Assembly: GCA_022768045.1 (NCBI GenBank)
Contig: JALEND010000032.1
Span: forward strand, 1 to 41,061
DNA: 41,061 bases
Reading direction: 5' to 3'
DNA from: Mycoplasmatota bacterium
GTDB taxonomy: Bacteria; Bacillota_I; Bacilli_A; RF39; UBA660
Under the pieces are notes generated by a model, which saw only the letters and a list, made by a program, of their open reading frames with translations, had not been told where the DNA came from and ran no database searches. Shown piece by piece: positions 1 to 41,061 of this stretch. Every line of letters begins with the position of its first letter. Position 1 is the stretch's first letter. Position numbers and translations under genes: made by a program.

Positions 1-265
1 TATTCTTTTTAATCATTATAGGACAAGCTTCATCAGATATTCCTATACTTCCTCTAAAATCACCATATATGTCATAAGTTCCTCCAAAATATTTTTTTAA
101 CCAATAATACTCATCCTTAGTAACTTCTTGAAGACCAATAATATCTGGTGATGATTTAAATATTAACTCAGTATTGTTTAAAATGCCTTCCATATATACA
201 TTCCTACCACGTAAAATTTTATCAGCAGATTTATTTTTTACATTAAAAGTTGCAACCTTTAACAT
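1..265 (-). CDS. Endonuclease/exonuclease/phosphatase (EEP) family protein, 5' part only (continues past window start)
   Basis: Not in the supplied ORF track because it is open to the window edge. Minus-strand ATG at 265 reads MLKVATFNVKNKSADKILRG...SSPDIIGLQEVTKDEYYWLKKYF. The 'FNV' first strand and 'PDIIGLQEV' are the first two EEP-fold motifs. Confidence 0.55.
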   Translation of the reverse strand, partial: MLKVATFNVKNKSADKILRGRNVYMEGILNNTELIFKSSPDIIGLQEVTKDEYYWLKKYFGGTYDIYGDFRGSIGISDEACPIMIKKN

Positions 266-311
266 ATTAACACCCCCAAAAAAAATCTGTATTAGTTCAT
301 TTATTATAACA

Positions 312-343
312 CAAAAAAAATAAAAAGCTACTTATGATAGCTT
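312..343 (-). terminator. Rho-independent terminator after rlmH
   Basis: Minus strand AAGCUA-ucauaag-UAGCUU (338-343 pairs with 325-330), followed by UUUAUUUUUUUU. The stem overlaps the rlmH TAG stop. Confidence 0.6.
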
Positions 344-774
344 TCATTATTTATTATCTTAAATGATCGATATATTTGTTCTAATAATAATATTCTAAAT
401 AGTTGATGAGGAAAAGTAAGTTTAGAAAAAGATAAACTAAAATTAGATCTTTGTTTAACATCAGATGATATACCATTTGATGATCCTATTACAAAGACAA
501 TATTATTAGAAAGATTCTTGTCTATGAACTCAGATAACATAACTGAATCCATCTCTTTACCATTTATTTCTAATGTTACAACAAAATCATTATCCTTTAT
601 TTTAGATAATATGTTTTTACCTTCCTCTAATAATGTCTTTGTTACATCATAGTTATAGTCTGGTAATTCAATTATTTCTAATTTAGTATACTTAGATAAT
701 CTTTTTTCATACTCTTTTATAGACTGAACAAAAAACTTTTCTTTTATTTTTCCTACACATATTATTTTTATCAT
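328..774 (-). CDS. rlmH: 23S rRNA (pseudouridine1915-N3)-methyltransferase RlmH (SPOUT family)
   Basis: 148 aa. MIKIICVGKIKEKF...EYEKRL start and C-terminal ...SLSFSKLTFPHQLFRILLLEQIYRSFKI are typical of RlmH. ATGA overlap with the upstream gene. Confidence 0.85.
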   Translation of the reverse strand: MIKIICVGKIKEKFFVQSIKEYEKRLSKYTKLEIIELPDYNYDVTKTLLEEGKNILSKIKDNDFVVTLEINGKEMDSVMLSEFIDKNLSNNIVFVIGSSNGISSDVKQRSNFSLSFSKLTFPHQLFRILLLEQIYRSFKIINNESYHK

Positions 775-1538
775 ATTTCTATTATATCCGTCCTAATCTT
801 TTGTTTAGCAACCATTATATTCTTAACGTTTTTATGATTTTCTTTTAACGTACTTTTTAATGTGTTTAATGCTAAATCATATGTATTATTATCATCACTT
901 AAGTGAGCTAAAACTATTGTACTTGTTTTATCTCCAATAAATTCTAATAAATAATACGATGCATCATTATTAGATAAATGCCCTTTATCACCTAAAATTC
1001 TTTGTTTCAAGTGAAAAGGATATTTACCATTCATTAACATTTCAACATCATGGTTACTTTCCATTATATACATATTATGATTTCGTAGTTTTTCATAATA
1101 TCTTTTATTAATATATCCCGTATCTGTTATATATACTAATGATTTATTATCTGACTTTACTATAAAACCAACAGACCCACTAACGTCATGCGATGTTTTT
1201 ATAATATCAACTTCTATATCACCTATTTTTATATTATTTGTATCATATATCTCATAATTATCATAATTTATATATTCACAAAGAAGACTATAAATTATTT
1301 TATTAACATATAGTTTTGGATGATATTTTTTTAGAAAAACCTTAAGTCCTTGTATATGGTCCACGTGGGTGTGTGTTATTAATACTGCTTGTATTTCCTT
1401 TGGATCCACATTTATTTCATTTAACTTTTCTTCTATATAAACCTTAGTAACACCAAGATCTATTAATATCTTGGTATTACTACTTTGTATTAATGTACTA
1501 TTACCCTTACTACCACTTGATAAAACACATACTTTCAT
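771..1538 (-). CDS. MBL-fold metallo-hydrolase, YycJ/WalJ-like
   Basis: 255 aa. GSKGNSTLI, metallo-beta-lactamase motif HTHVDHIQG, later SNHD and AHLS motifs. Sits next to rlmH as in Bacillus yycJ-rlmH. Confidence 0.75.
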   Translation of the reverse strand: MKVCVLSSGSKGNSTLIQSSNTKILIDLGVTKVYIEEKLNEINVDPKEIQAVLITHTHVDHIQGLKVFLKKYHPKLYVNKIIYSLLCEYINYDNYEIYDTNNIKIGDIEVDIIKTSHDVSGSVGFIVKSDNKSLVYITDTGYINKRYYEKLRNHNMYIMESNHDVEMLMNGKYPFHLKQRILGDKGHLSNNDASYYLLEFIGDKTSTIVLAHLSDDNNTYDLALNTLKSTLKENHKNVKNIMVAKQKIRTDIIEI

Positions 1539-3046
1539 TATTTAAATAATATCATTGGATCCGTACATGTACCTTTATAAGGAGCTCCACCTACCCAAAG
1601 TCCTAGATGTAAGTGTGTACCAGTTGAACGACCAGTACTTCCCATAGTTGCTATTTGTTGTCCTTTTTGAACAGTCTGTCCAGGTGATACTAACTTAGAA
1701 TTTAAGTGAGCATACAATGTCCAATAACCATTACCATGATTTATTATTATATTGTTACCTAAGCTCCATGCAGAGTTACTACTTTCTACTGTTCCTGCTC
1801 CTACTGCATATATTGGAGAACCACTACCTGAACCTGCAATATCTATACCTTGGTGTAATCTACCCCAACGATAAGCAAATGGACTTGATATATAATAAGG
1901 TGATACTGTTGGCCATGCCCAATCTCCAGCTGTTGCAACAATACTATAATTGCCTGAAGTTTGTTTTGTACCAACCTTTACGACCTTGTTAACAGAAGGA
2001 GTAATAGTTTCAGTACTAACAATTACTATGTTAGCAGTAGCTCCATTATCATACTTTATCTTAGTAGTTAATCTATCAGTACCATTTTGACCCTCAGTTA
2101 CTACTTTTTTCGTACCATAATCTAATGTATCATCATTTTCTTCTGTTGTTTTAAACTGGCTTTCTTGATCAAATACCTCATGTTTTTCAACTATTACATC
2201 AATTACTGGATTAATTAAACCAACTTTTACTTGTTGTCCTGGTGATAATAAGTTATTTGCACTTGTAAACTCTGGGTTTACTATTAAAAACTCTGAAGTA
2301 GCTAATTTATTAGCATAAGAAATAGATTCAATAGTATCTCCCTCTTGAACAGTATAATATTGATCATCTTTTAGCTCACCAAACATTAAATATTTAGTTA
2401 ATACTTTTTCATCATTAAAAATATCTTCATCTGTTGAGATATAAGACTCTTTCATAGTTATATTTTGAGCTATATAAATATCTTCTATTAAACTACCAGT
2501 ATCTTTTATCTCCTCTTGAGAATCATTCTTAAAATTATTATAATCTTTTTCTGAAACAAAAGCTTTTACAACTGATTTTATTGCTTTATCTAACATATCT
2601 TTATTAAGTACGTTTATTACTATTTTTTCTTTTTTGATTTTTTCATCAGTTTCATCATTATCAGAAGCCGCATTTTCATAAGGATTTATAGTAACCTTAT
2701 ATCCTTTTACAGTAAATGGCTTTTCCTTTTTTATAATATTATGAACTTGTTTTGCAGATAAAACCTTTTTTTCATAAGTTGTACACTTTTGAATATCAAC
2801 TCCTGTAGGAATATATACCTTATTAACTTTATATTTTTCCTTTAATTCCTGTTGTTCACTATTAATATAATCCTCTAAATCTTTTTTATTTTTTATATTT
2901 CCAATTACTTTTCCATCTAAATAAACTTTATAAACATTCTTTGGAGAAAGTTCATATCTATCAGCAAAGTTTACCATTAACATAATAACAACAGCAAGTG
3001 CTATAGAAATTAAATAAATAAACCCCATTTTTAAATTCTTCATCAT
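1538..3046 (-). CDS. Membrane-anchored LysM / G5 / M23 (LytM) peptidoglycan endopeptidase
   Basis: N-terminal TM helix. LysM (YYTVQEGDTIESISYANKL...PGQQVKV). G5-like segment (DYGTKKVVTEGQNGTD...VVKVGTK). M23 motifs HQGIDIAG and GTHLHLGLW. Confidence 0.8.
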   Translation of the reverse strand: MMKNLKMGFIYLISIALAVVIMLMVNFADRYELSPKNVYKVYLDGKVIGNIKNKKDLEDYINSEQQELKEKYKVNKVYIPTGVDIQKCTTYEKKVLSAKQVHNIIKKEKPFTVKGYKVTINPYENAASDNDETDEKIKKEKIVINVLNKDMLDKAIKSVVKAFVSEKDYNNFKNDSQEEIKDTGSLIEDIYIAQNITMKESYISTDEDIFNDEKVLTKYLMFGELKDDQYYTVQEGDTIESISYANKLATSEFLIVNPEFTSANNLLSPGQQVKVGLINPVIDVIVEKHEVFDQESQFKTTEENDDTLDYGTKKVVTEGQNGTDRLTTKIKYDNGATANIVIVSTETITPSVNKVVKVGTKQTSGNYSIVATAGDWAWPTVSPYYISSPFAYRWGRLHQGIDIAGSGSGSPIYAVGAGTVESSNSAWSLGNNIIINHGNGYWTLYAHLNSKLVSPGQTVQKGQQIATMGSTGRSTGTHLHLGLWVGGAPYKGTCTDPMILFK

Positions 3047-3048
3047 AA

Positions 3049-4398
3049 TTATTCACCATTCTCCCTTTGAAAATTAACCATTGTACTTACATCCATTTTA
3101 AATAATAATTCAACAGTCGAAGTAGGACCACTTCTGTTTTTTCCAATTATTAATTCTACTATACTAGCATTATCATCTCTTCTTTTTGTTTTATCATAAT
3201 AGTCATCTCTATATAAGAATGAAACTATATCGGCATCCTGCTCTATAGAACCTGATTCTCTTAAGTCACTCATTATAGGTCTTTTATCCTCACGAGCTTC
3301 AACAGCACGTGATAACTGTGCCAAGGCAATTACTGGAATACCTAATTCTAGAGCCATTGTTTTTAATCCTCTAGAAATTTCTGAAACCTCTTGTTGACGA
3401 TTACCTGATGATCCTGGTGGACCTGATATTAACTGTAAGTAATCTATTACAACAAGACCTAACCCATTTTCAGAGTTAGCAAGTCTTCTACACTTACTTC
3501 TTATTTCTCCAATTGTAATACCTGGTGTATCATCTAAGAATAAGTTAACATTAGATAATTTACTTATTGCCTCACTAAGTCTTCTCCAATCATTATGCTC
3601 TAGTCTTCCTGTACGCATTTTATTACTATTTATTTGACCTAAAGACTGAAGAATTCTGTTAGCTAACTGCTCAGCACTCATTTCTAAGTTGAATACAGCA
3701 ACTGATTTATTTTGATGCATAGCAGCATATGTTGCAACATTAAGACCAAATACAGTTTTACCCATGGCTGGACGAGCAGCAACTATAACTAACTGACTTG
3801 GTTGAAGACCTGATGTTAACTTATCAAATTCTATAAATCCTGTTGAAAGACCAGTTATATCAGATCCTAACTCAGATAACTTTTCTAGGTTTTCTTGCTC
3901 TTTATATACAACATCTCTTATAGACTTAAACTCTGTTGTCTTACGCATATTAGCAATTCTTAAAATCTTCATTTCAGCATCTGCTAATACATCATAAATA
4001 GAATTTTCTGAAGTATAAGCTTCACTTGCTATATCAGTTGCAGTTTCTATTATTTTTCTTCCAACTTGTTTTTCTCTTAAGATACCAATATAATACTCAA
4101 CATTAGCAGCTGACGGAACAGAATCAATTATTTCAGATAAATACTCTATATTTCCAACTTGACTTAATATTTTTTTATCATTTAATCTATCTGTTACAAT
4201 TGTTATATCAACAGGTACTTGTTCATTATTTAATTCTTGTAATACATTAAATATTTTAGCATTTTGGTCACTGTAAAAAGACTCTTCACTTAATTCATCA
4301 CAAATTTTTTGAAGAGCTACCTTTGATAAAAAGGCAGAACCTAAAACAGCTTTTTCTGCATCTAAATTACTTGGTGTTTTTCTATCTGCCATTTTCAT
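3049..4398 (-). CDS. dnaB: Replicative DNA helicase (DnaB family)
   Basis: 449 aa. NLDAEKAVLGS N-terminal domain, Walker A ARPAMGKT, DYLQLI, RSGPT motifs. The SD AAGGAG favours the second ATG (4392) as the true start. Confidence 0.95.
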   Translation of the reverse strand: MKMADRKTPSNLDAEKAVLGSAFLSKVALQKICDELSEESFYSDQNAKIFNVLQELNNEQVPVDITIVTDRLNDKKILSQVGNIEYLSEIIDSVPSAANVEYYIGILREKQVGRKIIETATDIASEAYTSENSIYDVLADAEMKILRIANMRKTTEFKSIRDVVYKEQENLEKLSELGSDITGLSTGFIEFDKLTSGLQPSQLVIVAARPAMGKTVFGLNVATYAAMHQNKSVAVFNLEMSAEQLANRILQSLGQINSNKMRTGRLEHNDWRRLSEAISKLSNVNLFLDDTPGITIGEIRSKCRRLANSENGLGLVVIDYLQLISGPPGSSGNRQQEVSEISRGLKTMALELGIPVIALAQLSRAVEAREDKRPIMSDLRESGSIEQDADIVSFLYRDDYYDKTKRRDDNASIVELIIGKNRSGPTSTVELLFKMDVSTMVNFQRENGE

Positions 4399-4412
4399 CA
4401 GCTCCTTACTAC

Positions 4413-4853
4413 TTATTTTATTAATTCTACTCTTACACTTGCTACTACTTTTTTATGTAAGTTTAATTTAACATCATGAAACCCTAAAGTATTTATAGGT
4501 GTATCTATCACTATTTTTTTCTTATCAATCTTATATCCTAAATTTTCTAGTTCTTGCATTATTTGTTTAGAAGATATATTTCCAAACACTTGATCTTGAT
4601 TACCAGTTTTTACTTTAAATTTTATTATTTTATTACTTAATTCATTTTTTATCTTATTACATTTTTCTATTTCTAAACGTTCTTCTTCAGCTGCTTTTTT
4701 ATTATTTATATCTAGTATTTCTTTACTTCTTTGTGTATATGCTACCGCATATTTATTTTTTATTAGAAAGTTTTGTGCATATCCGTCACTTACTTCCTTT
4801 ATTTCACCAGCTTTTCCTTGCTTTTTTACATCTTTTATAAATATTACTTTCAA
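4413..4853 (-). CDS. rplI: 50S ribosomal protein L9
   Basis: The ORF is open to 4862 (GTG). TTG at 4853 gives the canonical MKVIFIKDVKKQGKAGEIKEVSDGYAQNFL start, with GAAGGTGA 4-5 nt upstream. Confidence 0.9.
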   Translation of the reverse strand: MKVIFIKDVKKQGKAGEIKEVSDGYAQNFLIKNKYAVAYTQRSKEILDINNKKAAEEERLEIEKCNKIKNELSNKIIKFKVKTGNQDQVFGNISSKQIMQELENLGYKIDKKKIVIDTPINTLGFHDVKLNLHKKVVASVRVELIK

Positions 4854-4913
4854 AGTATTCACCTTCTTTATAAATATTCACATGATTAATTATAACATAT
4901 TTTTTTATATAAT

Positions 4914-4941
4914 AAAAGAAAGCATTTTAAAATGCTTTCTT
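4914..4941 (-). terminator. Rho-independent terminator after rpsR
   Basis: Near-perfect palindrome AGAAAGCAUUU/AAAUGCUUUCU followed by UUUAUUAU on the minus strand, 3 nt after the rpsR stop. Confidence 0.75.
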
Positions 4942-4943
4942 AA

Positions 4944-5159
4944 TTATTTACTAAATGGTAATAAAGCTATCATTCTAGCTCTTTTAATTTGCATTGCAAT
5001 ATTTCTTTGATGCTTAGCACAAGCTCCTGTAACTCTTCTAGGTAATATTTTACCTTTTTCATTTATATATTTTCTTAAAATTTCAGGATTTTTATAATTT
5101 ATACTTCTACCAGCACATAATTGACAAATTTTCTTTTTCTTTCTATAAAATTCTGCCAT
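4944..5159 (-). CDS. rpsR: 30S ribosomal protein S18
   Basis: 71 aa. ...[33 protein letters not shown]... is the S18 signature. Confidence 0.95.
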
Positions 5160-5180
5160 TTGTTATCCTCCTTATCTTAC

Positions 5181-5648
5181 TTAAAATGCTATATCATCGT
5201 CACTAATTTCTATACTACTTCCAAAGTCCGCAAAAACATCGTCTGAAACATTAGTTTCTTTAGGTGCTTCTGTTTGGAAATCAGCTGGTGATACTTCTGA
5301 CGTTACATCATTTTGACCTTCTGGTCTTGAGTTTTTAGAATCTAAAAATTGTACTCTATCAGCTACTATATCAGTAGTGTATACTCTTTTTCCATCCTTA
5401 TCATCATAACTACCAGTTTGAATTCTTCCATCAACTGCTACTAAAGAACCCTTAGTTATGAATTTCTTAATATTCTCTGCTTGTTTATTATATGCAACTA
5501 CTCTAATAAAATCAGTTTCTCTTTGACCATCTTTATTAGTGTATTGTCTATCAATTGCTATTGTAAAATTAACAACAGCAGTGTTGCTAGATGAATATCT
5601 AAGTTCTGGATCTCTTGTTAATCTTCCGATTAAAAATGCTTTATTCAT
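5181..5648 (-). CDS. ssb: Single-stranded DNA-binding protein
   Basis: MNKAFLIGRLTRDPELRY OB-fold start and acidic C-terminal tip ...ISDDDIAF. Flanked by rpsF and rpsR. Confidence 0.95.
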   Translation of the reverse strand: MNKAFLIGRLTRDPELRYSSSNTAVVNFTIAIDRQYTNKDGQRETDFIRVVAYNKQAENIKKFITKGSLVAVDGRIQTGSYDDKDGKRVYTTDIVADRVQFLDSKNSRPEGQNDVTSEVSPADFQTEAPKETNVSDDVFADFGSSIEISDDDIAF

Positions 5649-5658
5649 TTTGTACCTC

Positions 5659-5946
5659 TTACTTTTCTTCTTTAACTATTAAATGACGAATAACATCTTC
5701 ACTAATTAAAGCTAAACGATTAAACTCATCTATTGCTTTTGAATCATTTGCTTCAATATTTACTAGAAAATAAAAACCAGTCTTATGATTTTTAATTTCA
5801 TATGCTAATTCTTTTTGTCCTAAATCTTTTGATGATGTTACTTTAGCACCATTATCAGTTAAGATTTTTTCAAAACTTTTTGAAACTTCTTTAACTGCTG
5901 ATTCTTCAAGATCAGGCCTAACAATATACATAATTTCGTATTTCAT
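5659..5946 (-). CDS. rpsF: 30S ribosomal protein S6
   Basis: MKYEIMYIVRPDLEE... and ELAYEIKNHKTGFY are typical S6. rpsF-ssb-rpsR order. Confidence 0.95.
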   Translation of the reverse strand: MKYEIMYIVRPDLEESAVKEVSKSFEKILTDNGAKVTSSKDLGQKELAYEIKNHKTGFYFLVNIEANDSKAIDEFNRLALISEDVIRHLIVKEEK

Positions 5947-6037
5947 TTCTTTTCCTCCTCTTTTGGTCTTATCGGTCTTTCATCCTTTTGTGAAAGACAA
6001 GAGAGTAAAATCAATTTACTCGTTTTGTATTATAACA
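5947..6037 (-). promoter_or_regulatory. rpsF promoter (extended -10 TGTTATAAT) plus structured 5' leader; candidate S6:S18-binding r-protein leader
   Basis: TGTTATAAT at 6029-6037 (minus). The transcript then has two hairpins, GAGUAAA/UUUACUC (6003-6021) and GUCUUUCA/UGAAAGAC (5975-5998), just before the AGAGGAGG SD. Confidence 0.35.
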
Positions 6038-6070
6038 AAAAAAAGGGGTTATGTAAACCTTCTTTTTATA

Positions 6071-6397
6071 TTATTTCATCCTAGCTGAAATAGCTCTTGT
6101 TAGATATTTTTCTGCATCACTATACTTAATTCTTTTTTTATTAGGAAAAGCTTCAAGCTCTTCATCAAATAAAGATTCTCCAACACGAACCATGTATGAA
6201 CGATTATTAATATTATATGTATTTTTTGTAAATATATCTTGATAATATGTCTGCTTTTTGCTTGCTAATATAAATTTTTTAGGATTAAAAGATACCTTGC
6301 CATAAAAATTATTTCCTTCTATATTATAACTAATTACTTGTTTTAATTCACCAAAGTATAAACCTTTAGTTTTAAAACCTATTATTTTTTCTAACAT
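6071..6397 (-). CDS. Hypothetical protein (108 aa)
   Basis: Clean ORF in the operon direction with its own SD (AGGAGGTAAAGAATATTTATG). No family recognised from the sequence. Confidence 0.5.
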   Translation of the reverse strand: MLEKIIGFKTKGLYFGELKQVISYNIEGNNFYGKVSFNPKKFILASKKQTYYQDIFTKNTYNINNRSYMVRVGESLFDEELEAFPNKKRIKYSDAEKYLTRAISARMK

Positions 6398-6437
6398 AAA
6401 TATTCTTTACCTCCTATTTATAATATTTTCATATATT

Positions 6438-7535
6438 TTAATTATTAAATCTAAATAAGCAAACATCTCCATCTTGCATAACGTATTCTTTACCTTCACT
6501 TCTAAGTTTTCCTGCCTCTTTAGCTTCTTTTTCACCTTTATATTTTTCATAATCAGAAAAACTTATTACTTCTGCTCTTATAAATCCTTTTTCAAAATCA
6601 CTATGTATAATTCCAGCACAAGCAGGAGCTTTCATTCCTTTTTTAAAAGTCCACGCTCTAACTTCTTTAGGTCCTGCCGTAAAATATGTTTGAAGTCCTA
6701 GTAAATGATATGAAGCACGAATAAGTTTATCTAACCCACTTTCTTCTATACCTAATTCATTTAAGAATGTATTTTTTTCTTCATCATCAAACCCACTTAA
6801 TTCCTCTTCTATTTTTGCACACAAAACAATAACTTCAGCATTATCTTTCTTAGCATATTCTTTTAAATCTTTAACATAGTTATTTTCTGTTCCTATTTCA
6901 TCTTCTTTTATGTTAGCGACATATATAATAGGCTTTATTGTAAGTAAATTAAAGGCTTTTAATATCTTTAATTCATCTTCAGTATACTCTAATTTTCTGG
7001 CTGGAATATTATTTTCCAAAGCTTCTTTTATACGTTTTAATAACTCAACTTCTCTTAATGCTTCTTTATCCTTAGTAGAAACAGCTTTTTTTTCTATTTT
7101 TCCAAGTCTATTATTAACAACTTCTAGATCGCAAAATATAAACTCAACATCTATTATTTCAACATCTCTAAGTGGATTTGTACCACCTTCTACGTGAGTT
7201 ATGTTTGAATCATCAAAACATCTAACTACTTCAACTATAGCATCTACGTTTCTAATATGTGATAAAAACTTATTACCCAAGCCTTCACCATGAGATGCAC
7301 CCTTAACTAAACCTGCTATATCAGTAAATTCAAATGTTGTTGGTACTAAACTTTTTGGCTTAATTAACTCATTTAAAAAATCCAACCTTTTATCTGGAAC
7401 AACTACCATACCAACATTTGGTTCTATTGTTGCAAATGGATAATTAGCTGCTAAAATATTCTTCTTTGTTATTGCATTAAATAATGTTGATTTACCTACA
7501 TTAGGCAATCCTACTATTCCTGCTGTAAGAGACAT
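6438..7535 (-). CDS. ychF: Redox-regulated ribosome-binding ATPase YchF
   Basis: GIVGLPNVGKSTLFNA P-loop, DIAGLVKGAS, C-terminal TGS-like ...EGKEYVMQDGDVCLFRFN. The ORF is open to 7544 (GTG), but ATG 7535 has GAAGGAAG correctly spaced. Confidence 0.95.
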   Translation of the reverse strand: MSLTAGIVGLPNVGKSTLFNAITKKNILAANYPFATIEPNVGMVVVPDKRLDFLNELIKPKSLVPTTFEFTDIAGLVKGASHGEGLGNKFLSHIRNVDAIVEVVRCFDDSNITHVEGGTNPLRDVEIIDVEFIFCDLEVVNNRLGKIEKKAVSTKDKEALREVELLKRIKEALENNIPARKLEYTEDELKILKAFNLLTIKPIIYVANIKEDEIGTENNYVKDLKEYAKKDNAEVIVLCAKIEEELSGFDDEEKNTFLNELGIEESGLDKLIRASYHLLGLQTYFTAGPKEVRAWTFKKGMKAPACAGIIHSDFEKGFIRAEVISFSDYEKYKGEKEAKEAGKLRSEGKEYVMQDGDVCLFRFNN

Positions 7536-7577
7536 ATAAATCACTTCCTTCTTTTGATATTATATCATAAATAAATA

Positions 7578-7602
7578 AAACAACAATAAATTATTGTTGT
7601 TT
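7578..7602 (-). terminator. Rho-independent terminator after the 7642-8259 gene
   Basis: AAACAACAAUA-auu-UAUUGUUGUUU followed by UAUUUAUUU on the minus strand. Confidence 0.65.
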
Positions 7603-7641
7603 AAAATTTCTATTATTTTATAATTAGTAAGTCTTTTTATT

Positions 7642-8259
7642 CTACTTTGTTTTTTTATTTTTTGTTAGTTCTTTATCTATATACATTATATTATTATTTT
7701 TTGAGTTTTCAGAAGCATCACTTTCTAGAGTTTTTTCTTTTATTAATTTTTTAATTAATTCTTCATCTAGTGCAAATGGCATAACACTATAGTTATCACC
7801 CATAGCATCACCATTAGAATTAAAGTACATAGCATTTAAATCACCCAAAGATTTATAACGAGCTTTATAAACATCTTTATTATAACTTTGTATATTTTTA
7901 TTTATTCTACTAAGTGTTCTTTTTAGAGCATCTAAAGTTTTTAATGTAACGATTTCATCTAGTGTTTTATTAAACTCGTTTTTGTTTAAAAATGCAATTT
8001 TTGCTGGAAAAACTTCTATAAACTTAATTAATGGTAAATATATTTTTTCTTTTTTTTCTTCATCAATGTTTATTAGTTCAACAACTGTATCATCTAAACC
8101 TCTAAAGCCTATCTTTGTTTTATTATCTGCAATACCTATTAAATTGTTAACCTTAAATACTCCAACAGGTTTAATATCCTCGGCTTCTCCATATGATAAT
8201 ATAATTCCAATATTTTCTTTTAAGAAAGATTCAGTTAGACCTTGATTAGTAAATTTCAT
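7642..8259 (-). CDS. Hypothetical protein (205 aa)
   Basis: Long ORF with an AGGAGGAATAAC SD upstream of the ATG and its own terminator. No family recognised. Confidence 0.5.
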   Translation of the reverse strand: MKFTNQGLTESFLKENIGIILSYGEAEDIKPVGVFKVNNLIGIADNKTKIGFRGLDDTVVELINIDEEKKEKIYLPLIKFIEVFPAKIAFLNKNEFNKTLDEIVTLKTLDALKRTLSRINKNIQSYNKDVYKARYKSLGDLNAMYFNSNGDAMGDNYSVMPFALDEELIKKLIKEKTLESDASENSKNNNIMYIDKELTKNKKTK

Positions 8260-8315
8260 GTTATTCCTCCTAAATTCATATTTGATACCTATTATAATGC
8301 TTTTTTATTAAAAGT

Positions 8316-8347
8316 AAAGAAAAAAGTAAGAAAATCAATTCTTACTT
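8316..8347 (-). terminator. Rho-independent terminator after the AbgT-like gene
   Basis: AAGUAAGAA-uugauu-UUCUUACUU followed by UUUUUCUUU on the minus strand. It abuts the stop codon. Confidence 0.65.
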
Positions 8348-9876
8348 TATAATCCTGGATAAATATTAGGTCCTATTGGTAATCCTATTATATACCAACA
8401 AATTATTAATAATAACCAAACTAATATTGCTACAGCAAAATATGGTAAGATTGCTCTATAGCATCCTTTTATACTAAATTCATTCTTATTTTTAGTATAT
8501 ACTTCTATAAATCCAATAAATATTACAAAATACATAAATACAGGTGTTATACAATTTGTTATAGAATCTCCTGCTCTATATATTAATTGTGCAAACTCTG
8601 GTGTAATATTTGCTTTTACCATAGCTGGTACAACAGTTGGAGCAAAAATAGCCCATTTATCAATAGATGATGGCATTATTATATTTGTTAATGCAACAAA
8701 TAATAATAATAACATTACAAGTGGTATAAATGAGAAATCTGATGATGAGATTATATTTGCAAAGAATCCTGCTGCTACATTACCTATGTTAGTTTGATTT
8801 ACTATACCATAAAATTGAGCGGCAAAGAATATTAATACAAATATTCCACCAATTGATTTTAAATAATCAGTTGAAAAATTAACCATATCTCTAATTTTTC
8901 TAATTGTTCCTGCTACAACTCCATATACAAATCCTTGTATACCAAATAATAATGATATAATACTAACTAAGTTACTCATAAATAATGCTTCATCACTAAA
9001 TAACATATTAACATATCCAGTTTGAGATTTATCTAGCAATAAGCCTATAAATCCTTTACCAGGAATTATCATTAATATAAGAGGTATTAAAAATACTAAA
9101 GTAGCAACTAAAGCTCCTATTAAACCCTTATTTTCTCTTTCTTCTTCTACTACTGTTTCTTCATCATCTGATAATAAGTTTCTGCCTTGTTTTCTTACCA
9201 TTACTTTTTCACAAACAAGAGTAAATATCGCTGCAATAACTAACGCTGCTGCTATCATAAAGATTAAATTTGAGTTTTGTGCAACAGTATACTCAGAAGA
9301 TATTAACTTAGCACTAGCTTCAGTTGTACTAACTAAATTATAATCAAGTGAATTGACAAATAATCCGGCACCATGAGCTGATGCAATAGATGCAAAACCT
9401 AATGCTAAGCCTCCAATAGGATTTCTACCCATTGACATAAATAATATTGCACCTATAGGTAATATTAAGATATAAGCTGTATTACCACTAGCGCTAAAGA
9501 CTATACATAAAAGAGAATATAGAAAAACTATAAGCCATTTAGGTACTTTGCTTGTTATTCTGTTAAAAAGTGTTTTGAAAAAACCTGATTTTAAAGCAAT
9601 TCCAAATGATATTGCACCAATAAGTAGTGATGTAAACGGAACAAAGTTATTTAAATTATCATAAGAAGAAGTAAATAAATACTTTAATCCATCAAAACTT
9701 AATAATGAATTTATCGCTACGGTTTTTGATTCAACTTCTCCAGCTATTGTTGTTAATACATCATATGTAACTTGGAAATTTAATGCACTAAATATTCCAC
9801 TTAATATTACAACTAATATAGACATGTATACGAAAAACATAACCGGATGAGATGATTTTTTTATTTTATCTTTCAT
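8347..9876 (-). CDS. AbgT-family (p-aminobenzoyl-glutamate type) transporter
   Basis: 509 aa with about 12 or more hydrophobic helices. The N-terminal SSHPVMFFVYMSILVV... pattern and the size fit the AbgT/MtrF family. Confidence 0.6.
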   Translation of the reverse strand: MKDKIKKSSHPVMFFVYMSILVVILSGIFSALNFQVTYDVLTTIAGEVESKTVAINSLLSFDGLKYLFTSSYDNLNNFVPFTSLLIGAISFGIALKSGFFKTLFNRITSKVPKWLIVFLYSLLCIVFSASGNTAYILILPIGAILFMSMGRNPIGGLALGFASIASAHGAGLFVNSLDYNLVSTTEASAKLISSEYTVAQNSNLIFMIAAALVIAAIFTLVCEKVMVRKQGRNLLSDDEETVVEEERENKGLIGALVATLVFLIPLILMIIPGKGFIGLLLDKSQTGYVNMLFSDEALFMSNLVSIISLLFGIQGFVYGVVAGTIRKIRDMVNFSTDYLKSIGGIFVLIFFAAQFYGIVNQTNIGNVAAGFFANIISSSDFSFIPLVMLLLLFVALTNIIMPSSIDKWAIFAPTVVPAMVKANITPEFAQLIYRAGDSITNCITPVFMYFVIFIGFIEVYTKNKNEFSIKGCYRAILPYFAVAILVWLLLIICWYIIGLPIGPNIYPGL

Positions 9877-10075
9877 TTTCTACCTCCAACACCTTTTTTA
9901 TCTTTTTATTAAAATCTATTCTAGGTAACATTATTGTTCTACCACAATTACAGCATTCTATTTTTATATCAACACCAATTCTAACAACTTTAAAAATTTT
10001 ATTGCCACAAGGATGTTGTTTTTTCATTTCAACTAAAGTTCCTAATTCATACTTATTTTTCATTATGAACCTCAA
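9866..10075 (-). CDS. DUF951 (YyzM-like) small zinc-ribbon protein
   Basis: 69 aa. ...VEMKKQHPCGNKIFKVVRIGVDIKIECCNCGRTIML... matches the DUF951 pattern (CG...C.CG) found beside ychF/parB regions in Firmicutes. Confidence 0.7.
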   Translation of the reverse strand: MRFIMKNKYELGTLVEMKKQHPCGNKIFKVVRIGVDIKIECCNCGRTIMLPRIDFNKKIKKVLEVENER

Positions 10076-10886
10076 TTTGCATGTAAGGAATTTTAATACC
10101 AGCTTTATCCATAGATTGTTTTAACTCTCTTCTCATCATTCTTTGAACCGCCAAATGAGCAGCTGGCTTACATTTTCCTGTTATTCTATATATAACGGCT
10201 GAATCATCTAAAGACTCAACACCAAGTATTTGTGCATCATCTAGTAATTGTGGTATTTTTTCTTTAAGAGTTGCAACACTTACCTTTAATGCTTTTTCTA
10301 CCTTATCAAGATCTGATTCATAACTAACTGGTAAATCAACAACAGCTAATGTTTTATCTAAGCTGTAATTAATAACCTTTGAAATATTTCTATTTGATAT
10401 TATCTCAATTTCTCCTGTGTAAGCTTGTATTCTAGTTGATTTTAAACCAACCGATATTACAGTTCCTGTAAAATCATCTATCTTTACCACATCACCAACA
10501 GCAAATTGATTATCAAATAATATTGTAATACCAACTAATACATCTTTTAATATATCTTGAAAAGCAAGACCTATAACTAAACTTACAACACCAAGACCAG
10601 TGATAATTGCTGCTGTATTAACTCCATATACCGTTAATATTGCAAGAATTGCTATTATCCACAATGAATACTTAGTAATACTCTTAAGTATACTGCTAAT
10701 TGTTAACAATCTTCTTTTATCTAATTTTGTATTTTTTTCATTAATTTTAAAAACACGTTTTATTATCATTAATATTAACTTTTCCAAAACAAAAGTGACT
10801 AATATAATGATTATAGGCATATACACTTCTTTAGGAATGTACACTTTATTAAATTTCATATTATCCTCCAATATATTATTCAACAT
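10053..10886 (-). CDS. mscS: Small-conductance mechanosensitive channel (MscS family)
   Basis: Three TM helices, then the MscS beta-domain FAVGDVVKIDDFTGTVISVGLKSTRIQAYTGEIEIISNRNI. Confidence 0.85.
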   Translation of the reverse strand: MLNNILEDNMKFNKVYIPKEVYMPIIIILVTFVLEKLILMIIKRVFKINEKNTKLDKRRLLTISSILKSITKYSLWIIAILAILTVYGVNTAAIITGLGVVSLVIGLAFQDILKDVLVGITILFDNQFAVGDVVKIDDFTGTVISVGLKSTRIQAYTGEIEIISNRNISKVINYSLDKTLAVVDLPVSYESDLDKVEKALKVSVATLKEKIPQLLDDAQILGVESLDDSAVIYRITGKCKPAAHLAVQRMMRRELKQSMDKAGIKIPYMQIEVHNEK

Positions 10887-11781
10887 TTATGTTTAATATT
10901 TCTAAAATTCTATTTAAATCTTCTGGAGATACAAATGATATTTTGATTTTATTTTGTGAAATAGAAACCTTTGTTCCTAATTTATCTTTAATTGCATTTT
11001 CAGCATACTTATATTCAGATGGTTTTGATTTTTTTTGTTTTACCTCAACTGTTTTTTTCATATCATTAGAAGCAACCAACTCTTCTAAAGAACGTACACT
11101 TAAATTTTCTTCTACAACTTTATTAGCTAAATCCTCTATTTGACTATGATTTTCTAACTTACTTAAAGTCCTTGCATGACCCATTGAAATTTTTCCATAC
11201 AAAACCATATCTTGTACTGTAAGTGGTAATCTAAGTAAACCAAGCATGTTAGTAATATGACTTCTAGATTTTCCAAGTTTCTTAGCCAAATCCTCTTGAG
11301 TTAATCTTAATTGCTCTATGATTGATTTATAAGCCTTAGCTTCTTCTATAGCTGATAAATTTTCTCTTTGTAAATTCTCTAGTAAAGCAACTTGCATCAT
11401 TTCATCATCAGAAAAGTCCCTTATTATTGCTGGTATAGTTTCTTTTCCAGCTAAAAGTGATGCTTTAGCACGTCTTTCACCTGCAATTATATTATATCCT
11501 TTAACAGACTTCTTTACTATGATAGGTTGAAATACACCATGCTCTTTAATTGAATCAGCTAATTCTTTTAAGGCTTCATCATCAAATACTTTTCTTGGCT
11601 GATATGGATTACTCATTAATTCATTTAAGTTAATTTCAACAATCTCATCTTTTGGTGTTTCATTAACTATTTTTTCTTCTACTTGATTAAAATCTAACAT
11701 TTCTGAGTTAAATAACTGCTCTAACCCCATTCCAAGAGCTCTTCTCTTACTGTTGTTGTTTTCTTCTTTCATCTTGTTCAA
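10876..11781 (-). CDS. parB: Chromosome partitioning protein ParB/Spo0J
   Basis: ALGMGLEQLF, NPYQPRKVFD, IIAGERRAKAS (ParB box), HTH LTQEDLAKKLGKSRSHITNMLGLLRLP. Confidence 0.9.
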   Translation of the reverse strand: MNKMKEENNNSKRRALGMGLEQLFNSEMLDFNQVEEKIVNETPKDEIVEINLNELMSNPYQPRKVFDDEALKELADSIKEHGVFQPIIVKKSVKGYNIIAGERRAKASLLAGKETIPAIIRDFSDDEMMQVALLENLQRENLSAIEEAKAYKSIIEQLRLTQEDLAKKLGKSRSHITNMLGLLRLPLTVQDMVLYGKISMGHARTLSKLENHSQIEDLANKVVEENLSVRSLEELVASNDMKKTVEVKQKKSKPSEYKYAENAIKDKLGTKVSISQNKIKISFVSPEDLNRILEILNINVE

Positions 11782-12547
11782 TAACCTCCTTAGCTAAATT
11801 TAAATAAGCTTCTGTTCCTCTACTCATAGGATCATATGCTACTATTGGTTTTCCATGTGAAGGAGCTTCTGTAAGTCTTATTAATCTAGGAATTAATGTA
11901 TTATATACTCTTTCCTTAAAAAATCCCCTTACTTCTTCTACTACTTCTAATCCTAAATTCGTTCTAGAATCTAACATCGTAAGTAAAACACCTTCTATTT
12001 CAAGTGTTGGATTAAGTTTCTTTTGTGCAAGCATAATAGAATTTAATAATTGCATAATTCCTTCCAACGCAAAAAACTCACATTGTACAGGAATTAATAC
12101 TGAATTAGCTGAAGTTAAAGCATTAGTTGTTAAAAGCCCTAATGAAGGAGGGCAATCAATTATTATAAAATCAAATTCATCTTTTACTTCTTCTAATGCT
12201 AATTTTAATTGTAAATTTTTTTGATAAGTTGGATCTTGTTTACTTTTTTCTATTAATTCTATATCAGCACCAGCTAAATTTATTGTTGCTGGTATAATTG
12301 ATAAATTTTTAAAATTTGTCTTAATTATTGCATCATGTGCCTTGCATCTAGAAAGTAATAAATCATATATACTGTTTGATACATCACCTTTATTAATTCC
12401 TACTCCTGTCGATGCATTTCCTTGGGGATCTAAATCAATTAGTAAAACTTTTTTATTTTGAACACCAAGCGATGCAGCTAAATTAATGCTTGTTGTAGTT
12501 TTACCTACACCACCTTTTTGATTAACTAAAGCAATAATTCTGCCCAT
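11747..12547 (-). CDS. parA: Chromosome partitioning ATPase ParA/Soj
   Basis: MGRIIALVNQKGGVGKTTTSINLAA deviant Walker A, IIDCPPSLG. ATG 12547 (ORF open to 12556) has AAGGGG at 9-nt spacing. Confidence 0.9.
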   Translation of the reverse strand: MGRIIALVNQKGGVGKTTTSINLAASLGVQNKKVLLIDLDPQGNASTGVGINKGDVSNSIYDLLLSRCKAHDAIIKTNFKNLSIIPATINLAGADIELIEKSKQDPTYQKNLQLKLALEEVKDEFDFIIIDCPPSLGLLTTNALTSANSVLIPVQCEFFALEGIMQLLNSIMLAQKKLNPTLEIEGVLLTMLDSRTNLGLEVVEEVRGFFKERVYNTLIPRLIRLTEAPSHGKPIVAYDPMSRGTEAYLNLAKEVIEQDERRKQQQ

Positions 12548-12635
12548 ATTATTCATCCCCTTGCTACTATAATGATTTTCATATAATATTTTATCAGAAA
12601 AAAGAAGATTTTTAAAGTATTTGTATAAAACCTTT

Positions 12636-13574
12636 TTACTTTTCTTCTTGATTCTTTATTTTTTCATAAAACTCTTTTATTTTTCTTAATCTATGATTTA
12701 AACATGATTTACTTATATTTGTTTCTAATTCAAGTGTCATAATCTTACTTAAATCCATTAAAGAAGTTTCAGCATATTTCACCCTGTACTCTGCAGTCTG
12801 CTTAAGTTTTTCTTCCATAAGATCAAATGCATTCTTTTCTTTTATATAATTAATCATATCTATTTGTTTTTTTGACGTATTAACAGTTTTTTCAACATTA
12901 GCTTGTTCACAATTATTAAGTCTATTTGTCATGTTTATTTTTTCTCTATAAACACGTATTTCTTCATAGTACATAACTCCATTATATGCTCTTATTAATC
13001 TTAAAAAGTCGCTTATTTTTTCAGCTTCTTTAACATATATCATGTAACCTTTTTTTCTATGAAGTATCTTACTATTCATTCTACTTTGATTTAATAAGTC
13101 ATTTAAAAACTTAGCATACTCTATATCATTTATTAAAAACTCTAAATGATATTTAGAAGTTTTTGGATTATTCAAACTACCAGATACTAAAAATACACCT
13201 CTTAAATAAGCCCTTACTAACTCATCATCTGATAATAAAGAATCAGTTGGAATTCTAAGCATTTGATTCTTATCATTTACTATTCCAAGATCTCTTAAAA
13301 CCTTTAACGTATCTTTTTTTAATTCTAAAACATAAATTTCATTTTTCTTAAAGTTATAATTTTTTCTTAAAGATATATTTAAATTTATATCATACAAAAT
13401 TTTAAATAACCCAAAAATTCTATTTGCAACAAATTTATTTTCTGTTTGAATTTTAATATTATATATCTTTATTTCTGCACTTGTTCTAATGATACCAGAT
13501 AATTCAGATAGATACTCTGCTCTAGTACACTCTGTTGTGCTAATTTCTTTTTTTATCTCACTTGAAAAAGTCAT
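12636..13574 (-). CDS. whiA: DNA-binding sporulation/cell-division regulator WhiA
   Basis: MTFSSEIKKEI..., YLRGVFLVSGSLNNPKTSKYHLEF (LAGLIDADG-like) and C-terminal HTH ...ISKSCLNHRLRKI. Confidence 0.85.
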   Translation of the reverse strand: MTFSSEIKKEISTTECTRAEYLSELSGIIRTSAEIKIYNIKIQTENKFVANRIFGLFKILYDINLNISLRKNYNFKKNEIYVLELKKDTLKVLRDLGIVNDKNQMLRIPTDSLLSDDELVRAYLRGVFLVSGSLNNPKTSKYHLEFLINDIEYAKFLNDLLNQSRMNSKILHRKKGYMIYVKEAEKISDFLRLIRAYNGVMYYEEIRVYREKINMTNRLNNCEQANVEKTVNTSKKQIDMINYIKEKNAFDLMEEKLKQTAEYRVKYAETSLMDLSKIMTLELETNISKSCLNHRLRKIKEFYEKIKNQEEK

Positions 13575-13599
13575 GATATCACTTTCCTATCCAAAGAGA

Positions 13600-13628
13600 A
13601 TTATAACAGAATTGAATTTCTTTTTCAA
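13600..13628 (-). promoter_or_regulatory. Sigma-A type promoter for whiA
   Basis: Minus strand TTGAAA (13623-13628), 17-nt spacer, TATAAT (13600-13605). Confidence 0.6.
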
Positions 13629-13677
13629 CATATCCAGGTGTTTTTTATTAAATTATAATTTTTAAAAAGCCAGCTAA

Positions 13678-14568
13678 CTACTTAACTGGCTTCTTTATTT
13701 TCTTTATTATATCAGTTGCAGCTACCGCTCCTTCACTAGTTGCTGTTATAACTTGATATAGACTTTTACTTATCATATCACCACAAGCATAAACATTATT
13801 AATGTTAGTTTGCATATTATGATCAACTATTATTCCTTTTTTATCTGCTTTTAAATTTAAATTTTCATAGTAAAAAGCATTTTTCTTTTCTCCTAAGCAA
13901 ACAAAAACACCATCTACTTTTATCAAATCCTTGTTAGTTTTAATTTTTTCTAGCTTTTCTTCCCCTATTAAGTCTTCAATCTTAGAATCATTTTTTACTT
14001 CTACATTTTTATAATTTTTAATGTCATATTTAAAAGTTTGCTCTTTATTTATTAAGTATATTTTATTTGCAATACTACTTAAATATAAGATTGCATCATA
14101 TGCTGATAATCCACTACCAATTACTGCAACATCTTTATTCTTATATAAATTTCCATCACATGTAACACAGTAAGATATACCGTTTTGTTCAAACTTTTTA
14201 GCATTATTACATTCTAATTTTTTTGAAACTTTTCCTGTGGATAATATTAAATAAGGAGCTGCATAATTTTCTTTTGATGTTTCAACAGAAAACAAATTAT
14301 CTTTATTTATATTTATTACTTCTGCTACTACTATTTTTATATTTAATGCTTCTACTTGACTATACATTCTAAAAGCAAGCTTAAGTCCAGACTGCTCTGT
14401 ATATCCGGGATAATTCTGTATGCTTTTAACTTTGTTTAAAGTACCTCCTGGAGAATCTTTTTCAATTATTAACGGATTTATCCCTGCTCTTTTTAAATAT
14501 ATTGCAGCAGATAAACCAGCTGGACCAGCTCCTATTATAATTACATCATAATTATTCATTAGAACCAC
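13678..14568 (-). CDS. trxB: Thioredoxin-disulfide reductase
   Basis: IIIGAGPAGLSAAIY FAD motif, redox-active CVTCDG, second GSGLSA dinucleotide motif, ACGD near the C-terminus. Confidence 0.8.
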   Translation of the reverse strand: MVLMNNYDVIIIGAGPAGLSAAIYLKRAGINPLIIEKDSPGGTLNKVKSIQNYPGYTEQSGLKLAFRMYSQVEALNIKIVVAEVININKDNLFSVETSKENYAAPYLILSTGKVSKKLECNNAKKFEQNGISYCVTCDGNLYKNKDVAVIGSGLSAYDAILYLSSIANKIYLINKEQTFKYDIKNYKNVEVKNDSKIEDLIGEEKLEKIKTNKDLIKVDGVFVCLGEKKNAFYYENLNLKADKKGIIVDHNMQTNINNVYACGDMISKSLYQVITATSEGAVAATDIIKKIKKPVK

Positions 14569-15352
14569 CCTCTACATTTTTATATCTATCGCATTTTATA
14601 CTAGTTACTATTAACATAATTATACCTATTATAATCATAATTATAGATATTAATTGTGCTATTTTCATATTTCCTAAAAGAAGACTATCAGTTCTCATAC
14701 TTTCAATTATAAATCTTACAATTCCATACCAAATTAAATATAATGCAGTTATGTTTCCAAGTTTTATTTTTTTAAACTTTCTTATAATTATCAATAATAT
14801 AAAACCAATAACGTTTAAAACAGACTCATATAAGTATGTTGGAGCATAATAGTATTTTCCTATGTGCATACCCTCTATTATAAAATTAGGTAAATGAAGA
14901 TTCTCTAAAAAAGTTCTAGATACTATTCCACCATGAGCTTCACCATTAAAGAAGTTACCCCAACGTCCTATTGCCTGTGCAATAATTACACCAACACATG
15001 CAATATCAGTCATTTTTAATATATTAATTTTATATTTCTTACAATATACTACTAAAGTTATTATTCCTGCTATTATTCCACCATGAATAGCTAAACCACC
15101 ATTCCATATTTTTATTATCTCTATTGGATCTTGCATATAATAATCTAAATTAAATAAAACATAGTATATCCTTGCTCCTATTATACCAAATATAACACAC
15201 CAAAAAATTAAGTTAGAGACAAAAGAAGAAGAAATATTATATTTCTTTGATTCTTTATTAATTAGTATATATGCAACTATTATTCCTGAAAGAATAAATA
15301 TAGCATACCAAGTTACTGTTAAATTACCAAGTTTTAAAGCTACTGGATTCAT
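14552..15352 (-). CDS. lgt: Prolipoprotein diacylglyceryl transferase
   Basis: YAIFILSGI..., GARIYYV, GGLAIHGG, GRWGNFFNGEAHG are the Lgt signature blocks. Confidence 0.9.
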   Translation of the reverse strand: MNPVALKLGNLTVTWYAIFILSGIIVAYILINKESKKYNISSSFVSNLIFWCVIFGIIGARIYYVLFNLDYYMQDPIEIIKIWNGGLAIHGGIIAGIITLVVYCKKYKINILKMTDIACVGVIIAQAIGRWGNFFNGEAHGGIVSRTFLENLHLPNFIIEGMHIGKYYYAPTYLYESVLNVIGFILLIIIRKFKKIKLGNITALYLIWYGIVRFIIESMRTDSLLLGNMKIAQLISIIMIIIGIIMLIVTSIKCDRYKNVEGGSNE

Positions 15353-15765
15353 TATTCTTCACACCTTTCTAATATTGGTTTAATAATTAAATTTTCAACT
15401 ATTAAATTTACTACACTAATTAGTATAGATACTACAAAAGGTGATAAAAAGCCTGTTAAGTAAACGTACTTTCCCATAATTAAGTCAGTTATAAGTAAAA
15501 TAATAAAGTTTATAACAAAGTAAAATAAACCTAGTGTCATTCCTATAATAGGAATTGATAAAGTAACTAAAAATGGCTTTAAAGTCTTATTTAATATATA
15601 TATTATTACTGCTGAAATAAATCCAACCAAAAAATTTTCAATATATATTGATTTAAAAACTTGAGATGACGTCCATAAAATAAGAGCATATACAAGCATA
15701 TATATAAGCCATTCTAAAAATATATTTATTTTATTAACAAAATTATTATTTTTACCTTTCTTCAT
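15352..15765 (-). CDS. DUF360 / phage-holin-4_2 family membrane protein (YvlD-like)
   Basis: Four TM helices with NKTLKPFLVTLSIPIIGMTLGLFYFVINFIILL. Start taken at ATG 15765 (MKKGKNN...). The track ORF extends to 15801. Confidence 0.7.
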   Translation of the reverse strand: MKKGKNNNFVNKINIFLEWLIYMLVYALILWTSSQVFKSIYIENFLVGFISAVIIYILNKTLKPFLVTLSIPIIGMTLGLFYFVINFIILLITDLIMGKYVYLTGFLSPFVVSILISVVNLIVENLIIKPILERCEE

Positions 15766-15991
15766 AATTACCACCACTATAATTATATCACAGCAAAACA
15801 AAAATAATAATTAATATTATAAAAAAGCTAAGTTATTTTTTTGTGAACTTCATACATAAACTCATCTATAATTACATATTTTTTCTTTATTTTGTTCATA
15901 TTTATTATTTCTCCATCCAAATTATATAAATTATTATTTTTTCTTATTAATATTAAGTAATTCGGATATAGTTTTTTTATTCTTCCTACCA

Positions 15992-16405
15992 TTATTCAAC
16001 CTCTATTCCTAATGAAAAGGCAAATCTTATTAATGTATCTTTCTTTTTAATATAATAATAGCCAAGAGAAAAGCCTAAGTTATTTGCAATGTATCTATCA
16101 TCATACCTGTTTTCCCTATCAAAATACGTCCAGTAAATAATCTTTCTTTCATCACTAGTTAATTTATTGTAAGAAAATCTTACATAATTTATAAAGTCTA
16201 TTCTTTTTAATATTTCATCCTTAGGTATTTTTATATATTTTTCTACTATGTCAGAAGCAGAAATTAACTTCAACTTATAATTTTCTTCCAATGATTCTTG
16301 TGGCATACAAACAGATAATGTATATAAGTTATACTTTTCTGCTAAACGTTCTATGTTCTTTTTTGTATCATTCCATGAGATTTTAACATCACCCATTATA
16401 TACAC
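15992..16405 (-). CDS. Small sigma-70 region-4-like / ArpU-RinA-like transcriptional regulator (putative)
   Basis: 137 aa. The C-terminal LTSDERKIIYWTYFDRE..DDRYIANNLGFSLGYYYIKKKDTLIRFAFSLGI resembles the L..E..i....y....IA..lg.S......k..Al..fa HTH of small phage-type activators. Confidence 0.4.
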   Translation of the reverse strand: MYIMGDVKISWNDTKKNIERLAEKYNLYTLSVCMPQESLEENYKLKLISASDIVEKYIKIPKDEILKRIDFINYVRFSYNKLTSDERKIIYWTYFDRENRYDDRYIANNLGFSLGYYYIKKKDTLIRFAFSLGIEVE

Positions 16406-16544
16406 CTCCGTATCAAGAATATTTTATCATTTTTAAAGTTTTTAAAGTTAATATTTAAATCATAAGAAATTCATAAAAAAATAAGATAAAAGTAATATTG
16501 CTTCTATCTTATTATTCTTCTTTGGTTTTCTAATCCTTCGTAAT

Positions 16545-19355
16545 TTATAAAACTTTCTTTAAATACTGTCCAGTATATGATTCTTTACACTTAGCTACCT
16601 TCTCTGGAGTTCCTTCGCAAACAACAGTTCCTCCTTCATCTCCGCCCTCTGGTCCAAGGTCAATTATGTGATCAGCTACTTTTATAACGTCAAGATTATG
16701 TTCAATAACCACAACAGTATCTCCGTTATCAACTATTCTATTTAATATAACAAGTAATTTCTTTATATCATCACTATGAAGCCCAGTTGTAGGTTCATCT
16801 AAAATAAACATACTCTTACCAGTTGGTTTCTTTTGAAGCTCTTTAGCAAGCTTAACGCGAGATGCTTCTCCTCCTGATAAAGTAGGTGCACTTTGACCTA
16901 ATTTAATATAACCTAATCCTACATCCATTAAAACCTGGAGTTTTCTTTTTATCTTTGGATGATTTTCAAAGAATTCTAACGCTTCTTCTACACGCATACC
17001 AAGCACATCATATATTGTTTTACCCTTATATTTTACCTCTAATGTTTCCTTATTAAATCTAGTACCGCCACATACTTCACAAGGAACATAAACATCTGGT
17101 AAAAAGTTCATTGAAATCTTTTTAACACCATCTCCCCAGCAAGCTTCACACCTACCACCTTTTACATTAAATGAAAATCTACCTTTTTCATAACCTCTTA
17201 TTTTTGCTTCTTTAGTATTAGCAAAAACATCTCTTATATCGTCAAATACACCTATGTAAGTTGCAGGATTACTACGAGGTGTTCTTCCTATTGGATCTTG
17301 TGTTATATCTATTACTTTATCTATGTTTTCAGTACCCTTGATGCTTCTATGTTTTCCAGGTACAACACGTGAATTATAAACCTCAAGCATAAGCGATTTA
17401 TATAAAATTTCATTTACTAAGCTGCTCTTACCTGAACCTGATACTCCAGTTACTAGTATGAGTTTTCCAAGTGGAAACTTAACATTTATATTCTTTAAGT
17501 TATTTTCCTTAGCTCCCTTTATTTCTATAAATTTTCCATTACCTTTTCTTCTTTTTTTAGGAACCTCTATTTTTTCTTTACCACTTAAATATCTTCCAGT
17601 TAAACTATTATCATCTTGCATAACTTCTTCTGGCGTTCCACAAGATACAATAGTACCTCCATGGTCACCTGCTCCTGGACCTACATCAACTAAATAATCA
17701 GCCTCTAACATTGTATCAGTATCATGTTCTACTACTATTAAAGTATTACCAAGATCTCTCATTTTTAAAAGAGAATCTATAAGTCTTTGGTTATCTCTTT
17801 GATGAAGCCCTATAGATGGTTCATCTAACACATATAAAACACCTGTTAATTGAGAACCTATTTGTGTTGCAAGTCTAATTCTTTGAGCTTCTCCTCCTGA
17901 CAATGTACCAGCACTTCTAGATAAAGTTAAATAACCTAATCCTACATTATGTAAAAACTCTAATCTAGATTTTATCTCCTTAATCAAAAGATGTGCTATT
18001 TCTTCTTTTTCCTTACTAAGTTTCAATTTATCAAAGAAATTATATAACTTATCTACATTCATATCCGTTAAATCAATGATGTTTTTTTTGTTTATCAAAA
18101 CAGATAATACACTTTCTTTAAGTCTTTTTCCTTTACAAGTAGGACAAGTAAGTTCTACCATGTACTTACCAAGCCATTCTCTTATGAACTCACTATTTGT
18201 TTCAAAATATCTTCTTTCTAGATTATTTAAAACACCCTCATATGGCTCATAACTATTCATTTGATTACCACTTCTTGTTTTAAACTTAAATTCTATAGGG
18301 TCTTTTGTTCCATAAAGAATGATGTCTAACTCTTTCTTAGTTAAATCTTTCATCTTTTTATTCATATCAATATTATATTTATTACATACTATTTCTAGTT
18401 TTTTTATGTAAATATTTTGGTCATCCATACCAGCAAGTGGTTCTATTCCGCCTCTTGCAAGCGTTTTTTCCTTATCAGGAATAATTAATTTCTCACTAAT
18501 CTTTTGTTTAAAACCAAGGCCCTTACAATTAGGACATGAACCATATGGTGCATTAAATGAAAACATTCTAGGTTCTAATTCTTCTAGGGAAAAATCACAA
18601 TGTGGACACGCAAATGCCTCACTCATAACTATTTCTTTGCTTCCTGGTATTTCTACAACAGCTTTACCTTTTGACAATTTACAAGCAAGTTCTATTGCTT
18701 CATATATTCTACTTCTTGAATCTTCTTTTTTTATTATCCTATCTATTATTACAAGTATATTATGTTTTTTATTTTTATCAAGAACAATATCGCCACTTAA
18801 ATCTTTTACCTCATCATCTATTTTTACTCTTACATAACCATCTTTTCTTAAGTTATCAATTAAATCTTTAAATGTACCCTTTTGACCATATACAACCGGA
18901 GACATAATAATTAGTTTTGTTTTATCCTCTTCATTCATTATTTGAGCTGTCATTTCTTCTATTGATTGACTAGATATTGGGATATTATGATTAGGACAAT
19001 AAGGTACACCAATACGTGCAAATAAAAGCCTAAAATAATCATATATTTCTGTAACAGTTCCAACCGTTGATCTAGGATTATTATTAGTCGTTTTTTGATC
19101 TATTGAAATTGATGGAGAAAGTCCTTCTATAGAATCAACATCAGGCTTTGTTGTACTTCCTAAAAACTGTCTTGCATAGGCAGACAAACTTTCCACATAT
19201 CTTCTTTGACCTTCTGCATATATAGTATCAAAAGCAAGGGATGACTTACCACTTCCTGATACTCCTGTCATTACCGTTAATTTATTTTTTGGTATTTCTA
19301 TGTTAACATTTTTTAAATTATTTTCTCTAGCACCTTTTACTATAATTTTATCCAC
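16545..19355 (-). CDS. uvrA: Excinuclease ABC subunit A
   Basis: 936 aa. Two ABC modules (GVSGSGKSSL twice, LSGGEAQR / LSGGEASR), zinc modules CPHC...CPNC and CEAC...CEVC. GTG start with GAAGGTGA SD. Confidence 0.97.
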   Translation of the reverse strand: MDKIIVKGARENNLKNVNIEIPKNKLTVMTGVSGSGKSSLAFDTIYAEGQRRYVESLSAYARQFLGSTTKPDVDSIEGLSPSISIDQKTTNNNPRSTVGTVTEIYDYFRLLFARIGVPYCPNHNIPISSQSIEEMTAQIMNEEDKTKLIIMSPVVYGQKGTFKDLIDNLRKDGYVRVKIDDEVKDLSGDIVLDKNKKHNILVIIDRIIKKEDSRSRIYEAIELACKLSKGKAVVEIPGSKEIVMSEAFACPHCDFSLEELEPRMFSFNAPYGSCPNCKGLGFKQKISEKLIIPDKEKTLARGGIEPLAGMDDQNIYIKKLEIVCNKYNIDMNKKMKDLTKKELDIILYGTKDPIEFKFKTRSGNQMNSYEPYEGVLNNLERRYFETNSEFIREWLGKYMVELTCPTCKGKRLKESVLSVLINKKNIIDLTDMNVDKLYNFFDKLKLSKEKEEIAHLLIKEIKSRLEFLHNVGLGYLTLSRSAGTLSGGEAQRIRLATQIGSQLTGVLYVLDEPSIGLHQRDNQRLIDSLLKMRDLGNTLIVVEHDTDTMLEADYLVDVGPGAGDHGGTIVSCGTPEEVMQDDNSLTGRYLSGKEKIEVPKKRRKGNGKFIEIKGAKENNLKNINVKFPLGKLILVTGVSGSGKSSLVNEILYKSLMLEVYNSRVVPGKHRSIKGTENIDKVIDITQDPIGRTPRSNPATYIGVFDDIRDVFANTKEAKIRGYEKGRFSFNVKGGRCEACWGDGVKKISMNFLPDVYVPCEVCGGTRFNKETLEVKYKGKTIYDVLGMRVEEALEFFENHPKIKRKLQVLMDVGLGYIKLGQSAPTLSGGEASRVKLAKELQKKPTGKSMFILDEPTTGLHSDDIKKLLVILNRIVDNGDTVVVIEHNLDVIKVADHIIDLGPEGGDEGGTVVCEGTPEKVAKCKESYTGQYLKKVL

Positions 19356-19409
19356 TTAAATCACCTTCAGTTTAATATTCTATCATAAAATCACTAAATT
19401 TATACATCA

Positions 19410-19438
19410 ATTATATCAAACAATTGTACTTATTGCAA
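19410..19438 (-). promoter_or_regulatory. Sigma-A type promoter for uvrA
   Basis: Minus strand TTGCAA (19433-19438), 17-nt spacer, TATAAT (19410-19415), directly after the uvrB terminator. Confidence 0.6.
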
Positions 19439-19443
19439 TATAC

Positions 19444-19467
19444 AAAAAGCCATGCTTTTGCATGACT
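19444..19467 (-). terminator. Rho-independent terminator after uvrB
   Basis: GUCAUGC-aaaa-GCAUGGC followed by UUUUUGUAUAU on the minus strand. Confidence 0.7.
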
Positions 19468-19486
19468 AAATATAATAAATCTTAAG

Positions 19487-21442
19487 TTAATTTACCTTCA
19501 TTTCAAATATTATATCACGAAGCTCCATAGCACGCTCAAAGTCTAAGTTATCAGCTGCCTTTTGCATTTCTTCTTCTAACTCTTTAATAATCTTTTCATT
19601 AGCATTAACTTGTTTTTTAGTATTTTTATTTTTATTTTTTTCATCGTTTTCATTAATACTAACTACATCCATTATTTTTTTATTTATCGTCTTTGGAATT
19701 ATATGATGTTCCTCGTTATATTTAATTTGTATAGCACGTCTTCTCTTTGTTTCTTCTATAGCTGTCTTCATTGCATCACTAACTATATCGCCATACATAA
19801 TTACCTTACCTTCTGCGTTTCTAGCACATCTACCAATAGTTTGTATTAAACTTCTATGACTTCTTAAAAAGCCTTGTTTATCTGCATCTAAAATAGCTAC
19901 TAAACTAACTTCAGGAATATCAAGACCTTCTCTAAGTAAATTAATTCCAACTAACACATCATACTTTCCAGCTCTTAAATCATGAATTATTTTTAATCTT
20001 TCTAATGTTTTAACCTCACTATGAAGGTATGCTACTTTTATATTTAAGTTTTTAAGGTAAGAAGTTAATTCTTCTGCCATACGAATAGTTAGTGTAGTAA
20101 CAAGTGTTCTATCACCTTTTTCTATTTGTTTTTCTATTTCTTCAATTAAATCATCTATCTGATTACTTGACTTTCTAACTTCTATTAAAGGATCTAAAAG
20201 ACCTGTTGGTCTAATAATTTGTTCTACTACTTTATTATCTACTTTATTTAATTCTTCATCTCCAGGTGTTGCAGATACATATATAACTTGATTTATTTTT
20301 TCTTCAAATTCCTCATATTTAAGTGGTCTATTATCAAGTGCTGATGGAAGTCTAAATCCATAATCAACTAGCATTTGTTTTCTTGCCCTATCTCCATTAT
20401 ACATAGCCTTAACTTGTGGTAAAGTAACATGAGATTCATCAATAACCATTAAATAATCATCTGGAAAAAAGTCTAAAAGACAAGTAGGTGTTTCTCCTTC
20501 TTTTTTCAAAGCTAAATGTCTTGAGTAATTTTCTATTCCAGAACAAAAGCCTGTTTCTTCTAACATTTCTATATCATGTTTGCACCTCTGTTCCAGGCGT
20601 TCCTTTTCTAGTGGCTTATCATTTTCCTCAAAATATTTTAATCTATCTTCTAATTCATCTTTTATGTTAACTATTGCTTTTTTTAGCTTTTCCTCTCCAG
20701 TTACAAAGTGAGAAGCAGGCATTATTGACACAAACTTCTTATTATTTATAATTGCACCTGTTAAAACATCAAATTCAGAAATCCTATCTATTTCATCCCC
20801 AAAAAGTTCTATTCTTATACCATGAGCCCTTTCATAAGATGGAATAATTTCTATTACATCGCCTTTTGCTCTAAAAGTACCACGAGATAAATCTATGTTA
20901 TTTCTTTCATACATCATATCAACTAGTTTAGATAAAACCTCATTTCTTTTGATTTCATCTCCAACCTTTAAGGTAAGCATATGATTTTCATACTCTTCTT
21001 TATCTCCTATACCATATATACAAGAAACCGAAGCTACTACAATAACATCTTTTTCATTTATTAGTGCAGAAGTTGCGTAGTGTCTTAATTCATCTATTTC
21101 ATCATTTATAGAAGAATCTTTTTCAATATATGTATCACTAGATGGTACATAAGCTTCTGGTTGATAATAATCATAATAAGATACAAAATAACAAACATGA
21201 TTATTTGGAAATAGTTCTTTTAATTCTGAATAAAGTTGTCCTGCCAATGTTTTATTATGAGCAAGTACTATAGTTGGTTTATTTACTTCTTTAATTACAT
21301 TAGCTATTGTAAACGTTTTACCAGTTCCAGTTGCGCCTAGCAATACTTGATATCTTTTTTTATCTTCTATTCCTCTAGATAGTTCTTTTATTGCCTCAGG
21401 TTGATCACCAGATGGTTTAAAATTGGATTTTAATTCAAACAT
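19487..21442 (-). CDS. uvrB: Excinuclease ABC subunit B
   Basis: [18 protein letters not shown]..., GATGTGKTF Walker A, DESH box, C-terminal UVR domain ...[13 protein letters not shown] 21442 has AAGGAGGAT correctly spaced. The track ORF extension to 21520 is unlike UvrB. Confidence 0.97.
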
Positions 21443-21653
21443 AACATCCTCCTTACTATGACTACTATCAACCACAAAATTCGTCCTAATGTTTTGGTTA
21501 ATAGTTAACTTTTTCGTCATGGACGAATAAAAGTCACAAATTCATTTCTTACACCACAAGCACTTGCTAATATTAAATAACATTAAAAAGAACTAAATGG
21601 AATAAATTCTAAATCATATTTTATCAGTTATAAATAGTATGTTCAAGCCTTTT

Positions 21654-22163
21654 TTATATTAAGCAGCATAGGTTTCGAGAACATGTTTCTATTATAACAT
21701 TAATAATTTCATTATTACTTAAATCTGCCCCAATTATTTTCTTAGACCTAACCCTTTCAATGAACGGTTCTAATTCTTCCAAACAATCTGAAATTATTTC
21801 TTCATTATCAACAAATACATCCATAGTTATAATTTCGTTTGAATTCCCCATCAAATTTGATACAGCTTCAAAAACAATATCGGGAATATCTAATATTCTG
21901 TTACTTGAAAATGATTTAACTTTTATATCTTGCTTTGTATATTCTCCTGTTTTAAGATGTATTACATTAGTGTTTGCTTTCTTACCAAGCTGCCTACTCA
22001 CCTTTAAAATTCTATGAATATAATCAATATCACTAAATTTTAATTCTAAAATTTCTCCCTTGCAAAGTCCACAAAGCAAACCAAACAATATTTCCAAATA
22101 CCACGAACCATTTATGTCTTCTTGTAATAATAATTTTATCGTATTTCCCTTATATTTCTTTAA
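21654..22163 (-). pseudogene. Tyrosine recombinase (phage integrase family) remnant
   Basis: The frame opens straight after a stop with no N-terminal domain. It reads ...WYLEILFGLLCGLCKGEILELKFSDIDY...VKSFSSNRILDIPD, i.e. the box-I region (G-L-R-x-G-E, here with Cys in place of the catalytic Arg) and the following strand. No HxxR or catalytic Tyr follows. Confidence 0.6.
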
Positions 22164-22384
22164 TTAAAATATTTCCTAATGCTTTAATTATCATTGATAC
22201 TTTTCATATTATTCAATTGATATCACATGCTTTAAATAAAACTAGGATAATTATTATGAAAAAAGATAAAGTATATTATAACAAACTTAAAAGATATTAA
22301 AGATTGTTATTAAAAGAATAGCATTTTGTTTTAGATCATTTATTAGATTTAAAACTAAAATTCTTATTTGTAAAAATCTGCTTA

Positions 22385-22426
22385 AAATAAACAAAAAAGC
22401 GAACAACGGATTATTTGTTATTCGCT
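22385..22426 (-). terminator. Rho-independent terminator after the PEP-utilising enzyme gene
   Basis: GCGAAUAAC-aaauaauc(c)-GUUGUUCGC followed by UUUUUUGUUUAUUUU on the minus strand, about 10 nt after the stop. Confidence 0.75.
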
Positions 22427-22436
22427 TAAATAATTA

Positions 22437-24209
22437 TCACTTATTTGTGTCTACACACACTATTTTACAATCAACCTTTTTTAATGTTTTAATTTTCCCC
22501 TTATATACCTTACCATTATCGCCATCTATTGTTAGTTCTTTTTCATTCCATATTTTTTTCATATTATCGCCACCTATTCCAATAACACAAGGAATTCCCA
22601 ATTCTCTAGCAATAATTGCTGAATGACATAAAAAACCTCCAACAGCAGTTACAATTCCAGAAGATTTTGATAATATATTCATCCATTCGGGATCTGTGTA
22701 CCAAGCCATTAATATATCGTCTTTTTTCCAATCATTAACTTTATCAATATATCTAACATTAATAAATCTTGCATTCCCTGAAACCACTCCTGGAGATGCT
22801 GGAATTCCAGAAAAAAATTCATCTCCTTCAATAGAAATATTATTATCGGTCGTGTTATCCAAATAAATTTTAGAAGTAACTGGTCTATATTGTAACATAC
22901 ATATTTTACCATCCAAAATCATCCATTCAAAATCTGATATTGTTCCTATTTTTATTTGTATATCTAATAACAATTTTCCTATATATCCATCTTTACATTT
23001 TAACAGATTATTCTTATCTGTTTTTTTGTCCCACACTTCTCTCTTAGGAGTTACTTTTCCGGATACTAGTTTTTCTCCGTCACCTTCAGTATATTCTAAA
23101 ACACCTGAATTCAAATCGTTTCCAATCCATACTCCAGATATTTCTGGTTCAATAAATTTTTGAACTACTATTGCCATATTTGGATTACCTAAATTATAGT
23201 GTTCTACGTATTTTTTTACTCTTTCATTGTTTTTAGACATTTTTACTAATTTCACATATTTATCTATATCTTGCAACCCAACATCTAAATATGAATCAAA
23301 CATTCCAGCAAAAGAGTTTTTTTCTCCATCTTCTATATCAGCTGAACTCCTTACCGAATAACGAATATTTTGATTTAATAAATTTGTGTATGTTGATTCA
23401 TCAGAACTTACTGGAATAACATAAGTTTCGGGTATTGTAATTCCCAAAGAATTTAATATTGTTAATCCATAACCTTTTCCACCTATAATTTTTACTAATT
23501 CTTTTTTTAATCCTGCTAAATAATATTTAGATAATTCATCTATTGTAAGAATAGGTTTATTATTTAAATAATTTAGTTTTTGCAAGGTTAATGGTGTTTC
23601 AAAATCAAAAGTCCCATTGTTATTTTTATCAATATAATTTTTCTCAACCTCATTTAATAAAGGCTCAATTGATTCATAATAAAAATTATGATTAATATCT
23701 TGCCATTTTTTTAACACGAGATACTTATTTAATAAATCATCTTCAATATTTTTATCTTCATTTTCGTTCAAAATTTTTTTACCATCTACCGATAAGAAAG
23801 CCTTATCCACTTTTTGAATTATGCTTAAATAATTTTCACCATACTTACTTTTTATTTCATCAATTAAGTTATCACAAAATGAACTTAATTCATCAATAGA
23901 CTCAAATAATCCAACGTAAATCATAGCTATAGACATTTCATGAAATTTATCTTCTTCATTTGAATTTTTAACCTTTTCTAATGAAGTTTCTATTTTAGAA
24001 TGTAAATAGCTTAATAATTTATCAAGATTTTCTGATGTAATATCATTTCTGCATAAATCAATATATTGTTGAATTTCCGTCATTAATTCTTTATCATTAA
24101 CAGTCTCTAGTAGCACTTTACTCGACCACGTATCTAAGTTTTTTGGAAAAAAGCAATCAACATACTTTTCCTTAAATTCCTTATATTCTTTTAAACTAAC
24201 ATTACTCAT
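22437..24209 (-). CDS. PEP-utilising enzyme family protein (PPDK_N ATP-grasp plus swivel phospho-His domain) with uncharacterised N-terminal domain
   Basis: Residues from about 235 on carry GGKGYGLTILNSLGITIPETYVIP, VRSSADIEDGEKNSFAGMFDSYLDV, MAIVVQKFIEPEISGV, GEKLVSGKVTP and DFEWMILDGKICMLQYRPVT (PEP/pyruvate-binding ATP-grasp). The C-terminus carries GIPASPGVVSG...GIVTAVGGFLCHSAIIARELGIPCVIG (mobile His domain). The first ~230 aa match nothing I recognise. Confidence 0.8.
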   Translation of the reverse strand: MSNVSLKEYKEFKEKYVDCFFPKNLDTWSSKVLLETVNDKELMTEIQQYIDLCRNDITSENLDKLLSYLHSKIETSLEKVKNSNEEDKFHEMSIAMIYVGLFESIDELSSFCDNLIDEIKSKYGENYLSIIQKVDKAFLSVDGKKILNENEDKNIEDDLLNKYLVLKKWQDINHNFYYESIEPLLNEVEKNYIDKNNNGTFDFETPLTLQKLNYLNNKPILTIDELSKYYLAGLKKELVKIIGGKGYGLTILNSLGITIPETYVIPVSSDESTYTNLLNQNIRYSVRSSADIEDGEKNSFAGMFDSYLDVGLQDIDKYVKLVKMSKNNERVKKYVEHYNLGNPNMAIVVQKFIEPEISGVWIGNDLNSGVLEYTEGDGEKLVSGKVTPKREVWDKKTDKNNLLKCKDGYIGKLLLDIQIKIGTISDFEWMILDGKICMLQYRPVTSKIYLDNTTDNNISIEGDEFFSGIPASPGVVSGNARFINVRYIDKVNDWKKDDILMAWYTDPEWMNILSKSSGIVTAVGGFLCHSAIIARELGIPCVIGIGGDNMKKIWNEKELTIDGDNGKVYKGKIKTLKKVDCKIVCVDTNK

Positions 24210-24847
24210 TTATTTCACATCCTTTCTAAAATTTAAACTAATTATATTTCTATCTAAATATAAATATTGTACCCTATGTATCACAGAATTTCTTATATTT
24301 AGATATTTTCTTATCTTATATAATTTATTAAATAAATATATTATATAATTTAAATAATGCTTATAATTATATTCTAATATTAAATTCAAATCATCACTTT
24401 TAATGTTATAATCTTTACTAAGTTCAGAATTTCTAACCAACAAAAATTTATTTAAACCAAAATTATCAATGATATTATAAATTATAACACTTAAAGATAC
24501 TTTATTCGTTAAATATCTAATAATTGTTTTAAACGGTATAATGTTAATATCCCTCAAATATCCATTGCGAATATTTATCAAAGGAGTGCTATATCTTCCA
24601 ACAAACATAGTTAAAAAAAACAAAAATATAAAATACAAAATTATATAAATTGTAATATTGTTTTTATATGTTTCTTTTTTATCTACTTTTATACCACATA
24701 AAAAGGTTAACAAAGCTATCAACGCAAAAGTTATTATTGCTGTAATAAAACTAACATAAATATTAGGATTAAAGACAAGTAAAAAAACAAAGATAAAGTT
24801 ATTATTGCAACACTATAATTTAATATTTTAAGTTTACTATTTGACAT
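24210..24847 (-). pseudogene. VanZ-like membrane protein, frameshifted near the 5' end and with a non-VanZ 3' end
   Basis: ATG 24847 opens MSNSKLKILNYSVAIITLSLFF..., which stops at 24734. The -1 frame is open from 24812 and continues with TM helices and the VanZ-type N-I-I-P-F-K-T-I motif. A T7 run (24781-24787) lies in the frame-overlap zone. After about residue 85 of the track ORF the sequence becomes hydrophilic, low-complexity and AT-rich. Confidence 0.4.
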
Positions 24848-25028
24848 ATTTTTTCTTCTTCGAAACACCTATGTTAATAATATCATTTATAATAAAATTA
24901 ATCTATATTTACAAGTAAATTAATTTATTTTTTTGATATCGTATGATTAATTTAAAAACAGTTTTGTTTATAACTTTGAAAAGATATTTAATTATGTTAT
25001 AATCATATTTGGAAATTAAGGTGATTAA

Positions 25029-26666
25029 ATGGTTAAAGAAAAAAAGAAAAGTAGTTTTATAAACGACTCTTTTATATCTATATTTGGGGTTGTTGCATGT
25101 AAAGTAATAGGTCTTTTATATGTAATACCGTTTTATGCAATGATTTCAACTGCTGGTGGTGCTTTATATAGCTACGCATATTCTATTTATACTTTATTTT
25201 TAAGTCTATCAACAAGCGGTATACCAGCTGCCATGAGTAAAATAATTAGTGAATATAACTCACTTGGATATAATAATACAAAAATAAAAGTATATAAAAT
25301 AGGTTTATCTATTATGATGATACTTGGTATAGTTGGATTTATATTAATGATGGTATTTGCTCCACAACTTGCACATATGTTAATAGGCAATATGAAAGGT
25401 GGAAATAGTATCTCTGACATAGCATTTGTAATTAGAATAATATCAAGTGCACTTTTAATAGTTCCTATGCTTAGTGTAACAAAAGGGTATTTCCAAGGAC
25501 AGAAAATGTTTAAACAAGCTGCATGGTCAAATGTCATAGAACAAGTAGCTAGAGTAGCATTTTTATTAATAGGATGCTATTTATGTATCTATAAATTTAA
25601 AATAGATGAAAAATTTGCAATTGCTGTTGCTGTTTTCTCTGCTACTATTGGAGCAGTTGCTGCATACTTATATTTATATTATAAGAAAAGAAAAAACAAA
25701 GAAATTTTCTCTGTTATGACAAAAGATAAGAAAGAAGAAAAAGGACTTGATAAGAAAACGCTTGACAAACAGATTATTGCCTGTGCTGTTCCTTTCATAG
25801 TAATAGATTTATTAAAGTCTGCTTATGGAATGGTTGATTCTTTAACTGTTGTACGGGGAATGACATACATGGGTTATAGTGCAGAAGTAAGTGAACTTGC
25901 TCTTTCTACGTTTGCTACATGGGGTGCTAAGTTAACAATGATTGTAATATCCATTTCAATGGGATTAACTACAAGCTTAATACCAAATATTGCTAGCGAT
26001 AACATTAAAGGTGATCATGATAAAGTAAATAGAAAAATCAGTCTAGCAATTATAATGTTACTTTTCATAACGCTTCCTATGACTATTGGAATATCATTTT
26101 TAGCTAAACCAATATGGATCATCTTCTATAGTTATAAAGAAGTTAGTATTGATATATTTAAATTATTTATATTTACAGCTGCTTCATTTGCAATATATTC
26201 AGTAATAATCAATATAGCTCAAACATTAAATCATACAAAACAAGTTTTAATTACACTTGCAACTGCATTTATTCTTAACTTTATTGGTAATATTCCTTTC
26301 ATGTATTTATGCCATAAATTAGGTATGGGAGCATATCAAGGGGCTAGTATTTGTACTTTAATTACAGAGTTATTACCTGCATTATATTTGTTAATATACA
26401 TAAAGAAAAAACATAATTTAAAATTTAAAGAACTAACTAAGAACACATTTAAGATAATATTATGTAACTTAATAATGGTTGTTTCATTAATTTTACTATC
26501 ACAAATTATTCCTTTAAATTCATTACATAAAACAAGTTGTATGATAGAAGTTTTAATTTATGCATTTGTAGGTATGATAGTTTACATAATTGCAAGTTAC
26601 TTTGCTGGTTTAATCAAAGAAATTGGTGGAGATAGAATACTAAAAAAACTAAGACTTAAATCTTAG
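25029..26666 (+). CDS. MOP-superfamily flippase, MurJ/YtgP/SpoVB-like (lipid II or polysaccharide flippase)
   Basis: 545 aa with about 14 TM helices. The N-terminal FINDSFISIFGVVACKVIGLLYVIPF and ...LSTSGIPAAMSKIISE pattern is typical of Firmicutes MurJ-type proteins. It is the only plus-strand gene. Confidence 0.75.
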   Translation: MVKEKKKSSFINDSFISIFGVVACKVIGLLYVIPFYAMISTAGGALYSYAYSIYTLFLSLSTSGIPAAMSKIISEYNSLGYNNTKIKVYKIGLSIMMILGIVGFILMMVFAPQLAHMLIGNMKGGNSISDIAFVIRIISSALLIVPMLSVTKGYFQGQKMFKQAAWSNVIEQVARVAFLLIGCYLCIYKFKIDEKFAIAVAVFSATIGAVAAYLYLYYKKRKNKEIFSVMTKDKKEEKGLDKKTLDKQIIACAVPFIVIDLLKSAYGMVDSLTVVRGMTYMGYSAEVSELALSTFATWGAKLTMIVISISMGLTTSLIPNIASDNIKGDHDKVNRKISLAIIMLLFITLPMTIGISFLAKPIWIIFYSYKEVSIDIFKLFIFTAASFAIYSVIINIAQTLNHTKQVLITLATAFILNFIGNIPFMYLCHKLGMGAYQGASICTLITELLPALYLLIYIKKKHNLKFKELTKNTFKIILCNLIMVVSLILLSQIIPLNSLHKTSCMIEVLIYAFVGMIVYIIASYFAGLIKEIGGDRILKKLRLKS

Positions 26667-27321
26667 TTTTTATTATATCTGATAATACTTTAATAGAATC
26701 TATAATAAATGGATCTTCTATTTTTTCATCACTATATATAACTGATAGTTCTGTGCATCCAAATATTACTCTTTCTGCACCCTTTTCTTTTAAATTATCT
26801 ATTGCATCATAAAGTTTATTAATACTTACTTTTTTATTAGCTTTAACCTCTTTATATATAATGTCCATTACATTATTTTGATTTTTATCATCAGGTATTA
26901 CAACTTCTATCCCATATTTTTTAAGCTCATTTTTATATATGTTACTTTCTATAGTTCCATTAGTTGCAAGTAAACCTACTTTCTTAATACTTAAATTATT
27001 AACAAATTTAGCTGTTTCTTCTACTATATTTAAAAATGGACAATTAATTTTATCCTTTATTTTATTATAAAAATAAGAAGCTGTATTACATGGCATAGTT
27101 ATTAAATCAATATTATAAAGTTCTAGTTTTTCTATCATATTTAATATATTTTCTGTTGGGTCTTCTGTACTTTTATTTAATATAAAGTTTGTTCTATCTG
27201 GCGTTGTAGGATCATTTATAACCACTAGATCATATTTATCACCTAACTGTCTCATAAGTGTTACAGTAGCCATAGGTCCTAATCCACCAACTATTCCTAT
27301 CTTCTTTTTCATTTTAATCAT
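26656..27321 (-). CDS. Aspartate racemase (Asp/Glu/hydantoin racemase family)
   Basis: KKIGIVGGLGPMATV start and both catalytic-Cys blocks present (ITMPCNTASYFY and VIFGCTELSV). Confidence 0.8.
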   Translation of the reverse strand: MIKMKKKIGIVGGLGPMATVTLMRQLGDKYDLVVINDPTTPDRTNFILNKSTEDPTENILNMIEKLELYNIDLITMPCNTASYFYNKIKDKINCPFLNIVEETAKFVNNLSIKKVGLLATNGTIESNIYKNELKKYGIEVVIPDDKNQNNVMDIIYKEVKANKKVSINKLYDAIDNLKEKGAERVIFGCTELSVIYSDEKIEDPFIIDSIKVLSDIIKTKI

Positions 27322-27592
27322 TCCTATACTTACTAACTATATATGAGATATCTTTCTTACTAAGAATATTAATGTCATGACAATTGACTTGATAATCATC
27401 TAATATCATTATTTCTTTTGAACCAATTTTTTTCAAATATAATAAACCTTCTTCTATTTTATCTGTTATTAAAATATTCATTTGTATATTTTCTTGATCG
27501 GTTTTAGCATTAGTCTTTATTAATATTTCTTCCATTACATTAATTACTTCTCTGCCATTTGAACCTATTATACCAATAAAATTATTTATCAT
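27314..27592 (-). pseudogene. Asp/Glu racemase N-terminal-domain remnant (92 aa, paralog fragment)
   Basis: NFIGIIGSNGREVINVMEEIL..NAKTDQENIQMNILITD parallels the racemase IGI.GG.GP.AT... / ..DQ.H.. blocks. The GG.G loop is degraded and no CNTA or GCTE catalytic block is present. Overlaps the racemase start by 8 nt. Confidence 0.4.
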
Positions 27593-27599
27593 AATAACC

Positions 27600-28805
27600 T
27601 TATTTATAATATTTATTATATCTTTGAATTGTTCTCATATATAATATTAATACATTTTTTAATCTAGATAATCCCATGTCTTTTTTATAAAATAATAAGT
27701 TAGAAGCCTTTTTTTGTTTATATAGGTACTTAACTTCACCTTTTAATTTTTCATCTTTTAAATGCTTTAATATAGTATGTTTTCCAACTACATTCCATAA
27801 ATGTTTATCTGTTAAATACTCAATTTTTCTTTTTTTATTATATATTACATCATCAACTAAATACTTAGTAATATTGTAACCACTAAGAGTTGTAAAAGAA
27901 GAACTTCTTCCTTGTCTAATATTAATTTCAAATATAATATATTCTTTAGTTCTCTCGTCATATTTAAAATCAAAATTTGCATAACCAAAAAACTTAATAT
28001 CTTCTAAAAAATCTTTTATTTTATTCATTAGTTTTTTATCATAGGTAGTTATAATTGCACCATAATCGCCTATCTCTTTTGGCGCCTTTTCTTCTAATAG
28101 TATTTGCCCTAAAGCCATAAATGTAACCTTGTGATTAGAATCAACATAAGCATTTAATACTCTTAATTTAGTATCATCACCTGGTATATATTCTTGTATA
28201 ATTAAAGAATCTTTATAACCAGACTTATATATTCCTTTAAATATACGTTTCATATCTTCTTTTGTTTCACAAATAAATACCTTCTTTTTGCCTTCAAAGT
28301 CACACTTCCAATATGCAACACTATTAGATGGTTTAATTATTATAGGAAAAGAAAAACTAGGCATATATTTTTTATAATCGTCATATGTACAAATCTCAGT
28401 TTTTGGATATTTTAATCCATATTTATCACATGTCTTATAAAATTGTTCTTTTAAAACTAGTTTATCCATTAATTTCTTATCAACATATGGAATTATGTAC
28501 TTATTTTTTAATTTAGACTTATTATTAATAATTAATTTCATATATACATCACTACATGCTATTAATATTAAGTCTATATCTTCGTAGTTTTTCTTTATCT
28601 CAAGTAATTTTTTTACAAATACTTCATCTTCTTCTAATCTTTCCTCTTTTATTGGAATTATTAGCTTGCTTCCAAGAGTCTCTCTTGCATCTCTTTTTCC
28701 AAGTGCAATTGATTTTATATTATATCCCTCATAAAATGCTAATGCCATACCATAAACATTTCTATCACTACCTAATAATACTGGTATGAATTTTTTATTT
28801 TTCAT
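27600..28805 (-). CDS. ATP-grasp carboxylate-amine ligase, probable D-aspartate ligase type (peptidoglycan side-chain/cross-bridge)
   Basis: 401 aa. FIPVLLGSDRNVYGMALAF..., LILIACSD, FPIIIKPSNSVAYW..FEGKKKVF, IIQEYIPGDDTKLRVLNAYVD, GYANFDFKYDERTKEYIIFEINIRQGRSS (ATP-grasp core). Directly upstream of an Asp racemase. Own extended -10 TGGTATAAT. Confidence 0.7.
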   Translation of the reverse strand: MKNKKFIPVLLGSDRNVYGMALAFYEGYNIKSIALGKRDARETLGSKLIIPIKEERLEEDEVFVKKLLEIKKNYEDIDLILIACSDVYMKLIINNKSKLKNKYIIPYVDKKLMDKLVLKEQFYKTCDKYGLKYPKTEICTYDDYKKYMPSFSFPIIIKPSNSVAYWKCDFEGKKKVFICETKEDMKRIFKGIYKSGYKDSLIIQEYIPGDDTKLRVLNAYVDSNHKVTFMALGQILLEEKAPKEIGDYGAIITTYDKKLMNKIKDFLEDIKFFGYANFDFKYDERTKEYIIFEINIRQGRSSSFTTLSGYNITKYLVDDVIYNKKRKIEYLTDKHLWNVVGKHTILKHLKDEKLKGEVKYLYKQKKASNLLFYKKDMGLSRLKNVLILYMRTIQRYNKYYK

Positions 28806-28839
28806 ATTAACACCTCCTTATAATTATACCACCTTTAAA

Positions 28840-28866
28840 ATAAAAAAGGTAGCTAAAAAACTACCT
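28840..28866 (-). terminator. Rho-independent terminator after the coiled-coil M23 peptidase gene
   Basis: AGGUAG-uuuuuuag-CUACCU followed by UUUUUAUUUU on the minus strand. The stem overlaps the TAG stop. Confidence 0.6.
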
Positions 28867-30093
28867 ATTATTCCACCTATATCCTGAACCTACACCAGGT
28901 CTTGACCCATTCATAGGATAAGTACCAATTGGGTATTCTACCACGTGAGATTTATAACCTGTATAATAATCTTTATAATAATATCCTGTTGAAAAGGCAA
29001 CGTGTAAGTGAGGTGGCATCCTATAACTAGTATAATATTCCTTACCAGTGTTACCTACAAGACCAATTACCGTATCTTTATATACATCTTGACCTTCTGA
29101 TACACTTATTTTTGATAAATGACAGTACCATGTTGTATATTTTTTACCATTTACATAATGCCATACAAATACTTGGTTTCCACAAGAATCTCCACCTCTT
29201 TTAATAAATCCTACTGTTCCATTTGCAACTGCATAAGCTGGAGTTCCTGCTGCTGCTGAATAATCTGTTCCAAAATGATATCTTCCAAAAGATGAACGAT
29301 ATCCAGGTAAACTAGTTATATAGCTACTAACTAAAGGCCTATACCAGTCTGTACCAGGTGATATGTAAGAAACGTTTCCTCCTCCACCTGTATTTTTTTT
29401 AGGATATAATCTGCTATAACATTTTGACTGAGTTTCACTTGATTTACATCCCTTAGCCTTTAAATTATCTATAATTTTTTTCATATCACTTATTTCTTGT
29501 GATAAACTTTTTTCATCACTATTTAAAGTAGCAGCTTGATTATTTAATTTTGATAATTCTGTATTCAAATCATTTTGCAACTGCTTTAGTTCTTCTTTCT
29601 TTTGTTTTAGTTCTTCTTTTACTCTATTATTTTGATCTATCATATCATTCATTTCTTTTATTGTTTTTTTATTATAACTTGAAATTTGTTCAGTTATTGA
29701 TAATCTATAAATCAAATCAGTTAAGCTTTCAGCTCCCATAATATACTCAAGCATAGCTGAACCACTAGAAGATACTTGATAATATCTCATTAAATTTTGA
29801 ATTTCTTCATTCTTTTTTACTATCTTTTTTTCTAATTCTTCACTTTCTTTTGTTTTTTCAATTATATCTTTTTCAGCTTTTGATATTTTAGAATTAATTG
29901 TTGATATATTATTTTGAACCTGTTTTATTTCTTCTGCTGTTATTGCTTGTTTTGCTTTATTTTCATCTAATTTTTTTTGTTTTTCATTTAATTCATTTTC
30001 TATCTGACCTATTGTTTTTTCTGCATGTAATGTAGTTATTGGAAGTATAAATGCTATTAAAAATATTATTAATATTGTTATATTTTTCTTCAT
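28861..30093 (-). CDS. Secreted coiled-coil M23 (LytM) peptidoglycan hydrolase, FtsEX-associated
   Basis: Signal/anchor helix, about 200 aa of heptad-rich coiled coil, then an M23 domain with HFGTDY, GNTG and PHLHVAF motifs. The start overlaps the ftsX stop (ATGA). Confidence 0.8.
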   Translation of the reverse strand: MKKNITILIIFLIAFILPITTLHAEKTIGQIENELNEKQKKLDENKAKQAITAEEIKQVQNNISTINSKISKAEKDIIEKTKESEELEKKIVKKNEEIQNLMRYYQVSSSGSAMLEYIMGAESLTDLIYRLSITEQISSYNKKTIKEMNDMIDQNNRVKEELKQKKEELKQLQNDLNTELSKLNNQAATLNSDEKSLSQEISDMKKIIDNLKAKGCKSSETQSKCYSRLYPKKNTGGGGNVSYISPGTDWYRPLVSSYITSLPGYRSSFGRYHFGTDYSAAAGTPAYAVANGTVGFIKRGGDSCGNQVFVWHYVNGKKYTTWYCHLSKISVSEGQDVYKDTVIGLVGNTGKEYYTSYRMPPHLHVAFSTGYYYKDYYTGYKSHVVEYPIGTYPMNGSRPGVGSGYRWNNR

Positions 30094-30992
30094 TATATCT
30101 TTAAATACTTCTTTACTGCTCTATAACTTCCAAACATACCAACTACAATACCTAATCCAACTAAAATTAATGAAATTACATAAACAAATGGTTCAGCAGG
30201 TACTAATTTTATAAATGGAGAGAATAACTGACCACTAAAATGTTTATATAATGCTGAATAGCCATATATAGTAACTATAACAGGTATTAGAGAACCAAGA
30301 AATCCTAAACAAAATCCTTCTATTACAAATGGTTGTTTAATTGAAAAATTTGACGCTCCAACAAGTCTCATAATTTCTATTTCTTTTTTTCTTGAGAAAA
30401 TAGTTATTTTTATTGTATTTGTTATTAAGAATAAAGTTACTAAAACTAGTGCAACCATTGCTATTATAATACCTTTTTCAATAGCTTTAAAAACAGTTAA
30501 TAATTGTTCAACCATACCTTGACCATATTTTACTTCTACAATTCCGCCAATGTCTTTTATTTTATTTGCTGTTTTTGATATTTTGTTAGAATCCTTTACT
30601 TTTATCTGCAATGTATCATATAAAGGATTATTATCATCAGACCATGTATCTATTATACTTGATAAAGTATCTGATGTATCTTTCATTTCTTTTGCAATTT
30701 CTGTTTTTGATTCAAATTTTACACTTTCTACATTATCAAATTTTTCTATTGCTTCTTTTATTTGATCCTCTTGTTCTTTCGTTGAATTAACATCCATAAA
30801 GGCTATTATTGTAAAATCTTCTTTTACTATATTTGTTATATTTTCAACATTAAAAGACACAACTAATGCTATCGCAACTATTAAAAGGGTAATTGCTATA
30901 CATGAAATAGATGCTATTGATAAACTAAAGTTTCTACCAACACTCTTAAATCCATCTCTTATATTTCTTTTTAAAATTCTAAACGCTTTCAT
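30093..30992 (-). CDS. ftsX: Cell-division ABC transporter permease-like protein FtsX
   Basis: 299 aa. TM1, a large extracytoplasmic loop, three C-terminal TMs, EIEIMRLVGASNFSIKQPF motif. Confidence 0.9.
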   Translation of the reverse strand: MKAFRILKRNIRDGFKSVGRNFSLSIASISCIAITLLIVAIALVVSFNVENITNIVKEDFTIIAFMDVNSTKEQEDQIKEAIEKFDNVESVKFESKTEIAKEMKDTSDTLSSIIDTWSDDNNPLYDTLQIKVKDSNKISKTANKIKDIGGIVEVKYGQGMVEQLLTVFKAIEKGIIIAMVALVLVTLFLITNTIKITIFSRKKEIEIMRLVGASNFSIKQPFVIEGFCLGFLGSLIPVIVTIYGYSALYKHFSGQLFSPFIKLVPAEPFVYVISLILVGLGIVVGMFGSYRAVKKYLKI

Positions 30993-31674
30993 TTATATAA
31001 GTCCCCTTTTCATAATCTTTTTTTAATTTTCCATTTTCTAAATATATAACTCTCTTTTTCATTTTATCAACCATTTCCCTATCATGTGTTGCCATTACAA
31101 TAGTAGTTCCAAGATCATTTATTTTTTGAATTACTTGCATAACTTCCCAACTAGTATCAGGATCAAGGTTACCAGTTGGCTCATCACAAATTAATAATTT
31201 AGGTGAATTAACAATTGCACGAGCTATTGCAACACGTTGTTGTTCTCCTCCTGATAACTGAGAAGGATAACTCTTTGTCTTTGATTTTAATCCTACTAGT
31301 TCTAATGCCTTAAGTACCTTTTTTCTTATTTCATTTGTTGGTAACCCATATATTTCAAGTGCAAAAGCAACATTTTCATACACAGTTAGTTTTGGAAGCA
31401 ATTTATAGTCTTGAAACACTATACCAATTTTTCTTCTTAACTTATAAACCTTACTATTTTTTACTTTCGCTACATTTATACCACCAAGTATTATTTCACC
31501 ATTAGATGGTCTTTCTTCTCTGTATAACATTTTTATCATTGTTGATTTACCAGAGCCTGATGCACCAATTATAAATACGAATTCTCCTTTTTTAATAGCT
31601 AAATCCATATCATATACAGCATGCACTCCATTTTTATATGTTTTATCAACATTTTTAAATCTTATGAATTCCAC
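30979..31674 (-). CDS. ftsE: Cell-division ATP-binding protein FtsE
   Basis: GASGSGKST Walker [15 protein letters not shown] signature, [12 protein letters not shown] Walker B. Confidence 0.95.
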
Positions 31675-32578
31675 TTACAACACCTCTTATTCTTCCATAA
31701 GTACCTTCTGCTTGATAAGCATCGGTAGCAACTATTACTGCATTCTCATCTATTTCATGTATTCCTTCTTTAACTCTAAAATATTCGGAAGTCGGAATAA
31801 CACTCATTAACATTTTTCTCTTCTTATTTGAATAACCGCCTACTGTTTCTATTATTGTAACACCAAGATTAAGTGAATTTATTAAGTAATCAACTATTTC
31901 TTCATCTTCTGATGTTGTTATATATAAAGCTTTTGTACTAGCTATTCCAAGAACTACTTTATCAACCATTAAACTTATTATATAAAGTACTATTAGAGCA
32001 TATAAAACTCTTGTCCATCCAAAGAAGAATCCTCCAGCTAAAACTATAAGTCCATCTGTAAACATCATTGATGTTCCAATTGATACTTTAAAATATTTTG
32101 CAAATATCTGATTTAATATATCTGTTCCACCAGTAGTAAATCCTGTTTTAAACACTATACCAGAACCGATTCCCATACATACTCCACCAATTATTGCTAT
32201 TAATAGTAAATTATCATTTGATATTGAAAATACATCTCCAATATTACGTGTCAAGTATATAAATAAAGGATATAATAGAGAACCAACAAGAGATTTTAAT
32301 GATTCTTTTTTACCAAGTGCTATAAAACTTATAATTAATAAAATTAAAGTTAATATAACAATCATTAAAGTAGGATCTATTAATTTTTTTGTTATAATTG
32401 CAATACCTGCAACACCACCATATACTATGTTATTTTTTAAGAAAAACAAATTATAAGCAATAGCATATAGCAAAACTCCACATATTAATAAAATATATCT
32501 TTTTAATAAGTGTGCATGTTCAACTATTCTTAATATTCTGTCACTATGCTTACGTCTAAATCTACTAAATATTCTCAT
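31655..32578 (-). CDS. YitT-family membrane protein (DUF2179 C-terminal domain)
   Basis: Multi-TM N-terminal region with GGTDIL motif and a C-terminal soluble domain ...VTIIETVGGYSNKKRKMLMSVIPTSEY. Confidence 0.8.
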   Translation of the reverse strand: MRIFSRFRRKHSDRILRIVEHAHLLKRYILLICGVLLYAIAYNLFFLKNNIVYGGVAGIAIITKKLIDPTLMIVILTLILLIISFIALGKKESLKSLVGSLLYPLFIYLTRNIGDVFSISNDNLLLIAIIGGVCMGIGSGIVFKTGFTTGGTDILNQIFAKYFKVSIGTSMMFTDGLIVLAGGFFFGWTRVLYALIVLYIISLMVDKVVLGIASTKALYITTSEDEEIVDYLINSLNLGVTIIETVGGYSNKKRKMLMSVIPTSEYFRVKEGIHEIDENAVIVATDAYQAEGTYGRIRGVVSGIHKI

Positions 32579-33657
32579 CTTTTTTCTCCCTCTTTAAATA
32601 GCTATCAATAAATTCATCTATATAACCATCTAAAACTTTATTAATATTTGATGTTTCATACCCTGTTCTATGATCTTTTATTAATGAATAAGGATGAAGT
32701 ACATAACTCCTTATTTGAGATCCAAATTCTATATTATTACTACCTTTTAATTCATTTATTTTTGATTGTTTTTCTTGTAATTTTATATTATAAATTTTGC
32801 TTTTTAATACATTTAAAGCTGTTTCCTTGTTTTTTATTTGGCTTCTCTCATTTTGACAAGTTACAACTAAATTCATCGGTAAATAAGTAATTCTTACAGC
32901 ACTATCCGTGGTGTTTACACCTTGTCCTCCTGCTCCACTACTTCTATAAACGTCTATTTTTAAATCAGTTTCTTTTATTTCCATATCAATTGCATCATTA
33001 AATTCTGGTATAACATCAACTGCTGCAAATGAAGTATGTCTTCTATTATTGGAATCAAATGGTGATAATCTAACTAATCTATGAACACCTTTTTCTGATT
33101 TTAAGTATCCATAACAGAATTTTCCTTTTACTAAGTAAACAATACTTTTAATGCCTGCCTCATCACCCTTTTGTTCTGACAAAACTTCATACTTATACTT
33201 TTTTTTATCAAAATACTTAGTATACATTCTAGATAACATAAGAGCCCAATCACAACTTTCTGTTCCACCTGCACCTGCATGAATTTCAAATATAGCATTA
33301 TTTTTATCATATTTACCATTTAAATAAGCTAATGTACTTAACTTTTCTAACTCTTTATTTATTGAAATAACATCATTTTTTAGTTCATTTATAAACTCTT
33401 CTTTTTCTAGCATCTCATAATATTCTTCTATATCATTTATCTTCTTTTTTAGTTCAATTACTGGTTTAATAACCTCATTATTTGAACTTAATTTCTGCAC
33501 TAAAGTATTAGAATCATTTCTATCCCAAAATGAACTTTCTTTCATGTCTTCTTCTATTTTTTTATTCTCATTAATTAGTGAATCAACGTCAAAGATTCCT
33601 CCATATTAAATCGAATTTTTGTTTCATTTTATTAATATCTTCTATATTAAATTCCAT
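32565..33657 (-). CDS. prfB: Peptide chain release factor 2, with programmed +1 frameshift
   Basis: ORF0 runs from ATG 33657: MEFNIEDINKMKQKFDLIWRNL-UGA. The site is GGAGGAAUCUU UGA C (CUU 33594-33592, UGA 33591-33589). The +1 frame from GAC 33590 joins the track ORF (DVDSLINENKKIEEDMKESSFW...). SPF and GGQ (SGAGGQGVN) motifs are present. Confidence 0.95.
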
Positions 33658-33794
33658 ATCATCACCTATTTTAATTATAACACGTAATATTTAATATGTA
33701 AATTAATCTTATTTAATATATTGTTTTAACATTTTCCACTATTTGCATTTATATTATATAAATCTTAATCTTTATTTATTTTGAAATTTAAAAT

Positions 33795-33821
33795 CTTTAA
33801 AACCCAACATTTTGTTGGGCT
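33795..33821 (-). terminator. Rho-independent terminator upstream of the prfB operon
   Basis: GCCCAAC-aaaa-(U)GUUGGG(U) followed by UUUAAAGAUUUU on the minus strand. Confidence 0.6.
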
Positions 33822-34061
33822 TTAAGTATTATGAACAATTTAAATTAAAATTAAGTGGTATTTTATGAGTTATATTTTTTTCTTATCATTACTCATTTGT
33901 ATTTCTAAATATAAATCACCAGTTTTAAATTTTTTACAAAGTTTAGAATAATTATCCACATTAAAAGAAACTTTTTTTAAAAATTCTTCTAATGAAATTT
34001 TATCACCTTCATAAGTATAAGAAGATACTTCTTTTGTTACTAACACTATAAAATTAATTTT

Positions 34062-34532
34062 CTATTTTTTATAATTAAAAATAACTGGTGATATACCACA
34101 TGCTTGCGTATAAGGTATATTATTATTAGGTTCTATTTTATAAAAATAACAAATAAATGCAGAAATGTTAACACCACTTGTAACACAAATAATAGTATCA
34201 TCTTCTTCATATTTTTTTACAATATCATCTATAGCTTGCATATTAAGTTTTAAAGCCTCTTTCCACTCCATATTAATCTCATTAAATCTATCATCAAAAT
34301 ATATTGGTGCATTAATGTTTTGATTTATTATCTGAGCTGTATGTAAACACCTTTTATATGGAGAAGTTATAATGGCTTTTATTTTAAATTTTTTTAACGT
34401 TTCTGAAAATAAGGTTGCTTCTTTTATTCCTCTTTCAGTAATATCATCTTCCTGCATTAATTTTGAATCAACTATATTCTCATTTCTATCCCTTTCAGCA
34501 TGATGAACATAAATTATTTTCATTCTTATCAA
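34062..34532 (-). CDS. Histidine phosphatase (phosphoglycerate mutase-like) superfamily protein, with altered catalytic motifs
   Basis: IIYVHHAERD aligns with the l.RHGE. motif, ITERGIKEA..., ITSPYKRCLHTAQ (SP..R...TA block), ICVTSGVNISAF in place of V(S/T)HG. Confidence 0.6.
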   Translation of the reverse strand: MIRMKIIYVHHAERDRNENIVDSKLMQEDDITERGIKEATLFSETLKKFKIKAIITSPYKRCLHTAQIINQNINAPIYFDDRFNEINMEWKEALKLNMQAIDDIVKKYEEDDTIICVTSGVNISAFICYFYKIEPNNNIPYTQACGISPVIFNYKK

Positions 34533-34601
34533 CTCCTTATATTATTATACTTTTAATCTCTTATTTATAACTTTTTTGAAATTATATTTCTTTTTCTAAT
34601 T

Positions 34602-35840
34602 TTATTTAAAATTAACCTTTAGAAATACTTTTTTACCCTTTTGAAGAATTAATGAATTATCAGTTAAATCTTTATCAGTTATTGTTTGATTTATTGAACT
34701 AATTTTTTCTTGGTTAAGTGATATACCATTTTGTTCTATTAACCTTCTAGCTTCTGACTTAGATGTTACTAATTTAGATGCAACAAGTAAATCAATTATA
34801 TTAATATTTAATAAATCTTTAGATAATTCTGTACTTGGCATATTTTCTGATACACCTTTGTTACTAAATAATTCTTCTGCTGTCTTTTGAGCTTTTAAAG
34901 CTTCCTCTTCTCCATGAACTAATTTAGTCACTTCAAATGCTAATAACTTTTTAGCTTCTCTAATATCCTTTTTACAAAGTTCTTTAATATCAGATATTTC
35001 CATTCTTGTAAAGAAAGATAAGCTTCTTTCTACATCTTCATCAAATGAATTAATCCATGCTTGAAAAAAGTCAAATGGTGTAGTCTTATCTCTTGATACC
35101 CATAATGTACCACTAGCTGTTTTGCCCATTTTTTCACCATCTGCTTTAATTAGTAAAGGACAAGTCCACCCAAATAATGGATCTATTTTTTTATCTTCAC
35201 TAAATCCTATCTTACGTGATAAATCCGCTCCTGCTAAAATATTACCCCATTGATCTGAACCACCGATTTGTAATCTGCAACCAAATTCTTTATTTAAATG
35301 TACAAAGTCAAAAGCTTGCATTAACATGTATCCCATCTCCAAGAATGTTAATCCACCCGTTTCTAATCTCTTTTTGTAGCAATCTGCTGATAGCATATTA
35401 TTGACATTAAAATGAACTCCAATATCTCTCATAAAATCCACATATGTTTTGTCGCAAATCCAATCTGCATTATCTACTATAATAGCAGGATTATCACCAT
35501 CCGTTCTTACAAACCTTTTAACTAGTTCTTTTACTTCAGCTTTATTGTGTGCAACTTCTTCTTTTGATAACATTTTTCTCATATCACTTTTACCTGTTGG
35601 ATCTCCAATTAAAGCAGTAGCTCCACCTATTAATATAATTCCATGATGTCCAAAATCTTGAAGCCATCTAAACATTGTTAATGCAAAGAAGTGCCCTATA
35701 TGTAGACTATCTGCAGTTGGATCAATTCCTAAGTAGAAAGTCATAGGTTCTCCATTAACTAAATCAATAATTTCTTGTTCATGTGTAAGGTTTTTAACAT
35801 AACCTCTTTCTTTTAGAATATCAAATAATTTCTTTTCCAT
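34602..35840 (-). CDS. tyrS: Tyrosine--tRNA ligase
   Basis: GIDPTADSLHIGH (HIGH), KMGKT (KMSKS), C-terminal S4 domain ...SKSEARRLIEQNGISLN. Preceded by a T-box leader. Confidence 0.95.
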   Translation of the reverse strand: MEKKLFDILKERGYVKNLTHEQEIIDLVNGEPMTFYLGIDPTADSLHIGHFFALTMFRWLQDFGHHGIILIGGATALIGDPTGKSDMRKMLSKEEVAHNKAEVKELVKRFVRTDGDNPAIIVDNADWICDKTYVDFMRDIGVHFNVNNMLSADCYKKRLETGGLTFLEMGYMLMQAFDFVHLNKEFGCRLQIGGSDQWGNILAGADLSRKIGFSEDKKIDPLFGWTCPLLIKADGEKMGKTASGTLWVSRDKTTPFDFFQAWINSFDEDVERSLSFFTRMEISDIKELCKKDIREAKKLLAFEVTKLVHGEEEALKAQKTAEELFSNKGVSENMPSTELSKDLLNINIIDLLVASKLVTSKSEARRLIEQNGISLNQEKISSINQTITDKDLTDNSLILQKGKKVFLKVNFK

Positions 35841-35919
35841 TTCTATTTCCTCCTAAATAATTTGTACAGTTAATTAAATTACAATCATCAAAGTAATAAT
35901 AGTAATAGTCACTATCCAT
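35821..35919 (-). CDS. Candidate upstream ORF with five consecutive Tyr codons (32 aa), overlapping the tyrS SD and start
   Basis: AAGGAGGUGA, 5 nt, then ATG 35919: MDSDYYYYYFDDCNLINCTNYLGGNRNGKEII*. The stop is UGA at 35823-35821, 17 nt inside tyrS in another frame. Too short for the ORF track. No homology evidence. Confidence 0.3.
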   Translation of the reverse strand: MDSDYYYYYFDDCNLINCTNYLGGNRNGKEII

Positions 35920-35934
35920 ACAAATCACCTCCTT

Positions 35935-36155
35935 GAAAATAAAAAAGAGCAATCAATCCATAAAGGACGAATTGCTCGTGGTACCACCTTTGTTTGTAAT
36001 AATAGTTTATTACCTCTTATTGATAACGGATACTATCCGACTTAAAATCATCATTTGTAATTCATCATCTTAATTTTGTTTGTTTCCACCAATCACAAAC
36101 TCTCTATAAATTATATTAAAATAATTACTTCGAACGAATCGCTTTTTAATTAACT
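35935..36155 (-). promoter_or_regulatory. T-box riboswitch leader (Tyr specifier candidate UAC) with intrinsic terminator
   Basis: Minus strand carries AGAGAG...UGGUGGAAAC stem-I elements, GAAUUACAAAU (UAC followed by A), and the conserved T-box AAAGGUGGUACCACG (35977-35991). The terminator is GAGCAAU...AUUGCUC (35947-35977) followed by UUUUUUAUUUU. Confidence 0.85.
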
Positions 36156-36161
36156 AACATA

Positions 36162-36190
36162 ATTGTACTATATTTTATGCTTTTTTGCAA
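36162..36190 (-). promoter_or_regulatory. Sigma-A type promoter for the tyrS T-box leader
   Basis: TTGCAA (36185-36190), 17-nt spacer, TACAAT (36162-36167) on the minus strand. The -35 lies inside SEC-C tail remnant copy A. Confidence 0.5.
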
Positions 36191-36290
36191 ATCCGATGAC
36201 TTTTATATTTTTTCACCGAACCACATTGTAAAATATTAAAACAATCGATTAATTTTTCCTTTTAAATTGTTATTTTTTATTTTAATTTAA
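36175..36290 (-). repeat. SEC-C-tail module, copy A (decayed)
   Basis: Minus-strand reading: NKK*QFKRK(K)LIDCFNILQCGSVKKYKSHRICKKA*. There is a 1-nt loss in an A-run relative to copy D and about 75 nt of collinear similarity to copy D. It starts at the stop of the NTPase pseudogene. Confidence 0.6.
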
Positions 36291-36833
36291 TAATTTTTTA
36301 TAATTTGATTCAAAATTCAGTAAAGTTTGCATTGCGCTTATAACTGCTGAAGATTCAAATACATCTCTTCTGTAATACCCATTTGTAAGATATCCAGTTA
36401 TTCCGTTATCCTTTTTATTATTACTATTATTAAGAATATTTTCAATAACTTTATTCAAAGAGTTTCCATCCTTAACATAATTAAACATTCTTTCAGTAAT
36501 TTGAAGTCCATTTGATTTACCAATAAATTCATTACCATTTTTATCTAATATTGATGCATAAGTAACAATAAAATATGTATTATCTATCTTCTCATATACA
36601 CCTTCAATACTTACTAATAAATCAAAAGAAATATCGTTTTCTACGCAATAATTATATAAATTTTTATTTCTGTTTCTTGCTCCTATTAGGGTTTAATCAT
36701 TAATAGGTTTAGAATTTACTTGAGAATTAACACTAACAGGGATAATAGAAACATCATCAAAACCTAATTCTTTCATTGCAATTAAAATTGATCTTTGTTT
36801 GGAAACATTTGTAGAACCTAAAATTATTTTCAT
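36282..36833 (-). pseudogene. YjjX/DUF84-type non-canonical purine NTP phosphatase, interrupted by one in-frame TAA
   Basis: ATG 36833: MKIILGSTNVSKQRSILIAMKELGF...SKPIND-TAA(36695-36693)-TLIGARNRNKNLY...GITGYLTNGYYRRDVFESSAVISAMQ. A single frame runs throughout (36833-36695 and 36833-36488 are both multiples of 3). Confidence 0.7.
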
Positions 36834-36865
36834 ACTTTTTCCTTTCTAATTTTTTATAAAACAAA

Positions 36866-36919
36866 CTATTTACCACAACATTGTTTATATTTCTTTGCGC
36901 TGCCACAAGGCCTTTGATA
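36866..36919 (-). repeat. SEC-C-tail module, copy B
   Basis: The minus strand reads (TAA)YQRPCGSAKKYKQCCGK-TAG with no start codon. The stop-proximal 15 nt (plus strand ctatttaccacaaca) are identical to copy D. Confidence 0.75.
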
Positions 36920-37002
36920 TTATGGATTTTGGGAGTACTCCGCAGCACTCAGTAACCCTAGCAGAACTTATCTAATGTAAATGTTAAATATTTTTGCAGA
37001 AT

Positions 37003-38553
37003 TTATCTATGTTTATGTGAAATTTCATAATTTTCTAAATTTTGATTTTCGGATGAAGCATATTCTTGCCGTTTAACAAGTTTTTTGTGTGTTGGAAACA
37101 GTCCACCACAGACTGTTGGGATTTGATGAATATCAGTAATACTTCCATCTAATAAATAATTTGTTCTAACTCTTTCCAGATTACAATCTATACCATCAGT
37201 CAATGACAAATATGATATACCATCAAGTTGTACATCTGATTTTCTAATAATATCTGATATTTCTTCAATTTTTTGATGTTTATATGAATAAACTTGCTCG
37301 AGCGTAACATCAGGATTATTGCCAAATAATCTAGGTATCTGAGTCCTACCTAACGACATATCAAACTCAGTAATCTGAATTTTCTTTTCGGCTCTTTTTT
37401 GTAAGATTCTAAAGTCTTCAAAACAACGTCTAATTTTATTTTCATCTTCACTGATTGTTATATGCATCTGCGAACCCAAAGTATCAATTAATCCAGGACG
37501 CTTAGAATCGATTTCATCTAACACTTCAAATACTTTTTTTCTTCTTTCATCATCTTCTAAAAATGGTTCATTATATAAGAAACTTACGCCATCAGGTTTA
37601 TGTTGTAAAGCATAATCAAAAGCTGGTAGAAGTTCATCCATGGTTATACCATATTTACTTTCCCATATATTATAATATTCTCCATTAGCATTTTTTTCAA
37701 AACTAACAATTTCATTAAATAAATCTACTGCATTTATTAAAGGCATATCTTGTCCATTAACATTAAATCTATGATTTTGATTATAATCATTTATAAAATC
37801 AATACTTTCTTTAACATAGTCTTTTATAATTTTTAATATTTCTTCTTTAGATTTTCCAATAAATAGACTTTCCATACCATCTTTTACTAACAATGAATGA
37901 TATCTAACTTGTTTGCCATTTCGATATGCAAAATCTAAATCTCTTTTTGCAAAATAAAAATCAAATCTTTTATCAGGATTATTCTCATCATATAAATCAT
38001 TTACTACATTATATATTCTTCCAGATCCTATTAACATACTATTAAAATTATCTAAGTTTCTGTTTAACAAAACCATTTCTTCATATAAATCATCTGTTTT
38101 AAGTTGATCTCTTTCTGTAGAAACAAAATGATGCCTCATATCAAATATTTCTTCATAATTGGTAGGATATTTATTTTTAATAAACTCTCTTAACCAAGGC
38201 ATAATTTCAGGAGAATTATTTGATATTGCATTTTTGATTATATCTATATCATTTTCTTGAATGCCACAATGTCTAAGTTTATTTTCAATCTTAATTTCAT
38301 TATCTGCATCATGAAATACCATAGTATCTTGATAACTCTTAAAAACTTTTTTCTTAAAATCATCCAAAGGTAAAGTTATCAAGTTTTCTAAATCTTCTTT
38401 ACTATAATTATATTTTATTTGGTCACAGTGAATAATAAAGTTAATTAGTTCACTACTATCTTTACATTGTATTATAGATAGTAGGTCAATTTGTTCCGCA
38501 CTAAAATATCCACCAATAATATCTGTATTAACTTGCAAACAATTTACATCCAT
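37003..38553 (-). CDS. Cytoplasmic glycoside hydrolase family 10-like (TIM-barrel) protein with ~150-aa N-terminal extension
   Basis: No signal peptide. FDFYFAKRDLDFAYRNGKQVRYHSLLV (compare fnF..aD..v.fA..nG..vRGHtLvW), AVDLFNEIV (WDVVNE acid/base), FLYNEPF (NDYN), LIDTLGSQMHI (IDGIGmQsH), KIQITEFDMSL (ITELD nucleophile). Own TGGTATAAT promoter about 15 nt before the SD. Confidence 0.6.
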   Translation of the reverse strand: MDVNCLQVNTDIIGGYFSAEQIDLLSIIQCKDSSELINFIIHCDQIKYNYSKEDLENLITLPLDDFKKKVFKSYQDTMVFHDADNEIKIENKLRHCGIQENDIDIIKNAISNNSPEIMPWLREFIKNKYPTNYEEIFDMRHHFVSTERDQLKTDDLYEEMVLLNRNLDNFNSMLIGSGRIYNVVNDLYDENNPDKRFDFYFAKRDLDFAYRNGKQVRYHSLLVKDGMESLFIGKSKEEILKIIKDYVKESIDFINDYNQNHRFNVNGQDMPLINAVDLFNEIVSFEKNANGEYYNIWESKYGITMDELLPAFDYALQHKPDGVSFLYNEPFLEDDERRKKVFEVLDEIDSKRPGLIDTLGSQMHITISEDENKIRRCFEDFRILQKRAEKKIQITEFDMSLGRTQIPRLFGNNPDVTLEQVYSYKHQKIEEISDIIRKSDVQLDGISYLSLTDGIDCNLERVRTNYLLDGSITDIHQIPTVCGGLFPTHKKLVKRQEYASSENQNLENYEISHKHR

Positions 38554-38714
38554 AAATATCTTCTCCTAATTATATTATACCATTAAAATAAGGCATATTT
38601 GTTTTATTTTTTGCAAATTTTATTATAAAAATGATTTTTAGATACGTTTTGTATTCAAATTGAGAATTATGTTTCTATATACGCTAAACCTTTATATTGT
38701 AAGGTTTTACGAGC

Positions 38715-38750
38715 TTATTTACCGCAGCGCTATTTATACTTCTTATCCTA
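38715..38750 (-). repeat. SEC-C-tail module, copy C (decayed, internally deleted)
   Basis: The minus strand reads (TAG)DKKYK-TAG-RCGK-TAA. The PCG part is missing. The ~15 nt after the stop (GCTCGTAAAACCTTA) resemble those after copy D (CCTCACAAGCCCTTA). Confidence 0.55.
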
Positions 38751-38884
38751 ATATTTTTTTAGTTAATTTATATTAGATATTATACTATTTTTATATTACT
38801 AAACAATCAATTTGCTCAAATTCGATCAAATTAAATCTTATTCACTTCATTTTCAAAATTTAATAACTTTTGTTATATTTATCA

Positions 38885-39646
38885 TTATTTTTTTCCAATT
38901 ATTCCGTAATATCTTCTGATTAATTTGATACCTTTTTCAGTAGTGTTTTGTTCAACATATTTTTCAAACATTTTCTTCTCTATTGGTCTTCTTTCATATT
39001 CTTTAAATGATTCTTCGGAAAAGTCATCTAATATTGGTGTTTTAATTAATAATGCATATAAATCTTCTTTTGTTTTGAAGTACTCTATTACATGGAGTGG
39101 GATTAATTCAACTTCTTTAAATCCTGCATCCATTATTGCTTCATAATCTATTAAGCTTACAGGTTTAACATCGTGATATGCTTGTCCTCTTTTAAACATT
39201 CTTTTTAAAGACCAACAATCCAATTTATCAACACCTCTTATAACAAGTTGTCCACCTTTTTTTAATGTTTTATATATTTGCAGTGGATCAATTATTGTAT
39301 GACGCGCTGTTACTAAATCAAAGTAATTATCTGGAGTATTCATTTTTAGATTGTCCATAACTCTAAATGAAATATTCTTTCTTCCACTTTGTAATAAATT
39401 TTTATTAGCTGTTTCTATCATTTCATCAGAGAAATCTGTTCCCAATATTTCAGCACAATTCGGAAAATTTTTAAGTACTTTTTCTCCTGCTGCTGTTCCC
39501 AAATCTAAAATTTTTGTATTTTCTTTTACACGTTTTTTTATTTCATCTTCATAAATCCAATTTGTAATTACTTCGCTAGTATAGTCTATATCTTCAAAAG
39601 ACCAATTAGCTATTTCACTATAAAAATCATGTTCGTTTGTTTTCAT
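38885..39646 (-). CDS. Class I SAM-dependent methyltransferase
   Basis: 253 aa. Motif I ILDLGTAAGEKV, post-I acidic GTDFSDEMI, motif IV-like FDLVTARHT, GGQLVIRG. Confidence 0.8.
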   Translation of the reverse strand: MKTNEHDFYSEIANWSFEDIDYTSEVITNWIYEDEIKKRVKENTKILDLGTAAGEKVLKNFPNCAEILGTDFSDEMIETANKNLLQSGRKNISFRVMDNLKMNTPDNYFDLVTARHTIIDPLQIYKTLKKGGQLVIRGVDKLDCWSLKRMFKRGQAYHDVKPVSLIDYEAIMDAGFKEVELIPLHVIEYFKTKEDLYALLIKTPILDDFSEESFKEYERRPIEKKMFEKYVEQNTTEKGIKLIRRYYGIIGKK

Positions 39647-39850
39647 TTTCTACCATCCTCTCTTAATCTAAAATATGATTGTATATAAAAAGAACCTCCT
39701 TTCATGAATACAACACAAAAAACAATCACAAAATTAATGTGTATATTTTTTGTCATTCATGAGGAGATTCTTAAGACTCTTCATTATTCCTTTAAACATT
39801 TATTTATCTGGTAGTAAAACGCGAATGACCAATTGATTTACTACATTTGA
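39647..39850 (-). promoter_or_regulatory. Structured ~200-nt 5' leader of the methyltransferase gene with terminator-type hairpin (unclassified cis-regulator)
   Basis: First hairpin: GUAGUAAA-18 nt-UUUACUAC. Then a long stem, GAAUCUCCUCAUGAAUGA (39753-39770) pairing with UAUUCAUGAAAGGAGGUUC (39692-39710), followed by UUUUUAUAU. The inner loop is itself self-complementary (ACAAAAAA...UUUUUUGU, CACA...UGUG). Confidence 0.5.
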
Positions 39851-39879
39851 ATTATAACAAATTAGTACTAATATGTCAA
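39851..39879 (-). promoter_or_regulatory. Consensus sigma-A promoter for the methyltransferase leader
   Basis: TTGACA (39874-39879), exactly 17 nt, TATAAT (39851-39856) on the minus strand. Confidence 0.7.
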
Positions 39880-39893
39880 AAAGCACTACAAAC

Positions 39894-39936
39894 AAAAAGG
39901 ATGTCAGCATTTAAAAATGTTGTCTGCATCCTTTTT
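39894..39936. terminator. Imperfect hairpin flanked by A-run and T-run (possible bidirectional terminator)
   Basis: AAAAAGGATG(T)CAG...CTGCATCCTTTTT. GGATG/CATCC plus CAG/CTG pairs with bulges. U-tracts are present on both strands. It closes the GNAT/copy-D unit before the methyltransferase promoter. Confidence 0.45.
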
Positions 39937-40035
39937 ACTTATTTTTTAATTCTGTCCGCATTATTTATGCTGTGTAGACAAATTTATCATTTTTTCTATT
40001 TTTAACAATTTCTTATTTTATAAGGGCTTGTGAGG

Positions 40036-40134
40036 CTATTTACCACAACAATTTTTGTACTTTTTGCCGTTTCCACATGGTAAGATATTAAAACAACCTT
40101 GTAATTTTTTCCTTTTTAATTGGTGTTTTTTATT
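40036..40134 (-). repeat. SEC-C-tail module, copy D (best preserved)
   Basis: The minus strand reads (TAA)NKKHQLKRKKLQGCFNILPCGNGKKYKNCCGK-TAG. The frame is 32 codons long with no ATG/GTG/TTG start, about 75 nt downstream of the GNAT stop. Confidence 0.75.
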
Positions 40135-40207
40135 TTAAATCTATATTTTTTTACTGAAATATTGCAAGTTCTTATTCAATAACTTATCTAAAAAAATTTA
40201 TTTTTTA

Positions 40208-40690
40208 TTACAGCTTTTTGATATCGGTATACATTCTAGGATGATATCCTTTTTTATTATAAAAATTAATAGCATTTTCATTATAAGCAAAAACATCAAC
40301 CAAAACATATTCACAATTATTAAACTTAAAATATTCTTCCATCTTATCCATTAAAACTTGTCCAACACCTTTACTTCTAATTTTATTTGTAACGATTAAT
40401 TCTGTAATTTCTCCTCTTTTAGGACATTTATAGTCTAGATAATCATATTCGTCATATGTAGGAATCGTACCCATAATAAGTCCGATTACTTTATTGTTTT
40501 CTACTGCTAAATAGCATTTACCATTATTCTTATTAACATCTTCTAAATCTAAAACTGCCATTTTTTCTCTATATTCAGGATGAACTTGATCCAAATGATC
40601 TTTATCTATTGATACTATATACTCTTCAAGTTCAACTAATAAGTCTTTAACATCTTCTATATATTTATCTTCATATTCTATTACTTGCAT
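40208..40690 (-). CDS. GNAT-family N-acetyltransferase
   Basis: 160 aa. Motif A ITELIVTNKIRSKGVGQVLMDKMEEY (R/Q-x-x-G-x-G), motif B AINFYNKKGY. Confidence 0.85.
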   Translation of the reverse strand: MQVIEYEDKYIEDVKDLLVELEEYIVSIDKDHLDQVHPEYREKMAVLDLEDVNKNNGKCYLAVENNKVIGLIMGTIPTYDEYDYLDYKCPKRGEITELIVTNKIRSKGVGQVLMDKMEEYFKFNNCEYVLVDVFAYNENAINFYNKKGYHPRMYTDIKKL

Positions 40691-41055
40691 TTTTTAATCA
40701 CCTCAAATACTTCAAATATCACTTTAGTATTTTCATTAAAATTAGGATCTATTTTTTTAAAAAAATTCATATGATTTTCTTTCCATTCATTTAATGATTT
40801 ATCCTCACCCTCTAATTTTGCTAAATCCCATGTAATATTTTTAAATTCAGTAATAATAACATTAATTGTTTTTATAAAGCATACATTGTTATCTTTTAAA
40901 TCAGTCAATATTGATATATTCCCAACTTTTGAAACATTATCCAGTTCATATAAAGATGTAGTAGCTGTCTTTTTACCATCTAATACAAGATTAACTAATC
41001 TATCTACATCAATTCCAAAAGTCCATCTATCGGGTTTATTTAATAGAACTATCAT
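40681..41055 (-). CDS. ASCH-domain (PUA-like fold, YqfB-type) protein
   Basis: 124 aa. ...DGKKTATTSLYE... N-terminal strand and LAKLEGEDKSLNEWKENHMNFF (the EGEGD.SL..W...H..FF block of ASCH proteins). Overlaps the GNAT start by 10 nt. Confidence 0.7.
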   Translation of the reverse strand: MIVLLNKPDRWTFGIDVDRLVNLVLDGKKTATTSLYELDNVSKVGNISILTDLKDNNVCFIKTINVIITEFKNITWDLAKLEGEDKSLNEWKENHMNFFKKIDPNFNENTKVIFEVFEVIKKCK

Positions 41056-41061
41056 TTTTTC

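What the first reader, a model, noticed from the sequence alone, without database searches (positions are those of the whole stretch)
36175..40150. Four direct copies of a SEC-C/SecA-tail-like coding remnant punctuate a string of unrelated accessory genes
- Position of the copies: on the minus strand, each of four consecutive and functionally unrelated genes is followed within about 0-135 nt by the same short module in the same orientation. The genes are the GNAT, the SAM methyltransferase, the GH10-like protein and the YjjX-type NTPase pseudogene.
- Copy D (40036-40134) reads NKKHQLKRKKLQGCFNILPCGNGKKYKNCCGK*.
- Copy C (38715-38750) reads DKKYK*RCGK* and has an internal deletion.
- Copy B (36866-36919) reads YQRPCGSAKKYKQCCGK*.
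- Copy A (36175-36290) reads KRK(K)LIDCFNILQCGSVKKYKSHRICKKA* and has a 1-nt A-run deletion.
- Shared flanks: B and D share 15 identical stop-proximal nt. A and D are collinear over about 75 further nt. C and D also share about 15 nt downstream of the stop.
- None has a start codon and none is in frame with the gene in front.
- The ...PCG.GKKYK.CCGK end is the SEC-C metal-binding tail type known from SecA and YecA-like proteins, although the first Cys of the canonical C-x-C is missing.
- At least three of the four units have their own promoter: TGGTATAAT for GH10, consensus TTGACA-17-TATAAT for the methyltransferase, and the tyrS promoter -35 sits inside decayed copy A.
- Inference: this is the signature expected when cassettes insert repeatedly into the 3' end of one target gene and each event duplicates that 3' end, as happens with islands targeting tRNA or tmRNA genes. 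Alternatively the module is a cassette-borne recombination site.
- Synteny: secA-prfB is a conserved pair in Firmicutes, yet prfB (33657) has no secA in front of it here. A SecA-tail origin is therefore a concrete hypothesis.
- No recombinase is visible in this part of the window.
Basis: partly seen in the sequence, partly recalled or inferred. Interest (0 to 1): 0.72.

Follow-up and report, generated by a model that had tools for sequence, protein, structure and literature searches.

The report
Integration-site scars copied from secA's end
The four repeats are leftover attachment sites, each a copy of the last 14 codons of secA, left where phages and other integrase-carrying elements inserted one after another behind secA in an uncultured gut bacterium; this is a known mechanism acting at a previously unlisted target.

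Summary

- **The repeats.** Copies D and B are strong matches to the 3' end of secA. C and A are decayed but significant.
- **secA heads the array.** In a contig of the same species, secA (ending CPCGSGKKYKQCCGK*) sits about 660 nt beyond the window end. The array lies between secA and prfB.
- **Specificity.** In about 1.2 Mb of related loci, all 152 core copies lie on the secA strand. None lies upstream of secA.
- **Site anatomy.** Each junction looks like a full attP-type site: a P arm carrying TTAGATA(A/C)(G/C) motifs, then the 45-nt core, then a P' arm.
- **Recombinases.** Three tyrosine-integrase lineages sit next to such cores in relatives: a 37-kb tailed prophage, a mobilizable element with Xis and a MobV relaxase, and one more.
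- **Turnover.** Near-identical genomes differ by whole cassettes (0.7 to 6.4 kb) bounded by duplicated cores.

The window's four units carry no integrase. They fit the known picture of tandem accretion followed by decay into cis-mobilizable elements.

New points: the target (the SecA zinc-binding tail), the density of one-gene cassettes, and a T-box–tyrS unit that behaves as a horizontally spreading cassette.

The parts
40681..41061 (-). 3' part (ASCH domain) of a GNAT-ASCH fusion gene, cut by the window end. It is the first gene of cassette 1, directly downstream of secA.
   Evidence: Pfam ASCH. The full gene of 289 to 294 aa is seen in L105 and L201. Window 41061 aligns to L201 6151, and secA stops at L201 5493.
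40208..40690 (-). GNAT acetyltransferase, the second gene of cassette 1.
   Evidence: Pfam Acetyltransf_1. Relatives at about 82% aa identity occur in other secA arrays: L168, L185 and L186.
40081..40201 (-). P arm of copy D (element-borne, not secA sequence). It carries the arm-type motif TTAGATAAGTT at 40191-40181.
   Evidence: 79-87% identity to the arms before remnants in L004, L163 and L198. Motif position.
40036..40080 (-). Core of copy D: a copy of the last 14 codons of secA plus the stop codon (PCGNGKKYKNCCGK*).
   Evidence: nhmmer 44 bits, E = 2.7e-11. The 99.6% homology to conspecific strains begins exactly at 40080.
39647..40035 (-). P' side and leader of the methyltransferase cassette. 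It holds the consensus promoter at 39879-39851, a 16-aa leader ORF and a long hairpin followed by a U run.
   Evidence: 82% identity to L007 71-560 and 89% to L127, where it follows the real secA end. Promoter. Fold z = -3.9.
38885..39646 (-). SAM-dependent methyltransferase (cassette 2).
   Evidence: Pfam Methyltransf_31/25/11. In L127 the same cassette directly follows intact secA.
38715..38750 (-). Copy C: a decayed core whose 5' half is deleted.
   Evidence: nhmmer 15.7 bits, E = 0.018. C plus 26 nt downstream (38741-38689) is 87% identical to the L134 secA end plus terminator.
38638..38648 (+). Arm-type motif variant TTAGATACGTT, inverted, in the P' region after copy C.
   Evidence: The same P' arm type (GAATACAAAACGTATCTAAA) precedes the tyrS unit in L002 and L004.
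37003..38553 (-). GH10-like protein (cassette 3).
   Evidence: Pfam Glyco_hydro_10. The whole cassette 38710-36929 is 83.5% identical to L186 7073-8881, where it has different neighbours.
36913..36975 (-). P arm of copy B, with the arm-type motif TTAGATAAGTT at 36975-36965.
   Evidence: Matches the arms before cores in L004, L163, L186 and L201, and resembles the P arm at the attR of the IMG/VR prophage.
36866..36912 (-). Core of copy B (PCGSAKKYKQCCGK*).
   Evidence: nhmmer 48 bits, E = 1.6e-12.
36282..36833 (-). NTPase_I-T (YjjX-type) pseudogene with one internal stop (cassette 4).
   Evidence: Pfam hits on both halves. An intact 194-aa version occurs in L147. The same cassette directly follows secA in L141 and L142.
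36175..36301 (-). Copy A: a D-type P arm plus the 5' half of a core. It is truncated at 36192, where the tyrS promoter block begins.
   Evidence: 85-87% identity over about 100 nt to L004, L163 and L198.
34597..36192 (-). T-box-tyrS unit: promoter 36190-36162, T-box 36151-35960 and tyrS 35840-34602. It is a cassette-like unit inside the array region.
   Evidence: Rfam T-box, 94 bits. It is a sharply bounded conserved block in about 30 species. It is flanked by P' and P arms and cores in L002 and L004, with a P arm after tyrS in L003. TyrRS is 91-96% identical where SecA is 58-69% identical.
34062..34532 (-). Histidine-phosphatase family gene. It is the last gene of the segment that is absent in conspecific strains L109 and L114.
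   Evidence: Pfam His_Phos_1. The presence/absence junction carries the 12-16-nt repeat TTATAAAAAAT(AG), at 36858-36843 and 34074-34059.

Best explanation
**What the module is**
- The four modules are attachment-site (att) scars.
- In this clade of uncultured, low-GC gut Bacilli, the last 45 nt of secA plus its terminator serve as the chromosomal attachment site. That stretch encodes (P)CGSGKKYKQCCGK*, most of the SEC-C zinc-binding tail.
- Several lineages of arm-binding tyrosine integrases use this site. They are carried by temperate phages and by integrative mobilizable elements.

**How the array forms**
- Each incoming element carries its own copy of this core. The core is flanked by a P arm and a P' arm that hold TTAGATA(A/C)(G/C) motifs.
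- Strand exchange occurs at the 5' edge of the core, at C(A/T)TGTGG. This leaves secA intact and puts a second, bodiless copy of the tail at the far end of the element.
- Further integrations at the secA end, or at interior cores, pile elements up in tandem between secA and prfB.
- Loss of the integrase and transfer genes then leaves short units of one or two genes, each with its own promoter and each still bounded by cores.

**The window**
- It shows such a decayed array: secA (just off the window) | GNAT-ASCH + GNAT | D | methyltransferase | C | GH10-like | B | NTPase pseudogene | A | T-box-tyrS ... prfB.
- D and B are still intact sites. C and A are broken.

**Shown versus inferred**
- Shown: the secA origin, the polarity, the integrases in the same locus, the motif positions, and cassette-wise polymorphism.
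- Inferred: that the integrases catalyse these events, that the motifs are their arm sites, and that units without an integrase are moved in trans or in cis.
For: **secA origin**
- Real secA genes end with this core in L002 and L005, in L121-L200 and in the same species, L201.

**Polarity and specificity**
- All 152 core hits lie on the secA strand.
- None lies upstream of secA, although 10 kb of upstream flank is present in many loci.
- Arrays reach four extra copies.
- 29 of 48 secA loci with at least 1.5 kb of downstream sequence carry one or more remnants.

**A complete element**
- IMGVR_UViG_3300028833_003330 is a 37-kb tailed prophage: secA end | Int376 | S24 repressor | ... | type I R-M | remnant.

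**Other integrase lineages next to cores**
- Int452, and Int428 with an HTH_17 Xis-like gene and a Mob_Pre relaxase, lie downstream of the secA core in L143.
- Conspecific strains carry int377 and int295 in the same array.

**Arm motif**
- 54 copies lie at -200 to -100 before 79 remnants. None lies at that position before 69 real secA ends.
- 55 copies lie at +50 to +100 after cores, out of 177 forward-strand copies in 1.21 Mb.
- In the window, the only two exact TTAGATAAGTT copies lie just upstream of D and B.

**Fixed 5' boundary**
- The homology to secA starts at the same position in every arm class.

**Clean polymorphisms**
- L168 against L164 (99% identical): a 6.4-kb unit between 41-nt duplicated cores.
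- L199 against L196 (96-97% identical): a 0.7-kb one-ORF unit between 72-nt duplicates.
- Window against L108-type strains: different cassettes upstream of D, with the breakpoint exactly at 40080.

**Coding signature**
- Remnants keep the codon-position variation of functional tails: 0.107/0.065/0.370 against 0.066/0.056/0.379.

**Modularity**
- The window's cassettes recur with other neighbours in L127, L141, L142, L147, L152 and L186.
Against: - No integrase or integrase fragment lies in the window array.
- Excision, circular forms and integrase-site binding could not be tested.
- The 6.4-kb and 0.7-kb polymorphic units carry no integrase. Their gain or loss needs an integrase in trans, or homologous recombination between cores or through flanking homology. 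The data cannot tell these apart.
- The deletion or insertion next to copy B, the segment from the NTPase pseudogene to the histidine-phosphatase gene (NTPase-A-tyrS-HisPhos), ends in a 12-16-nt AT-rich microhomology rather than in a core.
- In L201 the GNAT genes are joined to the int377 element without a core between them.
- The codon-position test used only cores scoring at least 25 bits, which favours well-kept copies.
Confidence: 0.85

Rival explanations
1. A dedicated, integron-like cassette platform. The one- or two-gene units are not wrecks of larger elements. They are genuine minimal cassettes (P' arm, promoter, gene, P arm, core) that are excised as circles and re-inserted at the secA end by an integrase supplied in trans.
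For: - 67 inter-core segments have a median length of 1.5 kb, mostly hold 1-2 ORFs, and nearly all ORFs lie on the secA strand.
- A complete 0.7-kb unit with both arms, its own promoter and one ORF is present or absent between genomes that are 96-97% identical.
- The same cassettes occur with different neighbours and in a different order: GH10 lies before GNAT in L186 but after it in the window.
- Interior junctions keep arm motifs at fixed distances.
Against: - Larger integrase-bearing phages and mobilizable elements use the same site. Decay intermediates are visible: a truncated int295, a replisome-organizer/integrase chimera and split integrases. Decay is therefore sufficient to explain short units.
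- No integrase has a fixed position next to the array.
- No circular forms were observed.
- GNAT homology between arrays covers only the gene, not the cassette ends.
Confidence: 0.25
2. Present-day shuffling is driven by homologous recombination rather than by integrases. The cores, together with the flanking secA and prfB, act as portable homology. Array segments imported from relatives replace or delete resident segments through this homology.
For: - Duplicated cores of 41-72 nt are long enough for RecA-dependent deletion.
- The GNAT cassette of the window-type strain is only 91-92% identical to that of L201, while the rest of the array is 99.6% identical. This looks like an imported patch.
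- One polymorphism ends in microhomology rather than in a core.
Against: - It does not explain how bodiless tail copies arose in the first place.
- It does not explain the fixed 5' boundary at C(A/T)TGTGG in all arm classes.
- It does not explain the positional arm motifs.
- It does not explain the integrases sitting next to cores.
Confidence: 0.15
3. The module is a generic intergenic repeat (REP/MITE-like), a chance similarity in AT-rich DNA, or a family of small SEC-C peptide genes.
For: - The sequence is AT-rich (26.6% GC).
- 40 of 54 distinct remnants keep an open frame with the stop codon in place.
Against: - E-values reach 1e-12.
- The 152 copies in about 1.2 Mb all lie downstream of secA on its strand. 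None lies elsewhere in the 41-kb window.
- The copies have no start codons and variable upstream sequence.
- No terminal inverted repeats were seen, and the cores do not fold better than shuffled sequence (z = 0.0 and +0.55).
Confidence: 0.02

Closest known systems
Tandem accretion of ICEs, IMEs and prophages with cis-mobilizable elements (CIMEs) at the 3' end of housekeeping genes in streptococci, e.g. ICESt1/ICESt3 at fda and IMEs at rpsI, rplL, rpmG and guaA (review PMC5704250)
   Same: - Tyrosine integrases.
- Direct repeats that contain the 3' end of the target gene, so the gene stays intact.
- The sequence of integration, decay to an integrase-less unit that keeps its att sites, then a further integration.
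- Several distantly related integrases sharing one site.
   Different: - The target is secA's SEC-C tail, which is not among the targets listed in that review (0 mentions of secA) and was not found in four other full-text searches.
- The host is an uncultured, reduced-genome gut lineage.
- Arrays are denser, with up to five cores and median units of 1.5 kb.
- No excision data exist here.
SCC and pseudo-SCC composite islands at the 3' end of rlmH (orfX) in staphylococci (from my own knowledge)
   Same: - Arrays of cargo units behind one conserved gene.
- Units are separated by direct repeats derived from that gene's last codons.
- Many units lack a recombinase and depend on one supplied in trans.
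   Different: - SCC elements use large serine recombinases (Ccr) and short repeats of about 15-18 nt without arm sites.
- Here the recombinases are arm-binding tyrosine integrases and the core is 45 nt plus a terminator.
ssrA-specific genomic islands in Dehalococcoides (PMC3146451, listed; abstract only was read)
   Same: Horizontally acquired islands that integrate at one single-copy gene (from the abstract). That these islands form tandem arrays delimited by repeats of the gene's 3' end is from my own recollection, not from what I read.
   Different: - The target there is an RNA gene (tmRNA), not a protein tail.
- I did not read the paper beyond its abstract.
Integrons (IntI, attI, attC cassettes)
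   Same: - Functionally similar outcome: a one-directional array of short, mostly single-gene cassettes.
- Cassettes are bounded by recombination sites behind a fixed entry point.
   Different: - No IntI-type integrase lies next to the array.
- The sites are direct copies of a coding sequence with arm motifs, not structured attC hairpins. The cores fold no better than shuffled sequence.
- Cassettes carry their own promoters.

Membership tests
Site-specific integrative elements (prophage/IME/ICE) with tandem accretion and CIMEs | Direct repeats flanking each unit contain the 3' end of the target gene. | tested here: met
   The cores match secA ends. The window cores are D, C, B and A.
Site-specific integrative elements (prophage/IME/ICE) with tandem accretion and CIMEs | The target gene stays intact at the head of the array. 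| tested here: met
   Same-species L201 has an 831-aa SecA with all SecA domains and SEC-C, directly followed by the GNAT-ASCH unit. The same holds in L002 and L005.
Site-specific integrative elements (prophage/IME/ICE) with tandem accretion and CIMEs | A tyrosine (or serine) integrase is encoded by elements at this site, next to an att end. | tested here: met
   Int376 lies next to the secA core in a 37-kb prophage. Int452 and Int428 with Xis and Mob_Pre occur in L143. int377 and int295 occur in conspecific arrays. None is in the window itself.
Site-specific integrative elements (prophage/IME/ICE) with tandem accretion and CIMEs | Presence/absence polymorphism with breakpoints at the repeats. 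| tested here: met
   L168 against L164, L199 against L196, L163 against L164, and the window against L108.
Site-specific integrative elements (prophage/IME/ICE) with tandem accretion and CIMEs | Integrase-dependent excision to a circular form and re-integration. | not testable with these tools
   This needs reads or experiments. None were available.
CIME (cis-mobilizable element) | Keeps its left and right att sites but has lost the integration and transfer genes. | tested here: met
   The window units carry no integrase. D and B are intact sites with arm motifs. C and A are broken, so only the secA end, D and B remain usable.
Integron | IntI-type integrase and attI next to the array. | tested here: not met
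   The gene next to the array is secA. The integrases found are Arm-DNA-bind_4/SAM_3/Phage_integrase types at variable positions.
Integron | attC sites: imperfect inverted repeats that fold as single-stranded hairpins. | tested here: not met
   Cores D and B folded as ssDNA give z = 0.0 and +0.55 against shuffles. The only structure in intact copies is the terminator after the stop codon.
REP/MITE-type dispersed repeat | Many copies at unrelated intergenic sites, on both strands. | tested here: not met
   All 152 copies are on the secA strand downstream of secA. There are none elsewhere in the window.
SEC-C motif protein genes | A translatable ORF with a start codon and the full C-x-C...C-(C/H) zinc site. 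| tested here: not met
   There is no start codon, and the first Cys codon lies outside the duplicated core. The Pfam SEC-C hit is below its cut-off.

The most novel reading that the evidence does not exclude
The secA tail is the entry point of an integron-like cassette platform in RF39-type gut Bacilli. Minimal self-promoted cassettes are captured, reordered and exchanged between divergent lineages by integrases acting in trans. These cassettes include a T-box-regulated tyrosyl-tRNA synthetase gene that may be the cell's only tyrS. An essential translation gene would then travel as a mobile cassette.
Probability: 0.2. Interest if true: 0.75.

Novelty: new member of a known kind. Interest (0 to 1): 0.5.

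Why it matters
- **A concrete hotspot in a poorly known group.** It gives a sequence-defined integration hotspot for an abundant but uncultured group of gut bacteria whose mobile elements are almost undescribed. The hotspot is the 45-nt secA tail plus arms carrying TTAGATA(A/C)(G/C) motifs.
- **A search handle for flexible genes.** The core is a simple way to pull the flexible gene pool of these genomes out of metagenomes. Cargo seen here includes GNAT acetyltransferases, restriction-modification systems, RhuM, Ltp, ABC transporters, an Erm-like methyltransferase in sister strains, and TrpRS/TyrRS genes.
- **An explanation for broken synteny.** It explains why the conserved Firmicutes hpf–secA–prfB cluster is interrupted here.
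- **Horizontal transfer of tyrS.** The T-box–tyrS unit has cassette-type ends. It is 91–96% identical between genomes whose SecA is only 58–69% identical. This is a testable case of horizontal replacement or addition of an aminoacyl-tRNA synthetase.
- **A candidate genetic tool.** The integrases and their 45-nt site are candidates for site-specific tools in a lineage that currently has no genetics.

Tried and rejected
**Searches that gave nothing or little**
- An exact-protein look-up of the ASCH fragment found nothing, because the gene runs off the window.
- The GH10 look-up gave only a 1.7-kb contig.
- Rfam searches found no family for the module or the leaders, apart from the T-box.
- There is no tRNA or tmRNA gene in the window, so this is not a tRNA-type island.
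- The simple terminator scan found none in the window array. The secA terminator that accompanies intact cores elsewhere has decayed here.
- Five full-text searches and one review gave no report of secA's 3' end as an attachment site.

**Readings tested and rejected**
- Integrase fragments hidden in the window array: tblastn found none.
- Integron-type folded sites: rejected.
- REP/MITE-type repeat, chance similarity, or small-peptide genes: rejected.
- Compositional signal of foreign DNA: none. The array is 25.4% GC and the backbone 26.8%.

**Not resolved**
- I considered whether copy A's 3' half is a diverged core fused to native sequence downstream of secA. The similarity is too weak, so I treat A as truncated at the tyrS promoter.
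A genome-wide census of cores in complete genomes was therefore not possible.

Full report
**1. The observation**

On the minus strand the window reads as follows:
- ASCH domain (41055–40681) and GNAT (40690–40208), then copy D (40134–40036)
- SAM methyltransferase (39646–38885), then copy C (38750–38715)
- GH10-like protein (38553–37003), then copy B (36919–36866)
- NTPase_I-T pseudogene (36833–36282), then copy A (36290–36175)
- T-box (36151–35960), tyrS (35840–34602), a histidine-phosphatase gene, a 58-aa ORF, and prfB

The repeats are real.
- The repeat finder gives D–C at 53 nt and 72% identity, D–A at 48 nt and 85%, and D–B at 45 nt and 78%.
- The 15-mer next to the stop codon is exact only at B and D in the window.
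- None of the copies has a start codon or is in frame with the gene before it.
- The copy D peptide touches Pfam SEC-C just below threshold.

**2. The source is the end of secA**

I fetched loci around relatives of tyrS. The closest ones carry a real secA upstream.
- L002 3280–5772 has all SecA domains plus SEC-C. L005 4296–6821 is the same kind of gene.
- Both end in ...CPCGSGKKYKQC(C/H)GK*.
- The same genomes also carry bodiless copies of that end.

I built a 48-nt profile of the core; window copies B and D were among its ten input sequences.
- It scores window copy B at 48 bits and D at 44 bits, which is as good as real secA ends.
- C reaches E = 0.018. A is weak for the core alone.
- A's upstream arm matches other remnants at 85–87% over about 100 nt.
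- C plus 26 nt of downstream sequence matches the secA end plus terminator of L134.
- Independently of the profile, the D and B cores match real secA ends in L170, L160 and others at 86–89%.

The homology to secA always begins at the same point, C(A/T)TGTGG, whatever sequence lies upstream. This is why the first Cys of the C-x-C pair is missing from every remnant.

**3. secA heads the array in this very species**

Exact-protein look-ups found contigs of the same species. I walked upstream with one homology search and one further look-up.
- The resulting contig, L201, reads: CSD, hpf, secA (2998–5493), GNAT-ASCH, GNAT, and so on.
- Window position 41061 aligns to L201 6151. The secA stop is therefore about 660 nt beyond the window end.
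- The short contig of the window-type strain (L105) begins exactly at that core.
- In relatives the order is secA, then the array, then prfB (L174, L182 and L181).
- The array therefore splits the hpf–secA–prfB cluster. I recall that cluster as conserved in Firmicutes; that point is my own knowledge.

**4. The module is locus-specific and polar**

A metagenome scan with SecA returned 80 more loci.
- In the window plus 89 loci (about 1.2 Mb), all 152 core hits lie on the secA strand.
- None lies upstream of secA, although many loci include 10 kb of upstream flank.
- Arrays hold up to four extra copies.
- Of 48 secA loci with at least 1.5 kb of downstream sequence, 29 have one or more remnants. 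Several of the others have an integrase downstream of secA, within about 3.5 kb of its core.

This rules out a REP/MITE-type repeat.

**5. The recombinases**

A pattern scan of viral contigs found IMGVR_UViG_3300028833_003330. It is a tailed temperate phage inserted in the secA core. Its layout is:
- the secA 3' end
- Int376 on the opposite strand
- an S24 repressor, Erf, an exonuclease and a replisome organizer
- tail proteins, a holin and an endolysin
- a type I restriction-modification system
- a remnant reading FPCGSGKKYKQCCGK*, 37 kb from the secA end

Its left and right sites are identical only over the first 17 nt of the core. This places the crossover at the 5' edge.

L091 and L093 show the same architecture of integrase next to remnant.

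L143 shows, in order after the secA core:
- Int452 (Arm-DNA-bind_4 + SAM_3 + catalytic domain)
- an HTH protein
- an HTH_17 Xis-like gene
- Int428
- a Mob_Pre relaxase

This is the make-up of an integrative mobilizable element.

Conspecific strains of the window carry two integrases in the same array:
- int377, which is 56% identical to the phage Int376
- a truncated int295

**6. Each junction is a full attP-like site**

The 9-mer TTAGATA(A/C)(G/C) occurs 177 times on the forward strand in 1.21 Mb.
- 54 copies lie 100–200 nt before the stop of 79 remnants.
- None lies at that position before 69 real secA ends.
- 55 copies lie 50–100 nt after cores.

In the window, the only two exact TTAGATAAGTT copies sit just upstream of D and B on the array strand. 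An inverted variant lies after C.

The integrases have arm-binding domains. I therefore read these motifs as arm-type sites. This is an inference.

The cores themselves do not fold as single strands, so they are unlike integron attC sites.

**7. Cassettes are the unit of change**

Inter-core segments:
- There are 67 inter-core segments with a median length of 1.5 kb.
- Most hold one or two ORFs, nearly all on the secA strand.

Insertion or deletion polymorphisms:
- L168 and L164 are 99% identical. They differ by a 6.4-kb integrase-less unit between 41-nt duplicated cores.
- L199 and L196 are 96–97% identical. They differ by a 0.7-kb unit with one 131-aa ORF, its own promoter and both arms.
- L163 has three extra units at an interior core relative to L164.

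The window's own cassettes recur with different neighbours:
- the methyltransferase unit directly after secA in L127
- the NTPase unit directly after secA in L141 and L142
- the GH10 unit between other cassettes in L186

Within the species:
- L108-type strains carry DUF4238 + S51 peptidase before the D-position core, where the window has GNAT-ASCH + GNAT.
- The 99.6% homology between these strains starts exactly at 40080.
- Variation occurs at the intact cores D and B, not at the broken C and A.

Coding signature:
- Remnants keep the third-codon-position variation of functional tails.
- This is expected if each was once, or was built to become, the real end of secA.

**8. Cargo**

The Pfam census of 77 non-redundant ORFs gave:
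- ten GNATs
- ABC transporters
- GH10-like proteins
- RhuM
- two restriction-modification pairs
- Ltp
- queuosine salvage
- class Ib aminoacyl-tRNA synthetases

**9. Comparison with what is known**

The pattern matches the three-step scheme described for streptococcal IMEs and ICEs (PMC5704250):
- integration at the 3' end of a housekeeping gene
- decay to a cis-mobilizable element that keeps its att sites
- integration of a further element

secA is not among the targets listed in that review. Four other searches found no report of it.

SCC elements at rlmH are a functional analogue that uses serine recombinases; this is from my own knowledge. Integrons resemble this system only in outcome.

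I therefore file it as a new member of a known kind.

**10. An extension: tyrS**

- The promoter–T-box–tyrS block (36192–34597) is conserved at 77–93% nt identity in about 30 species. Its ends are sharp and its flanks are unrelated.
- In L002 and L004 it sits between cores, preceded by a P' arm and followed by a B-type P arm. In L003 the B-type P arm after tyrS is also present, and a core lies upstream.
- TyrRS is 91–96% identical between genomes whose SecA is 58–69% identical.
- Against L007, TyrRS is 93% identical while PrfB, FtsE, FtsX and YitT are 47–70% identical.
- Two conspecific strains lack the segment from the NTPase pseudogene to the histidine-phosphatase gene, including tyrS.

The tyrS unit therefore spreads horizontally and behaves as a cassette of this system. 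Whether these genomes hold another tyrS is unknown.

**11. Limits**

- No excision product, circular form or integrase activity could be observed.
- Homologous recombination between cores cannot be separated from integrase action for the recent events.
- One polymorphism ends in microhomology rather than in a core.

Noticed in passing
window 34597-36192 (minus strand); L002, L003, L004: The T-box-tyrS unit has cassette-type ends in relatives. TyrRS is 91-96% identical between genomes whose SecA is only 58-69% identical. Conspecific strains L109 and L114 lack it at this locus. This is probable horizontal spread of an aminoacyl-tRNA synthetase gene.
   Followed up: partly
window 39640-39879 (minus strand): The methyltransferase has a perfect sigma-70 consensus promoter, a 16-aa leader ORF (MKSLKNLLMNDKKYTH) and a long hairpin with a U run that masks an AGGAGG (z = -3.9). 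It looks like a translation-attenuation leader of the kind seen before inducible resistance genes. There is no Rfam match. A 77% similar leader precedes an ABC protein in L024.
   Followed up: partly
window 36843-36858 and 34059-34074: A 12-16-nt direct repeat, TTATAAAAAAT(AG), marks the ends of the 2.8-kb segment (NTPase pseudogene, copy A, tyrS, histidine phosphatase) that is absent in strains L109 and L114. This is a microhomology junction, not a core junction.
   Followed up: yes
L005 8400-9661; L139, L144, L146, L148: The Int428-type integrase is split into two ORFs with the same -1 frame change in five different loci. It is either an inherited pseudogene or a programmed frameshift.
   Followed up: no
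L201 10001-12026 (same species as the window): Sister strains carry, in the same array, a replisome-organizer/integrase/IstB chimeric ORF and an RrnaAD (Erm-like) rRNA methyltransferase. This is a possible macrolide-resistance cargo.
   Followed up: no
window about 33590-33660 (minus strand): prfB shows the classical +1 programmed frameshift site: CTT TGA C preceded by GGAGG.
   Followed up: no
L173/L174 13044-13217; L197-L199: Some remnants are longer, with about 57 codons open. In L173 and L174 they are about 57% identical to the SecA tail. Not all duplications therefore stop at the 45-nt core.
   Followed up: no
window 21654-22097 (minus strand): A 147-aa ORF has a weak tblastn match to the phage-type integrase (E = 0.001) but no Pfam hit. 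It may be an old integrase fragment next to uvrB.
   Followed up: partly
L036, L042, L044: More distant relatives carry two tyrS-like genes in tandem, each 72-76% nt identical to the window's tyrS.
   Followed up: no
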